Shown here piece by piece: positions 1 through 37,770 of a DNA stretch of 37,770 nt (positions are counted from its first letter, which is position 1; each line of letters starts with the position of its first letter). The stretch comes from a virus. Location of the stretch: the UHGV virus genome UHGV-1359486; one strand, written 5' to 3'. A program made the position numbers and the translations under genes. Below the pieces are notes generated by a model that saw nothing but the letters and a program-made list of their open reading frames with translations, had not been told where the DNA came from and did not search any database.

Positions 1-1055
1 TGCACGACAAATTAAAGGCCGAACAATGGCGAATTGAGCAGGTAGGGGACTTCCCGGACTATACCTATGAGGAAGCCTGCCTGCGGTGGCTTGAGGAAAA
101 AGCAGATAAAAAATCGATAGAGGATGATAAGAACTTTATCACTTTCTGGCTTGAGTACTTCGAGGGTGTCCGGCTGAAGGATATAACCGAGAATGCCATT
201 TACAAGATCATCAGTAAGATGACAAACAAGCATGCTGAAAACTGCTGGAGAAGGAAAGCTGACACAGCAAAAAGGAAGGGAAAGGAGGTGCCGCTGTTTA
301 CATCGAAGCCTGTCACTACGGCTACAAAGGCGCGATACCTTTCTTTCATTAAGGCGCTACTCAGAGCGGCAGAAAGAGAATGGAAGTGGATAGAAAAGTC
401 ACCTGTGATAAAAATCCCATCTATTCGTGATCGGAGAGTCCGGTGGCTTGAGCCTGTCGAGGCGAAAAGACTGATTGATGAATGTCCTGAGCCATTAAAG
501 TCAGTCGTCAGGTTCGCTCTGTCAACCGGCCTGCGTCGTTCGAACATACTTAACCTTGAGTGGCAGCAGATAGACATGCAGCGGAAAGTGGCATGGATTT
601 ACCCTGAAGACAGTAAATCAGGTAAAGCGATCGGTGTAGCCCTGAACGATACCGCATGCAGGGTTTTGCGCAGCCAGATTGGTCGCCATCACAAATGGGT
701 ATTTGTCCACACTGATCCGTCATACAGGAATGACGGAACACCGGTTGCGGCAGTAAGAAAGATGAGGCCGGATTCTAATACAGCATGGAGAGCAGCATTA
801 AAAAGAGCCGGTATCGATGATTTCCGTTTCCATGACCTGAGACACACCTGGGCAAGCTGGCTGATCCAGTCTGGCGTTCCGCTTTCAGTGTTACAGGAAA
901 TGGGCGGGTGGGAGTCGATAGAAATGGTGCGCAGATATGCCCATCTGGCACCAAATCATCTTACCGAACATGCGAAGCAAATAGATGCCATTTTTGACAG
1001 TTACGTCCCAAATACGTCCCAAGGTGAAAAACTGGCATCGGGAGATAATCACTAA
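1..1055 (+). CDS. int: Tyrosine integrase, 3' part (continues from 37662..37770)
   Basis: Open from position 3 without start; C-terminal catalytic motifs HDLRHTWAS and MVRRYAHL (R...HxxR...Y); close to P22 Int as recalled. Confidence 0.9.
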
Positions 1056-1070
1056 GTCTTTGATAAGTAA

Positions 1071-1120
1071 TGGTGCCGGATACCGGATTCGAACTGGTGA
1101 CCTTTTCATTACGAAACCGA
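1071..1120 (-). other. attP core: 3' portion of a tRNA gene (anticodon-loop-like TTCGTAA, T-arm GGTTCGAATCC, acceptor 3' strand, CCA); no D-arm/5' half present
   Basis: Reverse complement reads ...TTCGTAATGAAAAGGTCACCAGTTCGAATCCGGTATCCGGCACCA, 16 nt after int stop; loop suggests anticodon CGU (tRNA-Thr), the site used by P22-family integrases. Confidence 0.6.
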
Positions 1121-1292
1121 AGATTTATTAAAATACAACACGTTACACCGCATCTTTTCTCGCTCTCACGTACCAAGATGCATAAAGTTACCCGCTGATA
1201 CGCAAGCATGCAAAATGTTCCGCGTCCCAAACTCGTCCCAATACCCCTTCTCCTGCTATACTCCCATCATCACCCACCACTCCGAATCTAAC

Positions 1293-1517
1293 ATGCACAA
1301 TATAGCCAACCTCCCACAAGACGAAAAAGACAAAATTAATGCCGATTTAGCCGCATCCGGTATCGCGTACAAAGAAAGACTCGGACTGCCGTATGATCTG
1401 TACGAAACAGAAAACCAGCAGCCCGAGCATTTACGCCCGTACTTCAGAGAGAGGCTGGAGCACTACAGGGAGATCGGGAAAAGGCTTCCGCGTGGGTTCG
1501 AGTATGAGAAGGAGTGA
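1293..1517 (+). CDS. Hypothetical small protein (74 aa) next to attP; start uncertain (track ORF 1215..1517)
   Basis: ORF only; no convincing Shine-Dalgarno. Confidence 0.3.
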   Translation: MHNIANLPQDEKDKINADLAASGIAYKERLGLPYDLYETENQQPEHLRPYFRERLEHYREIGKRLPRGFEYEKE

Positions 1518-1598
1518 TCATGTCACGTTCATGCTGACCTATCTTTACAGGAATGGTAACATGGTGTCATATATCTTGGTTTTTTTTGGACTATTTTA

Positions 1599-2663
1599 AT
1601 GATAACAAAAGAACAGAAAATTGACTGCATAAATTATGCAAAAGCAATAGGAATAATTGCGGTTGTTATTGGTCATTATAAAAATGACATGTTCGATGTA
1701 TTCAAACCTTATATGTATCATATGCCTTTATTTTTCTTTATTGGTGGCATTTTACATAACGATAAAAGAAGCATTACAAATAGCATTCTAACCACCATAA
1801 AAAAACATCATTTTTATATAGTGGTTAATTATATACTAATTGGGATATTTATAATTGCAGTAAATAACTCATTTGGAACGTCATTGAGAAACCCATTTGA
1901 TGAATCAATCATTGGAACGATAAAGTATGCGGTGACATGGAATTTCCATTCCAATACGCTGTTTTTGGTTGCATGGTTTTTGTTTGCATACTCTTTAATA
2001 TTTGTTTTATTTTCAGTGATGATTAACAAAATAACAAAAGGTAAATTACCTATATTTCTAATTTCAATTTTTCTTGGTGTTATTGGTTACTACGTGGCGG
2101 TTGAGATGTATGCTAAAAGTGAATTGTTTTATCTTAACTTATTAAGTCAGGTTTTGGTTGGGTCAATGTTTTATGGCATAGGAGTATCAATAAAGGATAG
2201 GTTTTTTTCATTGCTCAACCCATTCGCCTTTGTTGTTATATTAATGGCAATACTGACATTGGTTAAACTTGATTATATAGGAACGATAGGAATGTCGTGG
2301 AGTAATTACAATAAAGGGTTGTTTAACCTATTGTTTACACCAGTGGCATGTATTTATTGTGTATTTTTTGTTTCTTACTCATTATCAAAATCAATCGAAT
2401 TCAAGACACTATTGCTCATCGGAATGAATACAAAATCAATAATGTCATATCACTTAGCGGCATTTGTTATATTAGATATATTTTTCAGTTACATTGGGAA
2501 GTATGAAATATCTAACATAAGCGCATTGAATCATTTCAATACATACAAGGTATGGGTTATTTACGTTTTATTTTCAATATTCGCCTCAATCTATTGCGAG
2601 AAGATATTTATACATCTGAAAGATAAGTCGCTGCTAATCGCAAAAAGAAAACTATTGGATTAA
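1599..2663 (+). CDS. Acyltransferase family 3 integral membrane protein (O-antigen acetyltransferase-like; probable lysogenic conversion gene)
   Basis: 354 aa, about 10 predicted TM helices, N-terminal motif INYAKAIGIIAVVIGHY typical of acyltransferase_3; very AT-rich; same position as oac in Sf6-type phages. Confidence 0.6.
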   Translation: MITKEQKIDCINYAKAIGIIAVVIGHYKNDMFDVFKPYMYHMPLFFFIGGILHNDKRSITNSILTTIKKHHFYIVVNYILIGIFIIAVNNSFGTSLRNPFDESIIGTIKYAVTWNFHSNTLFLVAWFLFAYSLIFVLFSVMINKITKGKLPIFLISIFLGVIGYYVAVEMYAKSELFYLNLLSQVLVGSMFYGIGVSIKDRFFSLLNPFAFVVILMAILTLVKLDYIGTIGMSWSNYNKGLFNLLFTPVACIYCVFFVSYSLSKSIEFKTLLLIGMNTKSIMSYHLAAFVILDIFFSYIGKYEISNISALNHFNTYKVWVIYVLFSIFASIYCEKIFIHLKDKSLLIAKRKLLD

Positions 2664-2684
2664 GGGGCTGACGCCCCTTTTTCT
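2663..2684 (+). terminator. Rho-independent terminator between convergent acyltransferase and tailspike genes
   Basis: GGGGC-TGAC-GCCCC hairpin followed by TTTTT. Confidence 0.5.
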
Positions 2685-2689
2685 TTAAA

Positions 2690-4621
2690 TTAGATGCATA
2701 TAATTTCAATAAAAAACATCATTCCTGATGTTAATTCATTTGGTTTTACTTTATTACCACTTGTATCAATTAAGTTAAAGTAAACCTCTCCTGACCCAGC
2801 TGATGAGTTGTTGTAAAATGGAGCCAGTGAAATTCCGTTTGCGTTGTTGCAACTGGTACACATCACATATGGGCGTTGATACTTAGTGTATCCAGGCATA
2901 AATTTGACCTTAAAGGCGTATGGATCGCCAGGAACGCTTTCTGCAGAATAAACTCCTGACGCAATATAGAATGAATTATCTACAACGATACCTGACCCGC
3001 CCTGACTAACAAGGCACCCAATTCTCCTGTTTAGTGAGGCGACACTTCCCTCTGACTTGCGCCACTGGTATGAGTTATTTCTTGAAATGACTGGTGTCGC
3101 CATATTTACATATTTAAGTGGTATGTTTCCGCTAATATCATTATCGCCAGCATCAACCCCTTTTATTGTTATTATATTATCTTGCTTCTCAGGATATCCG
3201 GCATAGTCCCAACAGAAAAAATCAATTCTATTTTGCCCTGCACCATCAATAAATAGAGAGCTAACGGCATCACCTCCCCACTGCTGTACATAGTCACATT
3301 GAATTTCAGCTATTTGTGTGTTGTATGGATATGCATCCGTAGTTATAGGGACGCACTTGATGGTTATGCCATGCAAAGCCCCCTCAACCCTTATGTTTCT
3401 AAAAATACATGACGTTATCCATGATCCACCATCTGAACCCGCTGTGCCTTCCGCTGCAACATCCTCCTTTTTAGGCTGCACGGCGAGTACCTGTAATGCA
3501 TACTCACCAAACCCTAAAGTCAGGTCAGTGAACTTCCCCCAACAAATGCTATTCCATCTGCGGCGGTCGTCAACATACTGGCCTCCGTCCTTGCTTAAAT
3601 CAGCACGAAGCATGAGTGAAGTACCGGTCTTGTCTTTCGAGCAACCAACCAGGTTAAGGTTACTGATCGTTATGTTGCGGAGGTTATTTTTACCGATAAC
3701 CAATGCAACAGAATGATTCCATTCTGTTAGGTCACTATCGACGGCTATTCTCGCCTTATTACCATGCCCTTCTGTGCTGAATTCAATATTGTCATTTTCA
3801 AACACAAACCAATCGTTACGTAGTGAGCGGTTAATTAACTGAGCTCCGCCAGAAAAACGGAAGTTTTTCTTAACCTTGACCTGGCTGTTGCAATCAAATG
3901 ACATTTTAGGGATCAGGATGGTGTTTACTGCTGCAATTTCCTGAAGGCCACCCAGAATACTTCCGATATCAGTATTCTCCTGAGCGCCAACAGAAAGGAT
4001 ATCAGCGCCGTTTGTAACATCCAATGTTGCAGTCAGTCCGTTATCCAGGATGACGTTTACCAGCGTGTCTGGCTGATTATTTGTGATTGCATAAATGCCC
4101 TCACCACCATCACCAGGAGAGTAATATCCGCGAGTTTTGACCGTAGCCCCAAGTGGAAGTGATGTATCCGCTACCATTGCAGCGACATTATCGAAGACGC
4201 GGAGATAGTTTTCAGTCAGGCCACCTATCATTTTATATCCATCGTCCCCGCCTAACTCCCCCCTTATCCTTACATCAAATTGATCAGGGTCATACTTCAA
4301 AACATTAGGATAATAGAACTGCTGAGCTCCGTATGAATCATACACCGCCATAGAATGGCCTTGTATGGTAACGAACTTCGCAATCTGCCCGTTATATACC
4401 GGATAGCCAGCTTGGTTAATAATCAGAGGCTGAGTTGCGGGAATGTGCGTTCCATCTTCGTTTTCAAGATACACCTGAATTTGGTTTTCCGGTATGGTGG
4501 GATCGGTGTCAATTTTCCCGATGAAGATTTTCCCGTTACTCGCCGCCTGGAATTTGCGTGCAAGCGTGAACAACTGCGAAGGCATGCTCACTACAACATT
4601 AGGAATAATTTGTTCTGACAT
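2690..4621 (-). CDS. Tailspike protein (P22 gp9-type N-terminal head-binding domain + divergent beta-helix receptor-binding domain)
   Basis: N-terminus [13 protein letters not shown]...[12 protein letters not shown]...[10 protein letters not shown] matches P22-family tailspike head-binding domain; ATG at 4619-4621 with GGAG 6 nt upstream (track ORF starts at TTG 4633). Confidence 0.85.
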
Positions 4622-4689
4622 TGCTTTCTCCAAGCGTGAGTAGTCGCATCAGACTATGATGTGATTTTTTAATTTAATAGGAGTGTGAT

Positions 4690-4788
4690 ATGAACAATAA
4701 CAACTACGATGCAGACGAATTTGCGTCACTAATAATCAAGGTTGCTATTGCTTTTGCGGTAATAACATTTTTAATTAAATATATTTAG
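4690..4788 (+). CDS. Micro-ORF, 32-aa hydrophobic peptide (MNNNNYDADEFASLIIKVAIAFAVITFLIKYI)
   Basis: AGGAG 6 nt upstream of ATG; in the 172-bp gap between gp16 and tailspike, antisense to late genes. Confidence 0.3.
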   Translation: MNNNNYDADEFASLIIKVAIAFAVITFLIKYI

Positions 4789-4805
4789 CCATCCGTGGCT
4801 CATGT

Positions 4806-6917
4806 TCACTTGGACTTTTCTCCCTGCATCACTGCAGTGGTGGCCTGTGATATCTGAGAGATAAGGCGATCATATGCTGTGCTACCCTTTGGGGTGTTCG
4901 CCAACCTAAGCATCATGTTACGTATCGGCTTGCTTTCATATACTCTAGCAAGCCCCCCATAAGTGGCAAACGCGGCAGTTAAAGCACCGCCATTCCCCAG
5001 CACGTCAGCTGCCACTCCCGTCGGTATACCAACCTGCAAAAGCTCCTGCCCGGTAGGGGTAACCGTGCCAGCTCTGGATGCCCTTTGTGTCTGCTCAAGG
5101 TATTTTTTCAGCCCATTCAGATATTGCTTCTCGTTACCTTTAAACAGGATACCTGTCTGCGCTGAAAGCCGGTTTATTTCATTCAGGAACTTCTCCGGAC
5201 TGCCGCCTGATTTCTCATAGGCTTTGCCGATAACAGACGCTCTTGCCGCATTCCTTCCGCGGCTGTCGAGTGATCTGTATAGTTGCTGAACCTCACTTTT
5301 CTTATTACTGAAAAGGAGGTTGTTAGCAACTTCCGGCGTGAGTTCGCCTTTCTGCAGAACGGATTTCAGGCGCGTATTATTCACCACCTGAGCCTCATGA
5401 GCGTATGCCGCATTCGCCTGGCGATAACGATCTGCCACTCTGGCACCGAGGTTATCAGACACAGACTGATTGATATCTTTTGACATAGCGTCATATACAC
5501 GGTTAACCGCCCCTTGAGACTGAGAAGGCCACACCATGCGGTCACCTTTCACATCCTGTCTGAACTGCGTTCTCAGGTCTCTCATCAGGCTAAAATCAGC
5601 GCCTTTCACCAACTCATCACGATAAGTCTGTAATTTATTGATGGTTTGAGTGTCAGCCGCGCCGCCAAGCCGCGCCAGTCGACTCATTTCATTATCGATA
5701 GCTGTGATGGCTTGTGTCGGGTTTATGGTGCCTACCGACTGCATTGCGGAGTCTACTTCAGACATGCGCTTACCTGCCGCCTGTTTAACCTTGCTGGTCT
5801 GTCTCTGAAGGCTCTGAACCACTTCATCAGGTGATGGAGCGGCAAAGCTTTCTGAGTATTCCTGAATCAGTTTGCTCCTTGCTTCCTGCTGATTTCTGCG
5901 TAGTGAGCCAGTGCCGGTAACGGGTATTTTCTCAGCCAGTGCCTGAGCTGAACGACCAGAGAATGTGCCTGGCTGAACAGCATCAGTGGTCATCAGCGGT
6001 GCGTTATTAGCATCGGCAAACTTAACTGCCTCTGCCGCCTCCGGTGACATCTTTCCTTTTATTGCCCGAGCCGCAGCGCCGACAATATTTTCAAATGCCT
6101 TACCGCCGGTGCCTAGAACACCAGATAATCCAACCTGAAGCGGGTCAATATCAGTTCCGCCCATGTAACTTGTGGTGCCCTGAATTAACGCATCCGTACC
6201 GGCTGCGCGAAGACCAGCGCTGACCAATCCGCCTGCACGTCCAGCCGGTGTATATGATGCTGCCAGAGCCGCGCCAGATGCCACATCCTCGGGAGATAGG
6301 CCGGGTTTGTTAAGGGAATACCTTCTTTCAGGTAAAGAAACTATTTTTTCACCATTCTCCCCATCAATCACCACTCCGCCGCTTTCTTTTGCCACCCTTT
6401 CTGCCATTTCTGCGAGCTCTGGTATCCATCCCATTTCAACAACTCGTTTATTCGCAGGCAGGGTAACAATAGCGTTTCCTTTCACATCATAGGAAATTGT
6501 CGCCCCCATGTTTTTCAGCATGATTTCCTGATCCTGCTGATTACCCATCATCTGAGCCCAGGCAACTTTGGCGGCATCTTTTGTCATGGACTTCATTTCT
6601 GGCGCATCAGATATTGATGGAAGGTTTTCAATTTCTGGTGTCATGCGGCTCTCGCCGGTAACCATGTCTTTCACATTAGCCCAAAATCCTTCCGGCTGCT
6701 GCGCTTCCGGCTGCTGCACCGGAGCAGGCTGCTGCTCTTGCTGCACTGTCTCAACCGGATATGCAGTGTAAAACTGCTGCCTTGCCTCATTCACAGCTTC
6801 ACCCGCCCGCGGGGCAACAACGTCATTAAAGTATTGCTCCTGCGCTTCAGCTCTTTGCTGAGGTGAAAGAGCTTGATATTGCTGAGAGGCAATAACGTCT
6901 TTCCATGCCTTAGCCAT
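4806..6917 (-). CDS. Ejection (internal virion) protein, P22 gp16-like
   Basis: 703 aa; last of the 7-20-16 ejection-protein trio by synteny; start overlaps gp20 stop by 1 nt. Confidence 0.75.
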   Translation of the reverse strand: MAKAWKDVIASQQYQALSPQQRAEAQEQYFNDVVAPRAGEAVNEARQQFYTAYPVETVQQEQQPAPVQQPEAQQPEGFWANVKDMVTGESRMTPEIENLPSISDAPEMKSMTKDAAKVAWAQMMGNQQDQEIMLKNMGATISYDVKGNAIVTLPANKRVVEMGWIPELAEMAERVAKESGGVVIDGENGEKIVSLPERRYSLNKPGLSPEDVASGAALAASYTPAGRAGGLVSAGLRAAGTDALIQGTTSYMGGTDIDPLQVGLSGVLGTGGKAFENIVGAAARAIKGKMSPEAAEAVKFADANNAPLMTTDAVQPGTFSGRSAQALAEKIPVTGTGSLRRNQQEARSKLIQEYSESFAAPSPDEVVQSLQRQTSKVKQAAGKRMSEVDSAMQSVGTINPTQAITAIDNEMSRLARLGGAADTQTINKLQTYRDELVKGADFSLMRDLRTQFRQDVKGDRMVWPSQSQGAVNRVYDAMSKDINQSVSDNLGARVADRYRQANAAYAHEAQVVNNTRLKSVLQKGELTPEVANNLLFSNKKSEVQQLYRSLDSRGRNAARASVIGKAYEKSGGSPEKFLNEINRLSAQTGILFKGNEKQYLNGLKKYLEQTQRASRAGTVTPTGQELLQVGIPTGVAADVLGNGGALTAAFATYGGLARVYESKPIRNMMLRLANTPKGSTAYDRLISQISQATTAVMQGEKSK

Positions 6918-8305
6918 TAATCACCCCATAATGATGAATATCCGGATTGCTGCTGAGCCGGTTGCTGTTTTGATGACGGCTTACTACCACCGACATCCGC
7001 GTTGTATTGCTGGTTATAGTTGTTGGTGTATTCCTGAATTTCCATCAGAGACTGCTTCATGGCATCCGGGCTTGAGTAGTCCATCTGCGGCATACCCTGG
7101 AAATACATTTTTGCCTCTGCCACGGTGTTAATACCACTCGCCCCCATATCGCGAGCGGCCGCAATACCCTGGTTCTGCATTCTCCCCTGTACGCGCTGGG
7201 CGGCGGTATAAAACTGACGCTGTTCTTTGCCGTTCCACCGGCTGCGGTAATCAGCACCCACCGCCGGAGCACCAACACCGCCGGAAACGCCCGTCATGAA
7301 GTCCAGTTGTTCAGGATCAGCATTGAGAATGGCATCGATGTCTTTCTTCATGGCATAGTTGGTTGCACTCGCTGATGAGCTTGCAGGAGCTGCTATCGAG
7401 TTCGCTGGCACTCGCACGGTGTTGCCGTTATTGTCTATCCCTTCGTAATATGCGTTGGCTCCGGATCCGTGAACCTTGCCAACAATCCCGACAGTGCGGC
7501 CATCAGAGAGCTGAACAGTTCGCTCCCCCTCTCCGCCACCGGAAGACATTGACCGCTGCATAGCCATATCCTGTCCGCGGCGGGTAGTTGATGCTGATAT
7601 ATCCTGACCACGTCTCGCTGTTGCCGCGCTGATATCCTGACCACGGCGGGTGGTTTCGGCAGAAAGCCGGTTACCTTCTGCGGTAATGTCCTGCCCTCGC
7701 ATGGTTACTTTGCGATTCTCTTTATCGCCAATAACATCAAAGTATTTTTCAGGAGTGAGCGCACTCATGCCGATGGTGTCAGCCAACTCAACTGCACCTT
7801 TCGGGTCAGCCTTAGCCAGGCGCTGCGCTTCTTTCGGGTCAATACCGAGACGCATCAGTTCAGCCGCGTTTTTGGCAACAAACTGATCACCTGTTCCGGC
7901 ATTAACTGCCATGCGAAAGTTTGCGGCCACATTACCGAGTGATTCGCGGGTGTCAGCGGAGATTCCTTCCATGCCTTTCCCGATCTGCTCATTCATTTCG
8001 GGATACTCAGCAAAGAGTTGGCGCATAGATGCAGTATCACCGGCAGCGCGGGCTGTTCCATATTTCTGGAAAAACTCCTGCTGTCTCTGTGCCTGCTGGT
8101 CAGCCTGGTACATTTGAGCGACCCCATACAGTCCCTGCAATCCCTGCAATACAGGGTTATTGGCACCTGAACTCTGAATATCATTATTTTCCCGGATGAG
8201 AGACAGTGCTGTGTTTGCGTCAGTTGCGCGGGGCGCGTTGCTATTCACCCCGCCAATTCCGCCGAGAAGACTTCCGGCAATGCCGCCCTGATTCCATGTT
8301 GCCAT
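6917..8305 (-). CDS. Ejection protein, P22 gp20-like
   Basis: 462 aa, Gly/Ala/Gln-rich with internal RRGQDIS repeats; synteny. Confidence 0.75.
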   Translation of the reverse strand: MATWNQGGIAGSLLGGIGGVNSNAPRATDANTALSLIRENNDIQSSGANNPVLQGLQGLYGVAQMYQADQQAQRQQEFFQKYGTARAAGDTASMRQLFAEYPEMNEQIGKGMEGISADTRESLGNVAANFRMAVNAGTGDQFVAKNAAELMRLGIDPKEAQRLAKADPKGAVELADTIGMSALTPEKYFDVIGDKENRKVTMRGQDITAEGNRLSAETTRRGQDISAATARRGQDISASTTRRGQDMAMQRSMSSGGGEGERTVQLSDGRTVGIVGKVHGSGANAYYEGIDNNGNTVRVPANSIAAPASSSASATNYAMKKDIDAILNADPEQLDFMTGVSGGVGAPAVGADYRSRWNGKEQRQFYTAAQRVQGRMQNQGIAAARDMGASGINTVAEAKMYFQGMPQMDYSSPDAMKQSLMEIQEYTNNYNQQYNADVGGSKPSSKQQPAQQQSGYSSLWGD

Positions 8306-8314
8306 AACTCCCCC

Positions 8315-9007
8315 TTAAAACAGACTGCCGAGTAACCCAAGGCCGGCACCAATACCGGCACCCCACGGAGTCGAAGCGCCAATAGCGCTAGCAATACCGC
8401 CGCCCAACATAGCCCCTGATGCACCTCCGCTGATTGCCTGCTGGAAACCAGACGGGCGATTAGCATTCGCTGCCGCCAGTGCTGCCTGCTGCTGATAAAG
8501 AGAGCCCATATTGTTGGCGTAGTTCTGCCCGGCGTTGGCCTGCCCCTGTAATGCACCGAGGCCGATATTTGCCAGATTCTGAGCGCTGTTCATCTGATCA
8601 CCAAGCCATGACTGACCGAGAGTAGGGGCAATTGCTGCGAGTTGGTTCGCAGTTGCTGTAGACCCAAGCCCACCCGTCGCTTCAGCTGCATTCAGAGCCT
8701 GATAGCGAGACTGGTCAGCCTGCCTCTTGTACATGTCTGAGCCATAGAAACCCTGCAGCGCCTTATCCTGACCTTCAAGTGTTGACAACCCCTGCATCTG
8801 AGTAATGTACTGCTGTGCTAATGGCGTGAATGGAGCAAGGTTTGTCATAATCCGGTTGAATTGAGCGTCCTGCAAATCGGCGGAATGCCTCATTGCATCA
8901 GCCTGAGCGCCTGCGCCATTATCGCCGCCACCCTTACCGCCTTTTTCAGGGAACAGAGGTTCTTCACCGGCAATCTTTCGTGCCAGTTTAAAAATATATC
9001 CGGACAT
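8315..9007 (-). CDS. Ejection protein, P22 gp7-like
   Basis: 230 aa with Gly/Ala-rich C-terminus; synteny and size match P22 gp7. Confidence 0.75.
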   Translation of the reverse strand: MSGYIFKLARKIAGEEPLFPEKGGKGGGDNGAGAQADAMRHSADLQDAQFNRIMTNLAPFTPLAQQYITQMQGLSTLEGQDKALQGFYGSDMYKRQADQSRYQALNAAEATGGLGSTATANQLAAIAPTLGQSWLGDQMNSAQNLANIGLGALQGQANAGQNYANNMGSLYQQQAALAAANANRPSGFQQAISGGASGAMLGGGIASAIGASTPWGAGIGAGLGLLGSLF

Positions 9008-9009
9008 AA

Positions 9010-9471
9010 TTATCTCCGCTGATTACCGAGGAATTCGGTTAATTCTTCACGCGTTGCTGAGTAGAAAGTGACGTCATCAACGCCTTTGAAATACTTTCTG
9101 ATGGTGCCAACACGGCCAAGTCCGATACTTGCGCAGTACATCTGGCCGTGCCGGAATTTACGCGCTGCAAATGATGTCACGCACTGGACGTAAGTTGATG
9201 AGAGGATGAGCTGCCAGAATGCCAGGCCGATATCCTTGCTGAACCCCCTGACCTCTGGTAGGTACATAGCATGACACTCGAACGTCATCGGCTGCACTTC
9301 TTCGTAATACACGATGCCGCCGAACTGCCCGTGCACGTCAACCTCAAAATGTCTGCGTTCCGGTTTATAATCGAACCCGTCCCCGTTGTTACTCCCGGCA
9401 ATAATGTCAGGGTGGTTACCAACGGCCTCAATCAGGTCGATATTCCTCGTTGGTTTGAATGTGATCATCAT
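9010..9471 (-). CDS. P22 gp14-like virion assembly/ejection-associated protein
   Basis: 153 aa; position between tail needle and gp7; ATGA overlap with upstream gene. Confidence 0.65.
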
Positions 9472-10334
9472 TGCTCCGCAATAATTTTTATGGTCGTGGC
9501 GGTGAACGCAGCGCCATTTGCCTGAATAGTTAGCGTGCTGCCGTTTGTGGCAAGGAAGCCGCCTTTATCTACGCTGAAGAATGTCGCCAGGAGAATATTA
9601 TCCGTAGTGGTAGCTACGTTTCTGCTAGCGACCAACGTGTCAGGTACAGCGCCGGAGAAAGTTAGCTGCATAGACCGGTTTGTAGTACCTCCAGGATAAC
9701 TACCGATAAGTGCCAATTTGAAATTGAGCGTTTTGCTCTCGTTAAAAACGACCATCTTATTGTTAATGGTGTCAAAAAACGGAGCCAGAGTACCTGATGT
9801 CGGAGTAAGTGACTTAAGCATGGTAACTAGGTTAGTCGGCGTCGTTGGTATTACCTGTGATATGCCGGTATAAACAACCTCTGATTTCTTGCGTGTCGTG
9901 GCATACTCAAGAGCTGCAATCCTACCTTCATGGCTTACCAGTGCCGCTTCATTAGCGGTTATGCGCGTTTCGTGGTCATCCAATTCAGCTTCAATGTCGA
10001 TAACCTTATCCAGAAGGTAATCTACATCATCGCGCAGTATGTCGATCTTCCCTTCTGCTGTTGTCAGTCGTACATCAAGAAGCTGAATTGCATTGGTGTT
10101 AGCGGTAATCCTACCTTCATGGTCTGCGAGCACTACATCCTGCTCATCATTTTTAACCTGCGCATCATATGCCCCCTGACCTGCCTCATTTGCTTTTCCT
10201 GTCACTCTGGTGAAGTCCAGTGACTGAGACAGCACATACATCCGGTAAGCAGGAGAAAACACGACAGGGAGAGACGCAGCATTAATTCCGACCGCAGTCA
10301 CTGCGATGGGGTCTTTTAAACTTTCATCAGCCAT
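9468..10334 (-). CDS. Tail needle (P22 gp26-like) with extended C-terminal knob domain
   Basis: N-terminal [22 protein letters not shown]...ADHE..RI coiled-coil as in P22 gp26; 288 aa versus about 233 in P22. Confidence 0.85.
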
Positions 10335-11752
10335 TATTCCGCCCTTACTGTCAGGTCAGACAGTGTTACCGGCGCTTTGGTTATTACCCTGATTTTGAAC
10401 CCGACATTTTTGCGGATACGGCCAATACGCTTCCAGATAATGCGCTGGTCATAACGGAACGGTGCATTCTGAGAAATCATCTGCTCGCGGCCATAATTAA
10501 TACCGTCAGTGGTGACCGACAGGAATAACCGGTCAGCAATCTGAGCGACACCGGTCGATGCCTCAAGCTCAAGGTCAAACAGCCTGGCGTTATCGGCTTT
10601 AATCAGTGGGGTGTACAGCAGGTGCTCTGCCTGCGCGTCATACTGCGATGAGGCATTGAACACCAGGCGACCAACAACCGGCTGCTTTTTGTCACCGACG
10701 GTTATCTGATTACCTTCATACATAAAATCAACTGCCCGGTGCGGCTCATCAAACAGGCCGGTTTTCAGCACAGCCCATTGCTGGCCGTTCTGGCTTGCTG
10801 CCGCGTCGAATACCAGTACATGTCGTGGAAGGTGAATGATTAGCAGCTCGTGAGAGTCAAACCGTACCGACTCCATGATGCCGCCGGATAATTCATCTGC
10901 GGTGTAACCGCGCAGTATCTTCTCGATGGTTGCCGTGGCGATAGATTTAACCTGACCGGAGTCAACCAGATAAACAGACGGTGCACCGCTGGCCGGATGG
11001 CTGATGATAGCGAACGCATCCATGTAGTTGCATTTGCAGAATGTTCCGGCAATGCCCTTACTGACCATATATGACGGGTTAGCCATATAAAGCGCTGCGC
11101 CGACAGTGGTCGAACCGGTAAGTGTGAAATACTCAATCGTGGAAGCGCCGAAGCACACAATGAAGTCACGCCACACGCCGAGGCCGATAATGCCGTCAGG
11201 CTGCGATTCAGCGCGATACTGTCCGCTGTATTTGTCGGGATGAGATTCATCTTCAAGGTCTGAAATGAAAAAGCTGTCAGTGCCTGCTTTCGACCACACA
11301 TACCGGCCTTTAACCCTGGCAACATCACTCGCCTCACCCAACTCATACTGGATATATCCGGTATCTACAGGCCAGTTGGTGATCGTCTTCTCTCCTCCGT
11401 CATAGCGATACTGCGTTATTTTTCCGCCGGACAATACAGCCTGACTGGTTGCACTGTATGCCATTGATACGCGGGATTTGCCGGACACGCTGCCGATAAC
11501 ACTGTCACCGCGATACAGCTTGCCGCCGAGAACACGATATACAGCATTCTTCGCGGTGTTGTACTGGACGCCACGCGACACTCCGTCAGCATCACGAAGC
11601 TTTTCGACTCCGGGAAATGACCGCATATAACCGGCAGCATTCAGGACTTCTTTCGGAGTTGCCAGCATATTCACCGGCAGGGAGTCGACATAATCAGCAG
11701 TCCTGAAATCTTTCGAAAGCCCCCTAGATATCGGAACCTGAATCTTCGGCAT
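10334..11752 (-). CDS. Tail accessory factor, P22 gp10-like
   Basis: 472 aa, same length and position as P22 gp10. Confidence 0.8.
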
Positions 11753-12221
11753 TGTCTTTACTCCGGTGGAAGTATCGATACCCGTTCATCGTTGCCAGCC
11801 TGTTTCCTGAGCCAATCGGGAACCCGTTAGGGTAATGCGATCTGGCCTCTCTGGCCTTGCGCAATGAAACAGTGCGTAACAGACGCTCTTTGCCATAACG
11901 GGCAGTAGTGATGACCTTATCGAGTGGGGCAATCTGGTAATCTGGCGCAATTCGTAATGCGAGGTTGTAGATAACGGCGCTGATGGCTGCTTTGCTGATG
12001 CCGTGGTCGTCACCCTGATCAATCGGAGTGTCGTCTGGTGCAAATTTATAGCCGGTAATAATACCTTTGCCGTCCTCGTACCACTCAAACATCATTGCCT
12101 CAAGATCATTAACGCCATCCTCAAGAGACTGCGGTTCGATGTCTGTCAGTGTGGCATCAGAAGCAACTCCGATTTTACGAAGCGCCGCAACGACTAATTC
12201 ACCCTTCGTTAGTATCTGCAT
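11724..12221 (-). CDS. Tail accessory factor, P22 gp4-like
   Basis: 165 aa; position downstream of coat. Confidence 0.8.
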
Positions 12222-12429
12222 CTTTCACCGCCTTTTTTCGCTGGGTGCGCGGTTTCTTTTCTGGCTCTGGCTCTGGCTCTGGCTCTGTCAAAGTTTGAGT
12301 GTCTTCCGGGTGCATATACCATCCAGCATCGAGATAATTTTCAATTTCATCATCTTCAACCGTGATGATTTGCAGTTTCATGCCCCAGATTTTTACATTG
12401 CCATTGGCTTTATAAAGCATCGTGCTCAT
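12199..12429 (-). CDS. Small protein (76 aa) with EPEPEPEPE repeat between coat and gp4
   Basis: ATG at 12427-12429 with GGAGAT upstream; track ORF 12199..12612 extended by alternative start; contains the (GGCTCT)4 repeat. Confidence 0.45.
12261..12286. repeat. Perfect hexanucleotide tandem repeat (GGCTCT)x4
   Basis: Read directly; encodes Glu-Pro repeats on the minus strand. Confidence 0.9.
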
Positions 12430-12441
12430 TGGTATCTCCAA

Positions 12442-12464
12442 TAAAAAAGGGAGCCGAAGCTCCC
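12442..12464 (-). terminator. Rho-independent terminator/attenuator just downstream of coat gene
   Basis: Minus-strand GGGAGC-UUCG-GCUCCC hairpin followed by UUUUUU. Confidence 0.55.
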
Positions 12465-12481
12465 AATGTGACAACGAGGAT

Positions 12482-13774
12482 TTATTTCTGACCGGCCAGA
12501 CCAACACCAATCGCTTCAGGACGGACAGCGCATGCTGAATACCAGACAGCAATACGGCACAGGCCGGACAGCGTGCTGATATCACCCTGAGTGGCGAAGA
12601 TGCCGTTAACACCTACGCCCGGGATGCTGAATGACTGAGTTTTCATGCCAGCAAACAGCTCATGGGTTACCGGGATCGGCTGCGACAGAAGGCGGATTGA
12701 ATCATCAGCCCAGAACACGTTTGCCGTGGTGGTGGAAATGTTCAGAACGTTAATGGCCGCACCATCCGCGAGAGATGTGTTCACATTAGCGTATGCTTTT
12801 TCTTCCGCAGTCAGTGTGGTGTCATTCAGCGCTACAGGCTTCGGAGTGATCTCAATGTGAGTACCATCGATAACGCGGGTGATGGAGAATGTCGCATCAT
12901 CAGTCAGCACGTTTTTAGCCATCTGAGACAGGAACTTCACACCGGCGAATGAAACCTTATCTCCGCGCTTAAACCCTGTGGACGAGGACACCGTTACAGT
13001 GGCGACACGGTTATCAACGTTCTCCGGGTTACCGTCAGCATCAGTTGTGCCTGCTTCAGGCTTGAACTTCTGAGCGCCGGAAACAGTTACTCCGGTAGCA
13101 GTCGATGCGGTAACCGCCGGAAGCTTAGGTGAACGAAGGATTTCATCGAACCCCGCAATCTGGCGCTGGATAGTGCCGTTACGGTAAGCATCTTCAGGAA
13201 TGCGGCCGAAAATATCACCATCGACCAGGCTGCGCCCTGATTTGCGGTAATCATCCGGGTTCAGGAAATAACTGATCCCCATATCGCGGTTAAGCTCGCG
13301 GGAGAACATGAGGCGTTCTGCATCAGACACAAAGTCCCAGCCGCTCAGGCCGGTAGATGGGCCGATGTCGCGCTCATCATGAACAACAAGAGAGCCCATT
13401 TCAGTCGCCTGTTTGGCAATGGCCGTTTCAATGTTGTTTGCCAGCTTCTTAGCGGATGCCTGGATGCGGCGGCGGAATGACCGCTCGTCACGCAGCTCAT
13501 CAGCACGTAACTGGAAGAAATCGTTATCCGGAGTACCCATGTTGCATTTCACTGACAACTCAAGCACACCGGTCTGTTTGTTGGTTAAGTCCCAACCTGA
13601 CTGGGTAGGCGCTTCCTGCTCAACAGGCATCCACACAGTGTTTCCTGAACGCTGCATAGATTCAGCAGGTGGCGAGTACTTCGTGGTTTTCTGCGCCATC
13701 GGAGTGAGGTTTTCGACAGTTTCAATGATTTCGTCGATCGCATATGTAACTAACTGACCTTCTTTTAAAGTCAT
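12482..13774 (-). CDS. Major coat protein (P22 gp5 family)
   Basis: 430 aa; long collinear identity to P22 coat as recalled (PMAQK..., [27 protein letters not shown]). Confidence 0.95.
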
Positions 13775-14688
13775 TATTTAATTCCTTGTAATTTCGCCTT
13801 GATTTGGCGGTAAAGCGTTACGTTTCCGTCACTGGCTGCTTTCTCCATCTGCTTACGAAGTCCGGCAGCATTAGCTGCCGAAACATCTCCACTTAATGGT
13901 TCGTCAGCAGGCGGTGCGTCTGAGCGCTGTTTACCGCGTGGCGTGAGAGTTAATCGTTCAGATAAGCGTGTCAGCTCAATAAGTGCGGACTGCCCGTCCA
14001 TCGCCAGAAGCTGGCGGGTTTTCTCCGGGTTCGACCCCAGGTAATACATGACAGCTGCGGATTTCTCAGGGAACAGGCGCATGATGTCAGCGCCAACCTG
14101 CGGCGGAACCAACTGCATAAACGCATCTTCTTTATCCTGATAGTCAGGGATATTGAGCTTCTCCGCAGCGTCATAGTGTTTACGGGCAGCTTCCACATAC
14201 TGCGCTGACTGTTGGGTGTATTCCTGAGTCTTGCGCCCCTGCTCCGCTACCGCATTGCTTCGTGCGTCCATAGCCTTCATCTGCCAGTCACTGTTAGCCT
14301 GCTGGAAAGCGGCCAGTGCGCGATTCTGGTCAAAGTCATACTTGGCAAGCGATTCATCAGAGAAGAAATCGTTCGGATCAGGCTGCTTTGGTAACTCAGG
14401 ATTCACCCGTAAGTGCTCCGGCAATTCACCGCGTTTAACTGCCTCCATCTGCTGCTCAAGCTCACGCTGACGCTTGCGCTCAATGCGGCGACGGGCAAAT
14501 TCCGCGTTTGTTGCCGGGTCTTGTTTGGGTTTCCCCTCATCGTCTTTCAGTACAATGTCGAAGCCTTCATCCTGACCTGCATTGTCGTTGGCATTATCGA
14601 CAACTGAGCCATCTGCGGATGCCGCCGCCTGATCGCCGGACAGGGTTAATTCTTCAGTCTGGTTCTGAATTTCGGTGGTTGTGCTCAT
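13774..14688 (-). CDS. Scaffolding protein (P22 gp8 family)
   Basis: 304 aa; matches P22 scaffold through [29 protein letters not shown]...[15 protein letters not shown]. Confidence 0.9.
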
Positions 14689-14702
14689 GATATTTAACTC
14701 TC

Positions 14703-16790
14703 TTACATGGTTTGAGGTATCTCGGCTGGTGAGCCGGAAGGGGTGTTTTGTTGTTGCTGATCTGCAACCTTGTTCAGAAGTTCGATAGCTTTCATCACTG
14801 CGCCCTGCTGCAAGTCCTCGGCCTTAGCCAAGGTCAATGTAGTGTTTGCCTGTGATTCAAGTGCGTTATTCTGAGCAGTAAATGCTTTGATTTGTGTTTC
14901 CTGTGCCCTTGTCTGAGCGCTGACGAGCTCAGCCTCGGCTTTCTTCTGTTCTGCCATGGCTGCAACCATCATCGGGTCTTGTTTGCCCTGTTGCGCCTGC
15001 TGAGCCTCCATTAACCACTGCTGTTCTTCATCAGTCTCCGGCTTTTTCAGGCCGTTAACTATCAGCTCGCGGTTAGCGTAGTCGCGGATGTACTCAACGC
15101 CTTTACCCTCCATCATGTTGGCATAGGTCAGCATCATGACATTCCACATAGGATGCTCAGGCGGAACCTTGGTGATCAGGTCGCCTATCTCAGCGCGGGC
15201 TGCATCTTTCTGTGACTGGAAGGACGGGCCGACATCAGTGTAAGTTTCATACTTCCCACGGATATCGTTTTTAGTGACTACCTGCCCCTGCTGGAAGTCG
15301 ACAGACTGAGACATCAGCTCAACGTTGCTTTCATTACCATCTTCGGCAGTGGTGACAACGGTTCGCGTTGTGTCATAAATATCACTGGCGATTGACGCGT
15401 AAATCTCACCATCGCGACGCATGGCGATTGCCAGGTTATCCTGAAACACGTATGTCTCAAGGTCGATGCGGGAGTTAAGCTGATTGACGGTATCAAATGC
15501 CACCTGACCATTTGCGGCAGACGGGTCAACGCCGATACGAGCAACCTCTTTTGCTGCCTGTGTGGCGGCGTCAAGCATGCCGGCATCCGCGGGTGATATC
15601 TCCGGATTCTCCATATAGGAGACCGGCCCGGGTGGTAAATCATTGCCGCTCTCATCCGTTCTGTTCAGCAAATAGTAGGGGTAATCATCATCACCGCTGT
15701 ACATATGCTGATACCCATCTATCTGCTCGTCATAAAAGAACGGCTTTTTCTTCGGTGATTTTGCTACCGTATCAGCGCCCTTTGACAGGATGAAGTTACG
15801 CAGCCTCTGAGCATCTTTAGACAGGCGGACAACGCCCTCATACAACTCAGTATCATCGAAGAACGACCACTCGCCATACACAGGCACAATCGGGATATGC
15901 TCACCAGCAACCGGAATTCTGTCTTTCAGTATCGCCGTGCTGGTGATGATGGATTTGTACACCCTGCGGCGCTTAACTTTGCGTTCACCTGCCTTCTCGG
16001 CACCTTCAGCTGACAGGCGCTCAATGTGATCTTTAATCTCACTGGCGTAATAGCTCTGAAAGTCCATTACTGTCGGGTTGTAGTAGACGAATACCTTCTC
16101 GTTTTTCTCCTCAACCTCGTAGTGTTCGGCGACATAAATTGTTTTGCCGCTCGACCAGGTGAACAACCAGTCAGTGTTGGGCGACTGGAATGTCGGAACA
16201 TCGTCAGGATCTAACCCGTATTGCTCTGCGAATTCTTCCCACCCGTCAATATTGAGAGCGTGAATTATCGTGCAGCGCTTGGCATCAGATTTATCCATCT
16301 CCTTCGCGTTACAGTCCCATATCACATGAGTGCATGACTCATGGATGGGTTTGCGCCGGATAATTTGGTTATTGCTGGTCGGGTTATCGTCCTCATACTC
16401 GGTGACAATGCGCCAGGCACCGACACCGCATTCAATCTGCTCACGGACTGCCACGTTGACAGAAATCTTTGAGCTGTTATTGCGCATGTCTGTGCGGTAC
16501 ATCCCCATGAGGATGTCAGCAGCATCAGGAGAGGCTGTATCTTTCGGCCTGTACTGAACCTCTATCGGATTCTTGCGCATCTCAGCAACGAGCTTACGCA
16601 CCATAGGGCGCACGACATCAAACTGTCCGCGATACTGCAATGTGACATAGTTTTCTAACCAATCATCCCACTGTGAAACGCGACTGAAAAACAAATCATT
16701 CCTCGCCTCCGTTCGTGCTGCTTCAGACGCGGAGTAATCGAGGTCGAATTTGCGCAATATGCTATTCAGCCGCTCATTTTTATCGACCAT
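14703..16790 (-). CDS. Portal protein (P22 gp1 family)
   Basis: 695 aa; [35 protein letters not shown] as in P22 portal. Confidence 0.95.
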
Positions 16791-18289
16791 TAATGTCTCC
16801 TGATAGGCTTAATCGGGGCGGGAATTACTTTCTGTTTTGTCTTTTTGATATCGCGTAGTTGCTTGGCAAATCTGCGCATCATGTAGGCGTACCGGACAGC
16901 ATCCAGAACATCGTCGTTTGTCTTGGCGATCTTCCCGTTTTCATCGCGGTGATACAGCCTGAATTCTTCAAAGAACGGCTCGCAGGTATTAAATACGCGA
17001 AACCGGCCATCAAGCATCAGATCACGCAGCTCATTAATACCGGACTCAACCGAGTTACCGCCCTCAGCAAATGTCGCATGCTCTTTCAGCATTGCGAAAC
17101 CAGCGTCTGTATACTGCGCCTTTAACTGTTCACCACCGCCTTTTTCATGCTGATGTCCGTCATGAGGCCAAGCCACAGGTATTTTCTTCGCCCATGATTT
17201 AACAGCGCCCCATGCCTGAACAGCGGTGTTCTCTGACTTCTTCCAGACTCTGGCAAGATAAAAAACATCTTCGTCTTTATCCCACCACAGCTGAATGTGC
17301 GCCTGCGGGTGATCCCACCCGAAGTCTTGGCCGTCAATAATGTAAAAATGCTCAGGGCACTCAAACGGCTGACACTTAATTGTTTCTTCCGGAATCTGAT
17401 ATATGCGGCCGCTTCCCATTGTCGGAATACCACGAGCACGAGCCTCACGTTCATGTTCAGGGTATGAAGCGACAATCCTTTCTTTCTCATCGTCAGTGTA
17501 GTGATCGGCATCATAGATAGTCATGTTGACCACCTTCTGAGCCTTGGACGGGTTCTTCAGGAACTTTTCTACTACTGATGACATCCCCATAAGCGGGGTA
17601 AAAGTGAGGATGGAAAACTGGCCGTATTTGTTGGTACGGGTAAGCCCTTCGGCGTAAATGGAATATGGTGGCTCTTCATCGAACCAGACACCGTGTATTG
17701 TGTCCCCCTGCCATCTTGCGCGGCCTTGTGAATACGGCTTGAAGTAGCAGATAGACATGCCATCTTCAACACCATCAGCGTTGTGGTGACGGATAAGTAT
17801 GTGGTCGACAAGGTTCGGGTAAAACGGTGACTTCTTCCAGCTGATCACATCCTCTTTAGGAATAGAGCCGTACCCAATTTCGTTATTTTCTTCAACTCGA
17901 CCACAGAGAATACGCTGAGTGGTTTTTGTTACTGTCTCGTTTGTTTCGCCGCCAACCCACCACACGTTAGGCTCAAAAAACCGCTTACCGTTCCACTCGC
18001 CTTTCCATGCGCCATCTTCAGGATACCCTTTCGTGCCCGGATAACGCCCGGTAAGGTGAAATGCTACCTCTGCACCGCCTGTGTACGACTTACCAAGCTG
18101 GTTACCGGCCATAAAGCAGCGCTCAAAATACTCACTACCGGCATCAATAAACTCACGTTGCTTCGCATACGGAGAATATTCAAACAGTTGATGCGTCTTT
18201 CTGTATTCGTCTTCTTCTTCCAGCAATTCAAGCAGCTCGTATTGCTCGTCGTCGCTCAGGTTATCAAGTATCTGATCCAGATTTTCCAC
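16790..18289 (-). CDS. Terminase large subunit (P22 gp2 family)
   Basis: Walker A-like [12 protein letters not shown] at 18287-18289 with AAGGAG upstream gives 499 aa; alternative GTG at 18328 (track ORF). Confidence 0.85.
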
Positions 18290-18755
18290 GGTTGAATAAC
18301 TCCTTAATGCGAGAGCGGCGCTTGTCACGGTCTCCCTTGTCCGGAGTTACATCCTCGACCTCTTGGCGATCTTTGAGACCTAAATCACGTGCGATAATGT
18401 TTGCGTTAAGCAGGTCAGCGGCGGCACCGGAAAATTTCTGGTCATAGATGACTTTCTCTGCTCGCGTTGTGACTGCCATAAAATCTTCACGGGCGCGGTA
18501 CAATTGCCATGTGCTATCAGCTATATCCAGAAACAGGCAAAGCCCTGAGATTGTCATGGCTCTCATTTTAGCGATGGGTTCCTGTGTCACTTCGCCCTGA
18601 TAACTAAATGCTTTCATTTCCCACAGCGGGTTATCCTCTACCCACTGGAAATACTCACAGCATGCATTCCATAAATCATCAGGAGACTCGAACTTCGGGC
18701 TTCGCCCGTGACTGCTTCTAGCCTCCCAGAATCTGTTTCCTTTTGGTGCGGCCAT
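18264..18755 (-). CDS. Terminase small subunit (P22 gp3 family)
   Basis: 163 aa; [18 protein letters not shown]...[15 protein letters not shown]...[24 protein letters not shown] matches P22 gp3 as recalled. Confidence 0.9.
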
Positions 18756-18808
18756 ATATCCCCCTTAATCAATTATCCAGCCCACTCGGAAATGAGCTGT
18801 GTAATTGG

Positions 18809-19033
18809 CTATGCGAACAGGTCTAATGCTTCCTGTGCCTCTCTTGCTGCCTTTTGTGCTCTGGCAACAAACTGTGATTCGGTCTGGCATTTGTGGTAAG
18901 CATCTTTGAAGAGCTCAAACTTGAGCGCGTCGTCTTTAACAAACTCGATAGCGGCCTGAGCTGCGGCAGTGTCATTGCTCACCAGTCGCAGTAAGTCCAG
19001 ACGCATCTGATGTTGTGCTGTGATTTCTGTCAT
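18809..19033 (-). CDS. Hypothetical protein (74 aa; start uncertain, track ORF extends to 19117)
   Basis: ORF between lysis cassette and terminase; weak RBS. Confidence 0.35.
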   Translation of the reverse strand: MTEITAQHQMRLDLLRLVSNDTAAAQAAIEFVKDDALKFELFKDAYHKCQTESQFVARAQKAAREAQEALDLFA

Positions 19034-19231
19034 TTTTGCACCTGTAGTTTTTGAGATAAGTGTTCCGTCTCTCCGGTTGTCACGACCATGCCGCCAATGG
19101 TTGCCGTTCCCACACATGCGGATTACACATCCGTGGCTTCGTTGTTTTCGACTATCAGTGTGCGCTCGTCACGTGAGGATATGAGTCATTGCTAACACGC
19201 TATACCGCGACAACGCTGCGCAAAGTGCTGG

Positions 19232-19438
19232 TTATTTGGAGTCGTTTACGTAATGGGCTACCGTTTTACCGGCGCTGTTGATAATTTCGGCTTTATCGCC
19301 AGACTGCAATGTGAGGTCATCGCCGCAGTTATTATGGTCGGTGTAATTCAGCTTATACGCCCACGGTGACCACTGAATACCATAACCGGACTCAATGACT
19401 TCGTTACCTGATGCGGTGATTACTTTGATTGTGAACAT
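19232..19438 (-). CDS. Hypothetical protein (68 aa)
   Basis: ATG preceded by GGAG at 6 nt. Confidence 0.5.
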   Translation of the reverse strand: MFTIKVITASGNEVIESGYGIQWSPWAYKLNYTDHNNCGDDLTLQSGDKAEIINSAGKTVAHYVNDSK

Positions 19439-19582
19439 GATGATGCTCCGTTATTGAATTTTGTTCGCAACCATCATCACGCATCACTACGTTACTTTGG
19501 TCACTTCCGTCTGTTCCGGCATGTCAAGATAGTGATCACCTCCTATCAGAGAAGATCTATCTAACCTTGTCGGGGTTATTCG

Positions 19583-19609
19583 TAAAAAAGCCCCGCTAGT
19601 TAGCGAGGC
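19583..19609 (-). terminator. Candidate rho-independent terminator overlapping the 3' end of Rz
   Basis: Minus-strand 9-bp stem (one G-U pair) followed by UUUUUU. Confidence 0.35.
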
Positions 19610-20048
19610 ACTGAGTCTTTATGTAGTCATGGAGCCCACGAATTTGGGCATCCATTGTTTCAAGCTGCTTGCGGAGATGAAAATAATCCGGTTCAGCGTC
19701 TCTCGCCAGGGTGGCGGGTCTGCCATCATCCATGCTGGAGGTGGTATCGGTTCCGCTTTTGGGGCATTCAGCGCGGACGTACACCCGCTTGTTGCCAGAC
19801 TTAACAGCATCACGCAGGCTATCAATTTCAGTTTTGGCATTGGTTAACTCCTGCGTGTACATAGTGTCGAGTTCGTGAAGTGACTGAATGCGGGATTTGT
19901 AGCCTTTGTTGATGGCGACCTGCTCTGCAAACTGAGAGGAAAGCAGCTGATAGTTATCTTTCAAGCCACCATACAGATGCAGGAGAAGCAGCAGACTGAC
20001 AGCCAGTATTCCGCAAATGCCTAGCCATATCTTTGTTGCGGTGCTCAT
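19596..20048 (-). CDS. i-spanin (Rz-like)
   Basis: 150 aa, N-terminal TM helix then coiled-coil region; directly after endolysin. Confidence 0.8.
   Translation of the reverse strand: MSTATKIWLGICGILAVSLLLLLHLYGGLKDNYQLLSSQFAEQVAINKGYKSRIQSLHELDTMYTQELTNAKTEIDSLRDAVKSGNKRVYVRAECPKSGTDTTSSMDDGRPATLARDAEPDYFHLRKQLETMDAQIRGLHDYIKTQCLAN
19619..19840 (-). CDS. o-spanin (Rz1-like lipoprotein) embedded in the Rz gene in another frame
   Basis: Signal peptide with lipobox-like ATSGC, Pro-rich mature part; fully nested within Rz. Confidence 0.65.
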   Translation of the reverse strand: MPKLKLIACVMLLSLATSGCTSALNAPKAEPIPPPAWMMADPPPWRETLNRIIFISASSLKQWMPKFVGSMTT

Positions 20049-20049
20049 A

Positions 20050-20382
20050 TCACTTAACGCCGTTGTGTTCTAACGAGTAGTGATTGCCGTCATTGAACCT
20101 ACCGCCCCACGTACCCCCGATGGACTCCCAATATTCACCGAGTGGTTTGTGGTCACTTGATGCCGTCAGATATTTGCCATCTTTGAACAGGTTGAAATCA
20201 ACCGCCAGCCGCTGGGTATGCAGGCTGTTTTTAATTCCAGCGCCGGATTTGGCATTTAGTGCAGCCTGCTCCGGTGTTCGGTACGCCTCTGAGAACGTCA
20301 GATCATAGCCGTTGTCGTACGCGAAGATAATTAAGTCCGCAATCATGCGGGTAAACTTGCGTTGCTTTTCACCTAATGTCAT
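20050..20382 (-). CDS. Endolysin, peptidase M15-type (L-alanyl-D-glutamate/D-Ala-D-Ala peptidase family)
   Basis: 110 aa; SLHTQRLAVD (H-x6-D) and DGNHYSLEH zinc-ligand pattern; ATGA overlap with holin. Confidence 0.7.
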   Translation of the reverse strand: MTLGEKQRKFTRMIADLIIFAYDNGYDLTFSEAYRTPEQAALNAKSGAGIKNSLHTQRLAVDFNLFKDGKYLTASSDHKPLGEYWESIGGTWGGRFNDGNHYSLEHNGVK

Positions 20383-20687
20383 TTTTTACCGCCTGAGAAT
20401 TTTGACCAAAAGAAGTCCAGTGCAAAAGAACCCATAGCGCCACACATACCGGCAGCAAATACCGTGTAATAAAACGAAGCGTTGAGTTCCACAGAAAGAA
20501 GCCCACCCATCAGGCCGGAGAACCCGGAAACCATCATCTGCATGATTGCCCCCAGCCAGCTCCAGCGGTAGCCGTTGCGTTTGTTGTCAATAATGTACCG
20601 GGCTAAGCCACCGTAAAGGGATATGGCAAATATGACCCCCCATGCTGTACCGGTGACTTTCAGGTCTTTGTCATCCATCTTTGCCAT
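20379..20687 (-). CDS. Holin, three TM helices, dual-start motif MAKM
   Basis: 102 aa; three hydrophobic segments, charged C-terminus; strong RBS. Confidence 0.75.
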   Translation of the reverse strand: MAKMDDKDLKVTGTAWGVIFAISLYGGLARYIIDNKRNGYRWSWLGAIMQMMVSGFSGLMGGLLSVELNASFYYTVFAAGMCGAMGSFALDFFWSKFSGGKK

Positions 20688-20873
20688 ACCGCCCCCTTCC
20701 GGAGGATTTAGTTAATAGGGTGCCGCGCACAGTATCTCTGCGCTGATTACGTTTGTTTGTTCAGGATTCTGTGGCGGCGTGTTTGTTTATTAGTTGGATT
20801 GGATGCTGCATCGATGAATGAGTTATATTCAGCAATGCCGATTAATATCACCACCCACATAAAGCAGGTAAAA

Positions 20874-21332
20874 ATGACTGAAAATAAAGAAAGAGCGACT
20901 AAATATTATATCGAGATAGTTAAGCCAACTATCGATGAGTTTATGAATGACAAATGCAGTATTAGAAAAGGAATGCTGGCATCAATCACCATGAATCACA
21001 TAATTGATTACCTATATGACGACAGTTCAAAAAGCGATGGTTTCAGATTTTCGTCCTCTGAATGCGACGCTCTGAACACCATTAAAGATGTCTGCAATGC
21101 ATCTAAACACTGTGAGTTAACAAGAGGAAACCCATCAATAAAATCATCAGACCAAATAACACAAGATGATGTTCCAGGATTATTTTCCGCTCCGTTTGGA
21201 ACTGGTGGATTTCTTGAAGCAAGTTATGTTTTCGTTAAACTTAACGATGAAATTAATGGCGATAAATTCAAATGCTTGCCGAATATAATAAAAGAGGCCG
21301 AAGATTACTGGGATAAACGACTTCCGTCATAA
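20874..21332 (+). CDS. Moron: unknown protein antisense to the late operon (152 aa from ATG 20874; alternatives ATG 20814, TTG 20757)
   Basis: Uninterrupted ORF, AGGT 5 nt upstream of ATG, markedly AT-rich relative to flanks; no recognisable motif. Confidence 0.55.
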   Translation: MTENKERATKYYIEIVKPTIDEFMNDKCSIRKGMLASITMNHIIDYLYDDSSKSDGFRFSSSECDALNTIKDVCNASKHCELTRGNPSIKSSDQITQDDVPGLFSAPFGTGGFLEASYVFVKLNDEINGDKFKCLPNIIKEAEDYWDKRLPS

Positions 21333-21340
21333 AATCACAA

Positions 21341-21364
21341 AATAAAAAGCCCTCCGAAGAGGGC
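21341..21364 (-). terminator. tR'-like strong rho-independent terminator (hairpin shared with the end of the plus-strand moron)
   Basis: GCCCTC-CGAA-GAGGGC hairpin; minus strand followed by UUUUUAUUUU; about 165 nt downstream of PR'. Confidence 0.6.
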
Positions 21365-21509
21365 TGTTATGCATGCTTCGACACAAGGCCAGTTTCCCGC
21401 CGGTGTGCGCCGTTTACTTACTTCCTCGCTCTGCATTCTAAAAAGCCCCGCATTTGGCGAGGATTATAATTCAGGTTAAGCGACTTAAGAGTCATGTAGA
21501 TCAACTTAC

Positions 21510-21544
21510 CTGATAAGTATTGTCCATTTGGTCATTACTGTCAA
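21510..21544 (-). promoter_or_regulatory. Late promoter PR' (probable Q-utilisation region)
   Basis: Minus strand TTGACA - 17 nt - AATACT, overlapping the Q stop codon. Confidence 0.5.
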
Positions 21545-22044
21545 TAGCAAAGTTCAGTAATTTTGCGTACTTTACCCACACGTTTGCGACTGTTCATTAC
21601 ATTTCGCAGAGGTTCGTATAGCAACCACTGAGCCGCTTTGAGTTTTTCGTCAACCTCACGGCGACATGTCCGCATAGATGGAACCTTTATTTTCCCTCCT
21701 GAGCGCGTGTTCATTTTGCGTGGTTTTGCAACGCCGTGATAGTAAGATGCAATCGACAGCTTGGATGAGCCGTGAGCATAGTAACTGAGCAGTATTCCGT
21801 AAGCCTGTGTGTCAGTGGCGATAACTGAATCTACGACCTGAGAAATCAACATTCCGTCATCGTCATTGCACATTGGTCTTGTTGGGTTTTTATCCGGCTC
21901 TACAGTCTGCATGAACTTATAAATCATGTTGATCATGCGAATATCAATCCGGCCTGAATATACCCACGCACCCCACAGCTCAAGCCACTGGTTAAGCCAG
22001 TCATACTGCTCTTTGGTGAGTTCCTTTTCTCCGATATAGCTCAT
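21541..22044 (-). CDS. Late-gene antiterminator Q (P22 gp23-type)
   Basis: 167 aa; WGAW and CNDDDGMLI motifs recalled from P22-type Q; directly upstream of PR'. Confidence 0.7.
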   Translation of the reverse strand: MSYIGEKELTKEQYDWLNQWLELWGAWVYSGRIDIRMINMIYKFMQTVEPDKNPTRPMCNDDDGMLISQVVDSVIATDTQAYGILLSYYAHGSSKLSIASYYHGVAKPRKMNTRSGGKIKVPSMRTCRREVDEKLKAAQWLLYEPLRNVMNSRKRVGKVRKITELCY

Positions 22045-22244
22045 CTTACCTCCGGCAAAACAGTGTGTTTGTGGCAGTCGTACCTGGTGCTGAACGCCTT
22101 CCTCAGTAGCAACTCCCTGCTTTCGCCGACTTCCTGTCGAACCTTGAGATATCCGTCTCTTTTCTGTGTGACTACGTGGTGATGCTTTGTTTCACGCCTG
22201 AGCCACCTGGCTTCTTCGATTGCTGCCGCTATGTCTGTGAACAT
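22041..22244 (-). CDS. nin-region small protein (67 aa)
   Basis: ATGA-coupled to Q; overlaps NinG end. Confidence 0.5.
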   Translation of the reverse strand: MFTDIAAAIEEARWLRRETKHHHVVTQKRDGYLKVRQEVGESRELLLRKAFSTRYDCHKHTVLPEVR

Positions 22245-22828
22245 GATTTCAGCTCCTTCAGTTTCCGCCGGTACTCATCCCGGATCCGTTCGTAGTCCTC
22301 TCGTTTCCATTTCGGCAACTCATGCACACCCATCAGGCGGTCGAAGCGTTCCTGGCCGATTTTTTCAATCAGTGCCGGCCGGTAGTTTTCGATGTTTCCG
22401 GAGAGATGGTTATTACACGCGGAACATTGTTTATGTACGTTATCTTCATCAAATCGCAGTTCAGGCATTGCCTTTGTGGTTCGATAGTGCCCGGCGTGAT
22501 ACTGCCCTGCGTGGTGACGGCCGCAGCTGATGCACGGAAGGTCTTTATCCCGTTCACGGATGTATGCGTTGAATGCGGTCTGTGCTTGTTTTGCGAAATA
22601 TGAGAGGGGTTTTACTGCTAACTTGCGGATTTTGAGTTTGTCTTTTTCTTCACGTTTTTTCTGCTGCTGCTCCTTTTTTAGTTTGGCCTCGGCCTTTTCC
22701 CTTTCCCTGCTTCGTCGCTTTATTGCCAACTCAGCACCATGCTCCGGACAGCACCACCATTCGTTACTGAATTTCGGGTGAAACCATGCCCGGCATATCA
22801 GGCACTTTCGCCGAGATTGTTTTGCCAC
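22229..22828 (-). CDS. ninG: NinG/Rap recombination-associated nuclease
   Basis: 199 aa, GTG start; WFHP, CxxC pairs, DLPCISCG, AGHYRT, HKQCxxCN as in lambda NinG. Confidence 0.85.
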   Translation of the reverse strand: MAKQSRRKCLICRAWFHPKFSNEWWCCPEHGAELAIKRRSREREKAEAKLKKEQQQKKREEKDKLKIRKLAVKPLSYFAKQAQTAFNAYIRERDKDLPCISCGRHHAGQYHAGHYRTTKAMPELRFDEDNVHKQCSACNNHLSGNIENYRPALIEKIGQERFDRLMGVHELPKWKREDYERIRDEYRRKLKELKSCSQT

Positions 22829-22900
22829 ATTTCACCTCACGATAAACTGATGCCGATAGCCAGAACGAACAACACCCAGCACAATACGAACGGGATATAT

Positions 22901-23074
22901 TTACGCATCACCCTCTCCTTTGATTTTCTCAACCACTTCCAGATGCGGACATTCGCTGGCGCATTCTTCGCACACGCTGACCTCGTCCGGCTTCATGATT
23001 TCGTCACACATCGGGCACCTTGGGCGGAATAATTTATGTATTACGTCATTCCACTGCATCATTCTTTCACCCAT
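22901..23074 (-). CDS. Small zinc-ribbon protein (57 aa from ATG)
   Basis: CPMC...CEEC motif pairs. Confidence 0.4.
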   Translation of the reverse strand: MGERMMQWNDVIHKLFRPRCPMCDEIMKPDEVSVCEECASECPHLEVVEKIKGEGDA

Positions 23075-23084
23075 ATTGCTTTTC

Positions 23085-23510
23085 TTACCCACAGCGCACC
23101 TCCCGCAGCATTGCGTCCATTCTGGTTATGAGCGACCGTCCAAAATCCGGAGTGATGTGCGCCTTGCTGACCACCTTCCCGCAAAATTCAATGCGCTTTG
23201 GCGGCTCTTCAGGAATAACAACCTCCTGGATGACAGGCGCTTCCGGTTTGCTTCTTGATTCATTTCGGTGCTGATACAGACGGGTAACAGCATGCGGCGA
23301 TACCGCATATAACGGTGCCGGGTGTCCCTGTTTGCTGCGGATACTTCCTACTTTCACAAGGCATCCCATATTCACCATCTCCTTGGTGTATGGCCACATG
23401 TTTTCTTTTGACGAGCCGCAGCGCAGCGCTATCTCAGTGTTGGTGAGTTGGTCGATATCTCTGCATCGCCTGATGATTTCCACATATGTGCTGAATTGAT
23501 AATCTGTCAT
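23085..23510 (-). CDS. nin-region protein, possible HTH DNA-binding (141 aa)
   Basis: ATG at 23508-23510 with AGGA upstream. Confidence 0.5.
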   Translation of the reverse strand: MTDYQFSTYVEIIRRCRDIDQLTNTEIALRCGSSKENMWPYTKEMVNMGCLVKVGSIRSKQGHPAPLYAVSPHAVTRLYQHRNESRSKPEAPVIQEVVIPEEPPKRIEFCGKVVSKAHITPDFGRSLITRMDAMLREVRCG

Positions 23511-23704
23511 CGCCACATCCTGTTAACCATTGCTCGTGGTGTTGGTTTCAGATATTTGACCACCGGCAGATACACGGTGACGTCGAAATACTGAGGATTG
23601 ATATTCAGTGACTTCACCGGGTTATATCCTTTGCGCCTGTAGTGAGCACATAGGTTATCGGCTTCGTCATTGGTGAGAAGCTGGTGTATGTGCGGTTCTT
23701 TCAT
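23507..23704 (-). CDS. nin-region small protein (65 aa)
   Basis: ATGA translational coupling. Confidence 0.45.
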   Translation of the reverse strand: MKEPHIHQLLTNDEADNLCAHYRRKGYNPVKSLNINPQYFDVTVYLPVVKYLKPTPRAMVNRMWR

Positions 23705-23886
23705 GATCTCTGATTCTCCTTATCAATCACCTGCTGGCATATTGCCTGCGCCCTGTCACCAGCTATCAGCTCGCGTGTTTTTGCATGCAGCGCCCGCCTG
23801 GCCGGTAACAAAAATTCAGACCCATACCACACGCTGGCCGCAAACACCCTACTGGCGATAAATGCTATGTGTTGTGTTTCTGTCAT
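23701..23886 (-). CDS. nin-region small protein (61 aa)
   Basis: ORF with ATG; coupled to downstream gene. Confidence 0.45.
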   Translation of the reverse strand: MTETQHIAFIASRVFAASVWYGSEFLLPARRALHAKTRELIAGDRAQAICQQVIDKENQRS

Positions 23887-23897
23887 GCGTCCTGCTC

Positions 23898-24344
23898 CTA
23901 AAAAAATGACAGCAACCGGTTCTCAGTGATGTCACTGCACCCCCGGAAGATGTGCTTTAATGCGGCATTGACTATCGCGTGATAACAGCGTTCAAACTCG
24001 TCTGATTCCATATCGCCATACGCGAGGCTCTTAGCCTCTGTGCGGACACTTCCGTCCAACCTGACCGTTTGCTCATAGAAACCGGAAAGTATCGTCAGAT
24101 CCTTCCTGAAGCGGTCAAATTGGCTGTGCTCGTCCATATTCTCCAATCCGGCACGATTGCCGCACCAGTGGTCAAAGCAGAACTTGAAGAAGGCGAACAT
24201 TTTTCGGTGAAAGGATGGATTGCGGGAGAGTTTGATATTGAAGGCGTACATTTCGCCGTTCTTGAACTTTGTTAATCGCGGTAGGTCGTGCTCAAATGCC
24301 GGTACAAATACGCCGTTAGCGCCTTTGACCATGCTTATTTCCAT
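23898..24344 (-). CDS. nin-region protein of unknown function (148 aa)
   Basis: ORF with ATG. Confidence 0.5.
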   Translation of the reverse strand: MEISMVKGANGVFVPAFEHDLPRLTKFKNGEMYAFNIKLSRNPSFHRKMFAFFKFCFDHWCGNRAGLENMDEHSQFDRFRKDLTILSGFYEQTVRLDGSVRTEAKSLAYGDMESDEFERCYHAIVNAALKHIFRGCSDITENRLLSFF

Positions 24345-24352
24345 TTAGCCTC

Positions 24353-24727
24353 CTATTCCTCCGGCTCTATTCCTGTTTCAAAAAAGCTTAAACGCCCTTT
24401 CATCTGCACGAATGGCAACGTTCGGCTATCCGCCAGAACAAAACCTTTCTCGCCAAAGAACCACGGCGATTCACTTTGTTCCACGCAGTCGGTGATTGTG
24501 GTTACCCCGACAATTCCGCCGGTTTCAAACTCCCAACGGCACGGCATCTTAATCCCGAGACGGCAGGCAATAGCATGCGCAGCATTGTAGTCACTCCACT
24601 TTACTCCCTGCGATGCATGAACAAGAACCTGACCGCGATACTTCGTGCGCCAGCTGCGGTTTTCAATGTCTTTATGCCCGCTGACGATCAGCCACGCCCA
24701 CGGCTGTCTGATTGATATTGCTTTCAT
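24353..24727 (-). CDS. ASCH-domain protein
   Basis: N-terminal KAISIRQPWAWLIVSGHKDIENR typical of ASCH/PUA-like domain. Confidence 0.6.
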   Translation of the reverse strand: MKAISIRQPWAWLIVSGHKDIENRSWRTKYRGQVLVHASQGVKWSDYNAAHAIACRLGIKMPCRWEFETGGIVGVTTITDCVEQSESPWFFGEKGFVLADSRTLPFVQMKGRLSFFETGIEPEE

Positions 24728-24921
24728 CACTCCTCCGGTGGTTGTGGCAGTGGCATCCAGTGGGTTACATTGCCGATTATGTGATTAAAAAAACCAGATC
24801 GGTGAATAAATTCTGATTCAGTAAAAAAGCAATCGATCACCCACCCATCTTTATCTCTAACCATCACATTCGTGTATCGGCCAGGCATTCTTTCCGAGCA
24901 CTTAATCCATTCCATCTTCAT
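24727..24921 (-). CDS. nin-region small protein (DUF551-like C-terminus THWMPLPQPP)
   Basis: 64 aa; motif recalled from prophage DUF551 proteins. Confidence 0.45.
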   Translation of the reverse strand: MKMEWIKCSERMPGRYTNVMVRDKDGWVIDCFFTESEFIHRSGFFNHIIGNVTHWMPLPQPPEE

Positions 24922-25111
24922 CTCCTTTTGGCGGTGTCTGGTACGGCAGTCTGCTGCGAACTCCGGTCATGTAGGCGCGGTACAATCTTCTAATTTCATC
25001 GTGTGCATAAGTCCAATGACCGTCCTGCTTCTCTATCCTGAAGAACAGAATAAATTCGACCGGGCGTATCAACTCACCAGCACACCACTTTTCAAAATCC
25101 GTTGGTTTCAT
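24902..25111 (-). CDS. nin-region small protein (69 aa)
   Basis: ORF with ATG. Confidence 0.45.
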   Translation of the reverse strand: MKPTDFEKWCAGELIRPVEFILFFRIEKQDGHWTYAHDEIRRLYRAYMTGVRSRLPYQTPPKGDEDGMD

Positions 25112-25113
25112 AA

Positions 25114-25251
25114 TCAGGATTCCTCCTCGCCATTCACCGCGGCAATAAGTTTTTCAAACAAGCGGTCTTCAACTTCTCCGCCGAATCCCTCCTCGAAAAG
25201 CCGCTCCAGTAACTCGATAACGAGAGTCTGTTCTTCTTTGGTTAATTCCAT
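25114..25251 (-). CDS. Small acidic protein (45 aa)
   Basis: Hand-translated MELTKEEQTLVIELLERLFEEGFGGEVEDRLFEKLIAAVNGEEES; AAGGA upstream; below track cut-off. Confidence 0.35.
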   Translation of the reverse strand: MELTKEEQTLVIELLERLFEEGFGGEVEDRLFEKLIAAVNGEEES

Positions 25252-25338
25252 AATCAAAAGTCCTTCTGTCTTGGGTTATGCCGCGCCGGTGGTTCGGCAC
25301 GCTGATAAATCCCAGGACACTTCCCCCGCAGGAAGCAT

Positions 25339-25605
25339 CTACCGGATATTAATGTTTGATTTTTTACTTGCTACCTGTATGAAATAACGCAATAAATCGA
25401 CTGTCATCCATTGCTTTTCTGTGAGGTGGTATACCCATGAAATCAGTTTCTCTGCTGTATTGCAGACCTCAATATTGATTTCATAATTATTAATTTCGTC
25501 GTCACTTAGACGAAAAACGAAGTAGTTACCTTCAACTGTTAAAATCTTGCTCAATTCTTCGTATTTGGCTTTAACTTCACCGGTATCCATTTGTTTTAAA
25601 CTCAT
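25339..25605 (-). CDS. Hypothetical protein (88 aa) downstream of helicase
   Basis: ATGA overlap with helicase stop. Confidence 0.5.
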
Positions 25606-26969
25606 ACATCTGCTCCTTTAAATCTGCGTTGTGCTGGCTGGCTGCTCTGCTGACAGATATTTGCGGCCATAGCCTGGTCCGTATCGAGAAAGTGCCCGTC
25701 TTTGAATAGCTGATACACGGTCCCTAATTTCCCGAATCGGTTCTTTGTTACGATAATTTCAGCATAGTTCGCTGCGGGGGAGTTCTCATTATACACGCCG
25801 TCCCGGTACAGCATGATGATGGCATCCGCATCCTGCTCAACGCTTCCTGAATCGCGAAGGTCAGCATTCGTCGGGCGCTTGTTTGGGCGTTTTTCCACAT
25901 CACGGGATAACTGGCTGAGAGAGATAACCGGGGTCCGCAGGTCCTTAGCCATTGCTTTCAGGCTTGCTGAAATGTGACCAATAGCCAGGTCATTACGCTC
26001 TGCCTTTGGTTTTTCAATCAGGCCGAGGTAGTCGACAAGGATAAGAGATAAATTCGGATTGGCCCGCTTGTGCCGACCTGATATCGCACGGATTTGTTCG
26101 ACCGTTAATTTACTGGCATCGACAACCCAAACATCGAGATCCACTATGCGGCCCATGCCGACGGTAACCTTTGTCCAGTCTTCCTGGTCCATCTTCGCCG
26201 GATTACGCAGGGATGAAACCGGCATGCTTGCGGCCCCTGCAATCTGACGCTCGATAATCTGCTGAGAGTCCATTTCCATTGAGAAAATCAAAACGCCTTT
26301 CTTCTGGCTGGTCCCGCGAATGGTCTGTGAAGCAACGCCTTTGGTTATTCTCAGCGCCAGCTCTGTCTTACCCATGCCGGGCCGGGCCGCAACAATAACC
26401 AGGTCAACAGGGTTTATCCCGCCAGTAATATCATCAAGGTCCGGGATGCCGGTTTTCAGCGTGTCAGATTCATAGCCATTCTGGACCCGCTTTTCAAGCA
26501 TCTGCGCGTAGTCTTCGGCTATTTCCTTCAGGTGAACGGGCCGGATCTCATCCTGCGGGGCCCGGATTTCAGATGCCTTTGCCAGAAACTGGTCCATTGC
26601 TTCAGTCGCTGCGTCGACGGTCCCGTGTTCGATTTGTCCGCGCACAGAGTCCATCAGCTCAATCATCTTCCGGCGGCAGTGAAGGTCCACAACCATCTTC
26701 GCGTAGCCTTTCAGGTTGGCGGCGCTCGGACAGTTTTTCGCGGCCTCCATCACGTTGCTGAACTGATCACCCATTTCCTCGGCAACCATCAGAACGTCAA
26801 TCAGGCCACGGGCCTTCGCCTGCTTCCTGATAACCTCATAGGTCCTGCGGCAAAATCCGGACCCGAAGAATTCAGGCTCCATCGTGGCGAGAACATCACT
26901 GGCATCCTGTGTTAACCCGCTAATCAGCAGGCCACCGATAACACTCGATTCAACTTCAAAATTAATCAC
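25602..26969 (-). CDS. Replicative DNA helicase, DnaB family (P22 gene 12 analogue)
   Basis: GTG 2 nt after O stop with GGGAGG RBS; Walker A ARPGMGKT; DnaB N-terminal motif; track ORF 25602..27125 extends upstream in frame. Confidence 0.85.
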
Positions 26970-26971
26970 GA

Positions 26972-27808
26972 CTACCTCCCTGTGAGACTTGGTTTTCCTT
27001 CGCGGACCGCTGTGAGCGTGTCTTCCTTCAGCAGATATTCGATGTCGGCCGTCCATCCGCGATCGCCTTCCCCGAAGTAAAATGGCTTGGCCATCCTGAC
27101 GAAAGCCCTGACATAGGCCCGCCATCCGTCGACGTTTGGAGTTGCCAGTTTCGGTATTATTTTCTTCAGGTCACGCTTTCGCTTCTCAGTGACATCGATG
27201 GCGTGAGGCAGGCGATCACCAACTTCCTCGTTGTAGGCAATGAGATATTCGTCGTAATTGATTTTCACTGCCCGGCGCTTTTTAGGTTTAACCAACCCTT
27301 CCGTTTCACCCCCAACGGGGGTATGGGGGTTAGTTTCTTTCTTTTCTTTTGTAATAGTTTCTTTTGTGTGACTCTGTTTTGGTGACAACGCTGTCACCGT
27401 TTTGGTGACACTTTTTGTCACTGTTTTGGTGACATTGTCACCAGAGTAGTTACACCCCGTTATTTCCCACTCACTCACGTTCTTGTTTGGCCCGATTCTC
27501 GGTCCATCCATAACGACTACACGCATTGCTATCAGCTCGTTTTTCGCCTTGTTAACTTTCTGACGTGGCAGGTTGGTCAGTTCGCTTAACTGGCTGTCAG
27601 CAATGCGGTCCGACTTCTTGCCAAAGCCGTAAGTTTTCCGGCAAATGGCGTGTGCTACCTTGGCCTGATTTTTTGTTAAGTCGGCGCCTATCAGGGCCTC
27701 ATACAGAGCATTTGCAAGTCTGGTGTACCCATCATCAAGATCTGCCACCGTTGGCCTCTCTTGCCGTCGTGCGGCTCCAAAGTGAGCGTATGCAACGTTA
27801 CTGTTCAT
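26972..27808 (-). CDS. Replication initiator O (lambda O / P22 gp18 family)
   Basis: N-terminal domain [30 protein letters not shown]...[11 protein letters not shown] matches lambda O; ATG at 27806-27808 with GGAGG. Confidence 0.85.
27331..27442. repeat. Replication origin: AT-rich tract plus three dyad-symmetric iterons (GGTGACA..TGTCAC) at 27381, 27404, 27428
   Basis: Read directly: GGTGACAACGCTGTCACC, GGTGACACTTTTTGTCAC, GGTGACATTGTCACC each preceded by TGTTTT/CGTTTT, about 23-bp period, inside the O gene. Confidence 0.7.
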
Positions 27809-27968
27809 GCCGTTTACCTCCGGTGATTTCCTGTCGGTGTTCAAGGCGTAATTTCGCATCATCAAATGCCGCCCTGAGTGCCTTTGCTCCCTGCTCCGTT
27901 ACGGCTCTCGCCTCACGTTCCCGCATGATGTTTTTGTGCACAGCGCTGTAATTAAACCGTTGTTTCAT
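27798..27968 (-). CDS. Possible small basic protein (56 aa) between cII and O
   Basis: Hand-translated ORF, weak RBS; stop overlaps O start. Confidence 0.25.
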   Translation of the reverse strand: MKQRFNYSAVHKNIMREREARAVTEQGAKALRAAFDDAKLRLEHRQEITGGKRHEQ

Positions 27969-27994
27969 GTATAATTACTCCAGTGTGTGATTTA

Positions 27995-28321
27995 CTAATG
28001 CGCCTCTGCTGCTCCAACAGCCGGGGCGTTTTCTTTTGTTCTCATCAGAGAGAGTTCGCCGATCTGCTTCCACAGAAACCGGTACTCTTCCTCGCTGATT
28101 TTCTTCTCGCCTGGCAAAACAAAATCTGTGATACCGGCTGCGGCCAATGTCTCGCATATCTCCGGTAACTTTTCTGTTCTGCGTAAGACTGTTGAATCGT
28201 GTACACCGAGCAGTTTTGCAACCACTGTCTGTGTGGTACTTCTCAGTGCCTGATGAGCAGTTGCCATCAGATGATTTGACACAAACCGGTTAAACGATTT
28301 GCGTGGATTTGCATTTTCCAT
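27995..28321 (-). CDS. CII-like transcriptional activator
   Basis: 108 aa with HTH (TQTVVAKLLGVHDSTVLRR); between cro and O. Confidence 0.65.
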   Translation of the reverse strand: MENANPRKSFNRFVSNHLMATAHQALRSTTQTVVAKLLGVHDSTVLRRTEKLPEICETLAAAGITDFVLPGEKKISEEEYRFLWKQIGELSLMRTKENAPAVGAAEAH

Positions 28322-28391
28322 TTGTTAAATTCCTTTTGACGTAGTTAATCCGTTGCTCACTTCCTGTGAGGTGCTTGCTGTGTTGAAAAAT

Positions 28392-28434
28392 GTTCCAGCA
28401 CATATCCGGAACGGGCTAAATTGTGTAAAGAGCG
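28392..28434 (-). promoter_or_regulatory. nutR-like site: boxA CGCTCTTTACACAA + hairpin with loop AUAUGUG and U-run
   Basis: Read on minus strand between cro and cII. Confidence 0.45.
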
Positions 28435-28443
28435 GTGCTGATT

Positions 28444-28644
28444 TTATTTTTTGCCTTGTTGTAGCCACGCCGCGCTACATTTCAGGGCTTTTGATAATTC
28501 AAAAATGAATCGTGGGCGCTTAGTTGAACCAGACTCAATCGCCTGGATAGATTGCTGCTTAATGCCAACAAGCTCAGCGAGTTGAGACTGAGTCAGATTC
28601 AACTCACAACGCCGAGCTTTTACACGTTGAGAGATGGTTTCCAT
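28444..28644 (-). CDS. cro: Cro-like repressor
   Basis: 66 aa XRE-type HTH (LTQSQLAELVGIKQQSIQAIESG); divergent from cI across operator region. Confidence 0.8.
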   Translation of the reverse strand: METISQRVKARRCELNLTQSQLAELVGIKQQSIQAIESGSTKRPRFIFELSKALKCSAAWLQQGKK

Positions 28645-28661
28645 ACTTTCTTATCTCCTTT

Positions 28662-28724
28662 ATACAGTTTTATCTGTATTTAATAACAGATACACCTGTT
28701 TGTCAAATACAGTTTTTATTGTGA
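28662..28724. promoter_or_regulatory. OR operator region: three 18-bp sites (28662-28679 ATACAGTTTTATCTGTAT; 28684-28701; 28707-28724) with PR (-35 TTGACA, -10 TTAAAT on minus strand)
   Basis: Inverted-repeat half-sites ACAG/CTGT read directly between cro and cI. Confidence 0.7.
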
Positions 28725-28752
28725 AAATCCCTTTATTACAGGGGGTGGAAAA

Positions 28753-29385
28753 ATGAGTCTTGCCAGCAGAGTAAAAAGTCGTCGCCTTGCGCTCGAAATG
28801 ACACAAACAGAGGCAGCAGAAAAAGCAGGAATTAAACAGCAGTCGTGGGCGTCTATTGAAGATGGTAAGACTGTTAAACCTCGTAATATAATTGCGATTG
28901 GCGCTGCATTGCAGTGCGACCCAGGGTGGCTGATGACGGGAGATAATATTCAGCCAATCAGCGAGGTAAATACACGGAAGATACCTCTAATTAGTTACGT
29001 ACAGGCGGGAAACTTGGCTGAAAGCATACCGATCAGTGATTGTGACGGGTCTTTTGAGTACGTTCTTACCGATCAGGACTTATCTCATAATGCGTTCGCC
29101 CTTCGTATTGAAGGTGATTCAATGGAGCCTGATTTTAAAACCGGCGATGTAGTGATTATCGATCCTGAGATAGAGCCGCATCCAGGTGAGTTTGTTGTCG
29201 CGTCTAATGGCGAGCAAGAGGCAACATTCAAGAAATACAGGCCTACCCATGTCATGATTAATGGTGACCAGCACTACGAGTTAGTCCCACTCAATGACGA
29301 CTATCCAGTGCTCGATAGCGAGAAAATCAATCTCCGGATAATCGGTACAATGGTAGAGCACCGAATTTACCGAAGAAAAAGGTAA
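28753..29385 (+). CDS. cI: CI-type repressor (HTH + S24 LexA-like autopeptidase domain)
   Basis: 210 aa; N-terminal HTH; GDSMEP (Ser) and FKKY (Lys) catalytic dyad context. Confidence 0.9.
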   Translation: MSLASRVKSRRLALEMTQTEAAEKAGIKQQSWASIEDGKTVKPRNIIAIGAALQCDPGWLMTGDNIQPISEVNTRKIPLISYVQAGNLAESIPISDCDGSFEYVLTDQDLSHNAFALRIEGDSMEPDFKTGDVVIIDPEIEPHPGEFVVASNGEQEATFKKYRPTHVMINGDQHYELVPLNDDYPVLDSEKINLRIIGTMVEHRIYRRKR

Positions 29386-29398
29386 CACGCATTTAAAC

Positions 29399-29422
29399 CA
29401 ACCCGCTTCGGCGGGTTTTTTT
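29399..29422 (+). terminator. Rho-independent terminator after cI
   Basis: CCCGC-TTCG-GCGGG followed by TTTTTTT. Confidence 0.65.
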
Positions 29423-29471
29423 GTATCTAAATTCCAATGAAAATCACCCGATTACAGTTTCATCGATAAAA

Positions 29472-29515
29472 ATACAGTTTTACCTGTTGACCAAATACAG
29501 TTTTACCTGTATCTT
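29472..29515 (+). promoter_or_regulatory. OL/PL: two operator sites (29472-29489, 29495-29512) overlapping -35 TTGACC and -10 TATCTT
   Basis: Same 18-bp operator family as OR (ATACAGTTTTACCTGT). Confidence 0.65.
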
Positions 29516-29555
29516 TTAATCATCAACGGCACGGAGCCAAAGATAAAACGGACTT

Positions 29556-29600
29556 AGCTCTTTTACAATCGGGAACCTGATCTGAATAAGAGTCAGATCA
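29556..29600 (+). promoter_or_regulatory. nutL-like site: boxA-like AGCTCTTTTACAA + 8-bp stem hairpin with loop AUAAGAG
   Basis: Read directly downstream of PL; loop resembles nutR hairpin loop. Confidence 0.45.
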
Positions 29601-29842
29601 CCACTGAGTGGTTTTTGGGATTGGTGAATGCCGGGTGCTGACCGGCAAGTGTAAGACCTAATGGGTGGTAGATATCGCTGGCTGTAGTCGGTTGAGTAAG
29701 CGCGTTGCAAGCCAGCACCGACCCAATAAACGACATGCGAAACCTTCGCCCCGGTGAAACTCCGGTGTCAACTAGCATGGCGCATAGACAAGCAGGAAAT
29801 CAGCACCTGCCACCAATCACCAAAAATTACTCAGGAGGCAAT

Positions 29843-30142
29843 ATGGCAACAATTACTGTTATTCCAAAGAAAGACAACGCGAAGAGCCGCCGGCTAGCAA
29901 AGCAAATGGCGTTCTGGGACAGAAAGCGTGAGGAGTATGCAGCGATGCCTAAAAGCCGCTCAGTGGAGGAGATTTTTGATTCAGTATTTGCGCCAGCGAA
30001 AGAAGAACGTCCGGCGCTGACACTGAAACCAACACAGTATTACCCGTCCGGTGATAACTGCTGCCTGCCTAAAGTGGCAATTTTCAGCGGGGTTAAGGTC
30101 AAGCAGCCGAAAGGTGATTTCGGGATTACAGTGCGAGCATAA
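29843..30142 (+). CDS. N-like antiterminator (99 aa)
   Basis: AGGAGG RBS; N-terminal Arg-rich motif KSRRLAKQMAFWDRKRE resembling lambda N ARM; first gene after PL/nutL. Confidence 0.6.
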   Translation: MATITVIPKKDNAKSRRLAKQMAFWDRKREEYAAMPKSRSVEEIFDSVFAPAKEERPALTLKPTQYYPSGDNCCLPKVAIFSGVKVKQPKGDFGITVRA

Positions 30143-30536
30143 CCTGATGGGCTGTGTGAGCGCAGATATTTTTATGTACCAACACCAGAACAGGCGCTAA
30201 ATCGGTCGCGTCAGGAATTAATAAAGTACCGTCAGCACCGGAGGATTTATGTAGAAGAAAAAGCGGGCAGACCGCAGCTGCATAGCGACAATGGTTAGGT
30301 AGTGACTACCCCCTGAGTAGCCTGATGGCTAGCCTGTGTAGCGACGGGTCAAGGTTTTTTATATCAAAAATAGCTCTGGTAAAGCAGCGGGAGCGCCAAG
30401 CCCGCACCAGTCATTAGCTGCCGATGGGCATGCAACCTCAAGGGCATGAGCGAGGCCACTGCGAGAGTGTGGCAACTAATCACAGCCCATTCGGTGAGTG
30501 GGCTATGGTGAGTTGATTAATAGATAGGAGATAGAG

Positions 30537-30725
30537 ATGGATATTACGATTTTGTGCTCATCTGCTGATTGCAGTTCAGGGGTTGGAATAATGGAGGTAA
30601 AGGTCATCGATGTGGCTGATATTTCAATTCCAGAAGAATACCAAAATGAAGTGCTCAGAACCGCTATTAGTGAAGAAAATATAATTAAATACCTTAAAAG
30701 TCAGGGTTATTTAGTTACTTGTTAA
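30537..30725 (+). CDS. Hypothetical protein (62 aa)
   Basis: AGGAG RBS. Confidence 0.5.
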   Translation: MDITILCSSADCSSGVGIMEVKVIDVADISIPEEYQNEVLRTAISEENIIKYLKSQGYLVTC

Positions 30726-30738
30726 TAACGGAGGGAGT

Positions 30739-30948
30739 ATGACAGATAAAACAGGTGGAGCCGCGTTTCCGGCAAGTGGTCACCCAGGGAAACAGCACTT
30801 ATCGCAGGAAGGAATGACGCTGCGGGATTATTTCGCAGCAAAGGCTATGGCATCAGTCCCGTTAGCTTTAGATAGTAATGAGCAACAATTAATAGCCAAT
30901 GCTGCTTATGCACAGGCAGACGCAATGCTCAGAGCAATGGAGAAATAA
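30739..30948 (+). CDS. Hypothetical protein (69 aa)
   Basis: GGAGGGA RBS. Confidence 0.5.
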   Translation: MTDKTGGAAFPASGHPGKQHLSQEGMTLRDYFAAKAMASVPLALDSNEQQLIANAAYAQADAMLRAMEK

Positions 30949-30950
30949 CA

Positions 30951-31337
30951 ATGTCAGGACACCCACACGCTGACCTTATGGCTAAGGCAGCAGAGATAGC
31001 GAAGACGGATCAGTATTGGCAGCGGCACTTTGAGGAAAAATTTCACAGTACGGATAAGTGGAATCCAATGTCAGATGTGTTCTTTCAAACACACAGAGAA
31101 TATCGGCTAAAGCCCAGCTTCATAGACATTAACGGGCATCAGGTTCCGGAGCCGGTGCGGGAGCCTCTGGAAGACGACCAAGAGTACTGGATAGCGGACA
31201 TTCGATATGCGGTATCTGTTTTTAATTGGGAGAATAATGACGCTGACAATCGCTGGCTTGAACGCGGCATCATTCATCTAACCAAAGAAGCCGCAGAAGC
31301 CCACTCAGCCGCCCTGCTCTCTTTCACACAGAAGTAA
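30951..31337 (+). CDS. Hypothetical protein (128 aa)
   Basis: GGAGAA RBS. Confidence 0.5.
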   Translation: MSGHPHADLMAKAAEIAKTDQYWQRHFEEKFHSTDKWNPMSDVFFQTHREYRLKPSFIDINGHQVPEPVREPLEDDQEYWIADIRYAVSVFNWENNDADNRWLERGIIHLTKEAAEAHSAALLSFTQK

Positions 31338-31377
31338 CCCACCCTATCCAACCTCGGGATATCAGCAGGTAAACAAC

Positions 31378-31509
31378 ATGAACATGCTTAAACAGCAGGA
31401 GCATCGCTACAAGCTTTGTAGTGAGAGTTTCGCACGTAAAAAATCAGGCTTAAAGCCGGTGTTAATTACATTTCTGGCGCTGACAGTTGTTCTGTTGTTC
31501 GCCAGATGA
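31378..31509 (+). CDS. Small C-terminally anchored membrane peptide (43 aa)
   Basis: Hand-translated MNMLKQQEHRYKLCSESFARKKSGLKPVLITFLALTVVLLFAR; below track cut-off. Confidence 0.35.
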   Translation: MNMLKQQEHRYKLCSESFARKKSGLKPVLITFLALTVVLLFAR

Positions 31510-31518
31510 GGGGGATTT

Positions 31519-31764
31519 ATGCAGATAACTTGCGACCACTTCAGCGTTTCCGGAAGAACCGGTGAGCCGGTAATCACTACCCACGGACGGGTATTTATCA
31601 ACGGACTTGATTCTGAGGCTATAAGAAATAGCGATGCCGATATACAGGAGTTAGTCGGCAACTGGCTGCGGAGTATGGATGAGCAATCAGCGGTTGAGAC
31701 GCTACGGAAAGCAGGGTTCGACATGGACGTTATCGCACAACTTGCAAGGAGGAGCGCAGCATGA
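31519..31764 (+). CDS. Hypothetical protein (81 aa)
   Basis: GAGGGGG RBS; ATGA-coupled to next gene. Confidence 0.5.
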   Translation: MQITCDHFSVSGRTGEPVITTHGRVFINGLDSEAIRNSDADIQELVGNWLRSMDEQSAVETLRKAGFDMDVIAQLARRSAA

Positions 31765-31991
31765 ACGCATACGCAGCACAGGATGCTCAGGAAGAGCGAC
31801 GGCTGGAGCATGCAGCATGGCAGGATGCCGTGGACATGGAAGTTAGCGAACTGGCAACGGATGCTTTTAATAAACTCCCTCAGCGCCTTCTGGATGAAGT
31901 AAGCGAGGACCTGCAAGAGGCGATATGGAAATCACTTTTTGACGTTATTGGCAATATCAGGAGTTCGTATGCAGCCAGGTATCTACGATGA
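31761..31991 (+). CDS. Acidic helical protein (76 aa) immediately upstream of the recombination nuclease
   Basis: AGGAGG RBS; acidic composition. Confidence 0.5.
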   Translation: MNAYAAQDAQEERRLEHAAWQDAVDMEVSELATDAFNKLPQRLLDEVSEDLQEAIWKSLFDVIGNIRSSYAARYLR

Positions 31992-32787
31992 CATCAGCAA
32001 TGATGACTATCACAACGGCCCCGGGATAAGTAAATCGCAGCTGGACCTTATCGAACAATCACCGGCTGACTTTATCTGGCAACGGAATGCCCCGGTGGAT
32101 GAGGAAAAAATAAAGGCTCTGGATTTCGGGACCGCTGTTCACTGCCTTTTGCTTGAGCCTGATGAGTTCAATAACCGGTACAGGATAGGGCCGGAAGTAA
32201 ACAGACGCACATCCGCAGGGAAGCAGGAAGAAAAGGAATTCTTCGAAATGTGCGAAAAAGAAGGAATCACGCCAATCACCCATGACGACAACAGGAAGTT
32301 GATGATCATGCGGGATAGTGCCATGGCCCACCCTATCGCCAAATGGTGCCTTGAAGCTGAAGGAAAAGCCGAGAGCAGCATTTACTGGAATGACAAGGAA
32401 ACGGACATTCTTTGCCGGTGCAGGCCGGACAAACTGATAGGACAACACGGATGGATTGTCGATGTGAAAAGCACCGCGGACATGTCCCGCTTCGAACGCG
32501 CTTTTTACGATATGCGCTATCACGTTCAGGACGCGTTTTACTCAGACGGATATAAGGACCTGTCCGGAGAGTTACCGGTGTTCGTATTTCTCGCGGTCAG
32601 CACAACAATCGACTGCGGAAGATATCCGGTCCGTGTATTCATTATGGATGATGTGGCAAAGGATGCCGGACGGTCCGCATACAAACAAAATCTCAGAACA
32701 TACACCGAGTGCATTAAAACGGATGAATGGCCCGGTCTGAGAACACTATCACTGCCACGCTACGCAAAGGAACTGAGAAATGAGTAA
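31969..32787 (+). CDS. RecE-type exonuclease (nuclease domain only; PD-(D/E)XK)
   Basis: GIYDDISNDDYHNGPGISKSQL, SSIYWND, CRCRPDKL, GWIVDVKSTAD, YHVQDAFYSDGY match the C-terminal nuclease domain of E. coli RecE as recalled. Confidence 0.8.
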   Translation: MQPGIYDDISNDDYHNGPGISKSQLDLIEQSPADFIWQRNAPVDEEKIKALDFGTAVHCLLLEPDEFNNRYRIGPEVNRRTSAGKQEEKEFFEMCEKEGITPITHDDNRKLMIMRDSAMAHPIAKWCLEAEGKAESSIYWNDKETDILCRCRPDKLIGQHGWIVDVKSTADMSRFERAFYDMRYHVQDAFYSDGYKDLSGELPVFVFLAVSTTIDCGRYPVRVFIMDDVAKDAGRSAYKQNLRTYTECIKTDEWPGLRTLSLPRYAKELRNE

Positions 32788-33589
32788 CCCACCAATCGCA
32801 CAGGCGGACCTGCAAAAAGCACAAGGGACCGCGGTTAAAGAAAAAACAAAAGACCAGCAGCTAATCCAGTTCATAAACCAGCCAGGCATGAAAGCTCAAC
32901 TAGCAGCCGCCCTGCCGAGGCATATAACACCGGACCGCATGATCAGGATTGTCACCACCGAGATACGGAAAACTCCATCACTGGCAACCTGTGACATGCA
33001 AAGCTTTATCGGCGCTGTTGTTCAGTGCTCGCAACTTGGCCTTGAGCCAGGTAACGCATTGGGCCACGCCTACCTCCTTCCGTTCGGCAATGGTAAAGCG
33101 GCATCAGGGCAATCAAATATTCAGTTAATTATCGGATATCGCGGCATGATCGACCTCGCCCGCCGATCCGGTCAAATTATCAGTATATCGGCCCGCACTG
33201 TGCGCGAAGGTGACAGTTTTCATTTTGAATATGGCTTAAACGAGGACCTTACACACGTACCCGGCGAAAATGACTCGGGCCCAATCACCCACGTTTATGC
33301 AGTGGCCCGCCTGAAAGAAGGTGGTGTTCAGTTTGAGGTTATGTCTTTCTCTCAGATTGAGAAGGTCCGCGATTCAAGCAAGGCCGGTAAAAATGGTCCA
33401 TGGGTATCTCACTGGGAAGAAATGGCGAAAAAGACCGTCATCCGCCGCCTGTTCAAATATCTGCCGGTATCTATCGAGATGCAGAGGGCCGTCATTCTGG
33501 ATGAAAAAGCAGAGGCCAACGTGGACCAGGAGCATGCATCTATTTTTGAAGGTGAGTACGAAACTGTATCGCCGGAATCCGCGGGGTAA
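32780..33589 (+). CDS. recT: RecT-family single-strand annealing protein
   Basis: 269 aa; LLPFG, IGYRGMIDLARRSG motifs; coupled downstream of the nuclease. Confidence 0.85.
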   Translation: MSNPPIAQADLQKAQGTAVKEKTKDQQLIQFINQPGMKAQLAAALPRHITPDRMIRIVTTEIRKTPSLATCDMQSFIGAVVQCSQLGLEPGNALGHAYLLPFGNGKAASGQSNIQLIIGYRGMIDLARRSGQIISISARTVREGDSFHFEYGLNEDLTHVPGENDSGPITHVYAVARLKEGGVQFEVMSFSQIEKVRDSSKAGKNGPWVSHWEEMAKKTVIRRLFKYLPVSIEMQRAVILDEKAEANVDQEHASIFEGEYETVSPESAG

Positions 33590-33591
33590 TT

Positions 33592-33852
33592 ATGGGCGAC
33601 ATGGGCGATATATTCCGCGCAATGCGTGAAGATGCCAAAGAACGTAAGCAGCAGCGATTAAAAGAAAATACAGGGAAGTTATCAGGAATTGATATTCCGT
33701 TTACAAAGGATGGAAGCGGAACAATTCATTTTTCAACACCAGCCGGAAAAGTTCTGTTTTACCCCACCACAAATAAAATTCAGCACAAGCAAAAGGTCAC
33801 ACGCGGCAATCTGGAAAAGGCTGTCTCGCTGGCTAAAAGTCTTGGTGCATAA
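33592..33852 (+). CDS. Hypothetical protein (86 aa)
   Basis: ORF with ATG. Confidence 0.5.
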   Translation: MGDMGDIFRAMREDAKERKQQRLKENTGKLSGIDIPFTKDGSGTIHFSTPAGKVLFYPTTNKIQHKQKVTRGNLEKAVSLAKSLGA

Positions 33853-33859
33853 CCCCACC

Positions 33860-33878
33860 GTTTCAGGATGAAGCGTAA
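33860..33878. repeat. 19-bp direct repeat GTTTCAGGATGAAGCGTAA, copy 1
   Basis: Identical copy at 34129-34147. Confidence 0.9.
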
Positions 33879-34140
33879 GCCAGAGGAAACAATCATGTGC
33901 ATACAGGAAATGAATGTACGGGTTTACTTTGCCCCTACCAGAAACCGCCGGTATTTCAGCAAGGATGCTGCGATAAAGGCAGAGGTAAAGGCGCGAATAT
34001 TCATGAAATACCCGTTTGAGAGGCCCGAATCCGATACGGGATATCCGGGATATTACATATCAGAAGACAGGCCTGAATTTTATCGCAGAGCGGTGAGATA
34101 TCTGACCTATCTGATTAAAAAGCAAATGGTTTCAGGATGA
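33868..34140 (+). CDS. Hypothetical protein (90 aa; alternative start ATG 33896) flanked by 19-bp direct repeats
   Basis: ORF begins and ends inside the two repeat copies. Confidence 0.45.
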   Translation: MKRKPEETIMCIQEMNVRVYFAPTRNRRYFSKDAAIKAEVKARIFMKYPFERPESDTGYPGYYISEDRPEFYRRAVRYLTYLIKKQMVSG

Positions 34141-34147
34141 AGCGTAA
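34129..34147. repeat. 19-bp direct repeat GTTTCAGGATGAAGCGTAA, copy 2
   Basis: Identical to 33860-33878. Confidence 0.9.
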
Positions 34148-34171
34148 TGCAGGGATGCTGAGGAAATAACA

Positions 34172-34963
34172 ATGACTGCTTACTATAACGAAATCGACCC
34201 GTTCGCTGCTCAGTGGTTACGGAATCTCATTGCTGCCGGCCATATAGCGCCGGGTGTAGTGGACGAAAGGAGTATTGAAGATGTCACACCAGATGATTTA
34301 CGCGGATTCACACAATGCCACTTCTTCGCCGGTATCGGGGTGTGGTCACTCGCACTGCGCCGTGCAGGATGGCCGGATGATAAACAAGTCTGGTCAGGAA
34401 GTTGTCCGTGCCAGCCTTTCAGCGCGGCAGGCAAAGGAAATGGGTTTGCTGACGAGCGGCACCTTTGGCCTGCATTCTTCCACCTCATCAGCGAGTGCAA
34501 ACCTGGCGTTATCTTTGGTGAACAGGTTGCAAGCAAAGACGGCCTCGGGTGGCTCGACCTTGTTCAAACTGACTTGGAAGCAACGAACTACGCCGTCGCC
34601 GCGGTCGATTTATGCGCTGCGGGCTTCGGTGCGCCGCATATCAGACAGCGATTGTTCTGGGTGGGCAACGCCAACAACCAGGGAATGGAAGGAATGCGGG
34701 GATGTGAGTCAGTCATTCTTCCGGAAGGACGGGAAGATGCGAAACGACACGCTATACCGCCAGCTATGGCTGCACATGTTTGGGATGGATGGCAGGCCGT
34801 CACGGGAGCAGATAAAAAATCTCGAATGCTGCCACCTGACTTTGGCGAGAGAACTGATGATGCTGCCGGTAGAGTTGGAAAACTCCGCGCCTACGGAAAT
34901 GCCATCGTCGCGCCGGTCGCGGAAGAATTTATAAGGGCTTATATGCTGATAACAGAGGAATGA
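34172..34963 (+). CDS. DNA (cytosine-5)-methyltransferase-like protein, orphan, short target-recognition region
   Basis: 263 aa; motif I FFAGIGV, motif IV SCPCQPFSAAGK, ENV-like FGEQV, QRL, motif X YGNAIV; no adjacent nuclease gene. Confidence 0.6.
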   Translation: MTAYYNEIDPFAAQWLRNLIAAGHIAPGVVDERSIEDVTPDDLRGFTQCHFFAGIGVWSLALRRAGWPDDKQVWSGSCPCQPFSAAGKGNGFADERHLWPAFFHLISECKPGVIFGEQVASKDGLGWLDLVQTDLEATNYAVAAVDLCAAGFGAPHIRQRLFWVGNANNQGMEGMRGCESVILPEGREDAKRHAIPPAMAAHVWDGWQAVTGADKKSRMLPPDFGERTDDAAGRVGKLRAYGNAIVAPVAEEFIRAYMLITEE

Positions 34964-34968
34964 ATATG
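34953..34968. repeat. 16-bp direct repeat CAGAGGAATGAATATG, copy 1 (second copy 35240-35255)
   Basis: Read directly; each copy supplies RBS and MNM start of the following gene. Confidence 0.9.
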
Positions 34969-35232
34969 TCGCGGCCAATCGACTTAATAGCAGATATCAC
35001 GGATGAGTATATCGCTAGGCATTTTGAAGGGACGAACTACGGGCACACCAACTATCGGGACATCGTTGGCAAAGGATGTCTGAATGCTATGGCCGGATAT
35101 CACAACGGATATACCACACAGTGCATATTGATAAAAATGGGGCTGACCACAGAGAAATTACGGCTGACAAAGCGCGGTCGTGAATTTCTGTTCTGGCATT
35201 TTAACTATCAACCGGTTAATGGGCGGAAATAA
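34960..35232 (+). CDS. Hypothetical protein (90 aa)
   Basis: ATGA-coupled to methyltransferase. Confidence 0.5.
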   Translation: MNMSRPIDLIADITDEYIARHFEGTNYGHTNYRDIVGKGCLNAMAGYHNGYTTQCILIKMGLTTEKLRLTKRGREFLFWHFNYQPVNGRK

Positions 35233-35239
35233 TTCATCG

Positions 35240-35255
35240 CAGAGGAATGAATATG
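35240..35255. repeat. 16-bp direct repeat CAGAGGAATGAATATG, copy 2
   Basis: Identical to 34953-34968. Confidence 0.9.
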
Positions 35256-35537
35256 GCAATAGTTCAGTATTACGTTGCGTGTAAAAAAGATGAAGACCCG
35301 GCATCCGTCACTGAGATTTTTCGCTGTGAATTATCAGACGACCATAATTTCAGTGCTGATGATGACGACTTCGAATTTTGTATAGAAACATGCGCAGAAG
35401 ATTTTCACGACAGATGCGACGGGTGGGAGCGTCATTGGCCTTTATTATTCATGCTGTGGATTGATGGGAAATATATCGGCATGTTTGAAGTTGAACGCGA
35501 ATATGAGCCAACATTTTCAGCCAACAAAGTTAATTAA
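35247..35537 (+). CDS. Acidic hypothetical protein (96 aa)
   Basis: D/E-rich (SDDHNFSADDDDFEF). Confidence 0.5.
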   Translation: MNMAIVQYYVACKKDEDPASVTEIFRCELSDDHNFSADDDDFEFCIETCAEDFHDRCDGWERHWPLLFMLWIDGKYIGMFEVEREYEPTFSANKVN

Positions 35538-35555
35538 GCAGATTCAGGAGGGGTG

Positions 35556-35849
35556 ATGGATAGTAATAATATAGAATTTTTACAGCCAGATGATTTAAAT
35601 AATCTGAAACGGTTCAATGAAAATTGCGAAGATAGTCAAGATTACGACGTACCAAAAGAAAAAATGCACCGCATGGCTAAATTGGGAGTTGTGCGTCGTC
35701 ACAGTAGAAACTATTACAGCATAACATCATTCGGAATGTATTTACTTAATCAAGGTGACGAACTATATAAATTGCCACTTAAAACGCAGTCTGATTACGA
35801 TGCAGAATTCCGATTTAATTTAGCCAATAAAATTCGAGGCTCATCATGA
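35556..35849 (+). CDS. Hypothetical protein (97 aa from ATG; track starts at GTG 35553)
   Basis: AGGAGG RBS; AT-rich. Confidence 0.5.
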   Translation: MDSNNIEFLQPDDLNNLKRFNENCEDSQDYDVPKEKMHRMAKLGVVRRHSRNYYSITSFGMYLLNQGDELYKLPLKTQSDYDAEFRFNLANKIRGSS

Positions 35850-36139
35850 TGGGTATATCACGACAGCAGTTTGAGGAATACATTAAATTGCATACCGACT
35901 CAGCAGGGCTGGAGCTGAAATTAAAAAAAGCAAATAACGGATTAAATTACGCTAACCGGGATGTCGATTTAATGTGGATTGGCTGGCAGGCATCGCGTGA
36001 AATCTTAACTGTTGAATTGCCTTTATCTCTTCACGTAAGAGCCTATGACTATTACACGGACGGCTATAACAGTGGCGTGGATTACTGTGAAGTTATATTG
36101 GAATCTGCGGGAATAAAAGTAATAAGAACCGACCAATAA
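35846..36139 (+). CDS. Hypothetical protein (97 aa)
   Basis: ATGA coupling. Confidence 0.5.
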   Translation: MMGISRQQFEEYIKLHTDSAGLELKLKKANNGLNYANRDVDLMWIGWQASREILTVELPLSLHVRAYDYYTDGYNSGVDYCEVILESAGIKVIRTDQ

Positions 36140-36306
36140 AATCATCGGGGAATAACAATGACAATCGGATTTGTATTACTACTGGTAATGCACGGTGCTG
36201 CTGTGCCTGTTACCGATGATATTTATACGCTCGAGGAATGTGAGAGCCGCGCAGTGCAGGTAATGGCTGTGCGGAATGTTGAATTAGTGTGTGCGGAGGT
36301 TTTCAG

Positions 36307-36675
36307 ATGAGACAAATTAAAATAAGCTCTGGCGCGTGGCAAAAAGATTTAGAAATGGTTGTCACTGTTATCGATGAAGATAAATTTAAAACTCAGTGTG
36401 AGCAAGTTAATAAATTTTATTGTGACGCAGAGTATAGAGCTAAGAAACACGGAAGCCATGAAAAAGCGGGGTTCGCCATGTTCTGCGCTGAGTGTTTTCA
36501 ACAAATGGCATTCAATAACTTTAAAGACGAAGAATGGCTGACTGAGCAATTCGACTGGTCTAAAGATAAAGGAATTGAAGGGTATCCTTCGTTAGATGAT
36601 ATGGGCATTCGAATCGATGAAATTGAGCCATGGTTTATTGATTACGACGAAATGGAAATTACAGGATGGTGTTAA
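36307..36675 (+). CDS. Hypothetical protein (122 aa from ATG; track 36289)
   Basis: GGAGG RBS 8 nt upstream. Confidence 0.5.
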   Translation: MRQIKISSGAWQKDLEMVVTVIDEDKFKTQCEQVNKFYCDAEYRAKKHGSHEKAGFAMFCAECFQQMAFNNFKDEEWLTEQFDWSKDKGIEGYPSLDDMGIRIDEIEPWFIDYDEMEITGWC

Positions 36676-37056
36676 ATGAACAAATATAGTGACAAATCAG
36701 ACTTTGAGATTAATAAGGCTGTGGCTGTTAATATTAATGGCACTGACTCTGTTTTAGAAAAGTTCGGTAGAATATATATCAGTGATGGCGATAGAGGTGC
36801 GATGGTGAGCTTCTCCCCATGCAACAACCCAGCGGACGCATGGCCTATTATTTTAAAAAACAGAATCAGCATTATCATTCCAGGGAATGAATATAGTGAT
36901 GGTTACAGCACTCCATTTGCTGCAAGTGGATTTGATGATGTTTCTCATATAACCAGAAATACATATTATACAGATGAGGAATCATTCAATCAAAACCCAC
37001 TACGCGCAGCAATGGAAGTATTCCTGATGATGAAAGAGGCGGAGAATGGTAAATAG
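36676..37056 (+). CDS. Hypothetical protein (126 aa)
   Basis: ORF with ATG. Confidence 0.5.
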   Translation: MNKYSDKSDFEINKAVAVNINGTDSVLEKFGRIYISDGDRGAMVSFSPCNNPADAWPIILKNRISIIIPGNEYSDGYSTPFAASGFDDVSHITRNTYYTDEESFNQNPLRAAMEVFLMMKEAENGK

Positions 37057-37228
37057 TTACCACTGCGAAGCATGCAACAAGCCACTTAATGAGGATGAGC
37101 TGCTTTATTATGGATTCACCTGTGAAAAATGTGAACGTCATTTCATTACTGAGCATGAAGGAAATAAATTCAAAACCGCAATATCGCTCATCAGGCTCTA
37201 TTTCAGAAAGGTAATTTACTCAGCGTAG
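37046..37228 (+). CDS. Small zinc-ribbon protein (60 aa)
   Basis: CEAC...CEKC motif pairs. Confidence 0.45.
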   Translation: MVNSYHCEACNKPLNEDELLYYGFTCEKCERHFITEHEGNKFKTAISLIRLYFRKVIYSA

Positions 37229-37235
37229 GTGACCA

Positions 37236-37445
37236 ATGACACCACAGGAAGCAGAGAACGGACGCAGACGAATAGCAAGGGAATGCCTGAAGGAATTAAT
37301 GCAGTACACATCAGACGAACAACACACCGCAATACTCGACAAATACACACCGAAATTCAAACCACTTAATCACCTGCGCTTTCCGGCAAAGAGAGTGCTC
37401 GGGTATTACGTGCGTACGTTACAGAAGGAGATGAAGGATGGATAA
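37236..37445 (+). CDS. Hypothetical protein (69 aa)
   Basis: ORF ends overlapping xis start. Confidence 0.45.
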   Translation: MTPQEAENGRRRIARECLKELMQYTSDEQHTAILDKYTPKFKPLNHLRFPAKRVLGYYVRTLQKEMKDG

Positions 37446-37770
37446 AGTCACGATGACACGCGACGAGGCTGCTAAATTTATCGGCGTAAGCCCTGATACG
37501 CTTACGTCATGGTGCCGCGCCGGACGCATTTCGTATCAGCGGAAAGACCCGTTCAAAAAGAAGTCACCCTATCTGTTTACAGAGTCAGCCTGCCTTGCGG
37601 CACTGAGCAATCCGATCAACACTATCGCCGAGAGCGAGATTGATGTGAAAGGAGATCACAAATGTCAATCTTCAAACGTGGTAACTCTTGGTATTGCGAC
37701 TTCGCGACACCTGGCGGCAAGAGAATTAAAAAGTCGCTTGGTACGTCCGACCGGAAGCAAGCCCAGGAGC
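37438..37770 (+). CDS. xis: Excisionase, 5' 111 codons (frame closes at window positions 13-15)
   Basis: GAAGGAG RBS; HTH-like [41 protein letters not shown] resembles P22 Xis; overlaps int start. Confidence 0.7.
37662..37770 (+). CDS. int: Tyrosine integrase, 5' part (continues at 1..1055)
   Basis: [48 protein letters not shown] continues in frame into window position 1. Confidence 0.9.

What the first reader, a model, noticed from the sequence alone, without database searches (positions are those of the whole stretch)
21341..21544. Late control region: PR' overlapping the Q stop, leader, then a strong tR'
TTGACA-17 nt-AATACT on the minus strand overlaps the Q stop codon. The transcript would pass a weak hairpin/U-run (about 21439-21462) and then a strong terminator at 21341-21364, giving a leader of about 165 nt like lambda 6S RNA. 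The strong hairpin is shared with the 3' end of the convergent moron.
Basis: partly seen in the sequence, partly recalled or inferred. Interest (0 to 1): 0.35.

Follow-up and report, generated by a model that had tools for sequence, protein, structure and literature searches.

The report
Phage 21-type late-gene switch, two terminators
This is the on/off switch for the late (lysis and particle) genes of a Morganella-type prophage: an ordinary phage 21-type switch (Q antiterminator, promoter, pause site, terminator) that recombination has joined to the tail of a lambda-type leader, so it has two terminators in a row.

Summary
The minus strand carries TTGACA-17-AATACT overlapping the Q stop codon, a hairpin with a U-run at 21462-21440 (T1), and a stronger one at 21365-21339 (T2).

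The Q protein belongs to the phage 21 family (PF06530; E=1e-66 to the solved 21Q), not the lambda family. The promoter has every published cis element of phage 21 PR' in register:
- two 8-bp direct-repeat Q-binding subsites in the spacer, with C at -21 and -13;
- a -10-like pause element, TAAGTT, at +2..+7.

This composite motif occurs once in the window and never in 100 shuffles. It is present in 82 of 84 sequences compared (the window plus 83 related loci).

T1 is not incidental. It is the family's conserved terminator: the first terminator ends at +51..+75 in 54 of 74 distinct leaders, with compensatory changes. A private G->T substitution weakens it here (-8.3 against -13.7 kcal/mol).

T2 lies in a 96-nt block that is 98% identical to the distal leader of sibling phages carrying a lambda-type Q and PR'. 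It occupies the position of lambda tR'. The leader is therefore a recombinant chimera, which explains the tandem terminators.

T2 does not belong to the convergent moron.

Verdict: a new member of a known kind, of modest interest.

The parts
21541..22044 (-). Q antiterminator gene, 167 aa, phage 21 (Q21) family
   Evidence: Pfam PF06530, E=1.2e-22. phmmer against PDB 6P18/6JNX (21Q), E=1e-66, residues 4-162. PF06530 is the Q21 family according to PMC9388147.
21539..21544 (-). PR' -35 element TTGACA; overlaps the Q stop codon TGA (21543-21541)
   Evidence: TTGAC is invariant in 53 of 53 distinct promoters when anchored independently of the pause element.
21528..21535 (-). Upstream Q-binding subsite (QBEu): 8-bp unit ATGACCAA, core TGACCA, C at -21 = 21530
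   Evidence: In register with the published phage 21 QBE: TGAGCA twice, 8 bp apart, C at -21 and -13 (PMC6606751). C-21 is invariant. Subsite bases covary with Q recognition residues.
21520..21527 (-). Downstream Q-binding subsite (QBEd): 8-bp unit ATGGACAA, core TGGACA, C at -13 = 21522; overlaps the -10 element
21516..21521 (-). PR' -10 element AATACT
   Evidence: A at -11 and T at -7 are invariant across 53 distinct promoters.
21509..21509 (-). Predicted transcription start (+1, G), inferred by register with phage 21 PR'
   Evidence: Inference. Loci encoding a Q 100% identical to 21Q fit the published numbering: C at -21 and -13, and RNA halting at +20 without CTP so that +21 is C. The same register is applied here.
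21503..21508 (-). -10-like sigma-dependent pause element (SDPE) TAAGTT at +2..+7
   Evidence: T+2 (51/53), A+3 (53/53), A+4 (50/53), G+5 (51/53) and T+7 (53/53) are invariant or nearly so in distinct promoters anchored without using this motif. It occupies the same position as TAAGCT in authentic Q21 loci.
21483..21494 (-). Conserved box TGACTCTTAAGT at +16..+27. It contains the nearly invariant T+16 G+17 (a pause-site-like Y-G step). It is identical to phage 21 at the same coordinates.
   Evidence: A pause-site role is inferred from the T-N-Y-G consensus for scrunched sigma-dependent pauses (PMC9191641).
21440..21462 (-). T1, the family-conserved terminator of the Q21-type cassette: stem CCTCGC/GCGGGG, loop CAAAT, then C + UUUUU (+48..+70)
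   Evidence: 9 consensus pairs, 2 with compensatory changes; first terminator ends at +51..+75 in 54 of 74 distinct leaders; -8.3 kcal/mol here against -13.7 in the closest relatives.
21344..21439 (-). 96-nt block shared with the distal leader of lambda-type Q cassettes in sibling phages (remnant of a 6S-like leader)
   Evidence: 97.9% identity to L087, L089, L090 and L099, which lie behind a PF03589 Q gene and a lambda-type PR'. The L087 leader aligns with lambda 44586-44721 and with the tR' tail 44770-44801.
21339..21365 (-). T2, strong terminator in the position of lambda tR': stem AGCCCTC/GAGGGCT, UUCG loop, then UUUUAUUUU (+145..+171)
   Evidence: (-12.4 kcal/mol).
20787..21343 (+). Convergent moron cassette. 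The ORF 20874-21332 encodes 152 aa of unknown function. It lies antisense to the late transcript.
   Evidence: Cassette boundaries come from comparison with relatives. phrog_33893, function unknown. Homologues are annotated only as hypothetical proteins, in Morganella and Moellerella.
19596..20687 (-). First late genes downstream: holin (20379-20687), endolysin (20050-20382), Rz (19596-20048) with embedded Rz1 (19619-19840)
   Evidence: Pfam PF16083, PF13539 and PF03245; ORF list.

Best explanation
This is the late-gene switch of a P22-like prophage of the Morganellaceae, built on the phage 21 plan.

Proposed mechanism:
1. Host sigma-70 RNA polymerase starts at PR' (-35 at 21544-21539, -10 at 21521-21516, +1 at about 21509).
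2. Sigma region 2 re-binds the -10-like TAAGTT at +2..+7, and the polymerase pauses at about +16 to +18.
3. Two Q protomers bind the direct-repeat subsites TGACCA and TGGACA in the promoter spacer. They load onto the paused polymerase and form the nozzle on the RNA exit channel, as solved for 21Q.
4. The modified polymerase ignores T1 and T2. It crosses the moron in antisense and transcribes holin, endolysin, Rz/Rz1 and the packaging and head genes.
5. Without Q, transcripts end at T1 (RNA of about 70 nt) or, if they leak through, at T2 (about 170 nt).

Origin of the tandem terminators: recombination. A self-contained Q21-type cassette (Q, PR', QBE, SDPE, T1; window 22039-21440) was joined to the last 96 nt of a lambda-type 6S-like leader that still carries its own tR' (T2).

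Basis of each step:
- Shown by sequence comparison: family membership, the register of all cis elements, conservation and covariation, and the chimera joints.
- Inferred: the start site, the pause position, the share of termination at T1 against T2, and that Q acts here.
For: Q family: PF06530 and E=1e-66 to the solved 21Q.

Published 21 PR' anatomy: QBE is TGAGCA twice between -35 and -10, with C at -21 and -13, plus a -10-like element in the initial transcribed region.

Match to that anatomy:
- The window matches in register. From -35 to +27, 43 of 62 bases are identical to loci encoding a Q 100% identical to 21Q, without gaps.
- The composite motif is unique in the window and absent from shuffles.
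- It is present in 82 of 84 sequences compared.
- Invariant positions fall exactly on -35, C-21, C-13, A-11, T-7, the SDPE and T+16 G+17.

Q-QBE covariation: Q residues that contact bases in the 21Q structure (95, 124, 128) change together with the subsite bases. This is seen in two protein backbones that are only about 60% identical to each other.

T1: a conserved hairpin with compensatory changes at a fixed distance from the start.

T2 block: 97.9% identical to the leaders behind lambda-type Q cassettes, which in turn align with lambda PR'-6S-tR'.

Late genes follow on the same strand.
Against: - There are no transcript data. The start site, the pause and termination at either site are all inferred.
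- The window carries private substitutions in the leader: C->A at +9 (51 of 53 relatives have C) and G->T at 21463 in the T1 stem. The element could therefore be drifting in a defective prophage.
- The two QBE subsites differ from each other and from TGAGCA. Binding by this Q is inferred from covariation, not measured.
- The promoter and terminator hits taken alone are no more frequent than in shuffled sequence.
Confidence: 0.85

Rival explanations
1. T1 is only a weak pause or leaky hairpin, essentially all Q-less transcripts end at T2, and the product is one leader RNA of about 170 nt analogous to lambda 6S.
For: In this sequence T1 is weakened: 6 pairs, -8.3 kcal/mol, and a C between the stem and only 5 U. 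T2 is stronger (-12.4 kcal/mol, UUCG loop, UUUUAUUUU). T2 is in the position of lambda tR'.
Against: T1 sits at the conserved terminator position of the family: the first terminator ends at +51..+75 in 54 of 74 distinct leaders. Its stem shows compensatory changes. Relatives L008, L012 and L022 have T1 as their only terminator before the late genes. A stem of -8 kcal/mol followed by U5 is still a plausible partial terminator.
Confidence: 0.25
2. The strong hairpin T2 is chiefly the moron's own terminator, or a bidirectional terminator brought in with the moron. Its role in late control would be secondary.
For: T2 lies 16 nt beyond the moron stop codon. Its stem is entirely Watson-Crick, so it folds on both strands.
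Against: - The T2 block is present, 98% identical, in relatives that lack the moron: L004-L007, L010, L084 and ten loci with lambda-type Q.
- The same moron sits directly behind T1 in L018, L055 and L086, with no T2.
- On the + strand the hairpin is followed by GTTATGCA, and the scan reports no + strand terminator there.
Confidence: 0.1
3. The region is an inactive relic. The prophage is defective, and PR' and its terminators no longer control anything.
For: The leader carries two private substitutions at otherwise conserved positions: +9, and the T1 stem at 21463.
Against: The Q ORF is intact and full length. Every critical base of -35, QBE, -10 and SDPE is retained. The lysis and packaging genes downstream are intact ORFs with family matches. 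Near-identical cassettes occur in many independent contigs.
Confidence: 0.1

Closest known systems
Phage 21 late control cassette (21Q, PR'21 with direct-repeat QBE, SDPE, tR'; structures 6JNX, 6JNY and 6P18; PMC6606751; bioRxiv 10.1101/651190)
   Same: - The Q protein is in the same family (E=1e-66; about 64% identity in the MAFFT alignment).
- -35 TTGACA lies next to the Q stop codon.
- Two subsites lie 8 bp apart in the spacer, with C at -21 and -13.
- The -10 element overlaps the downstream subsite.
- The -10-like TAAGNT lies at +2..+7.
- The +16..+27 box TGACTCTTAAGT is identical.
- An intrinsic terminator follows, then the late genes.
- From -35 to +27, 43 of 62 bases are identical without gaps.
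   Different: - The subsite cores are TGACCA and TGGACA instead of TGAGCA twice. Q has L95 and R124 in place of H95 and A124.
- In authentic Q21 loci a -20 kcal/mol hairpin from +3 to +41 is followed directly by U7, placing the first terminator at about +48. Here that hairpin has decayed to -3 kcal/mol. A separate terminator T1 sits at +48..+70 and a second, T2, at +145..+171.
- The host is a member of the Morganellaceae, not E. coli.
Phage lambda PR'-6S RNA-tR' (NC_001416, about 44586-44801)
   Same: Both share the functional logic of a constitutive promoter, a pause element, a short terminated leader and Q-dependent read-through. The window's distal 96 nt, including T2, are 98% identical to the leaders of sibling phages with a lambda-family Q. 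Those leaders align with lambda 44586-44721 (71% over 140 nt) and with the tR' tail 44770-44801. T2 therefore occupies the tR' position.
   Different: The window has no lambda-family Q, no lambda-type QBE and no AACGAT pause element. Direct window-to-lambda similarity in the block is below blastn detection, so the link is by transitivity through L087. Only the last third of the leader is lambda-type.
Exchange of Q alleles among lambdoid and Stx phages (for example the q933 and q21 alleles upstream of stx2). This item rests on my own knowledge and was not checked here.
   Same: Alternative, non-homologous Q cassettes occupy the same slot between the nin region and the lysis genes. The slot downstream of tR' holds morons and tRNA genes.
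   Different: Here one swap joint falls inside the leader, so both the incoming and the resident terminators are kept in tandem.

Membership tests
Q21-type Q-dependent antitermination cassette | Q protein of the Q21 family (PF06530; fold of 21Q) | tested here: met
   PF06530 at 80.5 bits against a cut-off of 26. phmmer E=1.4e-66 to 6P18 and 1.7e-66 to 6JNX, over residues 4-162. 6JNX and 6JNY are 21Q.
Q21-type Q-dependent antitermination cassette | QBE: two directly repeated subsites 8 bp apart between -35 and -10, with C:G pairs at -21 and -13 | tested here: met
   ATGACCAA and ATGGACAA at 21535-21520, with C at 21530 and 21522. Both C positions are invariant in 53 distinct promoters. Actual binding by Q cannot be tested with these tools.
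Q21-type Q-dependent antitermination cassette | Sigma-70 promoter immediately downstream of the Q gene | tested here: met
   TTGACA-17-AATACT, 10 of 12 matches, overlapping the Q stop. -35, A-11 and T-7 are invariant across relatives.
Q21-type Q-dependent antitermination cassette | -10-like sigma-dependent pause element in the initial transcribed region | tested here: met
   TAAGTT at +2..+7, in the same register as TAAGCT in loci encoding a Q 100% identical to 21Q. Pausing itself cannot be tested here.
Q21-type Q-dependent antitermination cassette | Intrinsic terminator between PR' and the late genes | tested here: met
   T1 and T2. Holin, endolysin and Rz lie downstream on the same strand.
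Q21-type Q-dependent antitermination cassette | Q-dependent read-through of the terminator | not testable with these tools
   Requires in vitro transcription or transcript mapping.
Lambda-type PR'-6S-tR' leader | Lambda-family Q (PF03589) with its QBE and the AACGAT pause element | tested here: not met
   The window Q is PF06530. The lambda-type elements are present in sibling locus L087 but absent from the window.
Lambda-type PR'-6S-tR' leader | Distal leader and terminator homologous to lambda 6S/tR' | tested here: met
   Window 21439-21344 is 97.9% identical to L087 6711-6806. L087 aligns with lambda 44586-44721 and 44770-44801. This holds by transitivity only; there is no direct blastn hit between the window and lambda.

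The most novel reading that the evidence does not exclude
The relatives gathered here suggest a modular recognition code in the Q21 family.
- Residue 124 = R goes with subsite cores TGGACA, TGACCA or TGGCCA.
- G124 with N128 goes with T at subsite position 2 (TTAGCA, TTAGCC).
- R95 goes with C at position 6 (TGAGCC, TTAGCC).

The G124/N128 association recurs in two protein backbones that are only about 60% identical to each other. If real, Q21-family cassettes form mutually orthogonal Q/QBE pairs. Co-resident prophages would then not cross-activate each other's late genes, and the window's Q (L95, R124) would be specific for its own non-identical subsites. The chimera joints also mark the minimal portable unit: Q, PR', QBE, SDPE and T1 in 600 bp.
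Probability: 0.5. Interest if true: 0.45.

Novelty: new member of a known kind. Interest (0 to 1): 0.28.

Why it matters
The region gives a confident, base-level annotation of the late switch in a prophage group (Morganella, Proteus, Providencia) where it has not been described. That covers the promoter, the two Q-binding subsites, the pause element and both terminators.

It shows that the phage 21 plan, known from one E. coli phage and its structures, is rigidly conserved down to about 60% Q identity. It supplies natural variants of the Q-binding site paired with changed recognition residues, which could be tested directly for specificity.

The tandem terminators are a clear example of how swapping non-homologous Q cassettes can leave behind the resident terminator.

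None of this changes the understanding of Q antitermination.

Tried and rejected
- **Rfam.** A scan of 19000-23000 at E<=1 found nothing. No described RNA family covers the leader.
- **Whole-leader fold.** The fold of +1..+175 is not unusual (z = -0.69). There is no case for a structured RNA beyond the two terminators.
- **5' hairpin.** I tested a 5'-terminal hairpin that includes the pause element. In phage 21-like loci it is strong (-20 kcal/mol) and is itself the terminator. In the window it is only -3 kcal/mol, and RNAalifold does not recover it. I rejected it as a feature of this window.
- **TATAAT at 21468-21463.** I considered it as an internal promoter or a second pause element. It exists only in the window, where relatives have TATAAG. 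It has no -35 or TG partner and is a by-product of the G->T substitution.
- **Small ORF 21335-21436 (33 aa).** It has no ribosome-binding site and no family hit, and its C-terminus changes with the downstream joint. I rejected it.
- **Moron function.** The results were Pfam DUF5868 below cut-off, PADLOC none, NCBIfam none and PHROG of unknown function. The AlphaFold model had pLDDT 43, so I ran no fold search. The moron shows no similarity to the antisense ORF in the same slot of L087.
- **Literature.** Guo et al. 1991 on the phage 21 late region could not be read. The published position of 21 tR' and the +18 pause are therefore not verified here.

Full report
**What is in the sequence.** On the minus strand the Q-like ORF (22044-21541, 167 aa) ends with TGA at 21543-21541. 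The consensus scan finds TTGACA (21544-21539), a 17-nt spacer and AATACT (21521-21516), 10 of 12 matches. It also finds two terminator-like sites on the same strand. T1 has stem CCTCGC/GCGGGG at 21462-21446, followed by CTTTTT. T2 has stem AGCCCTC/GAGGGCT with a UUCG loop at 21365-21348, followed by TTTTATTTT. Downstream on the same strand lie the holin, an M15 endolysin, Rz with embedded Rz1, and then the terminase genes. By count alone, promoter-like and terminator-like hits in this 5-kb stretch are no more frequent than in shuffled sequence. The case has to rest on context and conservation.

**Which Q family.** The protein matches Pfam PF06530. It matches the solved Q protein of phage 21 at E=1e-66 over residues 4-162; 6JNX and 6JNY are 21Q. 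According to PMC9388147, PF06530 is the Q21 family, distinct from the lambda family (PF03589) and the 82 family (PF06323). The published anatomy of phage 21 PR' has three parts. The Q-binding element is two direct repeats, described as 8-bp subsites with core TGAGCA. It lies between the -35 and -10 elements, with functionally required C:G pairs at -21 and -13. A -10-like element in the initial transcribed region causes the sigma-dependent pause.

**The window has that anatomy in register.** I fetched 83 related loci. Three come from annotated phages of Proteus, Providencia and 'Salmonella'. Eighty come from IMG/VR, with Q identity from 61 to 99%.
- The pattern TTGAC[A/T]-N17-NANNNT-N5-8-TA[A/T]GNT was found in 82 of 84 sequences compared (the window plus the 83 loci). 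The two exceptions are contigs truncated at the Q stop.
- The spacer always holds two 8-bp direct repeats. The window has ATGACCAA and ATGGACAA. Loci encoding a Q 100% identical to 21Q have TTGAGCAA and ATGAGCAA, which is the published QBE.
- I set the numbering from the published facts: C at -21 and -13, and RNA halting at +20 without CTP, so that +21 is C. The authentic Q21 loci fit this numbering.
- In the window this gives +1 = G 21509, C-21 = 21530, C-13 = 21522, and the -10-like TAAGTT at +2..+7 (21508-21503).
- I then anchored the promoters without using the pause element, on the Q C-terminal coding motif plus the first TTGAC. This gave 53 distinct promoters. The invariant or nearly invariant positions are TTGAC, C-21, A-19 A-18 T-17, C-13, A-11, T-7, T+2 A+3 A+4 G+5, T+7, G+8, T+12 and T+16 G+17. 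The printed labels are one position low, and I have corrected for that here.
- From -35 to +27 the window and phage 21 share 43 of 62 bases without a gap, including an identical +16..+27 box TGACTCTTAAGT.
- The composite motif occurs once in the 37.8-kb window, at 21503-21544 on the minus strand. It never occurs in 100 shuffles, even with two mismatches allowed.
- The Y-G step at +16/+17 resembles the downstream half of the T-N-Y-G consensus for scrunched sigma-dependent pauses (PMC9191641). I therefore expect the pause at about +16 to +18. This is an inference.

**Evidence that the repeats are the Q-binding site.** In the 21Q complex, H95, A124, R127 and R128 contact bases. Across the relatives these residues change together with the subsite sequence.
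- Cores TGGACA, TGACCA and TGGCCA go with R124.
- TTAGCA goes with G124 and N128.
- TGAGCC goes with R95.
- TTAGCC goes with R95, G124 and N128.
- TGAGCA goes with A, I or G at 124 and R128.

The G124/N128 association with T at position 2 appears in two places. One is the Pm34-like group, 89% identical to a TGGACA/R124 group. The other is the L078-like group, 90% identical to a TGAGCC/I124 group. These two backbones are only about 57-63% identical to each other. The window's Q has L95 and R124, as expected for its subsites.

**The first hairpin (T1) is the family's terminator.** In 54 of 74 distinct leaders the first terminator-like hairpin ends at +51..+75, mostly at +64..+72. In six phage 21-like leaders it ends at or before +50. 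Twenty-eight leaders have two or more terminators within +300. RNAalifold on 16 representatives predicts only this hairpin: 9 pairs, two of them with G-C to A-U compensatory changes. One pair is U.G in 15 of 16 sequences. On the + strand that pair becomes a C.A mismatch, so T1 is specific to the late-transcript strand.

In the window a private G->T at 21463 breaks the G-C pair that extends the stem in all close relatives. But T1 is the conserved terminator of the Q21-type cassettes of this phage group, and it should still stop a share of transcripts at about +70.

**The second terminator (T2) and the origin of the tandem.** T2 (-12.4 kcal/mol) lies in a block that the window shares with L004-L007, L010 and Morganella morganii H1r (L084). 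The block is missing from L008, L012 and L022, where the T1 U-run is joined directly to the sequence that follows T2 elsewhere.

An exact-match scan with part of the block found 15 loci. Five are these Q21-type contexts. Ten have a different upstream sequence. In one of the ten, L087, the upstream gene is a 273-aa lambda-family Q (PF03589, E=5e-50). It is followed by TTGACA-17-ATCATT and then AACGAT, the lambda pause element. The L087 leader aligns with lambda 44586-44721 (71% over 140 nt, E=5e-12), and its terminator tail aligns with lambda 44770-44801.

Window 21439-21344 is 97.9% identical to L087 6711-6806. Window 22227-22040, the small ORF before Q, is 97.9% identical to L087 5525-5712. 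Two alternative Q cassettes therefore occupy the same slot. In the window, the Q21-type cassette (22039-21440, about 600 bp, carrying its own T1) replaced the lambda-type Q gene, its PR' and the first two-thirds of its leader. It left the last 96 nt with the lambda-type tR' in place. That explains the tandem terminators. The window shows no direct blastn similarity to lambda, so the link runs through L087.

**The convergent moron.** Relatives without it resume homology at window 20786-20780 and diverge right after the T2 U-run at 21344. The cassette is therefore about 20787-21343. Its ORF most likely starts at ATG 20874, preceded by AGG, and encodes 152 aa. It matches a PHROG of unknown function, and its homologues are annotated only as hypothetical proteins from Morganella and Moellerella. 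The same moron (86% identity) sits directly behind T1 in L018, L055 and Proteus cibi L086. T2 is thus not part of it. On the + strand the T2 hairpin is followed by GTTATGCA, and the scan reports no + strand terminator there. The hairpin is 'shared' only in the sense that it lies 16 nt past the moron stop. Antisense ORFs and a tRNA-Met gene occupy this slot in Pm34, PSTCR7lys and L087. The window has no tRNA there.

**Mechanism and confidence.**
- Shown: family membership, the register of all cis elements, conservation, covariation and the recombination joints.
- Inferred: the start at 21509, the pause at +16..+18, two Q protomers loading from the repeats onto the paused polymerase as in the 21Q structures, partial termination at T1 and back-up termination at T2 without Q, and read-through of both plus about 650 nt of antisense moron with Q.

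I put 0.85 on this reading. The rivals are a single 170-nt leader with T1 irrelevant, T2 as the moron's terminator, and an inactive relic. Each is weighed in its own section.

**Comparison and verdict.** The host range is Morganellaceae, and the head genes are P22-like. The region is a new member of the phage 21-type late control cassette. It passes every membership feature that sequence can test. It differs from phage 21 in three ways: its subsite cores with matching recognition residues, a separate T1 in place of the long +3..+41 terminator hairpin of phage 21, and the retained lambda-type tR'. It is a solid annotation with a clear mosaic history, not a new mechanism. The one thread with wider value is the apparent recognition code between Q21-family proteins and their binding sites.

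Noticed in passing
window 21520-21535 with Q residues 95/124/128 (Q21 numbering); loci L001-L083: Q21-family residues that contact bases in the 21Q structure covary with the QBE subsite sequence. R124 goes with TGGACA/TGACCA. G124 plus N128 goes with T at subsite position 2. R95 goes with C at position 6. The G124/N128 association recurs in two backbones only about 60% identical to each other.
   Followed up: partly
window 21344-21439; L087 6540-6810; lambda 44586-44801: The distal 96 nt of the leader, including T2, are shared at 98% identity with sibling phages that carry a lambda-family Q and a lambda-type PR' with an AACGAT pause element. Ten of the 15 exact-match loci are of that type. The block is the tail of a 6S-like leader.
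   Followed up: yes
window 21463 and 21501: The leader carries two private substitutions. G->T at 21463 weakens the T1 stem from -13.7 to -8.3 kcal/mol and creates a perfect TATAAT at 21468-21463. C->A at +9 (21501) falls where 51 of 53 relatives have C.
   Followed up: partly
window 20787-21343 (ORF 20874-21332, + strand): A 152-aa moron of unknown function lies antisense to the late operon. Its homologues are annotated only as hypothetical proteins, in Morganella and Moellerella, and related copies occur in Proteus. The same cassette sits behind T1 in L018, L055 and L086. The AlphaFold model is unusable (pLDDT 43).
   Followed up: partly
L103-L182 and L066-L083, +3..+48 of the leader: In loci encoding a Q 99-100% identical to 21Q, and in other phage 21-like loci, a -20 kcal/mol hairpin starts at +3. 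It encloses the pause region and the conserved TGACTCTTAAGT box and is followed directly by U7. The first terminator would therefore release an RNA of only about 48 nt. tRNA-like sequences follow in many of these loci.
   Followed up: partly
L003, L017, L044, L046, L052, about +40..+150 of the leader: A subgroup of relatives, including 'Salmonella phage MS2 LVA', has an insertion of about 110 nt between the conserved box and the terminator. This shifts the first terminator to +154..+177. Its content was not examined.
   Followed up: no
window 20688-20786: About 100 nt upstream of the holin start are conserved across relatives, whatever lies between tR' and this point. The stretch includes a GCGCAGAGATACTGTGCGC hairpin.
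   Followed up: no
window 32908-33004: ARAGORN calls a 97-nt tRNA-Gly (anticodon tcc) on the minus strand. That is unusually long for a tRNA, so it may contain an insertion or be a false call.
   Followed up: no

What the first reader, a model, noticed from the sequence alone, without database searches (positions are those of the whole stretch)
27331..27442. ori embedded in the O gene: three palindromic iterons plus AT-rich tract
Three GGTGACA..TGTCAC dyads at about 23-bp spacing, each preceded by (C/T)GTTTT, lie beside a 45-bp AT-rich run inside the O reading frame, mirroring lambda ori. They encode the repeated VTKT/VTKS segment of O.
Basis: partly seen in the sequence, partly recalled or inferred. 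Interest (0 to 1): 0.35.

Follow-up and report, generated by a model that had tools for sequence, protein, structure and literature searches.

The report
Lambda-type replication origin inside O gene
This is an ordinary lambda-style phage replication origin, four initiator-binding repeats plus an easily melted AT-rich stretch, lying inside the phage's own initiator gene in a Morganella-type prophage.

Summary
Window 27331-27454 lies inside an O-family initiator gene on the minus strand (26972-27808; Pfam Phage_rep_O, E 8e-39). It holds repeated GGTGACA/TGTCAC dyads next to a 38-bp tract that is 76% A+T.

An ungapped comparison with the annotated lambda origin fixes the anatomy. There are four 19-bp iterons of the form TGTCACC-AAAAC-GGTGACA, with start-to-start spacing of 20, 24 and 23 bp, the same as lambda ITN1-4. 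They abut an AT tract that matches lambda's at 31 of 38 positions.

- **DNA-level selection:** identical residues use the identical codon in 31/33 cases in the origin against 31/76 in the N-domain. The spacers between iterons vary freely among 42 distinct relatives while the arms stay fixed.
- **Arms track the initiator:** arm sequence changes with the O N-domain class across 14 phages, at constant geometry.
- **Mosaic modules:** the same iteron/N-domain module is found joined to DnaB-type helicase, lambda P or Sf101 gp45-type partner genes.

A C5-N3-C5-N3-G5 element just past the AT tract (27309-27329) also looks constrained at the DNA level and was not in the finding. Verdict: a textbook kind of origin, a new member of a known kind, of low interest.

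The parts
27436..27454 (-). Iteron 1 (coding strand TGTAACTACTCTGGTGACA). It is degenerate, with a non-AAAAC centre and a C>A change in the left arm relative to close relatives.
   Evidence: 1 mismatch to the dyad pattern; position homologous to lambda ITN1; relatives carry TGTCACTACTCTGGTGA(C/T)A, and Proteus phage V3 has a perfect TGTCACCAAAACGGTGTCA at this position.
27416..27434 (-). Iteron 2 (coding strand TGTCACCAAAACAGTGACA).
   Evidence: 0 mismatches; collinear with lambda ITN2.
27392..27410 (-). Iteron 3 (coding strand TGTCACCAAAACGGTGACA), a perfect 7+5+7 dyad.
   Evidence: This exact 19-mer was found in more than 120 IMG/VR contigs, and 108 of 109 with full context have the O N-domain motif in frame upstream.
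27369..27387 (-). Iteron 4 (coding strand TGTCACCAAAACAGAGTCA). Its right arm is degenerate and it abuts the AT tract, as lambda ITN4 does.
   Evidence: 2 mismatches; 11/19 identical to lambda ITN4, the same position. Conserved in relatives.
27331..27368 (-). 38-bp AT-rich tract, the presumed DNA-unwinding element (coding strand CACAAAAGAAACTATTACAAAAGAAAAGAAAGAAACTA; 76% A+T, 76% purine on the coding strand).
   Evidence: 31/38 identical to the lambda AT tract. The 5' part is invariant in the five-phage alignment. A relative in each of the other iteron classes carries a closely similar tract.
27309..27329 (-). C5-N3-C5-N3-G5 element (coding strand CCCCCATACCCCCGTTGGGGG; dyad ACCCCC-GTT-GGGGGT at 27308-27322). 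It is a probable third component of the origin in lineages that use a DnaB-type helicase.
   Evidence: present in P22, HK544, Midgardsormr38, PSTNGR2lys and phiEt88; Pro codon CCC in 12/14 cases inside the element against 5/54 elsewhere in the same genes; found only in contexts followed by a DnaB-like helicase (9/14 against 0/34 with the other two partner types). Its function is inferred only.
26972..27808 (-). O-family replication initiator gene (278 aa). It has an N-terminal Phage_rep_O domain, an origin-encoded linker, and a C-terminal half of the P22 gene 18 type.
   Evidence: PF04492, E 8e-39, residues 21-114. (38% identity to lambda O). (51% identity to P22 over residues 21-271). GGAGGT lies 7 nt before the ATG.
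25602..26969 (-). DnaB-family helicase gene, with a GTG start 5 nt after a GGAGG. It is the presumed protein loaded at the origin.
   Evidence: DnaB_C E 3e-77, DnaB N-terminal domain E 3e-12. The Proteus phage V3 record annotates the same arrangement.

Best explanation
Window 27309/27331-27454 is the replication origin of a lambdoid prophage of the Morganella type. It is homologous to lambda ori and lies in the linker-coding middle of the initiator gene O, which is on the minus strand.

Proposed mechanism, by analogy with lambda:
1. Dimers of O bind, through the N-terminal domain, to each of four 19-bp dyad-symmetric iterons (TGTCACC-AAAAC-GGTGACA). The two inner, near-perfect sites fill first.
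2. The four bound, bent sites form an O-some.
3. On negatively supercoiled DNA, and helped by rightward-operon (pR-type) transcription through the region, this complex melts the adjacent 38-bp AT-rich tract.
4. The C-terminal half of O, which is of the P22 gene 18 type, brings in the phage-encoded DnaB-family helicase made by the next gene. Lambda instead uses P to hijack the host DnaB.
5. Host primase and polymerase then start theta replication.

What is shown: the anatomy, its homology to lambda, selection acting on the DNA itself, and the link between arm sequence and initiator class. What is inferred from lambda and P22 biochemistry: binding, bending, melting, helicase loading and the role of transcription.
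For: 1. **Gene context.** The order cI / cro / cII-like / small ORF / O / DnaB-like helicase is as in lambdoid phages.
2. **Collinearity with lambda.** The alignment with annotated lambda ITN1-4 plus AT tract is ungapped. Iteron spacing is identical (20, 24, 23), identity is 69/127, and the AT tract matches at 31/38.
3. **Not chance.** Four of the five pattern hits in 37.8 kb cluster within 86 bp, against 1.19 expected in the whole window.
4. **DNA-level constraint.** Third-codon-position identity is 0.88 in the origin against 0.40 in the N-domain versus Proteus phage V3, and 0.83 against 0.51 versus Sf101. Identical residues use the identical codon in 31/33 against 31/76 cases (Fisher 6e-8), and in 30/34 against 40/75 cases (4e-4).
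5. **Register.** Among 42 distinct relatives' cores, mean entropy is 0.105 for the arms of ITN2-4 and 0.70 for the inter-iteron spacers. The spacers change even the encoded amino acids.
6. **Link to the initiator.** 108 of 109 IMG/VR contexts of the exact ITN3 19-mer carry the O N-domain motif RKTYG in frame upstream.
7. **Constant geometry, changing arms.** Across 14 phages, dyads sit at the same offsets from the AT tract. The arms change with N-domain class: ATCCCTC in lambda/933W, ATTAGCT in HK544, TTTACC in P22, TGTTACC in phiEt88, TGTCTC in N7 and TGTCACC here. Both arms always change together. Class-specific residues cluster at positions 36-56.
9. **Module boundary.** Nucleotide homology to Sf101, mEp043 and PhiR12 ends exactly at the end of the AT tract, at 27330. 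This fits an N-domain-plus-origin unit that is exchanged as a block.
Against: - No experiment bears on this sequence. O binding, unwinding and replication are all inferred.
- The two outer iterons are degenerate. ITN1 has a non-AAAAC centre and a C>A change in its arm that close relatives lack, so it may bind weakly.
- The consensus promoter scan did not call a pR between cI and cro. A TTGACA with a plausible -10 is visible there.
- Whether the prophage is intact and inducible was not examined.
- The covariation between arms and N-domain class follows phylogeny and module linkage, so it is correlational.
Confidence: 0.9

Rival explanations
1. O binds three dyads of the form GGTGACA-N(1-5)-TGTCAC(C), and the GTTTT runs are only spacers.
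For: These dyads exist and two of them are perfect 7-bp inverted repeats. Because neighbouring units share the same arms, either register gives dyad symmetry.
Against: - The inner gap is 4, 5 and 1 nt, so the half-sites would face different sides of the helix. The 19-mer register has a constant 5-nt centre.
- The gaps are the most variable positions among 42 relatives (entropy about 1.0-1.2 for two of the three), while AAAAC is conserved.
- Lambda's annotated and footprinted iterons align without gaps to the 19-mers (PMC7466680).
- The same offsets hold in every other lineage examined.
Confidence: 0.05
2. The repeats are kept for the protein, as a repetitive VTKT/VTKS linker peptide, and have no role as DNA.
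For: The segment is translated and encodes a short repeated peptide between two domains.
Against: - Synonymous sites are frozen here and nowhere else in the gene (31/33 against 31/76).
- The spacer codons change amino acid freely between relatives, for example A-L, G-L and E-V at the ITN3/ITN4 spacer.
- Other lineages encode unrelated peptides at the same place but keep the DNA dyads and their geometry.
Confidence: 0.02
3. The dyads act as RNA or transcription signals. They would be hairpins in the O mRNA, or intrinsic terminators for antisense (+ strand) transcription, since each + strand hairpin is followed by GTTTT.
For: The terminator scan calls three sites on the + strand at 27380-27423. 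The single strand folds better than shuffles, with a z-score of -4.7.
Against: - The T run is only four bases and is itself the iteron centre.
- In other lineages the centre is not T-rich on either strand (AAGTT in N7, GAATC in PhiR30_1), yet the dyads persist.
- No Rfam family matches.
- Strong folding is an automatic consequence of repeated dyads.
Confidence: 0.02
4. It is a decayed remnant: a lambda-type origin by descent that no longer fires in this prophage.
For: ITN1 carries a C>A arm change absent from its closest relatives, and ITN4's right arm is degenerate. This exact O protein is not in the 15-billion-protein collection.
Against: - O and the helicase are intact ORFs with good ribosome-binding sites.
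- ITN2, ITN3 and the AT tract are intact. In lambda, the two iterons nearest the AT tract plus that tract suffice in vitro (PMC7466680).
- The degenerate form of ITN4 (AGAGTCA) is shared with many relatives.
Confidence: 0.08

Closest known systems
Bacteriophage lambda ori (ITN1-4 plus AT-rich tract inside gene O; NC_001416 39034-39160)
   Same: It sits in the middle of the initiator gene. It has four roughly 19-bp dyad iterons with AAAAC centres at identical spacing (20, 24, 23). A 38-bp AT tract directly abuts ITN4 and is 31/38 identical. The O N-domains are homologous (38% identity overall; Pfam Phage_rep_O).
   Different: The iteron arms are TGTCACC/GGTGACA rather than ATCCCTC/GAGGGAT. The C-terminal half of O is not of the lambda type. 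The next gene is a DnaB-family helicase, not P. The lambda dyad TTCGTCAGAGAATTCTGGCGAA to the right of the AT tract is replaced by a C5-N3-C5-N3-G5 element.
Replication modules of phages Sf101, SEN22, mEp043 and PhiR12_1-5, and the matching E. coli prophages (174 of 5426 complete E. coli genomes)
   Same: They share the same iteron class (TGTCACC..GGTGACA), the same four positions and the same AT tract. The N-domain is about 69-77% identical in protein, and the N-domain plus origin is about 79% identical in DNA.
   Different: Their O C-terminal halves and partner genes differ: a 626-aa ES18 gp61-like protein in Sf101 and mEp043, and lambda P in PhiR12_1. Homology to the window stops at the end of the AT tract. 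Their database records annotate only the O gene, not the iterons. I found no paper in the searchable library that describes this iteron sequence.
Salmonella phage P22 gene 18 / gene 12 module (and HK544/HK97-type)
   Same: The C-terminal half of the initiator is homologous (51% over residues 21-271). The partner is a DnaB-type helicase. There are four roughly 20-bp repeats inside the gene, and the C5..C5..G5 element follows the AT tract (PMC8022706).
   Different: P22's iteron arms are TTTACC/GGTAAA, and its N-domain specificity region differs (HQLLIVMAVW against [10 protein letters not shown]).
Proteus phage vB_BPM-V3 O/helicase module
   Same: This is the closest full-length relative. O is 74.8% identical over 97% of its length. 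It has the same iteron class and AT tract and the same O-then-DnaB-helicase order.
   Different: Its ITN1 is a perfect dyad, whereas the window's is degenerate. Its C5 element is degraded (ACACCCCTTACCCCTCAC).

Membership tests
Lambda-type phage origin (ori-lambda family) | Lies inside a Phage_rep_O-family initiator gene, between the N-terminal DNA-binding domain and the C-terminal partner-binding part | tested here: met
   PF04492 covers residues 21-114 (E 8e-39). The iterons are encoded by codons 118-146 and the AT tract runs to codon 159. The C-terminal half is homologous to P22 gp18.
Lambda-type phage origin (ori-lambda family) | An array of about four 18-19-bp imperfect inverted repeats (iterons) spaced 20-24 bp apart | tested here: met
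   There are four copies at 27436, 27416, 27392 and 27369, with spacing 20, 24 and 23 as in lambda.
Lambda-type phage origin (ori-lambda family) | An AT-rich tract of roughly 38-40 bp directly after the last iteron | tested here: met
   27331-27368 is 38 bp, 76% A+T and 31/38 identical to lambda's tract. It is the G+C minimum of the gene.
Lambda-type phage origin (ori-lambda family) | Constraint on the DNA itself, beyond what the encoded protein requires | tested here: met
   Identical-codon use is 31/33 in the origin against 31/76 in the N-domain (Fisher 6e-8), and 30/34 against 40/75 (4e-4). Arm entropy is 0.105 against 0.70 for the spacers.
Lambda-type phage origin (ori-lambda family) | Iteron sequence matched to the initiator's N-terminal domain (origin specificity) | tested here: met
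   Seven arm classes in 14 phages track the N-domain class, with both arms changing together. 108 of 109 occurrences of the 19-mer lie in O genes. This is correlational, not a binding test.
Lambda-type phage origin (ori-lambda family) | The initiator binds the iterons, melts the AT tract and supports replication | not testable with these tools
   This needs footprinting or EMSA, KMnO4 probing and a plasmid replication assay.
Lambda-type phage origin (ori-lambda family) | Lies in the pR operon, so that rightward transcription passes through or near the origin (transcriptional activation) | tested here: inconclusive
   The gene order and orientation cro > cII-like > O on one strand, divergent from cI, are as in lambda. 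A TTGACA is visible at 28706-28701. The consensus scan called no promoter on that strand.
P22 gene 18/12-type replication module | Initiator C-terminal half of the gp18 type, followed by a phage DnaB-family helicase | tested here: met
   51% identity to P22 over residues 21-271. The next gene matches DnaB_C at E 3e-77.
P22 gene 18/12-type replication module | P22-specific iterons (TTTACC..GGTAAA) and the matching N-domain | tested here: not met
   The window has TGTCACC arms and a different specificity region. It is therefore a hybrid: not of P22 origin specificity, though it has a P22-type helicase-recruiting half.
Plasmid-type iteron origin (direct repeats bound by Rep monomers, with DnaA boxes) | Directly repeated, non-palindromic iterons and nearby DnaA boxes | tested here: not met
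   Each unit is a dyad. DnaA-box-like matches are at chance level (32 against 34.6 expected), and none lies in 27000-27900.

The most novel reading that the evidence does not exclude
The C5-N3-C5-N3-G5 element immediately after the AT tract (27309-27329) may be a distinct cis-acting part of lambdoid origins that use a phage-encoded DnaB-type helicase. It could be a G+C clamp that bounds the melted region, or a loading or priming signal for the helicase. It would be maintained at the DNA level by forced use of the rare CCC and GGG codons, and would travel with the C-terminal (partner) module rather than with the iteron/N-domain module.
Probability: 0.35. Interest if true: 0.35.

Novelty: new member of a known kind. 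Interest (0 to 1): 0.15.

Why it matters
For annotation, it places the replication origin of this prophage, and of a widespread set of relatives, to the base pair and gives the correct binding unit. Those relatives include Sf101, mEp043, the PhiR12 phages, about 3% of complete E. coli genomes and more than 120 IMG/VR contigs.

It also adds a documented origin-specificity class (TGTCACC-AAAAC-GGTGACA) to the classical lambda, P22 and HK97-type set. One neighbouring class, phiEt88/Midgardsormr38, differs by a single base per arm, which would make a convenient pair for studying initiator specificity.

The same iteron/N-domain unit is found joined to three different helicase-recruitment modules, and homology breaks exactly at the end of the conserved AT tract. 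This is a clean example of module exchange inside a gene. None of it changes how such origins are thought to work.

Tried and rejected
Rejected in favour of four 19-bp units, on constant geometry, spacer variability and collinearity with lambda.
- **Antisense terminators or RNA hairpins.** The scan calls them, but the T run is the iteron centre and is not conserved across lineages. Rfam gave nothing relevant (one weak rsmX hit at 29337-29421, E 0.033, far below the gathering score).
- **Protein-level repeat.** Rejected on the synonymous-site data.
- **DnaA boxes near the origin.** At chance level, none near the origin.
- **PDB sequence search with O.** No hit at E up to 1, so no structural inference was made and no structure was predicted.
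- **Exact look-up of the O protein.** Not in the collection. The cI protein is identical to Morganella morganii entries, which is the only basis for the host assignment.
- **Literature search for the iteron sequence, or for iterons in Sf101 or mEp043.** Nothing found in the searchable library. Older subscription papers, such as Grosschedl and Hobom 1979 and Backhaus and Petri 1984, could not be read.
- **Promoter scan for pR.** Not called under the tool's criteria.
- **Lambda right-hand dyad count.** My regular expression was too strict, so the 'lambda-dyad' against 'other' split among P-type contexts is not meaningful.

Full report
**What is there.** The finding lies in a gene on the minus strand, 26972-27808, with its ATG at 27808 preceded by GGAGGT. 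The 278-aa product matches Pfam Phage_rep_O (PF04492) over residues 21-114 at E 8e-39, and is 38% identical to lambda O. The neighbourhood is that of a lambdoid immunity/replication region:
- an S24-peptidase cI-type repressor at 28753-29385 (+);
- a divergent Cro-like HTH gene at 28444-28644 (-);
- a cII-position gene at 27995-28321 (-);
- a 56-aa ORF at 27798-27968 (-);
- O;
- a DnaB-family helicase at 25602-26969 (-), with DnaB_C at E 3e-77.

The cI protein is identical to Morganella morganii database entries. The exact O protein is not on record. No phage record and no complete E. coli genome holds the region at high identity.

**Checking the observation.**
- GGTGACA on the + strand at 27381, 27404 and 27428, with inverted partners;
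- a preceding (C/T)GTTTT;
- the AT-rich run;
- the VTKT/VTKS peptide.

The pattern TGTCAC-N7-GTGACA with up to two mismatches gives five hits in 37.8 kb against 1.19 expected, and none of 100 shuffles reached five. Four of the hits lie within 86 bp at 27369-27454. The G+C of 40-nt windows falls to 22.5% at 27330-27369. Only 0.9% of 40-mers in the whole window are as low.

**Register and number.** The repeat finder returns a 19-nt unit in four copies, with starts 23, 24 and 20 apart on the + strand. On the coding strand they read:

| Iteron | Window coordinates | Coding-strand sequence |
|---|---|---|
| ITN1 | 27454-27436 | TGTAACTACTCTGGTGACA |
| ITN2 | 27434-27416 | TGTCACCAAAACAGTGACA |
| ITN3 | 27410-27392 | TGTCACCAAAACGGTGACA |
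| ITN4 | 27387-27369 | TGTCACCAAAACAGAGTCA |

I fetched the annotated lambda record, in which ori iterons 1-4 are features at 39034, 39054, 39078 and 39101. Laid against the window without gaps, the starts have the same spacing (20, 24, 23), and the AAAAC centres coincide. ITN4 abuts the AT tract in both. Identity is 69/127 overall and 31/38 in the AT tract: lambda CACAAAAGACACTATTACAAAAGAAAAAAGAAAAGATT against window CACAAAAGAAACTATTACAAAAGAAAAGAAAGAAACTA. The AT tract is 38 bp, the length quoted for lambda (PMC3349717).

The "(C/T)GTTTT" is the iteron centre seen on the opposite strand.

**Evidence that the DNA, not only the protein, is under selection.** The closest relatives are Proteus phage vB_BPM-V3 (full length) and Sf101, SEN22, mEp043 and PhiR12_1-5 (N-domain plus origin only). 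In a protein-guided codon comparison:

| Comparison | Measure | N-domain (codons 20-117) | Origin segment (codons 118-159) | Fisher p |
|---|---|---|---|---|
| vs Proteus V3 | third-position identity | 0.40 | 0.88 | |
| vs Sf101 | third-position identity | 0.51 | 0.83 | |
| vs Proteus V3 | identical residues using the identical codon | 31/76 | 31/33 | 6e-8 |
| vs Sf101 | identical residues using the identical codon | 40/75 | 30/34 | 4e-4 |

Of 109 with full context, 108 carry the O N-domain motif RKTYG in the same frame upstream. Among 42 distinct cores of standard architecture, the arms of ITN2-4 have mean entropy 0.105 and the inter-iteron spacers 0.70. Two of the three spacers reach about 1.0-1.2 bits and change the encoded residues. 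ITN3 is invariant by construction of the search.

**Comparative anatomy.** I took O genes from 14 phages and anchored them on the T-K-(D/E) codons that start the AT tract. Perfect or near-perfect dyads sit at the same offsets in every lineage, but the arms differ:

| Arm class | Phages |
|---|---|
| ATCCCTC | lambda, 933W |
| ATTAGCT | HK544 |
| TTTACC | P22, PSTNGR2lys, PhiR30_1 |
| TGTTACC | phiEt88, Midgardsormr38 |
| TGTCTC | N7 |
| TGTCACC | window, Proteus V3, Sf101, mEp043, PhiR12_1 |

Both arms always change together.

The N-domain tracks these classes. Residues Y36, I40, N47, A52, H53 and C56 are invariant in the TGT(C/T)ACC classes and absent from the others, and the segment around residues 82-90 also varies by class. 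PSTNGR2lys shares its first roughly 30 residues with Proteus V3 but then switches to the P22-type sequence and P22-type iterons. This places the specificity determinants after residue 30. All of this is correlational.

**Mosaic structure.** Nucleotide homology between the window and Sf101, mEp043 and PhiR12 ends at 27330, the last base of the AT tract. Downstream, the same iteron/N-domain unit is joined to different modules:
- a P22 gp18-type C-terminal half plus a DnaB-like helicase, in the window and Proteus V3;
- a lambda O C-terminal half plus P, in PhiR12_1;
- a third type followed by a 626-aa ES18 gp61-like protein, in Sf101 and mEp043.

Among distinct IMG/VR contexts the partners are DnaB-like in 14, Sf101 gp45-type in 19, lambda P in 15, and none recognised in 2.

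**A further element.** Directly after the AT tract the coding strand reads CCCCCATACCCCCGTTGGGGG (27329-27309), containing the dyad ACCCCC-GTT-GGGGGT. The same C5..C5..G5 arrangement follows the AT tract in P22, HK544, Midgardsormr38, PSTNGR2lys and phiEt88. Inside it, proline is CCC in 12 of 14 codons, against 5 of 54 elsewhere in the same genes. In the IMG/VR set it occurs only where a DnaB-like helicase follows: 9/14 against 0/34 with the other two partner types. It therefore looks constrained at the DNA level and belongs to the partner module. Lambda has a different dyad at the corresponding place, TTCGTCAGAGAATTCTGGCGAA. That this lambda dyad counts as part of the lambda origin is from my memory and was not checked here. 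The function of the C5 element is unknown; I record it as a probable part of the origin.

**How it most likely works.** By homology with lambda (PMC5043065, PMC7466680, PMC3349717), the steps would be:
1. O dimers bind each 19-bp dyad, the inner near-perfect ones first.
2. The bound and bent array forms an O-some.
3. On supercoiled DNA, with transcription from the rightward operon, the adjacent 38-bp AT tract opens.
4. The C-terminal half of O, here of the P22 gene 18 type, recruits the phage's own DnaB-type helicase rather than the host DnaB via a P protein.

All biochemical steps are inferred. No DnaA boxes accompany the site.

**Rivals.** The first three are contradicted by the geometry, the spacer variability, the synonymous-site data and the cross-lineage comparison. 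Decay cannot be excluded, because ITN1 carries a C>A arm change that close relatives lack. However, ITN2, ITN3, the AT tract, O and the helicase are all intact.

**Novelty.** An origin inside gene O, with lineage-specific iterons, is textbook. Published P22-like genome papers note four roughly 20-bp repeats in gene 18 (PMC8022706). The TGTCACC class is already present in deposited phage genomes, whose records annotate only the O gene. I found no description of it in the searchable literature. This is a new member of a known kind, and interest is low.

Noticed in passing
window 27309-27329 (minus/coding strand CCCCCATACCCCCGTTGGGGG): A C5-N3-C5-N3-G5 element lies directly after the AT tract and is shared with P22, HK544, phiEt88, Midgardsormr38 and PSTNGR2lys. 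Proline is coded by CCC in 12/14 cases inside it against 5/54 elsewhere in the same genes. It is found only where a DnaB-type helicase gene follows (9/14 against 0/34).
   Followed up: partly
window 27970-28038, + strand (antisense to the cII-position gene's 3' end): This may be an OOP-like antisense unit. A TATAAT at 27970-27975 lies between O and the cII-position gene. A terminator-like hairpin at 28010-28028 plus a T run lies inside the 3' end of that gene, the arrangement of lambda pO/oop. No Rfam match.
   Followed up: no
window 28660-28752, between cI (28753 +) and cro (28644 -): A TTGACA at 28706-28701 (minus strand) and several ACAG-N6-CTGT-like palindromes (ACAGGTGTATCTGT, ACAGATAAAACTGT) look like pR with OR operators. 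The consensus scan did not call a promoter on this strand.
   Followed up: no
window 28392-28412, minus strand: A terminator-like hairpin (GTTCCGGATATGTGCTGGAAC followed by ATTTTT) lies between cro and the cII-position gene, where lambda has tR1.
   Followed up: no
window 27330/27331 boundary; loci L002-L004: Nucleotide homology to Sf101, mEp043 and PhiR12 stops exactly at the end of the conserved AT tract. The same iteron/N-domain unit is joined to three different partner modules, so the AT tract may serve as a recombination junction for module exchange.
   Followed up: partly
L010 (Providencia phage PSTNGR2lys) O gene, first ~30 codons: Its O protein starts with the same roughly 30 residues as Proteus phage V3 (MSNVAYADFGNQRRQERPNVADLDNGYT) and then switches to P22-type sequence and P22-type iterons. 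This is a mosaic joint inside the N-terminal domain.
   Followed up: no
one IMG/VR locus among L014-L133 (not identified by id): This is the single occurrence of the exact 19-mer outside an O gene. The context is ...TGTCACCAAAACGGTGACAatgcAATAGTTCGTCACCATAACGGTGACAttttt..., with further GTCACC/GGTGAC repeats and no RKTYG motif upstream. It may be an intergenic origin or an unrelated binding array.
   Followed up: no
window 32908-33004, minus strand: ARAGORN calls a 97-nt tRNA-Gly (TCC) inside a region covered by long ORFs. The length is unusual for a tRNA, so it may be a false call.
   Followed up: no
L011, L009 (phiEt88, Midgardsormr38): Their iteron arms (TGTTACC/GGTAACA) differ from the window's class by one base per arm, and the N-domains are 55-62% identical. 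They form a natural pair for mapping origin specificity.
   Followed up: no

What the first reader, a model, noticed from the sequence alone, without database searches (positions are those of the whole stretch)
27798..27968. Possible extra 56-aa basic ORF between cII and O
Lambda has no gene here. A 56-aa ORF (MKQRFNYSAVHKNIMRERE...) fills the gap and its stop overlaps the O start. The RBS is weak, so it may be spurious.
Basis: seen in the sequence. Interest (0 to 1): 0.25.

Follow-up and report, generated by a model that had tools for sequence, protein, structure and literature searches.

The report
Conserved small gene upstream of O
The 56-codon reading frame between the cII-like and O-like genes of this Morganella prophage is a real, conserved small protein gene, a distant relative of the function-unknown orf48 that phage P22 carries at the same spot, so it is an ordinary though uncharacterised feature.

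Summary
The ORF exists as described, on the minus strand (27968 to 27798; 56 codons plus TAA). Its stop overlaps the O-like start (ATG at 27808) by 11 nt. The RBS is not weak: GGAG lies 9 nt before the ATG, and the motif GGAGTAATTATAC-ATG recurs in over 80 related loci.

The frame is open in all 83 related loci examined. One of them is fused to the initiator gene and one has an altered 5' end.

Pooled dN/dS is about 0.18-0.20 in this frame, against 0.8-1.7 in four other frames and about 0.35 in the antisense frame that shares third positions. Invariant Arg, Val, Thr, Gly, Leu and Ala columns each use 4-6 synonymous codons. It is therefore a protein-coding gene.

NCBI already lists the exact protein as "hypothetical protein" of Morganella morganii.

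P22 has orf48 (Pfam DUF2740) in the same place, with the oop promoter over its start and its stop overlapping gene 18. The window protein is a remote relative: hhalign 86%, E 5e-6; PHROG 1913 E 2e-4; below Pfam's cut-off.

The literature already describes the cII-oop-orf-O-P layout and says lambda lacks this ORF. Function is unknown. My best guess is a basic helical early protein made in step with the replication initiator.

Low interest; new member of a known kind.

The parts
27798..27968 (-). Small ORF: 56 codons plus TAA. Encodes a basic, predicted helical protein and is an orf48-like gene.
   Evidence: The ORF and its translation are. Related loci keep the frame open. Pooled dN/dS is 0.18-0.20 in this frame only. 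Conserved amino-acid columns use many synonymous codons. The exact protein is in NCBI as a hypothetical protein of Morganella morganii. The AF2 model is helical, H7-21 and H25-49, pLDDT 75.
27978..27981 (-). Shine-Dalgarno GGAG of the small ORF, 9 nt upstream of the ATG.
   Evidence: The sequence is. The block (G)GAG-TAATTATAC-ATG is conserved while the sequence further upstream is mosaic.
27970..27975 (+). TATAAT, the putative -10 of an oop-type (pO-like) antisense promoter. It overlaps the SD-ATG spacer of the small ORF.
   Evidence: Read from the sequence. P22 has an annotated oop promoter overlapping the orf48 start at the equivalent place. TATAAT or CATAAT is kept in nearly all related loci. 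The consensus scan did not call a promoter here because the -35 is poor. Promoter function is inferred, not shown.
27946..27952 (+). Putative weak -35 region (cTGTAAt) of the antisense promoter, inside codons 6-8 of the small ORF.
   Evidence: Positioned 17-18 nt from the -10 (read). Codons 5-13 show unusually little synonymous variation, which fits an extra DNA-level constraint. Inferred only.
27982..28037 (+). Predicted oop-like antisense RNA of about 55 nt. Its 5' end is inferred. It ends in a hairpin at 28000-28029 plus a U-run, antisense to the 3' end of the cII-like gene.
   Evidence: The terminator-like site was found by the scan. The fold is -18.5 kcal/mol, z -2.3. The layout matches the annotated P22 oop terminator and promoter. 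No Rfam family matched.
27995..28321 (-). cII-like transcriptional activator gene (108 aa), upstream neighbour.
   Evidence: PHROG 191 E 1e-17. It shows a weak Pfam Phage_CII match. It is 90% identical in DNA to Morganella phage IME1369_01.
27817..27821 (-). GGAGG Shine-Dalgarno of the O-like gene. It lies inside codons G50-G51-K52 of the small ORF.
   Evidence: The sequence is. The junction strings of all loci keep GGAGG/GGAGGG followed by (C)ATGA, which explains the conserved C-terminal GGKxHE.
26972..27808 (-). O-like replication initiator gene (278 aa). Its ATG lies 11 nt inside the small ORF.
   Evidence: PF04492 E 8e-39 and PHROG 345 E 1.5e-63.
27369..27455 (.). Four iteron-like repeats of about 19-20 nt (TGTCACCGTTTTGGTGACA) inside the O-like gene. 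This is the probable replication origin.
   Evidence: the repeat finder family D1, spacing 20-24 nt. The arrangement resembles ori inside O in lambda and P22; the P22 rep_origin annotation is.
25602..26969 (-). DnaB-type helicase gene (P22 gene 12-like). Probable GTG start at 26969, after a GGGAGG.
   Evidence: PF03796 E 4e-77 and PF00772 E 4e-12. The start was read.

Best explanation
What it is. This is a genuine early phage gene. It is the Morganellaceae counterpart of the orf48-type small ORF that P22, HK022, HK620 and many Stx phages carry between the cII/oop region and the replication initiator gene. Lambda lacks it.

Shown:
- The frame is conserved and under purifying selection on the amino-acid sequence.
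- It has its own conserved Shine-Dalgarno.
- Its stop codon always overlaps the initiator's ATG, by 4, 8 or 11 nt.
- The initiator's Shine-Dalgarno lies inside its last codons.
- The protein is basic and predicted to be helical.

Inferred mechanism:
- The gene is transcribed as part of the early rightward operon, after the cII-like gene.
- Ribosomes finishing it terminate within the initiator's start region. The small protein and the initiator are therefore made together, by translational coupling.
- The roughly 6.6 kDa product acts as a dispensable accessory factor in early development.
- Its fixed position suggests a role at or around replication initiation or its control, rather than as an essential replication protein.

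Cis signals in the same block. The 5' end of the gene also carries cis-acting signals on the other strand. These are the -10, and probably the -35, of an oop-type antisense promoter. The gene sits in a conserved block of about 215 bp that joins exchangeable immunity and replication modules.

Confidence by level:
- Real coding gene: about 0.9.
- Same kind as P22 orf48: about 0.8.
- Coupled expression with the initiator: about 0.6.
- A replication-related role for the protein: about 0.3.
For: Existence and signals. The ORF, its SD and the overlap with O are read.

Conservation. The word-index search found 15 protein clusters. The viral-contig scan found 80 loci. Three deposited phages annotate the gene just upstream of O. 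All loci keep the ATG and an open frame, and indels are in multiples of three.

Selection. Pooled Nei-Gojobori values in the ORF frame are pS 0.64, pN 0.24 and dN/dS 0.20 (0.18 for the core). Four other frames give 0.8-1.7, and the antisense frame that shares third positions gives 0.34-0.39. Entropy is highest at third codon positions. Invariant Arg, Val, Thr, Gly, Leu and Ala columns use 4-6 synonymous codons.

Coupling anatomy. Every complete locus has the junction GGAGG-N-(C)ATGA...TAA.

Kinship with P22 orf48:
- P22 has the same position and the same stop/start overlap, and its annotated oop promoter and terminator are laid out the same way.
- hhalign of the family profile against P22 Orf48 gives probability 86% and E 4.8e-6.
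- PHROG 1913, a 48-position profile, matches at E 2e-4 over positions 5-47.
- Bridging sequences hit both sides. P0021 scores 5e-8 against this family's profile and 4e-5 against DUF2740. P0018 scores 2e-4 against DUF2740.

Literature. [quoted passage not shown]

Dispensability. Lambda lacks the gene. Morganella phage IME1369_01 has the same cII and the same GGAGTAATTATACATG, but only a 19-codon mini-ORF before a different O.

Structure. AF2 predicts helices H7-21 and H25-49 at pLDDT 75.
Against: - There is no direct evidence of translation or of any phenotype. No paper in the searchable library assigns a function to orf48 or DUF2740.
- The match to Pfam DUF2740 is below threshold: 11.7 bits against a cut-off of 27, E 0.22. 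The hhalign probability is only 86%.
- Part of the conservation is explained by overlapping signals rather than by the protein. The C-terminal GGKxHE is the initiator's SD plus ATG. Codons 5-13 show little synonymous change, as expected if the antisense promoter constrains them.
- The same small ORF precedes at least three unrelated initiator N-terminal domains. This argues against a specific partnership with one initiator.
- The initiator has its own strong SD, so coupling may not be needed.
- Structure comparisons gave nothing, and a tethered-dimer model was unconfident.
- The dN/dS figures are pooled over non-independent pairs and carry no formal test.
Confidence: 0.8

Rival explanations
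1. Leader-ORF reading. The frame matters only as a short upstream ORF that brings ribosomes to the initiator's start. The peptide itself has no function.
For: The stop/start overlap and the embedded SD of the initiator are universal. A relative with another initiator keeps the same translation start, followed by only a 19-codon mini-ORF that also runs into the O start. The C-terminal residues are dictated by the initiator's SD and ATG.
Against: The amino-acid sequence of codons 14-49 is conserved through heavy synonymous change, with dN/dS about 0.18 and up to six Arg codons in one column. Length is held at 48-60 codons from Morganellaceae phages to P22. The initiator has its own GGAGG at good spacing.
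Confidence: 0.1
2. Accessory-gene reading. The ORF is a real small protein, but an accessory gene of the moron or host-interaction type. It has lodged at a module junction and has nothing to do with replication.
For: It sits exactly at a mosaic boundary. Identical copies are flanked by different cII-side sequences and by initiators of different families. Lambda and IME1369_01 do without it. According to Hayes 2012, other lambdoid phages such as HK97 carry a different small ORF at this position.
Against: It has no independent promoter or terminator of its own, and its stop is always fused to the initiator's start. PADLOC gave no match, although that library covers defence rather than counter-defence. 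No evidence points to any particular target.
Confidence: 0.25
3. Non-coding reading. The frame is open only because the DNA is conserved for other reasons: the antisense oop promoter, the initiator's ribosome-binding region, and a homology patch used for module exchange.
For: The 5' codons show little synonymous change, and the 3' codons encode the initiator's SD and ATG. The conserved block extends about 30 nt into the initiator gene. The -10 TATAAT overlaps the start region.
Against: The middle 36 codons are highly diverged at synonymous sites (pS about 0.66) while the protein is kept. Other frames show dN/dS near or above 1. Indels are in-frame. No stop appears in 59 distinct nucleotide versions.
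Confidence: 0.04

Closest known systems
P22 orf48 / HK022 orf48 / HK620 hkaW (Pfam DUF2740, PF10872; PHROG 1913)
   Same: - It lies at the same place, between the cII-like gene with its oop terminator and the O-like gene.
- The stop overlaps the initiator ATG; P22 reads GGTCATGAGTAA.
- Both share the GGAGTAATTAT translation start region, and an antisense -10 lies over the start.
- Size is similar, at 48-60 aa.
- Both share the HKNI-R-R motif, the central Gly and a KL-L segment.
- Function is unknown in both.
   Different: - Identity to P22 Orf48 is only about 30%.
- The window protein is 8 residues longer, mainly near the C-terminus.
- It fails Pfam's gathering score: 11.7 against 27 bits.
- It forms its own cluster, restricted here to Morganella, Providencia, Proteus and Photorhabdus sequences.
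Lambda cII-oop-O region
   Same: The gene order is cro, cII, antisense oop with its terminator inside the 3' end of cII, then an initiator gene that contains the origin iterons.
   Different: In lambda the conserved start region is followed directly by O, with no small ORF. The window's loader/helicase partner is a DnaB-type helicase as in P22, not lambda P.
HK97 gp53-type small ORF at the same position
   Same: According to Hayes 2012 it is another short ORF lying just left of the O-like gene in some lambdoid phages.
   Different: That paper lists it as a separate type of ORF. I did not compare the sequences here.
Leader peptides of plasmid replication genes (IncFII tap, IncB/IncI repY type). 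This comparison is from my own knowledge and was not tested here.
   Same: A short ORF whose stop overlaps the start of a replication initiator gene, so that initiator translation depends on it. There is an antisense RNA nearby.
   Different: In those plasmids the antisense RNA pairs with the leader's mRNA. Here the predicted antisense RNA is transcribed away from the small ORF, towards cII. In addition, the peptide sequence here is itself conserved.

Membership tests
Pfam DUF2740 (PF10872), the P22 Orf48 family | Score at or above Pfam's gathering cut-off (27 bits) | tested here: not met
   The window protein scores 11.7 bits, E 0.22. P22 Orf48 scores 98.3 bits. The intermediates P0021 (23.5 bits) and P0018 (21.2 bits) are also below the cut-off.
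Pfam DUF2740 (PF10872), the P22 Orf48 family | Detectable sequence homology to P22 Orf48 by profile methods | tested here: met
   hhalign of the 19-sequence family profile against P22 Orf48 gives probability 86% and E 4.8e-6 over 34 columns. P0021 hits the family profile at 5e-8 in a library of 1.8 billion proteins, and hits DUF2740 at 4e-5. The support is moderate, not overwhelming.
PHROG 1913 (48-position profile; labelled 'tail protein') | Significant full-length match to the profile | tested here: met
   E 2e-4, 22.2 bits, protein residues 3-45 against profile positions 5-47 of 48. The 'tail protein' label is contradicted by the gene's position in every genome seen.
Lambdoid orf48-type small ORF (positional class cII-oop-orf-O) | Lies between the cII-like gene/oop and the O-like initiator, on the same strand | tested here: met
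   This holds in the window, in three deposited phages, in P22 and in the related loci. The class is described in PMC3349717.
Lambdoid orf48-type small ORF (positional class cII-oop-orf-O) | Stop codon overlaps the initiator's start codon | tested here: met
   The window overlap is 11 nt. Relatives overlap by 4, 8 or 11 nt, and P22 by 8 nt.
Lambdoid orf48-type small ORF (positional class cII-oop-orf-O) | The product is actually made and has a function | not testable with these tools
   The evidence is evolutionary only. No functional report was found.
oop-type antisense RNA with pO promoter | Intrinsic terminator on the antisense strand inside the 3' end of the cII-like gene | tested here: met
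   The scan found a hairpin at 28010-28028, extended by the fold to 28000-28029. A TTTTCTTTT run follows on the plus strand. P22 has an equivalent annotated feature.
oop-type antisense RNA with pO promoter | Functional sigma-70 promoter directing the antisense RNA | tested here: inconclusive
   There is a perfect TATAAT at 27970-27975, conserved in relatives. The best -35 matches only 2-3 of 6 positions, and the consensus scan did not report a promoter. No transcript data are available. No Rfam family matched the region.

The most novel reading that the evidence does not exclude
The small protein could be a dedicated regulator of replication onset that works independently of the initiator's family. 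One route is recognition of the N-terminal peptide MSNV(A/S)YA(DFG), which otherwise unrelated initiators downstream of it share. From my own knowledge, the N-terminus of lambda O is a ClpX recognition signal, so this peptide could be a turnover tag. The other route is action on the convergent pR/pO promoter pair that, in lambda, tunes origin firing (PMC3985674). Nothing here tests either idea. The evidence only shows that the small ORF and the first ten or so initiator codons travel together as one conserved block.
Probability: 0.1. Interest if true: 0.5.

Novelty: new member of a known kind. Interest (0 to 1): 0.15.

Why it matters
The practical value is modest.

- **Annotation.** The ORF should be kept as a gene. 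It can be labelled orf48-like (a remote DUF2740 relative). The PHROG label 'tail protein' that is spreading to this family is wrong.
- **An untested family.** A small protein whose sequence is kept from Morganellaceae phages to P22 and Stx phages, always fused to the start of the replication initiator, has never been tested. It is an easy target for a nonsense-mutant experiment in P22.
- **Phage mosaicism.** The ORF belongs to a conserved block of about 215 bp between exchangeable immunity and replication modules.

Tried and rejected
**Searches that found nothing**
- Pfam at default E, NCBIfam and PADLOC gave no hits for the window protein.
- Foldseek of the AF2 model against the PDB gave no match, even at E 10.
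- A profile search of PDB sequences gave only chance-level hits, E >= 0.15, for example to the uS5 tail.
- Rfam at a permissive threshold found no oop-like family. The only hit was a sub-threshold rsmX-like match elsewhere.

**Structure ideas**
- The tethered homodimer (two copies joined by a 30-residue Gly/Ser linker) gave pLDDT 46. It says nothing about dimerisation.
- I considered a ribbon-helix-helix fold, because of an Arc-like N-terminal FNYSAV segment and a central Gly. I dropped it. AF2 starts the first helix at residue 7 and predicts no strand, and no RHH family matched.

**Literature**
- 'DUF2740' returned no papers, and 'hkaW' returned only noise.
- The 'orf48' of Silas et al. (gnarl1; PMC12373910) is a number from that screen's own list. 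I found nothing linking it to P22 orf48.

**Promoter scan and megablast**
- The promoter scan does not call pO in the window, so the antisense promoter rests on analogy and conservation only.
- Megablast to phage records matched only the cII part, in Morganella phage IME1369_01. That phage turned out to lack the gene.

Full report
**1. What is in the sequence**

The finding gives no strand; the ORF is on the minus strand. It runs from the ATG at 27968-27966 to the TAA at 27800-27798.

The neighbourhood on the minus strand, in order:
- A cro-like ORF at 28444..28644.
- A cII-like gene at 27995..28321 (PHROG 191, E 1e-17).
- The small ORF.
- An O-like initiator at 26972..27808 (PF04492, E 8e-39).
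- A DnaB-type helicase at 25602..26969, with a probable GTG start.

A cI/LexA-like repressor ORF lies on the other strand at 28753..29385. This is the P22-type version of the lambdoid early-right operon.

The O-like ATG is at 27808. The small ORF and O therefore overlap by 11 nt, ATGAACAGTAA. O's Shine-Dalgarno, GGAGG at 27821-27817, is read as Gly-Gly-Lys in the small ORF.

The small ORF's own RBS is GGAG at 27981-27978, followed by a 9-nt A/T-rich spacer. That is a normal ribosome-binding site, not a weak one.

An open frame of 56 codons is not rare by chance: about 7% per frame, by my arithmetic. The case rests on comparison with relatives.

**2. Conservation and coding signature**

How widely the ORF is found:
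- The word-index protein search found 15 clusters at 70-98% identity.
- An exhaustive profile search of 1.8 billion representatives found only 9 clusters, so the family is small and narrow.
- The exact protein is in NCBI as 'hypothetical protein' of Morganella morganii and was seen on 192 contigs. The window is therefore almost certainly a Morganella prophage.
- tblastn found the gene in Providencia phages PSTNGR2lys and PSTCR7lys, in Proteus phage vB_BPM-V3 and in an unannotated Salmonella phage record.
- The three annotated phage records call it a hypothetical protein. It sits directly before 'DNA replication protein O', with overlapping coordinates.
- A scan of viral contigs returned 80 more loci.

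Integrity of the frame:
- In all 83 loci the ATG is present and the frame is open.
- Length varies only by in-frame indels near the N-terminus.
- There are two exceptions. In L053 a frame change near the 3' end fuses the ORF to the initiator. L057 has an altered 5' end.

Substitution pattern on 57 distinct nucleotide versions:

| Frame | Region | pS | pN | dN/dS |
|---|---|---|---|---|
| ORF frame | full length | 0.64 | 0.24 | 0.20 |
| ORF frame | codons 10-47 | - | - | 0.18 |
| Two other sense frames and two antisense frames | - | - | - | 0.8-1.7 |
| Antisense frame sharing third positions | - | - | - | 0.34-0.39 |

The intermediate value in the last row is expected for the antisense frame that shares third codon positions.

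The per-column table makes the same point without a model. Invariant or nearly invariant Arg, Val, Thr, Gly, Leu and Ala columns use four to six different codons.

These figures are pooled over non-independent pairs and are not a formal test. The contrast between frames is nonetheless large. I conclude that the frame encodes a protein whose sequence is under selection.

**3. What is not protein-level conservation**

Two ends of the ORF are also shaped by overlapping signals.

*The 3' end.* The conserved C-terminal GGKxHE is simply the initiator's GGAGG, a spacer and (C)ATGA read in another frame.

*The 5' end.*
- Codons 5-13 (F-N-Y-S-A-V-H-K-N) show very little synonymous change.
- On the other strand, TATAAT at 27970-27975 overlaps the SD-ATG spacer. 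TATAAT or CATAAT is kept in nearly every relative, while sequence further upstream is unrelated.
- In the curated P22 record, an oop promoter is annotated exactly over the orf48 start. An oop terminator is annotated inside the 3' end of c1.
- The window has the matching terminator. On the plus strand, a hairpin at 28000-28029 is followed by TTTTCTTTT, antisense to the last codons of the cII-like gene.
- I therefore predict an oop-like RNA of about 55 nt, transcribed away from the small ORF.
- This prediction is by analogy only. The -35 is poor, the consensus scan did not call the promoter, and no Rfam family matched.

**4. Relation to known genes**

*P22.* P22 carries orf48 (48 aa) between c1/oop and gene 18. 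It ends GGTCATGAGTAA, so its stop overlaps the gene 18 start. It is preceded by the same GGAGTAATTAT.

*Sequence evidence for kinship:*
- P22 Orf48 is the founding type of Pfam DUF2740 (98 bits).
- The window protein reaches only 11.7 bits against that model, below the cut-off of 27.
- The family profile aligns to P22 Orf48 with 86% probability, E 4.8e-6.
- PHROG 1913, a 48-position profile, matches at E 2e-4 over nearly its full length.
- Intermediate proteins (P0021, P0018) hit both sides.
- The joint alignment keeps H-K-N, an Arg, the central Gly and an Ala.

I regard the window protein as a remote relative forming its own subfamily, not as a Pfam-defined member.

*Distribution of orf48.* tblastn with P22 Orf48 finds 127 phage records from Salmonella, E. 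coli, Stx phages and Erwinia. In all 40 listed records whose annotation is shown, the match lies against the replication gene.

*Literature.* Hayes et al. [quoted passage not shown] Other papers mention orf48 only as a landmark in constructs. I found no functional study.

**5. The block it belongs to**

*Upstream.* Similarity among loci stops at the small ORF's SD.
- Identical copies of the ORF are preceded either by a cII 3' end with an oop-type terminator, as in the window.
- Or they are preceded by a GGGGAA...TTCCCC-T6 hairpin.

*Downstream.*
- Similarity continues about 30 nt into the initiator gene and then stops.
- The proteins that follow share only MSNV(A/S)YA(DFG) at the N-terminus.
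- They include PF04492-type O proteins and at least two types with no Pfam match.

The small ORF thus sits in a conserved block of about 215 bp between exchangeable modules. It is not tied to one initiator family.

*A relative without the gene.* Morganella phage IME1369_01 has a 90% identical cII and the same GGAGTAATTATACATG. Only a 19-codon mini-ORF follows, running into a different O gene whose neighbour is annotated as DnaC-like. Together with lambda, this shows the protein is dispensable for lambdoid replication as such.

**6. How it probably works**

*Shown:*
- It is a conserved coding frame with its own SD.
- Its stop always lies within the initiator's start region.
- The initiator's SD lies inside it.

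*Inferred:*
- It is expressed from the early rightward transcript.
- Terminating ribosomes are delivered to the initiator's ATG, so the two proteins are made together.

*The product.* The protein is basic. AlphaFold2 predicts it as helical, H7-21 and H25-49, at mean pLDDT 75. Hairpin versus one long helix is not settled. The tethered-dimer run drew a single helix, but at pLDDT 46.

*My best guess.* It is a non-essential accessory factor acting around the onset of replication or its control. I give that guess about 0.3.

*The main alternative.* It could be an unrelated accessory gene parked at a module junction (0.25).

*Less likely readings.* A pure leader-ORF role (0.1) and a non-coding artefact (0.04) are both disfavoured by the amino-acid-level selection.

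**7. Verdict**

It is wrong about the RBS and about possible spuriousness.
- The feature is a new, divergent member of a known, function-unknown kind, so interest is low.

Noticed in passing
window 27369-27455 (and the T-rich stretch 27325-27368): Four iteron-like repeats of about 19-20 nt (TGTCACCGTTTTGGTGACA, spacing 20-24 nt) lie inside the O-like gene, next to a T-rich stretch. This is probably the phage origin, placed as in lambda and P22. The repeats encode the [14 protein letters not shown] segment of the initiator.
   Followed up: partly
L011, L013, L016, L028, L012 and others, first ~10 codons of the gene after the small ORF (e.g. L011 3161-3190): Initiator proteins of at least three unrelated N-terminal types all begin MSNV(A/S)YA(DFG). 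These are PF04492 proteins and two types with no Pfam match. The DNA similarity ends about 30 nt into the gene. This could be a shared functional N-terminal tag or merely a recombination joint; I did not resolve which.
   Followed up: partly
L053 2977-4032: In one viral contig the small ORF is fused in frame to the initiator, giving a single 351-codon ORF (...ELLGGKRMSNVAYADFG...). This is either a real frameshift variant or a sequencing error.
   Followed up: no
L003 (Morganella phage IME1369_01) 2860-2995: This phage has the same cII and the same GGAGTAATTATACATG, but only a 19-codon mini-ORF (MKVITKQRYGGRYEYSGSV) overlapping the start of a different O gene. A strong sense-strand hairpin followed by a T-run (GGGAAAC...GTTTCCC-T6) lies between cII and it.
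   Followed up: partly
L007, L008, L009, L023, L039, L010, L032, L045 etc., about 20-60 nt upstream of the small ORF: Many relatives carry a GGGGAA...TTCCCC hairpin followed by T6 between the cII-side DNA and the small ORF. It looks like an intrinsic, possibly bidirectional, terminator on the sense strand. The window lacks it.
   Followed up: no
PHROG 1913; phage records NC_018275, NC_027398, PV189403, NC_070949: The PHROG family that holds P22 Orf48 is labelled 'tail protein'. That label has been copied into several phage annotations for the small gene next to the replication initiator. Its position in the early replication region makes the label very unlikely.
   Followed up: partly
window 29337-29421 (+): A sub-threshold Rfam match to rsmX (26.9 bits against a gathering score of 56, E 0.02) lies across the 3' end of the cI-like repressor gene. 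It is probably chance.
   Followed up: no
L057 2884-3150: One relative has a changed 5' end: the small ORF's usual start region is replaced, and the longest frame is 88 codons. It may be a decayed or rearranged copy.
   Followed up: no

What the first reader, a model, noticed from the sequence alone, without database searches (positions are those of the whole stretch)
28392..29600. Immunity region: 18-bp operators (3 at OR, 2 at OL) and nut sites with related hairpin loops
OR holds three ATACAG-N6-CTGTAT-type sites between cro and cI; the middle site fills the PR spacer. OL holds two near-identical sites overlapping PL. Both nut candidates combine a boxA-like GCTCTTT(T)ACA with a 7-8-bp stem hairpin whose 7-nt loops are AUAAGAG and AUAUGUG, differing from the 5-nt loop of lambda boxB. 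The operator sequence defines this phage's immunity specificity.
Basis: partly seen in the sequence, partly recalled or inferred. Interest (0 to 1): 0.4.

Follow-up and report, generated by a model that had tools for sequence, protein, structure and literature searches.

The report
Phage 434-type switch with new nut sites
This is the lysis-lysogeny control region of a P22-like temperate phage: a phage-434-type repressor/Cro switch whose operators differ from 434 by one base per half-site, flanked by two antitermination (nut) sites whose RNA hairpin is a conserved but so far undescribed partner of a P22-type N protein; it is ordinary in kind, new in specificity.

Summary
All four exact ACAG-N6-CTGT sites in the 37.8-kb window lie at OR or OL. 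OR holds three sites 22 and 23 bp apart, with the middle one filling the PR spacer.

The region lines up with phage 434 OR. It has the same spacing, the same overlapping PR/PRM -35 hexamers (TTGTCAAAT) and a nearly identical OR3. 434 Cro and 434 repressor are the closest solved structures. The conserved unit is therefore the 14-bp 434-type operator, with G instead of A at position 4. That change tracks CI residue 33: Ser or Ala in 13 ACAG-type repressors, Gln or Asn in ACAA-type ones.

Both nut candidates are supported by comparison, not by folding energy. In phages sharing the N arginine-rich motif KKDNAKSRRLAKQMAFWDRKR, nutL and nutR each carry a boxA and a 7-bp stem with loop AUANGNG. Across variants, 98.8% of cells pair and four pairs show compensatory changes. 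Homologous N proteins with other arginine-rich motifs have other hairpins. N is related to P22 gp24.

Verdict: a real, correctly read lambdoid immunity region. It is a new specificity within known families, and nothing was tested biochemically.

The parts
27995..28321 (-). cII-like activator gene, the first gene after nutR on the PR transcript
   Evidence: PHROG 191 'CII-like transcriptional activator', E 1e-17.
28392..28412 (-). nutR boxB hairpin GUUCCGG-AUAUGUG-CUGGAAC: 7 bp including one G.U, then AUUUUUC
   Evidence: Folds as drawn. Invariant in about 20 related loci that carry different immunity regions. The same loop, AUAUGUG, occurs at nutL of L036. Fits the family consensus. Also flagged as terminator-like.
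28424..28433 (-). nutR boxA GCTCTTTACA, 10 nt after the cro stop and 11 nt before the hairpin
   Evidence: P22 nutR, annotated in NC_002371, has GCTCTTTACCAA in the same position after cro.
28444..28644 (-). cro, 66 aa, 434-Cro-like
   Evidence: HTH_3, E 1e-14. 58% identical to 434 Cro. Best solved-structure match is 434 Cro, 1zug, E 3e-21.
28662..28679 (.). OR1: perfect 18-bp palindrome ATACAGTTTTATCTGTAT (core 28664-28677). It abuts the PR -10 and covers the PR start region.
   Evidence: The core is identical in all ACAG-type relatives.
28678..28706 (-). PR: -35 TTGACA (28706-28701), 17-nt spacer, -10 TTAAAT (28683-28678)
   Evidence: Read from sequence. Same geometry as 434 PR, TTGACA-17-GAAAAT. 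The consensus scan did not list it because the -10 has T at position 2.
28684..28701 (.). OR2 (core ACAGATACACCTGT, 28686-28699). It fills the PR spacer and overlaps the PRM -35 by 2 bp.
   Evidence: Lies 22 bp from OR1, as in 434.
28700..28728 (+). PRM: -35 TTGTCA (28700-05), 17-nt spacer, TG-extended -10 GAAAAT (28723-28)
   Evidence: Promoter scan. 434 has TTGTCA-17-GAAGAT at the same place.
28707..28724 (.). OR3 (core ACAGTTTTTATTGT, 28709-28722). One half-site is TTGT instead of CTGT. It fills the PRM spacer.
   Evidence: 434 OR3 is ACAGTTTTTCTTGT, and both lie 23 bp from OR2.
28753..29385 (+). cI repressor, 210 aa
   Evidence: HTH_3 plus Peptidase_S24. 38-40% identical to 434 repressor, with the Ala-Gly cleavage site, the Ser of GDSM and the Lys of FKK invariant. 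N-terminal domain matches 434 Cro and 434 repressor structures.
29400..29417 (+). Intrinsic terminator after cI (AACCCGC-TTCG-GCGGGTT plus a T run)
   Evidence: The stem is fixed and the loop varies among same-immunity relatives.
29452..29469 (.). Degenerate third OL site (core ACAGTTTCATCGAT, 29454-67), one good half-site, 20 bp upstream of OL2
   Evidence: family D2. Four mismatches to the 18-mer. Retained in the same-immunity loci L004, L006 and L023.
29472..29489 (.). OL2 (core ACAGTTTTACCTGT, 29474-87), overlapping the PL -35
29487..29515 (+). PL: -35 TTGACC, 17-nt spacer, -10 TATCTT
   Evidence: Promoter scan. The arrangement is conserved in CobraSix, the Klebsiella and Yersinia relatives, and 434.
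29495..29512 (.). OL1: perfect 18-mer ATACAGTTTTACCTGTAT (core 29497-510). It fills the PL spacer and overlaps the -10.
29557..29567 (+). nutL boxA GCTCTTTTACA
   Evidence: Relatives carry GCTCTTTAACA, GCTCTTTAATA or GCTCTTTAAAA. P22 nutL has GCTCTTTAAC.
29578..29600 (+). nutL boxB hairpin UGAUCUGA-AUAAGAG-UCAGAUCA (8 bp here; the conserved stem is the inner 7 bp, 29579-29599)
   Evidence: Centroid fold. 12 unique variants pair in 98.8% of cells, and 4 pairs show compensatory change.
29600..29625 (+). Small hairpin ACCAC-UGA-GUGGU, then U5, then GT-rich GGGAUUGGUG, directly after boxB. Possible boxC-like element or pause site.
   Evidence: Conserved in relatives and in Brookers. 434/lambda nutL has GGTGTGTG downstream of boxB. 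Function not tested.
29843..30142 (+). N-like antiterminator, 99 aa, with N-terminal arginine-rich motif KKDNAKSRRLAKQMAFWDRKR
   Evidence: PHROG 271 'anti-termination protein N-like', E 1e-16. Pfam N_peptide scores 21.3 bits, below the 27.9 cut-off. A profile of six relatives aligns with P22 gp24 (83% probability, E 9e-6).

Best explanation
This is the immunity region of a P22-like temperate phage, apparently of a Morganellaceae host. It combines two modules.

(1) A phage-434-type switch. By analogy with 434, CI dimers bind 14-bp operators ACAG-N6-CTGT. Binding at OR1 and OR2 would block PR, because OR2 lies in the spacer and OR1 over the start. OR2-bound CI lies next to the PRM -35, where 434 and lambda repressors activate PRM. 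OR3, with one off-consensus half-site, lies in the PRM spacer and would shut PRM at high CI or Cro. OL1 and OL2 occlude PL. CI keeps the LexA-type Ala-Gly cleavage site and Ser/Lys dyad, so induction by RecA-stimulated self-cleavage is expected. The specificity differs from 434 at operator position 4 (G instead of A), matched by Ser33 instead of Gln33 in the CI recognition helix.

(2) An N/nut antitermination module of the P22 gp24 family. The PL and PR transcripts each carry a boxA for NusB/NusE, followed 11 nt later by a boxB hairpin with a 7-bp stem and loop AUANGNG. The N arginine-rich motif KKDNAKSRRLAKQMAFWDRKR is expected to bind this hairpin. That would let RNA polymerase read through terminators into the delayed-early genes.

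Shown here: sequence, geometry, homology, conservation and covariation. Inferred: all binding events, promoter activities, antitermination and inducibility.
For: Operators. All four exact ACAG-N6-CTGT matches are in OR or OL.

Colinearity with 434. OR matches 434 OR base for base in layout: 22- and 23-bp spacing, the TTGTCAAAT overlap of the two -35 hexamers, and OR3 ACAGTTTTTATTGT against ACAGTTTTTCTTGT in 434. OL1 and OL2 are 23 bp apart as in 434, with OL1 in the PL spacer.

Protein homology. Cro is 58% and CI 38-40% identical to their 434 counterparts. 434 Cro and 434 repressor are the top solved-structure hits.

Specificity correlation. Thirteen CIs next to ACAG operators read QQS[W/I]x[S/A]. 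CIs next to ACAA operators read QQSIEQ or QQSIVN.

nut sites. In loci that encode the same arginine-rich motif, nutL always has a boxA and a hairpin of this class 135-190 nt upstream of N. In most loci where the sequence reaches past cro, a second such hairpin with a boxA lies there on the opposite strand. Stem covariation: 98.8% of cells paired, 4 of 7 pairs with double changes, and 24-41% pairing when the register is slid. In the window, the only hairpins with this loop motif and a stem of at least 7 bp are nutL and nutR.

Natural motif swaps. L065 shares the N C-terminus with L016 but has another arginine-rich motif and another hairpin. Brookers has a third motif and hairpin, with an A-U to G-C compensatory change between its nutL and nutR.

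N homology. PHROG 271, E 1e-16. hhalign to P22 gp24, E 9e-6.
Against: No binding, transcription or antitermination data exist for this phage or any close relative.

Neither hairpin folds better than shuffled sequence.

PR was not returned by the consensus promoter scan.

Pfam N_peptide is below its gathering score for the window protein, and N has no solved-structure sequence match.

The nutR and nutL stems of the window differ at 3 of 7 pairs, unlike lambda. The nutR hairpin plus AUUUUUC also looks like a weak intrinsic terminator.

Two relatives (L063, L072) have a boxA downstream of cro followed by a hairpin that does not fit the consensus.

The variant sets were collected with a loop motif and a minimum stem length, which favours pairing.

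Cro residue 33 does not track the operator type cleanly.
Confidence: 0.85

Rival explanations
1. The hairpin at 28392-28412 is mainly an intrinsic terminator (a tR1 equivalent between cro and cII), not a boxB, or it serves both roles.
For: The terminator scan lists it: 7 pairs, 4 of them G-C, followed by ATTTTTCAAC. It sits where lambda has tR1.
Against: The T run is short, and in 9 of 35 hits it is ACTTTTC. A boxA lies 11 nt upstream, the same spacing as at nutL. The loop AUAUGUG is identical to the nutL loop of L036 and close to the nutR loops AUAUGCG of other phages with the same arginine-rich motif, whose hairpins are not followed by a T run.
Confidence: 0.2
2. OL has three working operators: the half-site element at 29454-67 is a functional OL3.
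For: It shares TACAGTTTCATC with the other sites (D2). It is retained in three same-immunity relatives. 434, CobraSix, and the Klebsiella and Yersinia relatives all have a third OL site.
Against: The second half is CGAT rather than CTGT, which is 2 of 4 core mismatches. It lies 20 bp from OL2, not the 31 bp conserved in 434 and the three ACAG-type relatives. The same-immunity relatives are too close (cI 99.5% identical) for retention to mean selection.
Confidence: 0.25
3. The two hairpins are unrelated structures, such as RNase III sites or translational regulators of N and cII, and N acts elsewhere or not through RNA hairpins.
For: Single-sequence folding is not significant. The window N protein is below the Pfam threshold.
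Against: The hairpin class changes together with the N arginine-rich motif across homologous N proteins. A boxA always precedes it. Hairpins of this class occur once on each early transcript in most sampled genomes with this motif. The layout matches the annotated P22 nutL and nutR.
Confidence: 0.05

Closest known systems
Phage 434 immunity region (434 repressor, 434 Cro, OR1-3 and OL1-3)
   Same: CI and Cro are homologous (38-40% and 58% identity), with the QQS start of the recognition helix. Operators are 14 bp with ACA...TGT outer bases and an A/T-rich centre. OR spacing is 22 and 23 bp. The PR and PRM -35 hexamers overlap in TTGTCAAAT. OR3 is nearly identical. OL1 lies in the PL spacer, 23 bp from OL2.
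   Different: Position 4 of the half-site is G, not A, at OR1, OR2, OL1 and OL2. CI has Trp31 and Ser33 instead of Ile31 and Gln33. There is no OL3 at the 31-bp position. No gene lies between cI and OL (434 has one). A cI terminator precedes OL.
Uncharacterised ACAG-type relatives: Enterobacter phage CobraSix, Klebsiella phage ST16-OXA48phi5.2, Yersinia phage vB_YenM_29.18, and prophages in Pantoea, Citrobacter, Leclercia, Trabulsiella, Serratia and Rahnella
   Same: cI is 66-70% identical to the three deposited phages. The OR1 core is identical. OR spacing is the same. PL has the same two operators.
   Different: Those relatives have a third OL site, ACAG-N6-ATGT, 31 bp upstream of OL2. Their OR3 is a full ACAG...CTGT site. 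In the window, one OR3 half-site is TTGT, as in 434. The deposited phages have other N and nut modules.
Phage P22 gp24 (N) with nutL and nutR
   Same: The N family is homologous (hhalign 83%, E 9e-6). The arginine-rich motif starts the same way, NAK(S/T)RR. The boxA is rrn-like, GCTCTTTAAC(A). nutR follows directly after cro and nutL lies between PL and N. The virion genes are P22-like.
   Different: P22 boxB has a 5-bp stem with pentaloop GACAA. Here the stem is 7 bp with loop AUANGNG and a conserved G.U/G-C pair one pair below the loop-closing pair. The rest of the arginine-rich motif differs: LAKQMAFWDRKR against HERRRKLAIER.
Lambda/434 N-boxB and phi21 N-boxB
   Same: Same logic: boxA, spacer, boxB hairpin, then a GT-rich tract. 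The N-terminal arginine-rich motif contains an aromatic residue, Trp, as lambda N does (lambda N Trp18 from general knowledge).
   Different: Lambda boxB is GCCCU-GAAGA-AGGGC. phi21 boxB has a CUAACC hexaloop (bioRxiv 10.1101/2025.07.03.663028). No sequence similarity to lambda N was detected.

Membership tests
434-type CI/Cro operator switch | Repressor with an N-terminal XRE-type helix-turn-helix and a C-terminal S24 (LexA-like) self-cleaving domain | tested here: met
   HTH_3 E 2e-7 and Peptidase_S24 E 2e-20. Ala85-Gly86, Ser123 and Lys160/161 are invariant against 434 repressor.
434-type CI/Cro operator switch | CI N-terminal domain and Cro homologous to 434 repressor and 434 Cro | tested here: met
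   The top solved-structure hit for both proteins is 434 Cro (E 1e-15 for CI, 3e-21 for Cro). 434 repressor N-terminal domain also matches (E 3e-10 and about 9e-16). Alignments.
434-type CI/Cro operator switch | Three 14-bp partially symmetric operators between divergent cI and cro, overlapping PR and PRM in the 434 geometry | tested here: met
   Cores at 28664, 28686 and 28709, spaced 22 and 23 bp, the same as 434 at L037 1111, 1133 and 1156.
434-type CI/Cro operator switch | imm434 specificity: ACAA...TTGT half-sites and recognition helix QQSIEQ | tested here: not met
   Half-sites are ACAG...CTGT and the helix is QQSWAS. It works like 434 but is a different immunity specificity.
434-type CI/Cro operator switch | Three operators at OL | tested here: inconclusive
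   There are two exact sites and one degenerate half-site, at 20 bp rather than 31 bp from OL2.
434-type CI/Cro operator switch | CI and Cro bind the operators and regulate PR, PRM and PL | not testable with these tools
   Needs footprinting and transcription assays.
N/nut processive antitermination (lambda and P22 type) | Small basic N protein with an N-terminal arginine-rich motif, encoded first on the PL transcript | tested here: met
   99-aa ORF at 29843-30142 downstream of PL and nutL, with motif KKDNAKSRRLAKQMAFWDRKR. PHROG 271, E 1e-16.
N/nut processive antitermination (lambda and P22 type) | Sequence homology to a characterised N protein | tested here: inconclusive
   Profile against P22 gp24: 83% probability, E 9e-6. 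Pairwise BLASTP E 0.010. Pfam N_peptide 21.3 bits against a 27.9 cut-off, though all 6 relatives hit it (best E 2e-6). No similarity to lambda N.
N/nut processive antitermination (lambda and P22 type) | boxA (GCTCTTTAACA-like) followed by a boxB hairpin on both early transcripts | tested here: met
   nutL at 29557-29600 and nutR at 28433-28392, each with an 11-nt spacer. The same layout is annotated in P22.
N/nut processive antitermination (lambda and P22 type) | boxB structure conserved and co-varying with the N arginine-rich motif | tested here: met
   98.8% of cells paired, 4 compensatory pairs. Three motif types go with three hairpin types.
N/nut processive antitermination (lambda and P22 type) | GNRA-like pentaloop boxB (GAAAA/GAAGA in lambda, GACAA in P22) | tested here: not met
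   The loop is AUAAGAG or AUAUGUG, with family consensus AUANGNG. This is a different boxB class.
N/nut processive antitermination (lambda and P22 type) | N-dependent readthrough of terminators, requiring Nus factors | not testable with these tools
   Needs reporter or in vitro transcription assays.

The most novel reading that the evidence does not exclude
The pairing of the arginine-rich motif NAKSRRLAKQMAFWDRKR with a 7-bp stem and AUANGNG loop (invariant U2, A3 and G5, and a conserved G.U/G-C pair one pair below the loop-closing pair) is a fourth structural class of N-boxB recognition. It would be distinct from the GNRA-like pentaloops of lambda and P22 and from the phi21 hexaloop. Natural motif and hairpin swaps on a common N scaffold (L016, L065, Brookers) would give a ready-made specificity code. 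Separately, Gln33 to Ser in a 434-type repressor may be the natural switch from A to G at operator position 4.
Probability: 0.5. Interest if true: 0.45.

Novelty: new member of a known kind. Interest (0 to 1): 0.3.

Why it matters
The practical gain is annotation. The region gives exact operators, promoters, nut sites and a predicted immunity group for a family of P22-like phages and prophages. The ACAG-type operator set is shared across at least ten Enterobacterales species, so cross-immunity between prophages of different genera can be tested.

For mechanism, it offers two natural specificity variants of textbook systems:
- a 434-type repressor that reads G instead of A at operator position 4, with Ser33 in place of Gln33;
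- a P22-type N protein whose RNA-binding motif and boxB hairpin have changed together, with sister phages carrying alternative pairs on the same protein scaffold.

Both are tractable for protein-DNA and peptide-RNA recognition studies. Neither changes how these systems are understood to work.

Tried and rejected
- Near-identity searches found no close match. There was nothing in 5,426 E. coli genomes and only short patches in deposited phages. The exact source phage is not in those collections.
- Rfam gave no family at threshold. The sub-threshold hits sit on the cI terminator.
- Single-sequence folding statistics for the two hairpins were not significant.
- My own joint shuffle test (a GCTCTTT core followed by any 7-bp hairpin) was too permissive: 4 observed, with up to 3 in shuffles. 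I discarded it.
- Gapless boxA pattern searches miss nutR, because its boxA is one base shorter.
- A profile comparison of the N family with lambda/434 N showed no similarity, and N has no PDB sequence match.
- I tested whether Cro residue 33 tracks the operator type as CI residue 33 does. It does not: A, S, R or Q next to ACAG operators, and L or Q next to ACAA operators.
- Literature searches for the operator sequences, for nut sites in Proteus, Providencia or Morganella phages, and for the related phage names found no description of these operators or this boxB.
- I looked for cII-type TTGC-N6-TTGC repeats near the cII start by eye and saw none. This was not pursued.
Full report
**Layout.** The stretch 27.9-30.2 kb has the gene order of a lambdoid immunity region, inverted relative to the usual lambda map. 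From left to right it reads: O-like replication gene, small ORF, cII-like gene (27995-28321, minus), cro (28444-28644, minus), cI (28753-29385, plus) and an N-like gene (29843-30142, plus). Domain searches agree:
- cI has HTH_3 plus Peptidase_S24 domains.
- cro has HTH_3.
- The cII-like gene matches PHROG 191.
- N matches PHROG 271 'anti-termination protein N-like' at E 1e-16. Its Pfam N_peptide score is below the cut-off.

The finding's coordinates run exactly from the outer edge of the nutR hairpin (28392) to the outer edge of the nutL hairpin (29600).

**Operators: the observation.** The 8-base palindromic core ACAG-N6-CTGT occurs exactly four times in the window. All four copies lie in the two intergenic control regions: 28664-77, 28686-99, 29474-87 and 29497-510. 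A fifth site, with one mismatch, is at 28709-22. About 0.6 exact matches would be expected by chance. The other sites carry 2-3 mismatches, all in the flanking bases or in the OR3 half-site. The 14-bp core is therefore the conserved unit.

**Promoters.**
- PR reads leftward: TTGACA (28706-28701), a 17-nt spacer, then TTAAAT (28683-28678).
- PRM reads rightward: TTGTCA (28700-05), a 17-nt spacer, then TG-GAAAAT (28723-28). OR3 lies in its spacer.
- PL is TTGACC (29487-92), a 17-nt spacer, then TATCTT (29510-15). OL1 lies in the spacer and OL2 over the -35.

A degenerate element at 29454-67 (ACAGTTTCATCGAT) shares the left half-site.

**What the switch is.** Both regulators are closest to phage 434. 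Cro is 58% and CI 38-40% identical to their 434 counterparts. 434 Cro and 434 repressor are the best solved-structure matches for both proteins.

Reading 434 OR beside the window shows the same architecture position by position:
- OR1, OR2 and OR3 start 22 and 23 bp apart in both.
- TTGTCAAAT holds the overlapping PR and PRM -35 hexamers in both.
- OR3 is ACAGTTTTTATTGT here and ACAGTTTTTCTTGT in 434.
- 434 OL1 also lies in the PL spacer, 23 bp from OL2.

The difference is position 4 of the half-site, which is G here and A in 434.

**The ACAG operator class in other genomes.** This class is not unique to the window. Enterobacter phage CobraSix, Klebsiella phage ST16-OXA48phi5.2 and Yersinia phage vB_YenM_29.18 have it. 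Their cI genes are 66-70% identical to the window's. A pattern scan of one genome per species found 16 Enterobacterales genomes with this OR2-OR3 architecture. Ten were ACAG-type, all with the identical OR1 core ACAGTTTTATCTGT, and six were ACAA-type.

Across these, the CI recognition helix reads QQS[W/I]x[S/A] next to ACAG operators (13 proteins). It reads QQSIEQ or QQSIVN next to ACAA operators. From the published 434 repressor-operator structures, Gln33 contacts base pair 4. I state this from general knowledge and did not test it. The Gln33-to-Ser change is therefore a plausible cause of the altered specificity. Cro residue 33 does not show a clean pattern.

**OL3.** In 434 and the three ACAG-type phages, a third OL site lies 31 bp upstream of OL2. 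The window has nothing there, only the half-site at 20 bp.

**Same-immunity relatives.** Three IMG/VR contigs carry the same immunity region, with cI 99.5% identical. Within the operators they differ only in the central six bases.

**nut sites: the observation.**
- nutL has boxA GCTCTTTTACA (29557-67), an 11-nt spacer and the hairpin UGAUCUGA-AUAAGAG-UCAGAUCA (29578-600).
- nutR, on the minus strand, has boxA GCTCTTTACA (28433-28424), an 11-nt spacer and the hairpin GUUCCGG-AUAUGUG-CUGGAAC (28412-28392).

Taken alone, these folds are no better than shuffled sequence. The evidence comes from relatives.

**nut sites: comparative evidence.** Thirty-four viral contigs encode N proteins related to this one, and most of them share the arginine-rich motif KKDNAKSRRLAKQMAFWDRKR.
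- In those that share it, a boxA and a hairpin of this class lie 135-190 nt upstream of N.
- With longer flanks, a second hairpin of the class, preceded by G(C/T)TCTTTAACA, appears downstream of cro on the other strand. Examples are GCUCUGA-AUA(A/U)GCG-UUAGAGC and CCCUGA-AUACGUG-UUAGGG.
- Twelve distinct variants pair in 98.8% of cells. Four of the seven pairs show changes on both sides. Pairing falls to 24-41% when the register is slid.
- Loop positions U2, A3 and G5, and a G one pair below the loop-closing pair (G.U in 10 variants, G-C in 2), are invariant.
- The outer loop positions are A.G in ten variants, A-U in one and C-G in one. A pentaloop closed by a non-canonical pair is therefore possible but unproven.
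- In the window itself, only nutL and nutR combine this loop motif with a stem of at least 7 bp.

Caveat: the variants were collected with a loop motif and a minimum stem length, which favours pairing. The bottom stem pairs, where most of the covariation lies, were constrained only by the stem-length cut-off. The first collection left them fully free.

**Co-variation of N and boxB.** The N family is modular.
- L065 has the same C-terminal part as L016 but the motif RSNYAQRRYERRAAFLAKKR. Its nutL hairpin is GAUUCAG-GCACUC-UUGAAUC.
- Proteus phage Brookers shares the nutL flanks and the N C-terminus with the window. Its motif is ENSKIRRRRKQGEFLARK and its hairpin is GCUCAGA(A/G)-UAAAUU-(U/C)UCAGAGC. 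Its nutL and nutR differ by an A-U to G-C compensatory change.

Three motifs paired with three hairpins on one scaffold is what N-boxB specificity predicts.

**Relation to known N proteins.** A profile of the family aligns end to end with P22 gp24 (83% probability, E 9e-6). It does not align with lambda N. The annotated P22 nut sites have the same boxA and the same positions, but a GACAA pentaloop on a 5-bp stem. Lambda/434 nutL is GCCCU-GAAGA-AGGGC. phi21 boxB has a CUAACC hexaloop (bioRxiv 10.1101/2025.07.03.663028). The hairpin here is thus a different boxB class within a known mechanism.

**Rival readings.** The nutR hairpin is followed by AUUUUUC and is listed by the terminator scan. The T run is short and variable. 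A secondary role as a weak terminator cannot be excluded, but boxB is the better reading. Two relatives (L063, L072) show a boxA after cro followed by a hairpin that does not fit the consensus. I cannot explain these. They may reflect mosaic exchange of the nutR-cII module, which is otherwise nearly invariant across loci with different immunity regions.

**Provenance and novelty.** The window has P22-like virion genes, at 73-78% DNA identity to Salmonella, Escherichia and Proteus podoviruses. Its closest patches are in Proteus, Providencia and Morganella phages. It has no match in E. coli genomes. No paper in the searchable library contains these operator sequences or describes this boxB. That library is incomplete.

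**Verdict.** The region is a correctly recognised lambdoid immunity region. It is a new specificity member of the 434-type switch and of the P22-type N/nut system, not a new kind of system. All binding and regulatory steps are inferred from homology and conservation.

Noticed in passing
window 27369-27454: Three to four copies of a 19-bp palindromic repeat, TGTCAC(C/T)GTTTTGGTGACA, spaced 20-24 bp apart inside the O-like replication gene. They are probably the origin iterons, as in lambda and P22, where ori lies within the O / gene 18 coding sequence.
   Followed up: partly
window 29600-29625: Directly after the nutL boxB there is a small hairpin ACCAC-UGA-GUGGU, then a run of five U, then GT-rich GGGAUUGGUG. 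It is conserved in relatives and in Brookers. It could be a boxC-like element, a pause site or a weak terminator.
   Followed up: partly
window 28356-28370 (minus strand): A second hairpin, CUCAC-AGGAA-GUGAG (5-bp stem, 5-nt loop), lies between nutR and the cII start. It is conserved in the nutR-cII module of many relatives. Its function is unknown.
   Followed up: no
L016/L058, L065 and L001 (Brookers), N genes: N proteins of this family are mosaics. The same C-terminal part is joined to three different arginine-rich motifs, and each goes with a different boxB hairpin.
   Followed up: partly
window 28322-28443 and the corresponding stretch in about 20 loci (L003-L033): The nutR-to-cII segment is almost identical across contigs whose immunity regions differ. 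Its distance to N ranges from 1.3 to 3.4 kb. It behaves as a separate recombination module.
   Followed up: partly
L063 about 3682 and L072 about 3912 (minus strand): In two relatives with the same N arginine-rich motif, the boxA downstream of cro is followed by a hairpin that does not fit the AUANGNG class: CUCCC-UGAAAUU-GGGAG and CUACA-AAG-UGUAG. This is unexplained.
   Followed up: no
window 29400-29417: In the intrinsic terminator after cI, the loop varies (TTCG, TCAG, TCCG) among same-immunity relatives while the stem stays fixed.
   Followed up: partly
window 27798-27968 (minus strand): A 56-aa ORF between cII and O matches a PHROG labelled 'tail protein' (E 2e-4). P22 orf48 and Pantoea phage PA-1 ORF028 carry the same label at the same position. 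The label is probably a propagated misannotation.
   Followed up: no

Follow-up and report, generated by a model that had tools for sequence, protein, structure and literature searches.

The gene-free gap at 30143-30536 of the window (the whole stretch of DNA analysed, 37,770 nt of the virus genome UHGV-1359486) contains one copy of a widespread family of structured RNAs, which lies on the + strand within the PL operon. The fold of this phage RNA includes a three-way junction, and many nucleotides that stay unpaired in it are invariant. In nearly all copies the element is preceded by a minigene, that is, a Shine-Dalgarno (SD) sequence, an ATG, and a stop codon after zero to two sense codons. 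The family was previously uncatalogued, with no match in Rfam 15 and no description found in open-access papers. Structured RNAs this large and conserved are rare, and most of those known are ribozymes, riboswitches, or the cores of ribonucleoproteins; this one is common, occurring in hundreds of temperate phages and prophages of Enterobacterales, yet it is left unannotated or called a hypothetical protein. The features of the gap, all on the + strand, are as follows.

30152-30175, +: weak terminator-like hairpin CUGUG-UGAG-CGCAG (hairpin 30152-30165) with a U-rich tail, from a pattern scan, in a tL1-like context
30240-30244, +: SD sequence GGAGG, read from the sequence
30249-30254, +: minigene of the start-stop type, ATG-TAG; helix a begins 14 nt after the A of the ATG
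30259-30476, +: structured RNA core, described by covariance model R1 (215 positions, 50 base pairs, 12 helices)
30263-30275, +: helix a, GCGG/CCGC with loop GCAGA; 92% paired, 3 pairs with compensatory changes
30277-30286, +: helix b, GCU-GCAU-AGC; 3 of 3 pairs compensatory
30293-30311, +: helix c, 6 bp long, its loop G-U-N-R-U-G-A conserved; 6 of 6 pairs compensatory, 96% paired
30312-30354, +: long-range helix, CCU (30312-30314) with AGG (30352-30354), detected by mutual information
30318-30331, +: helix d, UAGC/GCUA; 3 pairs compensatory, 97% paired
30332-30349, +: helix e, GCCUGU/ACGGGU, with many G-U pairs
30355-30372, +: A/U-rich linker, including the run of six U at 30355-30360
30373-30418, +: helix f, a three-tier hairpin (outer GCU/AGC, middle CUGGU/ACCAG, inner GCGGG/CCCGC)
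30420-30429, +: helix g, a short and variable domain with three alternative modules among relatives
30437-30450, +: helix h, CUCA/UGAG with the near-invariant loop A-N-G-G-C-A; compensatory stem changes
30455-30473, +: helix i, GCCAC/GUGGC with loop UGCGAGAGU; 3 pairs compensatory, 97% paired
30484-30504, +: 3' hairpin j, a 9-bp stem AGCCCAUUC/GAGUGGGCU; covarying stems with a conserved AUUC...GAGU top
30537-30725, +: the following protein-coding ORF, of 62 aa, with AGGAG as its own SD and without a Pfam match; it bounds the gap on the 3' side

The gap had been singled out by the original prediction as a stretch free of ORFs of 60 aa or more, and this holds on both strands, the longest frames in the ORF listing being 30-39 aa. 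Coding potential was rejected for the two 30-aa ORFs at 30325-30417 and 30424-30516, whose frames are broken by indels in relatives. Across copies of the element no reading frame was found to be kept, as one-nucleotide and variable-length indels differ from copy to copy, and the variable domains differ by lengths that are not multiples of three. Conservation follows base pairs, indels are non-triplet, and no ORF is conserved; the suggestion of a decayed gene remnant is thereby excluded. Some annotators have placed hypothetical proteins on homologues, and GenBank/RefSeq otherwise leave the element unannotated.

The case for an RNA is comparative. The folding energy of the window's single sequence is not significantly better than chance (z = -1.29 on the + strand and -1.48 on the - strand), so that the hairpin density noted at the outset becomes significant only through comparison of relatives. 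A search with R1 (cmsearch) returns the core at 30259-30476 with 193.7 bits and an E value of 2.7e-62, its sole match in the window. Covariation across homologues, which had been proposed as a check on a candidate structured RNA, is strong: when the model is laid over the copies, about 95% of the cells are paired and 33-34 of the 50 pairs carry compensatory changes, which are found in 11 of the 12 helices. Cells changed on both sides number 381 versus 92 in shuffles in one alignment and 230 versus 48 in a second; none of 500 shuffles reaches the observed double-change counts, and slid controls give at most 69. The signal persists in a plain MAFFT alignment (167 versus 38). Moreover, the abundance of G-U pairs indicates that the fold is specific to the sense strand.

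All five stem-loops listed by the original prediction are real and correspond to conserved helices that covary: the first (30298-30310) to part of helix c, the second (30318-30331) to helix d, the third (30387-30405) to the inner tier of helix f, the fourth (30455-30473) to helix i, and the fifth (30484-30504) to hairpin j. The feature as a whole begins 5' of the first of these, with the SD at 30240-30244, and ends at about 30504. The minigene, the long-range helix, and the placement of the element as a mobile module in other phages had escaped that earlier reading. Helix a, nearest the minigene, has a stem of only 4-5 bp, and helix b is in most relatives GCC-GAAA-GGC, with a GNRA tetraloop. 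The long-range CCU/AGG helix closes the three-way junction that encloses helices d and e, and its Y:R pair is C:G in 64 and U:A in 24 copies in alignment A4 and C:G in 47 and U:A in 29 in A5. Just inside it, GAGU at 30315-30318 is unpaired and invariant. The G-U content of helix e is exemplified by pair 94-132 (U:G 41, A:U 38, G:C 7), and some relatives carry an extra hairpin inserted at this site. Helix f combines a conserved internal loop, (U)AAAGCA, with a terminal loop bearing a conserved GCCA, and all five pairs of its inner stem show compensatory changes (98% paired). The GCC of the helix f loop may form a kissing contact with the GGC in the loop of helix h. An alternative long-range helix proposed by RNAalifold, GAG (30315-30317) with CUC (30437-30439), was rejected: GAG stays invariant where CUC becomes CCC or UCC. 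It is the local stem h that shows the compensatory changes, reading CUCG/CGAG, CCCA/UGGG, and UCCA/UGGG in independently anchored copies, and the GAG:CUC helix was therefore dropped and the CCY:RGG helix backed instead. A correlation of positions 210 and 224, a base 5' of helix i and one in its loop, was left as probable lineage linkage.

The run of six U at 30355-30360, noted earlier, is indeed present, and together with helix e (hairpin 30332-30349) it fits a simple terminator pattern in the window. Relatives, however, do not keep the run but read GGUUAAU or GGUUCAU at this position, with an A-rich stretch behind it, and the segment is a linker rather than a terminator. What remains of the suggested terminators is the weak terminator-like hairpin further upstream, at 30152-30165, which lies directly 3' of the N-like ORF, is not conserved in relatives, and stands outside the conserved family. 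Hairpin j has no U tract, and its place is taken in other copies by an intrinsic terminator or by the hairpin of a nut-like leader.

At the 5' end of the fold, the elements that define a minigene (SD, start codon, very short ORF, and stop) are present both in the window and across the family. An SD plus an ATG, with no more than two sense codons before the stop, were found in 81 of 88, 77 of 84, and 48 of 51 distinct copies (~92%), and under strict criteria 159 of 205 copies pass versus 0.04% of control positions. The arrangement is precise: a strong SD core accompanies 77 of 81 minigenes, the SD-to-ATG spacing peaks at the optimal 7-8 nt, the ATG lies 12-13 nt 5' of helix a in 76 of 81, and the mini-ORF ends 0-8 nt before stable structure. 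Its content, by comparison, is loose. The peptides vary (M, MKQ, MVH, MKH, and others), about 15% of copies have a pure start-stop, and the codons (AAG, CAA, GUG, CAC, and others) are neither conserved nor rare. Copies lacking the minigene are mostly the lowest-scoring, decaying ones.

Homologues were found in more than 200 viral contigs and 58 prophage loci, one copy per locus. Two pattern scans of viral contigs each gave at least 120 matches, and in species-representative genomes the model confirmed 58 of 59 matches, all 58 in Enterobacterales. By blastn, the element aligns at 70-77% identity with unannotated DNA of Escherichia, Klebsiella, Hafnia, Providencia, Edwardsiella, phiKO2, and Stx2c phages, and the hosts include E. 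coli pathotypes, Klebsiella, Enterobacter, Morganella, and Xenorhabdus. Every copy is co-oriented with its operon, whether PL or late, and three slots recur: the PL leader, immediately 5' of a nut-like site and N (the nut-like site adjoins the element in 25 loci); directly after the tR'-like terminator that follows Q, ahead of the holin gene; and the interval that separates lysis from terminase genes, deep in the late operon. The window's own copy follows N plus the weak terminator. These are classic places for accessory ('moron') genes, and the unit is a portable module. Its 5' neighbours include cI-type repressors, Q proteins, spanin-like proteins, and methylases; its 3' neighbours are N-like proteins (11 loci) or holins (~18 loci) and are otherwise heterogeneous, and the next start codon follows after anything from ~20 to more than 270 nt. 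No constant neighbour that could be a partner was found when 64 protein clusters upstream and 68 downstream were compared. A strong intrinsic terminator lies immediately 5' of the SD in ~20-25% of copies, and 12-16% have a terminator on the downstream side. Since no promoter of its own was found for the element, its expression in lysogens is doubtful, which departs from classical morons. Transposition by way of flanking direct repeats was considered and set aside, as such a repeat (17 nt, 257 nt apart) occurs at the Providencia locus only and at none of seven other loci.

Known RNA families do not account for the element. The Rfam scan proposed with the original prediction matched no family: at gathering thresholds Rfam 15 gives no matches anywhere in the window, and at E<=10 none overlaps the core at 30259-30476, the sole match touching the gap being a chance-level snoZ278 at 30501-30558 (15.8 bits versus a gathering score of 36). 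Nothing overlapping the element was found in five other members at E<=1. A tRNA or tmRNA was rejected, with ARAGORN negative in the gap and no Rfam match to either there. The comparison once drawn with DicF of the Qin prophage, which like the element is a non-coding RNA lying inside the PL-equivalent operon of a lambdoid prophage, from whose transcript both are presumably processed, does not extend to homology, as no DicF match appears even at E<=10; DicF is a base-pairing sRNA of ~50 nt, to which the size and architecture of the element are unrelated. GOLLD and ROOL resemble it as complex conserved folds of phages and prophages, often near tRNA genes, whereas the element is much smaller, restricted to Enterobacterales, preceded by a minigene, and without a match in Rfam 15.

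The reading favoured here, to which a probability of roughly 40% may be given, is that the element is an accessory phage non-coding RNA (ncRNA) produced from lytic transcription and that a ribosome parked on the minigene guards its 5' end. The unit comprises three parts, namely a strong ribosome-binding site with ATG and stop, the folded core, and a stable 3' hairpin, in some phages an intrinsic terminator. Antiterminated lytic transcription through the element would make the RNA, and a ribosome would then initiate on the minigene and, because the ORF has only one to three codons, recycle in place against helix a. It has been reported that cutting a minigene from eight to two codons leads to more ribosome recycling on the same mRNA, without dissociation (PMC2490762). 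Such a parked ribosome could serve as a 5' guard that blocks RNase E or Rho arriving from upstream, and could also exclude upstream translation from the fold, the other end being protected by the 3' hairpin or a terminator. The outcome would be a stable, discrete folded RNA that accumulates out of the polycistronic transcript, whose invariant core may bind a specific host or phage partner in an accessory role such as host takeover or counter-defence. Both the discrete stable RNA and the guard role are inferred from sequence. Two features count against the guard: helix a, with 4-5 bp, is a weak barrier, and the ATG-to-helix spacing, fixed within 1 nt, is not sufficiently explained by a guard function alone. 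Against the reading as a whole speak the missing constant neighbour, the missing promoter, and the unexceptional folding energy of the window's copy.

A precisely spaced start-stop minigene ties the ncRNA to ribosomes, an association for which no description in a phage or bacterial ncRNA was found in open-access papers, and it is conceivable, if doubtful, that the functional unit is a ribosome-RNA complex, in which the minigene docks a 70S ribosome at a fixed distance, its mRNA entry channel facing helix a, and the fold acts or reports on that ribosome. Candidate roles for such a complex would be the reprogramming or monitoring of host translation, the shielding of the ribosome from ribosome-dependent defence toxins, or a bacterial 'shunt' across the insert. 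If true, regulatory RNAs that are encoded by phages and tethered to ribosomes would form a new class.

Rather unlikely is a cis-acting role like that of the put RNAs of HK022, in which the nascent RNA binds its own polymerase and makes it resistant to pausing or termination, or aids N or Q complexes past terminators. The likeness to putL and putR is one of type and position: a folded phage RNA with hairpins and conserved unpaired bases, in the sense orientation and early in PL/PR-type operons, with sense copies close to where long operons rich in terminators begin (25 PL-leader loci, the copies after Q, and the window's copy after N), sometimes with a further terminator beyond; put RNAs likewise lie just downstream of PL and PR (PMC9378689). 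Placement shortly after an early promoter and ahead of terminators is seen for the PL-leader and post-tR' copies but not for the window's copy or for those in the lysis-terminase interval, deep in the late operon. A put RNA is ~70 nt with two stem-loops (PMC9378689) and has no minigene, whereas the element has 215 positions, 12 helices, and a ribosome-loading minigene that would have no role in put-type action. In addition, the carrier phages already encode N-like or Q proteins. Identity with put RNA was rejected: R1 run with filters off gives at most 3 bits on HK022 (24-34 kb, the put region) and no match in lambda, and blastn finds no HK022 match.

It is also unlikely that the minigene itself is the effector, in the manner of lambda bar or CreT, with an ORF of one to three codons sequestering ribosomes, peptidyl-tRNA, or release and recycling factors, thereby damping host translation, and with the fold only stabilising or tuning it. 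Such an effector would fit the nearly universal and precisely placed SD, ATG, zero to two codons, and stop, and peptidyl-tRNA drop-off together with in-place recycling is maximal for very short minigenes (PMC2490762). The element also shares with the lambda bar minigenes a strong SD, an ATG, one to three codons, and a stop within lambdoid early operons. The bar minigenes of lambda are located in PL transcripts, and their effect depends on a particular last codon; to our knowledge, they are isolated and not joined to a conserved structured RNA. By contrast, the codons of the element vary freely and are not rare, and non-conserved codons argue against tRNA-specific action; the ~15% of copies with a pure start-stop involve no elongator tRNA at all. 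Nor would a stabiliser require a length of 215 nt or the dozens of unpaired bases that are invariant here, and the phage itself requires translation late in infection. Lambda has no homologue of the element, and although no homology to bar was found, the element could give the bar minigenes a possible biological rationale. CreT, the RNA toxin of the type VIII toxin-antitoxin system CreTA, is likewise a small non-coding RNA, active through an SD-ATG minigene with a stem-loop behind it. CreT relies on tandem rare arginine codons, and its antitoxin RNA is CRISPR-repeat-like and adjoins cas genes, all of which the element lacks. A CreT-type toxin was rejected, the peptides (M, MKQ, MVH, MKH, etc.) being encoded by common codons and no repeat-like partner having been noted in the flanks.

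Similarly improbable is a sensor, riboswitch-like or ribosome-sensing, through which a ligand or the translational capacity of the cell would control downstream expression. The complex conserved core with its invariant junction nucleotides is typical of ligand-binding RNAs, and sense copies stand upstream of N (11 loci) or holins (~18 loci), sometimes with a terminator following. The genes downstream are nevertheless heterogeneous, as are their distances, and most copies have neither a downstream terminator nor an SD-sequestering platform. The SD and ATG lie 5' of the fold, not 3', and pairing between the SD and the 3' part is not systematic. The window's minimum free energy fold does pair the SD with an ACCUC-like stretch 5' of helix h, but this does not hold family-wide (mean -4.6 versus -3.9 kcal/mol, median rank 0.35). 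On these grounds, together with a terminator in only 12-16% of copies, riboswitch membership was rejected.

A translational bridge, in which ribosomes leaving the mini-ORF are passed to the next cistron as in the ribosome shunt of caulimoviruses, is very unlikely. Shunting in cauliflower mosaic virus (CaMV) requires a short ORF that ends shortly before a stable structure, a geometry that the element reproduces with its 0-8 nt, and the module is always inserted between translated cistrons. However, the downstream genes have their own SD at widely varying distances, no 5'-3' closing helix of the element was found, and any hairpin would suffice for a bridge, which leaves the conserved core unexplained. 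That the element has no RNA function, being a decayed gene, a DNA-level site (e.g., a single-stranded DNA structure), or a terminator cluster, is scarcely credible: unexceptional single-sequence folding, the hypothetical proteins annotated over some homologues, and the one terminator-pattern match inside the element speak for it, against compensatory changes in 11 of 12 helices with G-U pairs specific to one strand, frames all broken by indels, a U run that is not conserved, and a tightly positioned SD-ATG-stop that points to RNA and ribosomes.

Culturable carriers for direct tests are mEp213, RothC, Hafnia yong1, and phiKO2. In the Klebsiella phage RothC, the element adjoins two tRNA genes.

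The window carries a lambdoid temperate phage in which the early-left (PL) direction is the + strand, and the gap that holds the RNA element is bounded by an N-like gene and by the ORF that follows at 30537.

Features around the gap (window positions, + strand)
28753-29385: cI-type repressor (Peptidase_S24 and HTH_3)
29400-29421: strong intrinsic terminator, AACCCGCTTCGGCGGGTT plus T run (also delimited as 29400-29417), directly 3' of the cI-type repressor gene
29487-29515: PL-like promoter, sigma-70-like match (TTGACC, 17 nt, TATCTT), at the expected PL position
29843-30142: N-like, arginine-rich protein, 99 aa (weak N_peptide match, E 3.9e-4, under the Pfam cut-off)
3' of the gap: small ORFs, then exonuclease and RecT-type recombinase

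The stretch from the PL-like promoter to the N-like gene contains a boxA-like sequence, GCTCTTTTACAA (29557-29568), and, 3' of it, an 8-bp hairpin, TGATCTGA-ATAAGAG-TCAGATCA (29578-29600). The two (29557-29600) form a candidate nutL; a canonical boxB is smaller than this hairpin. Within the RecT-type ORF (32780-33589), ARAGORN calls an antisense 97-nt tRNA-Gly(tcc) at 32908-33004 (- strand), which is probably a false positive because its length and location are odd.

As the original prediction held, 30143-30536 is free of ORFs of 60 aa or more (the longest there have 30-39 aa), and each of its five hairpins, like its U6 run, is found where it placed it. The element occurs once in the window, at 30259-30476 (193.7 bits, E 2.7e-62 in the covariance model search), and its 12-helix model was built from alignments, RNAalifold and mutual information.

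The RNA element and its upstream start-stop minigene (window positions, + strand)
30240-30244 and 30249-30254: minigene, Shine-Dalgarno (SD) GGAGG and ATG-TAG, 14 nt to helix a
30263-30275: helix a, 5' hairpin
30277-30286: helix b, 5' hairpin, GNRA tetraloop in most relatives
30293-30311: helix c, 5' hairpin
30312-14 with 30352-54: long-range helix CCY/RGG, closing a three-way junction around d and e
30318-30331: helix d, inside the junction
30332-30349: helix e, inside the junction
Between the junction and hairpin f: A/U-rich linker
30373-30418: three-tier hairpin f, conserved internal loop, GCCA terminal-loop motif
Between f and h: helix g, short and variable
30437-30450: hairpin h, loop A-N-G-G-C-A
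30455-30473: hairpin i
30484-30504: hairpin j, 3' of helix i

A stable 3' hairpin or terminator belongs to the element: most copies have the extra covarying hairpin j, with a conserved AUUC...GAGU top, after helix i, and this position is elsewhere taken by an intrinsic terminator (12-16% of copies) or, in further copies, by a hairpin from a nut-like leader motif.

The predicted structured RNA is borne out by covariation in three alignments, in each of which the observed values are attained by 0/500 shuffles, and the element almost certainly represents a genuine structured RNA family. In a plain MAFFT alignment of 57 sequences, 89% of cells are paired and 21/50 pairs show compensatory change, with 167 double-change cells vs 38 after shuffling and at most 27 in slid controls. 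The model-fitted alignments, which are biased towards the model, give 95.1% paired cells, compensatory change in 34/50 pairs and 381 double-change cells vs 92 shuffled (slid controls at most 69) for 92 distinct sequences, and 95.2%, 33/50 and 230 vs 48 (at most 37) for 82 distinct sequences; the MAFFT-only alignment and the slid controls show it to be a real signal. In the first set, helix h could not be assessed because the search pattern had fixed its sequence, and the independently anchored set holds the variants CUCG/CGAG, CCCA/UGGG and UCCA/UGGG, by which a long-range GAG:CUC pairing proposed by RNAalifold is excluded. The family exists on the sense strand: G-U pairs are frequent (U:G in 41/92 at one helix e pair, G:U in 88/92 at another pair) and become A-C mismatches on the other strand, so the fold is specific to the operon-sense strand. 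The fold energy of 30236-30510 is unremarkable (MFE z = -1.29 against dinucleotide shuffles; opposite strand, z = -1.48). A decayed gene, also suggested originally, is rejected, given that the variable domains differ between copies by whole-hairpin insertions and 1-nt indels and the region is therefore not coding. The U6 run is no terminator because it is not conserved. The suggested DicF-like sRNA found no counterpart, nothing in the window reaching an Rfam 15 gathering score and no match overlapping the core at E<=10; DicF, tRNA, tmRNA and other Rfam families are rejected. Weak, spurious Rfam matches (rsmX, Trp_leader, isrB, isrK) arise from the terminator at 29400-29421.

Integral to the element is a precisely spaced ribosome-loading unit, nearly every copy having a strong SD, an ATG and a stop after 0-2 sense codons upstream. 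This minigene is present in 81/88 distinct copies in model coordinates (77/84 and 48/51 in independent sets), and 5/7 of the copies without it are among the lowest-scoring and apparently decaying; under strict criteria, 159/205 copies qualify vs 0.04% of control positions taken from those loci. Among the 81 units, 77 have a GGAG/GAGG/AGGA core, 79 an ATG, and 76 a distance of 12 or 13 nt from the A of the ATG to the start of helix a; SD-ATG spacing peaks at 7-8 nt and the stop always falls before helix a or at its foot. The peptides show no conservation (M, MKQ, MVH, MKH, MHQ, ML and others); with peptides variable and spacing fixed, the conserved feature is ribosome loading at a set distance from the fold, which is probably part of the element's function. 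No systematic pairing of the SD with the remainder of the RNA occurs across the family. When the ATG occupies the P site, a structure from +13/+14 onwards lies at the mRNA entry channel, a geometry identical to that of frameshift-stimulating structures.

In low-stringency blastn, the core of the gap matches unannotated DNA of widely differing phages at 70-77% identity, namely Escherichia vB_EcoS-733R5, Klebsiella RothC/RothD, Stx2c-converting phages, Hafnia yong1, mEp213, Providencia PSTCR7lys, Edwardsiella EPP-1 and the linear-plasmid prophage phiKO2. A 24-nt pattern taken from the region of highest conservation has at least 120 matches in viral contigs, and a second, anchored on another helix, also at least 120, with at least 85 new loci among those listed. 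Across bacteria and archaea (one genome per species), the first pattern hit 59 stretches, 58 of them confirmed by the covariance model and all 58 in Enterobacterales; the sole Rhizobium stretch was unconfirmed by the model. The genera among these species-representative genomes include Citrobacter, Klebsiella, Enterobacter, Kluyvera, Escherichia, Pectobacterium, Hafnia, Edwardsiella, Morganella, Providencia, Proteus, Xenorhabdus, Buttiauxella, Ewingella and Chimaeribacter. Every locus searched has exactly one copy. One subtype alone is found in 54/5,426 complete E. coli genomes, unannotated or named 'hypothetical protein'. Such CDSs over the element, in several RefSeq E. coli genomes (known from the feature name alone) and antisense in RothC (2384-2720), are probably annotation artefacts.

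Every copy is sense to its own operon, and its position varies among phages. In PL leaders it follows the cI-type repressor gene, with a nut-like motif directly 3' of it and then an N-like gene (N-like downstream ORF in 11 loci, nut-like motif within ~15 nt in 25); in the window and close relatives it lies 3' of the N-like gene. Late-leader copies sit ~140 nt 3' of Q genes, right after a strong tR'-like terminator and before holin genes, often with a second terminator next. In 733R5 and phiKO2 the element lies between spanin/lysis and terminase genes, and in RothC it adjoins two tRNA genes. Lambdoid genomes hold accessory genes after Q (stx, tRNAs), after Rz (bor) and near N (sieB, ral), and we take the positions of the element to be these classical slots, among which it moves as a module of lytic operons. 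No promoter is evident upstream of it, and no protein family is constant among its neighbours.

The leader motif, (G)CUUUGGGAUUGGUGAAUG followed by a short hairpin with a GGCUGA or GUGCUGA loop and covarying stems, probably serves this N family as its nut/boxB-type site. It lies directly 3' of the element and 5' of the N-like gene in 25 loci (including L002, L005, L032 and L047) and, in the window, at 29612-29645 within the N leader, 823 nt 5' of helix h. In mEp213, the element and a nut-like motif stand between two different N-type antiterminator genes of the PL operon (1224-1556 and 2709-2981). In PSTCR7lys, a perfect 17-nt direct repeat, GGTGAGTTGATTAATAG (2420-2436 and 2677-2693, spacing 257 nt), flanks the element, with a j-like hairpin upstream; it resembles a scar left by module insertion or recombination. 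The same 17 nt occur 3' of the window element (30507-30523), and no flanking direct repeat was found in seven other loci, the window included.

The finding is real, and no published description was met in the open-access text searched; it apparently represents a new RNA class of unusual composite architecture and wide distribution, and is directly testable. Our main reading, with a probability of roughly 0.35-0.4, is a guarded RNA acting in trans. The element would be transcribed during antiterminated lytic transcription; a ribosome would initiate at the minigene and, given an ORF of only 1-3 codons, cycle in place, guarding the 5' side, with the 3' hairpin as the guard of the opposite end. 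Ribosome recycling on one mRNA, with no dissociation in between, is favoured by shorter minigenes (PMC2490762). A folded, discrete RNA would build up, and its invariant core would bind a specific partner.

A cis-acting transcription element resembling put is rather unlikely. Identity with put, a ~70-nt two-hairpin RNA (PMC9378689), is rejected on its size and fold and on a model search with filters off, which scored at most 4.3 bits in 21.5 kb of lambda and in the HK022 put region. Somewhat less probable is a minigene-type effector of translation. A sensor or leader is just as improbable. A shunt-like translational bridge is hard to credit, and an element devoid of RNA function harder still.

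In late-leader copies, two intrinsic terminators bracket the element, as in L081 (4438-4467 and about 4155-4185, - strand) and similarly in L017, L018, L022, L027, L057 and L062: a 12-bp tR'-like stem stands ~10 nt before the SD, and the other terminator directly 3' of helix i. If the first terminator were leaky, read-through could give a discrete terminated RNA also in the absence of Q.

What the first reader, a model, noticed from the sequence alone, without database searches (positions are those of the whole stretch)
31761..33589. RecE-nuclease-domain/RecT recombination module with an upstream acidic 76-aa candidate nuclease inhibitor
The nuclease is only the roughly 270-aa PD-(D/E)XK domain of RecE, coupled to RecT. 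The acidic, probably helical 76-aa protein just upstream occupies the slot that Gam holds in lambda, so an anti-RecBCD DNA-mimic role is possible but speculative.
Basis: partly seen in the sequence, partly recalled or inferred. Interest (0 to 1): 0.45.

Follow-up and report, generated by a model that had tools for sequence, protein, structure and literature searches.

The report
Short Gam-like inhibitor with RecE/RecT
A Morganella prophage carries an ordinary RecE-nuclease/RecT recombination pair, and the 76-residue protein in front of it is a short, so far unannotated relative of the phage lambda Gam and phi80 GamL inhibitors of the host RecBCD nuclease.

Summary
Three translationally coupled + strand genes fill 31761-33589. 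They are a 76-aa acidic all-helical protein, a 272-aa RecE nuclease domain (true start ATG 31969) and a 269-aa RecT.

The window is a P22-like/lambdoid Morganella morganii prophage. The genes lie in its early-left operon, downstream of a CI-like repressor and a weak N-like gene.

The 76-aa protein is more than a tenant of the Gam slot. Its first ~48 residues are remotely but reproducibly homologous to the N-terminal helix of lambda Gam (hhalign 86%, E 5e-6) and of phi80-type GamL (93.5%, E 2e-7). Column-shuffle controls never approach these scores. In the solved lambda Gam complex this helix sits in the ssDNA site of RecB.

The C-terminal third is unrelated to either family and shorter. Pfam, NCBIfam and PGAP do not recognise the protein.

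Its relatives (Morganella and a few other contigs, plus one isolated Proteus phage) all sit directly upstream of a recombination module. Three module types occur: RecE/RecT, RecT/YqaJ and Sak/YqaJ/SSB. That points to a host target rather than a recombinase partner.

Best reading: a third, shorter sequence type of Gam/GamL-like RecBCD inhibitor. Inhibition itself is untested. This is a new variant of a known kind, of moderate interest.

The parts
31761..31991 (+). orf76: short Gam/GamL-like protein (76 aa, pI 4.46), candidate RecBCD inhibitor
   Evidence: - Strong SD and ATGA coupling to the upstream gene.
- Conserved family.
- hhalign against lambda Gam 86%, E 5e-6, and against GamL 93.5%, E 2e-7, over residues 1-48.
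- phrog_259 E 0.0049; PF06064 E 0.04, below the cut-off.
- AF2 all-helical.
31761..31835 (+). Codons 1-24 (MNAYAAQDAQEERRLEHAAWQDAV): nearly invariant core of the family
   Evidence: - Nearly invariant in protein alignment A1.
- About 96-97% DNA identity among Morganella variants whose flanks are unrelated. More distant taxa keep the residues through synonymous changes (A4).
- Aligns gaplessly with the start of the lambda Gam N-terminal helix. M1, N2, A3, Y4, D8 and E11 are shared by all three families.
31969..32787 (+). RecE-type 5'-3' dsDNA exonuclease, nuclease domain only (272 aa; the mechanical ORF starts at TTG 31939)
   Evidence: - PDB 3H4R E 1.5e-106.
- 59% identity to Rac RecE 595-866.
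- PF12684 at 4.8e-27 and phrog_412 'exonuclease VIII' at 3e-108.
- The stretches GTAVHC and RPDK...VDVK align with identical residues in RecE.
- AGGAG lies 5 nt before ATG 31969.
32780..33589 (+). RecT single-strand annealing protein (269 aa)
   Evidence: - PF03837 at 1.8e-54 and phrog_148 at 6e-99.
- 69% identity to E. coli Rac RecT.
- 8-nt overlap with the recE stop.
28753..29385 (+). CI-like repressor (HTH_3 + Peptidase_S24); context that defines the early-left operon
   Evidence: - Pfam hits.
- Followed by a terminator-like site at 29400-29417 and a promoter-like site at 29487-29515. These are consensus matches only.
29840..30142 (+). Possible N-type antiterminator (weak); context only
   Evidence: PF25694 N_peptide at E 4.4e-4, 21.2 bits against a cut-off of 27.9.

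Best explanation
The locus is the Rec module of a P22-like/lambdoid Morganella prophage. It is transcribed from the early-left promoter and has three coupled genes.

**The recombinase pair.** RecE (nuclease domain only) resects dsDNA ends 5'-3'. RecT anneals the exposed 3' strand. This is the known Rac RecET mechanism.

**orf76.** It is a short member of the lambda Gam / phi80 GamL superfamily. Its conserved 37-residue N-terminal helix ends at the same Leu-Pro as in Gam. The inferred mechanism is that this helix enters the DNA-binding channel of the host RecBCD and sterically blocks it. That would protect linear and rolling-circle phage DNA and recombination intermediates.

**The C-terminal part.** The helix at residues 49-74 is variable and not homologous to Gam. 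It is inferred to be a scaffold or oligomerisation element that replaces the Gam C-terminal half.

**Shown:** gene structure, RecE/RecT identity, N-terminal homology to Gam and GamL, and the conserved position upstream of different recombinase modules.

**Inferred:** RecBCD binding, oligomeric state and the channel-plug mechanism.
For: **Library-wide scans put Gam-like families first.**
- phrog_259 at E 0.0049 for the window protein.
- phrog_1050 is hit by 9 of 17 relatives, best 2.3e-5.
- The lambda Gam structures 5MBV and 2UUZ are the top PDB hits.
- NF033500 phi80_GamL is hit by 3 of 17 relatives, best 1.7e-4.

**Profile-profile comparison.**
- Family against lambda Gam: 86%, E 5.2e-6.
- Family against GamL: 93.5%, E 2.2e-7.
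- Both alignments are gapless over columns 1-48.
- Gam against GamL gives 95%, so the three families form one superfamily.
- M1, N2, A3, Y4, D8, E11, A32, L39 and P40 are shared by all three consensus sequences.

**Controls.**
- 300 column shuffles of the Gam alignment reach at most 22.4 against the real 35.2.
- 200 shuffles of the trimmed family alignment reach at most 17.9.
- RacC, P22 Arf, Abc1 and Abc2 give E 0.1-0.8.

**Genomic association.** Every relative examined lies directly upstream of a recombination module, with start/stop overlap.
- RecE domain + RecT: window, L003/L004, L008 and Proteus phage L014.
- RecT + YqaJ: L001/L002 and L007.
- Sak + YqaJ + SSB: L005/L006.
- C-terminal variants do not track the module type.

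**Published mechanism and function.**
- In the RecBCD-GamS cryo-EM structure the N-terminal Gam helix sits in the RecB ssDNA site and acts as a steric block (PMC5218532).
- GamL is reported to block RecBCD (PMC12315714, citing Rotman 2012).

**No other candidate.** No other recognisable anti-RecBCD gene (Abc2, MuGam) was found in the ORFs of the operon that were scanned.
Against: - The window protein scores below every curated threshold. PF06064 gives 14.6 bits against 25, there is no NF033500 hit, and no precomputed Pfam hit exists for any relative.
- Homology stops at about residue 50. The C-terminal half of Gam, which completes the dimeric body that lies on the duplex-DNA site of RecBCD, has no counterpart. 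The protein is 22 residues shorter than GamS.
- A linker-joined dimer prediction was of low confidence: pLDDT 60.
- The Chi count (0 found, 1.06 expected) is uninformative.
- There are no functional data.
Confidence: 0.68

Rival explanations
1. orf76 is an accessory recombination factor, in the manner of P22 Arf or Abc1. It would act on or with the phage recombinase, for example by loading or stimulating it, and would not inhibit RecBCD.
For: - It is translationally coupled to recE, with a 23-nt overlap.
- It always lies immediately upstream of the recombinase genes.
- P22 has small accessory genes in the same module, of unknown mechanism (PMC12315714).
Against: - There is no similarity to Arf, Abc1 or Abc2.
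- The same conserved N-terminus accompanies three unrelated annealase/nuclease combinations (RecE/RecT, RecT/YqaJ, Sak/YqaJ/SSB). That is hard to reconcile with a partner-specific role.
- The only detectable homology is to Gam and GamL.
Confidence: 0.12
2. orf76 descends from Gam/GamL but has been retargeted. With a different C-terminal body it would inhibit another host nuclease or defence system (for example SbcCD or a DNA-end-sensing defence system), or act as a decoy, rather than block RecBCD.
For: - The C-terminal half is replaced and highly variable between prophages, with three or more types on one invariant N-terminus. This pattern is compatible with an arms race.
- From my own knowledge, not tested here: lambda Gam is reported to affect targets other than RecBCD, such as SbcCD.
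Against: - The most conserved part is the segment homologous to the RecB-channel helix of Gam.
- The genomic slot and module association are those of Gam and GamL.
- No evidence points to any other target.
Confidence: 0.12
3. The similarity to Gam is convergent. It would amount to an MNAY start plus an acidic amphipathic helix, and orf76 would be an unrelated small early protein of unknown role.
For: - All single-sequence scores are sub-threshold.
- Fold searches do not retrieve Gam.
- Short helical acidic proteins give inflated similarity scores.
Against: - Composition-preserving shuffles never approach the real score.
- The alignments are gapless, in one register, against two independent families.
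- A Leu-Pro helix end is conserved at positions 39-40.
- Relatives reach library-corrected E 2.3e-5 against phrog_1050.
- The genomic position is identical.
Confidence: 0.08

Closest known systems
Bacteriophage lambda Gam (GamS, PF06064; PDB 2UUZ, 5MBV)
   Same: - It is the first gene of the Rec module in the early-left operon.
- It is small, acidic and helical.
- Residues 1-48 align without gaps (17 of 47 identical by my count from the alignments).
- The long N-terminal helix ends at the same Leu39-Pro40.
- M1, N2, A3, Y4, D8 and E11 are conserved.
   Different: - orf76 is 76 aa against 98 aa.
- There is no homology after about residue 50, so the C-terminal part of the Gam dimer body is missing or replaced.
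- It scores below the Pfam threshold.
- It is paired with RecE/RecT in nuclease-annealase order, not with Bet/Exo.
phi80/Lula-type GamL (NF033500, PF28165, phrog_1050). This is not the long isoform of lambda Gam, which is also written GamL.
   Same: - This is the best profile-profile match: 93.5%, E 2.2e-7 over residues 1-48.
- It occupies the same slot upstream of the recombinase genes, for example in the Klebsiella phages L009 and L010.
- It begins MNAY..D..EER.
   Different: - GamL is 94 aa and has a conserved C-terminus, AYAQAEYDWDHRTGCPF, which is absent here.
- The window protein itself gets no NF033500 hit.
- The GamL examples seen here accompany Bet/Exo.
E. coli Rac prophage RecE/RecT
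   Same: - RecT is 69% identical and the same length.
- The nuclease is 59% identical to RecE 595-866, and the aligned active-site stretches are conserved.
- The gene order is recE-recT, with overlapping stop and start.
   Different: - The roughly 594 N-terminal residues of Rac RecE are absent.
- The gene upstream in Rac is racC, which is unrelated to orf76.
P22 Abc2, Abc1 and Arf
   Same: They are small early-left proteins of a P22-like phage Rec module. Abc2 is an anti-RecBCD protein.
   Different: - There is no sequence similarity.
- Abc1 and Abc2 lie downstream of the annealase gene erf.
- Abc2 modifies RecBCD through RecC rather than blocking the DNA site (PMC12315714).

Membership tests
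Lambda Gam (PF06064) | Score at or above the Pfam gathering threshold | tested here: not met
   14.6 bits against a cut-off of 25, E 0.04. Only 3 of 17 relatives hit at E<=1.
Lambda Gam (PF06064) | Homology of the N-terminal helix, which sits in the RecB ssDNA site in the solved complex | tested here: met
   - hhalign 86%, E 5.2e-6, gapless over columns 1-48.
- Shuffle maxima of 22.4 and 17.9 against the real 35.2 and 34.2.
- BLASTP E 1e-5.
Lambda Gam (PF06064) | Homology of the C-terminal half (GamS residues ~50-98) | tested here: not met
   No alignment extends beyond column 48-54 in any comparison. The protein ends at residue 76.
Lambda Gam (PF06064) | Gam fold and homodimer | tested here: inconclusive
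- The linker-joined dimer model reaches only pLDDT 60.
Lambda Gam (PF06064) | Binds and inhibits RecBCD | not testable with these tools
   Needs genetics or biochemistry.
Lambda Gam (PF06064) | Promoter-proximal gene of the Rec module in the early-left operon | tested here: met
   The order is cI, a pL-like promoter, an N-like ORF and orf76, followed by recE and recT. All relatives checked show the same position.
phi80-type GamL (NF033500 / PF28165 / phrog_1050) | Match to the curated family models | tested here: inconclusive
   - Window protein: no NF033500 hit; phrog_1050 E 0.03.
- Relatives: 3 of 17 hit NF033500 (best 1.7e-4) and 9 of 17 hit phrog_1050 (best 2.3e-5).
- PF28165 is missing from the local Pfam copy. 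Precomputed Pfam is '-' for all relatives.
phi80-type GamL (NF033500 / PF28165 / phrog_1050) | Profile-profile homology | tested here: met
   93.5%, E 2.2e-7, gapless over columns 1-48.
phi80-type GamL (NF033500 / PF28165 / phrog_1050) | Conserved C-terminal motif AYAQAE.DW.HRTGCPF | tested here: not met
   The motif is invariant or nearly so in A6 and absent from orf76 and its relatives.
RecE / exonuclease VIII nuclease domain (PF12684, PD-(D/E)XK) | Homology to the solved RecE nuclease domain, with active-site stretches conserved | tested here: met
   - 3H4R at E 1.5e-106 over the whole domain.
- GTAVHC and RPDK...VDVK align with GTAFHC and RPDK...MDVK.
- Which residues are catalytic is from my own knowledge.
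Full-length Rac-type RecE (866 aa) | Presence of the long N-terminal region | tested here: not met
   Only residues 595-866 have a counterpart. Homologues in related loci are also 270-272 aa.
RecT (PF03837) | Family match and orthology to Rac RecT | tested here: met
   184.7 bits against a cut-off of 24. 69% identity over 260 residues.

The most novel reading that the evidence does not exclude
orf76 would represent a third, minimal sequence type of the Gam/GamL superfamily.

- It would consist of an invariant ~24-residue 'plug' for the RecB channel, carried on interchangeable, non-homologous C-terminal scaffolds.
- These would be shuffled among Morganellaceae prophages at a conserved 75-nt recombination joint.
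- The N-terminal helix would then be the essential inhibitory determinant, and the duplex-mimicking body of Gam would be dispensable or replaceable.
- Some lambdoid Rec modules now scored as lacking an anti-RecBCD gene (43 of 246 in PMC12315714) would in fact carry unrecognised Gam relatives.
- The family would also give sequence evidence that Gam and GamL, described as non-homologous sequence types, share ancestry.
Probability: 0.35. Interest if true: 0.55.

Novelty: new variant of a known kind. Interest (0 to 1): 0.4.

Why it matters
- **Annotation.** A family of 'hypothetical' proteins in Morganella prophages and one Proteus phage gets a testable function. The recognised set of RecBCD inhibitors in lambdoid phages is extended. 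The family also links lambda Gam and phi80 GamL through a shared N-terminal helix.
- **Mechanism.** A 76-residue natural protein keeps only the helix homologous to the channel-filling part of Gam. That would test how much of Gam is needed for inhibition.
- **Practical use.** The three-gene cassette is a candidate native recombineering system for Morganellaceae, where lambda Red or Rac RecET may work poorly.
- **Limit.** The RecE/RecT pair itself is ordinary.

Tried and rejected
- **DNA searches.** Megablast of the locus against the phage and E. coli collections found no match. tblastn of orf76 against phages gave only chance hits.
- **Dimer model.** Two copies joined by a 30-residue Gly/Ser linker, with a paired alignment (A5), gave pLDDT 60 and pTM 0.48. 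This is too weak to interpret.
- **Chi avoidance.** This is the signature of inhibitor-encoding phages in PMC3784561. The window has 0 sites against 1.06 expected, which is uninformative. It also assumes that the E. coli Chi sequence applies to Morganella.
- **RacC.** It is the gene upstream of recE in Rac. It is unrelated to orf76.
- **P22 Arf, Abc1 and Abc2.** These are unrelated.
- **Shuffle artefact.** A first column-shuffle of the untrimmed family alignment produced one aberrant score of 132. It did not recur after mostly-gap columns were removed (maximum 17.9), so I treated it as an artefact of those columns without examining it further.
- **TTG 31939 as the RecE start.** Rejected in favour of ATG 31969, on the SD position and the length of homologues.
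- **First hhalign alignment.** A1 against Gam gave an alignment with two compensating 5-residue gaps. The more diverse alignment A3 gave a gapless one, which I prefer.
- **Not done.** The 169-aa opposite-strand ORF at 31407-31916 was not scanned against any family.
Full report
**What is there**

The interval 31761-33589 holds three + strand genes.
- orf76 is 31761-31991. AAGGAGG lies 8 nt upstream, and its ATG overlaps the stop of the upstream orf81 as ATGA.
- A RecE-type nuclease follows. The mechanical ORF begins at TTG 31939. ATG 31969 has an AGGAG 5 nt upstream. It gives 272 aa, the length of the called homologues elsewhere.
- RecT is 32780-33589 and overlaps the recE stop by 8 nt.
- orf76 and recE overlap by 23 nt, so the three genes look translationally coupled.

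**Context**

The window is a P22-like/lambdoid prophage of Morganella morganii. The species comes from the names that sources give to near-identical proteins.
- The - strand carries a tailspike with the P22 head-binding domain, a DnaB-type helicase and a lambda O-type replication protein.
- On the + strand a CI-like repressor (HTH plus S24 peptidase) lies at 28753-29385.
- It is followed by a terminator-like hairpin, a promoter-like site at 29487-29515 and a weak N-antiterminator match at 29840-30142.
- The three genes therefore sit in the early-left operon, where lambda has gam-bet-exo. orf76 is the promoter-proximal gene of the module, as gam is.

**The recombinase pair is ordinary**

- The nuclease is 59% identical to residues 595-866 of Rac RecE.
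- It matches the crystallised nuclease domain 3H4R at E 1.5e-106, and the stretches around the active site align identically.
- Nothing corresponds to the roughly 594 N-terminal residues of RecE.
- Domain-only RecE proteins of 270-272 aa are the rule in the related loci. They occur in 338 phage records, of which I inspected the Proteus phage (272 aa) and Enterobacter phage Tyrion (273 aa).
- RecT is 69% identical to Rac RecT.

**orf76 is a real gene and a small family**

- The word-index search found 38 clusters, nearly all from Morganella and all unnamed or 'hypothetical'.
- The exhaustive profile search of 1.84 billion representatives found only 14.
- The protein is acidic, with pI 4.46.
- AF2 predicts three helices, at 3-37, 41-46 and 49-74, with pLDDT 87.

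**Homology to Gam and GamL**

Every library scan puts Gam-like families first, although each score is weak.

| Search | Result |
|---|---|
| PF06064 (lambda Gam) | E 0.04, below threshold |
| phrog_259 'gam-like host nuclease inhibitor' | E 0.0049 |
| PDB profile search | lambda Gam 5MBV and 2UUZ are the top hits, E 0.14 |
| BLASTP against GamS | E 1e-5 |

It was confirmed by 97-99% identical proteins that are named Gam and carry PF06064.

I then built three alignments: the orf76 family including its most distant members (A3), lambda-type Gam (A2) and phi80-type GamL (A6). GamL surfaced because relatives of orf76 hit phrog_1050. Members of that family in Klebsiella phages are annotated GamL and sit upstream of bet-exo.

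| hhalign comparison | Probability | E-value |
|---|---|---|
| orf76 family vs lambda Gam | 86% | 5.2e-6 |
| orf76 family vs GamL | 93.5% | 2.2e-7 |
| lambda Gam vs GamL | 95% | 3.5e-8 |

- The two alignments that involve the orf76 family are gapless over residues 1-48 and use the same register.
- M1, N2, A3, Y4, D8, E11, A32, L39 and P40 are the consensus in all three families.
- The predicted helix of orf76 ends just before that Leu-Pro.
- Column shuffles that preserve composition reached at most 22.4 (300 shuffles of A2) and 17.9 (200 shuffles of trimmed A3). The real scores are 35.2 and 34.2.
- Four other small proteins from the same kind of operon slot gave E 0.1-0.8: RacC, P22 Arf, Abc1 and Abc2.

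[quoted passage not shown] The last third has no counterpart in either.

**Why that helix matters**

In the cryo-EM structure of RecBCD with GamS, the GamS dimer occupies the DNA-binding site. The N-terminal helix of one subunit fills the RecB channel that the 3' ssDNA tail normally occupies, and it acts mainly as a steric block (PMC5218532). GamL is reported to block RecBCD, and its fold is predicted to resemble that of Gam (PMC12315714). The conserved part of orf76 is therefore the part with a known inhibitory role.

**Genomic association**

I examined the neighbourhood of five further, divergent relatives and of one isolated phage. In every case the gene ends at or overlaps the start of a recombination module.

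| Module downstream | Loci |
|---|---|
| RecE domain + RecT | window, L003/L004, L008; Proteus phage vB_BPM-V3 (also has SSB) |
| RecT + YqaJ | L001/L002; L007 (also has SSB) |
| Sak + YqaJ + SSB | L005/L006 |

The C-terminal sequence type does not follow the module type. One type accompanies RecT/YqaJ in Morganella and RecE/RecT in the Proteus phage. Two different types both precede RecE/RecT. A protein that keeps one conserved N-terminus while its neighbours change annealase and nuclease families is more likely to act on a shared host target than on a specific phage partner.

**Conservation pattern**

- Within Morganella the first 24 residues are almost invariant, while the rest falls into at least three unrelated types.
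- At the DNA level the first ~75 nt are about 96-97% identical between prophages whose upstream gene and downstream sequence do not align. This is a mosaic joint.
- More distant relatives keep the residues through synonymous changes, so the protein sequence is under selection.

**What does not fit or was not shown**

- The window protein fails every curated threshold for Gam and GamL.
- Fold searches did not recover Gam.
- A linked-dimer prediction was uninformative.
- The protein is 22 residues shorter than GamS and lacks the Gam C-terminal half. If it inhibits RecBCD, it must build the body outside the channel differently.
- The Chi count is uninformative.
- That Morganella has RecBCD is taken from general knowledge of Enterobacterales and was not checked here.

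**Verdict**

orf76 is most likely a short, divergent Gam/GamL-type RecBCD inhibitor (confidence about 0.68) in front of a standard RecE-nuclease/RecT pair.
- It is a new variant of a known kind. It is not recognised by Pfam, NCBIfam or PGAP.
- A recent survey lists four anti-RecBCD types in lambdoid phages, and its main text mentions neither Morganella nor Proteus phages (PMC12315714).
- Interest is moderate.

Noticed in passing
window 31761-31835; L003 3001-3075; L001 4001-4075: A 75-nt DNA island (codons 1-24 of the gam-like gene) is about 96-97% identical among Morganella prophages whose sequences on both sides are unrelated. It looks like a mosaic recombination joint inside a gene.
   Followed up: partly
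L014 2750-3004 (Proteus phage vB_BPM-V3, PQ539422.1, XLZ13695.1): An isolated Proteus phage encodes an 84-aa 'hypothetical protein' that belongs to the orf76 family (hhalign 91.7%). It lies directly upstream of a RecE domain (79% identical to the window's), RecT and SSB. Its RecT is annotated as 'single-stranded DNA-binding protein'.
   Followed up: partly
alignments A2 and A6 (lambda Gam vs phi80-type GamL); P0137, P0140: - Gam and GamL are called non-homologous sequence types in PMC12315714.
- Here they align at 95% probability, E 3.5e-8.
- Some Salmonella Gam proteins carry both PF06064 and PF28165 in the precomputed Pfam column.
- The shared part is the N-terminal helix.
   Followed up: partly
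L005 3246-3977 and L006, same position: A 243-aa Sak-type annealase gene (PF06378, E 8e-49) lies between the gam-like gene and yqaJ but is not called in the source annotation.
   Followed up: yes
tool library (Pfam copy): The local Pfam copy lacks PF28165 (GamL). Klebsiella GamL gets no local hit, although the precomputed column lists PF28165.1. The absence of a GamL Pfam hit for orf76 therefore rests on the precomputed '-'.
   Followed up: no
window 34172-34963 (+): A short (263 aa) C-5 cytosine DNA methyltransferase lies downstream in the same operon. PF00145 matches only partially, but phrog_363 matches over nearly its full length. Related Morganella and Klebsiella loci also carry methylases just after the Rec module.
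   Followed up: no
window 29840-30142 (+): There is a weak match to the N antitermination peptide family: PF25694, E 4.4e-4, below the cut-off. It is the first gene after the pL-like promoter. No nut sites were sought.
   Followed up: no
window 30739-31764 (+): Three small conserved early genes of unknown function lie just upstream of orf76. orf69 hits phrog_2201 and orf128 hits phrog_18768. orf81 has no family at all.
   Followed up: no
window 2693-4633 (-), 36289-37056 (+): P22-type features elsewhere in the window: a tailspike with the head-binding domain (PF09008), a NinX homologue and a DUF2528 protein. The early-left operon continues past 37 kb, and no integrase lies within the window.
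   Followed up: no
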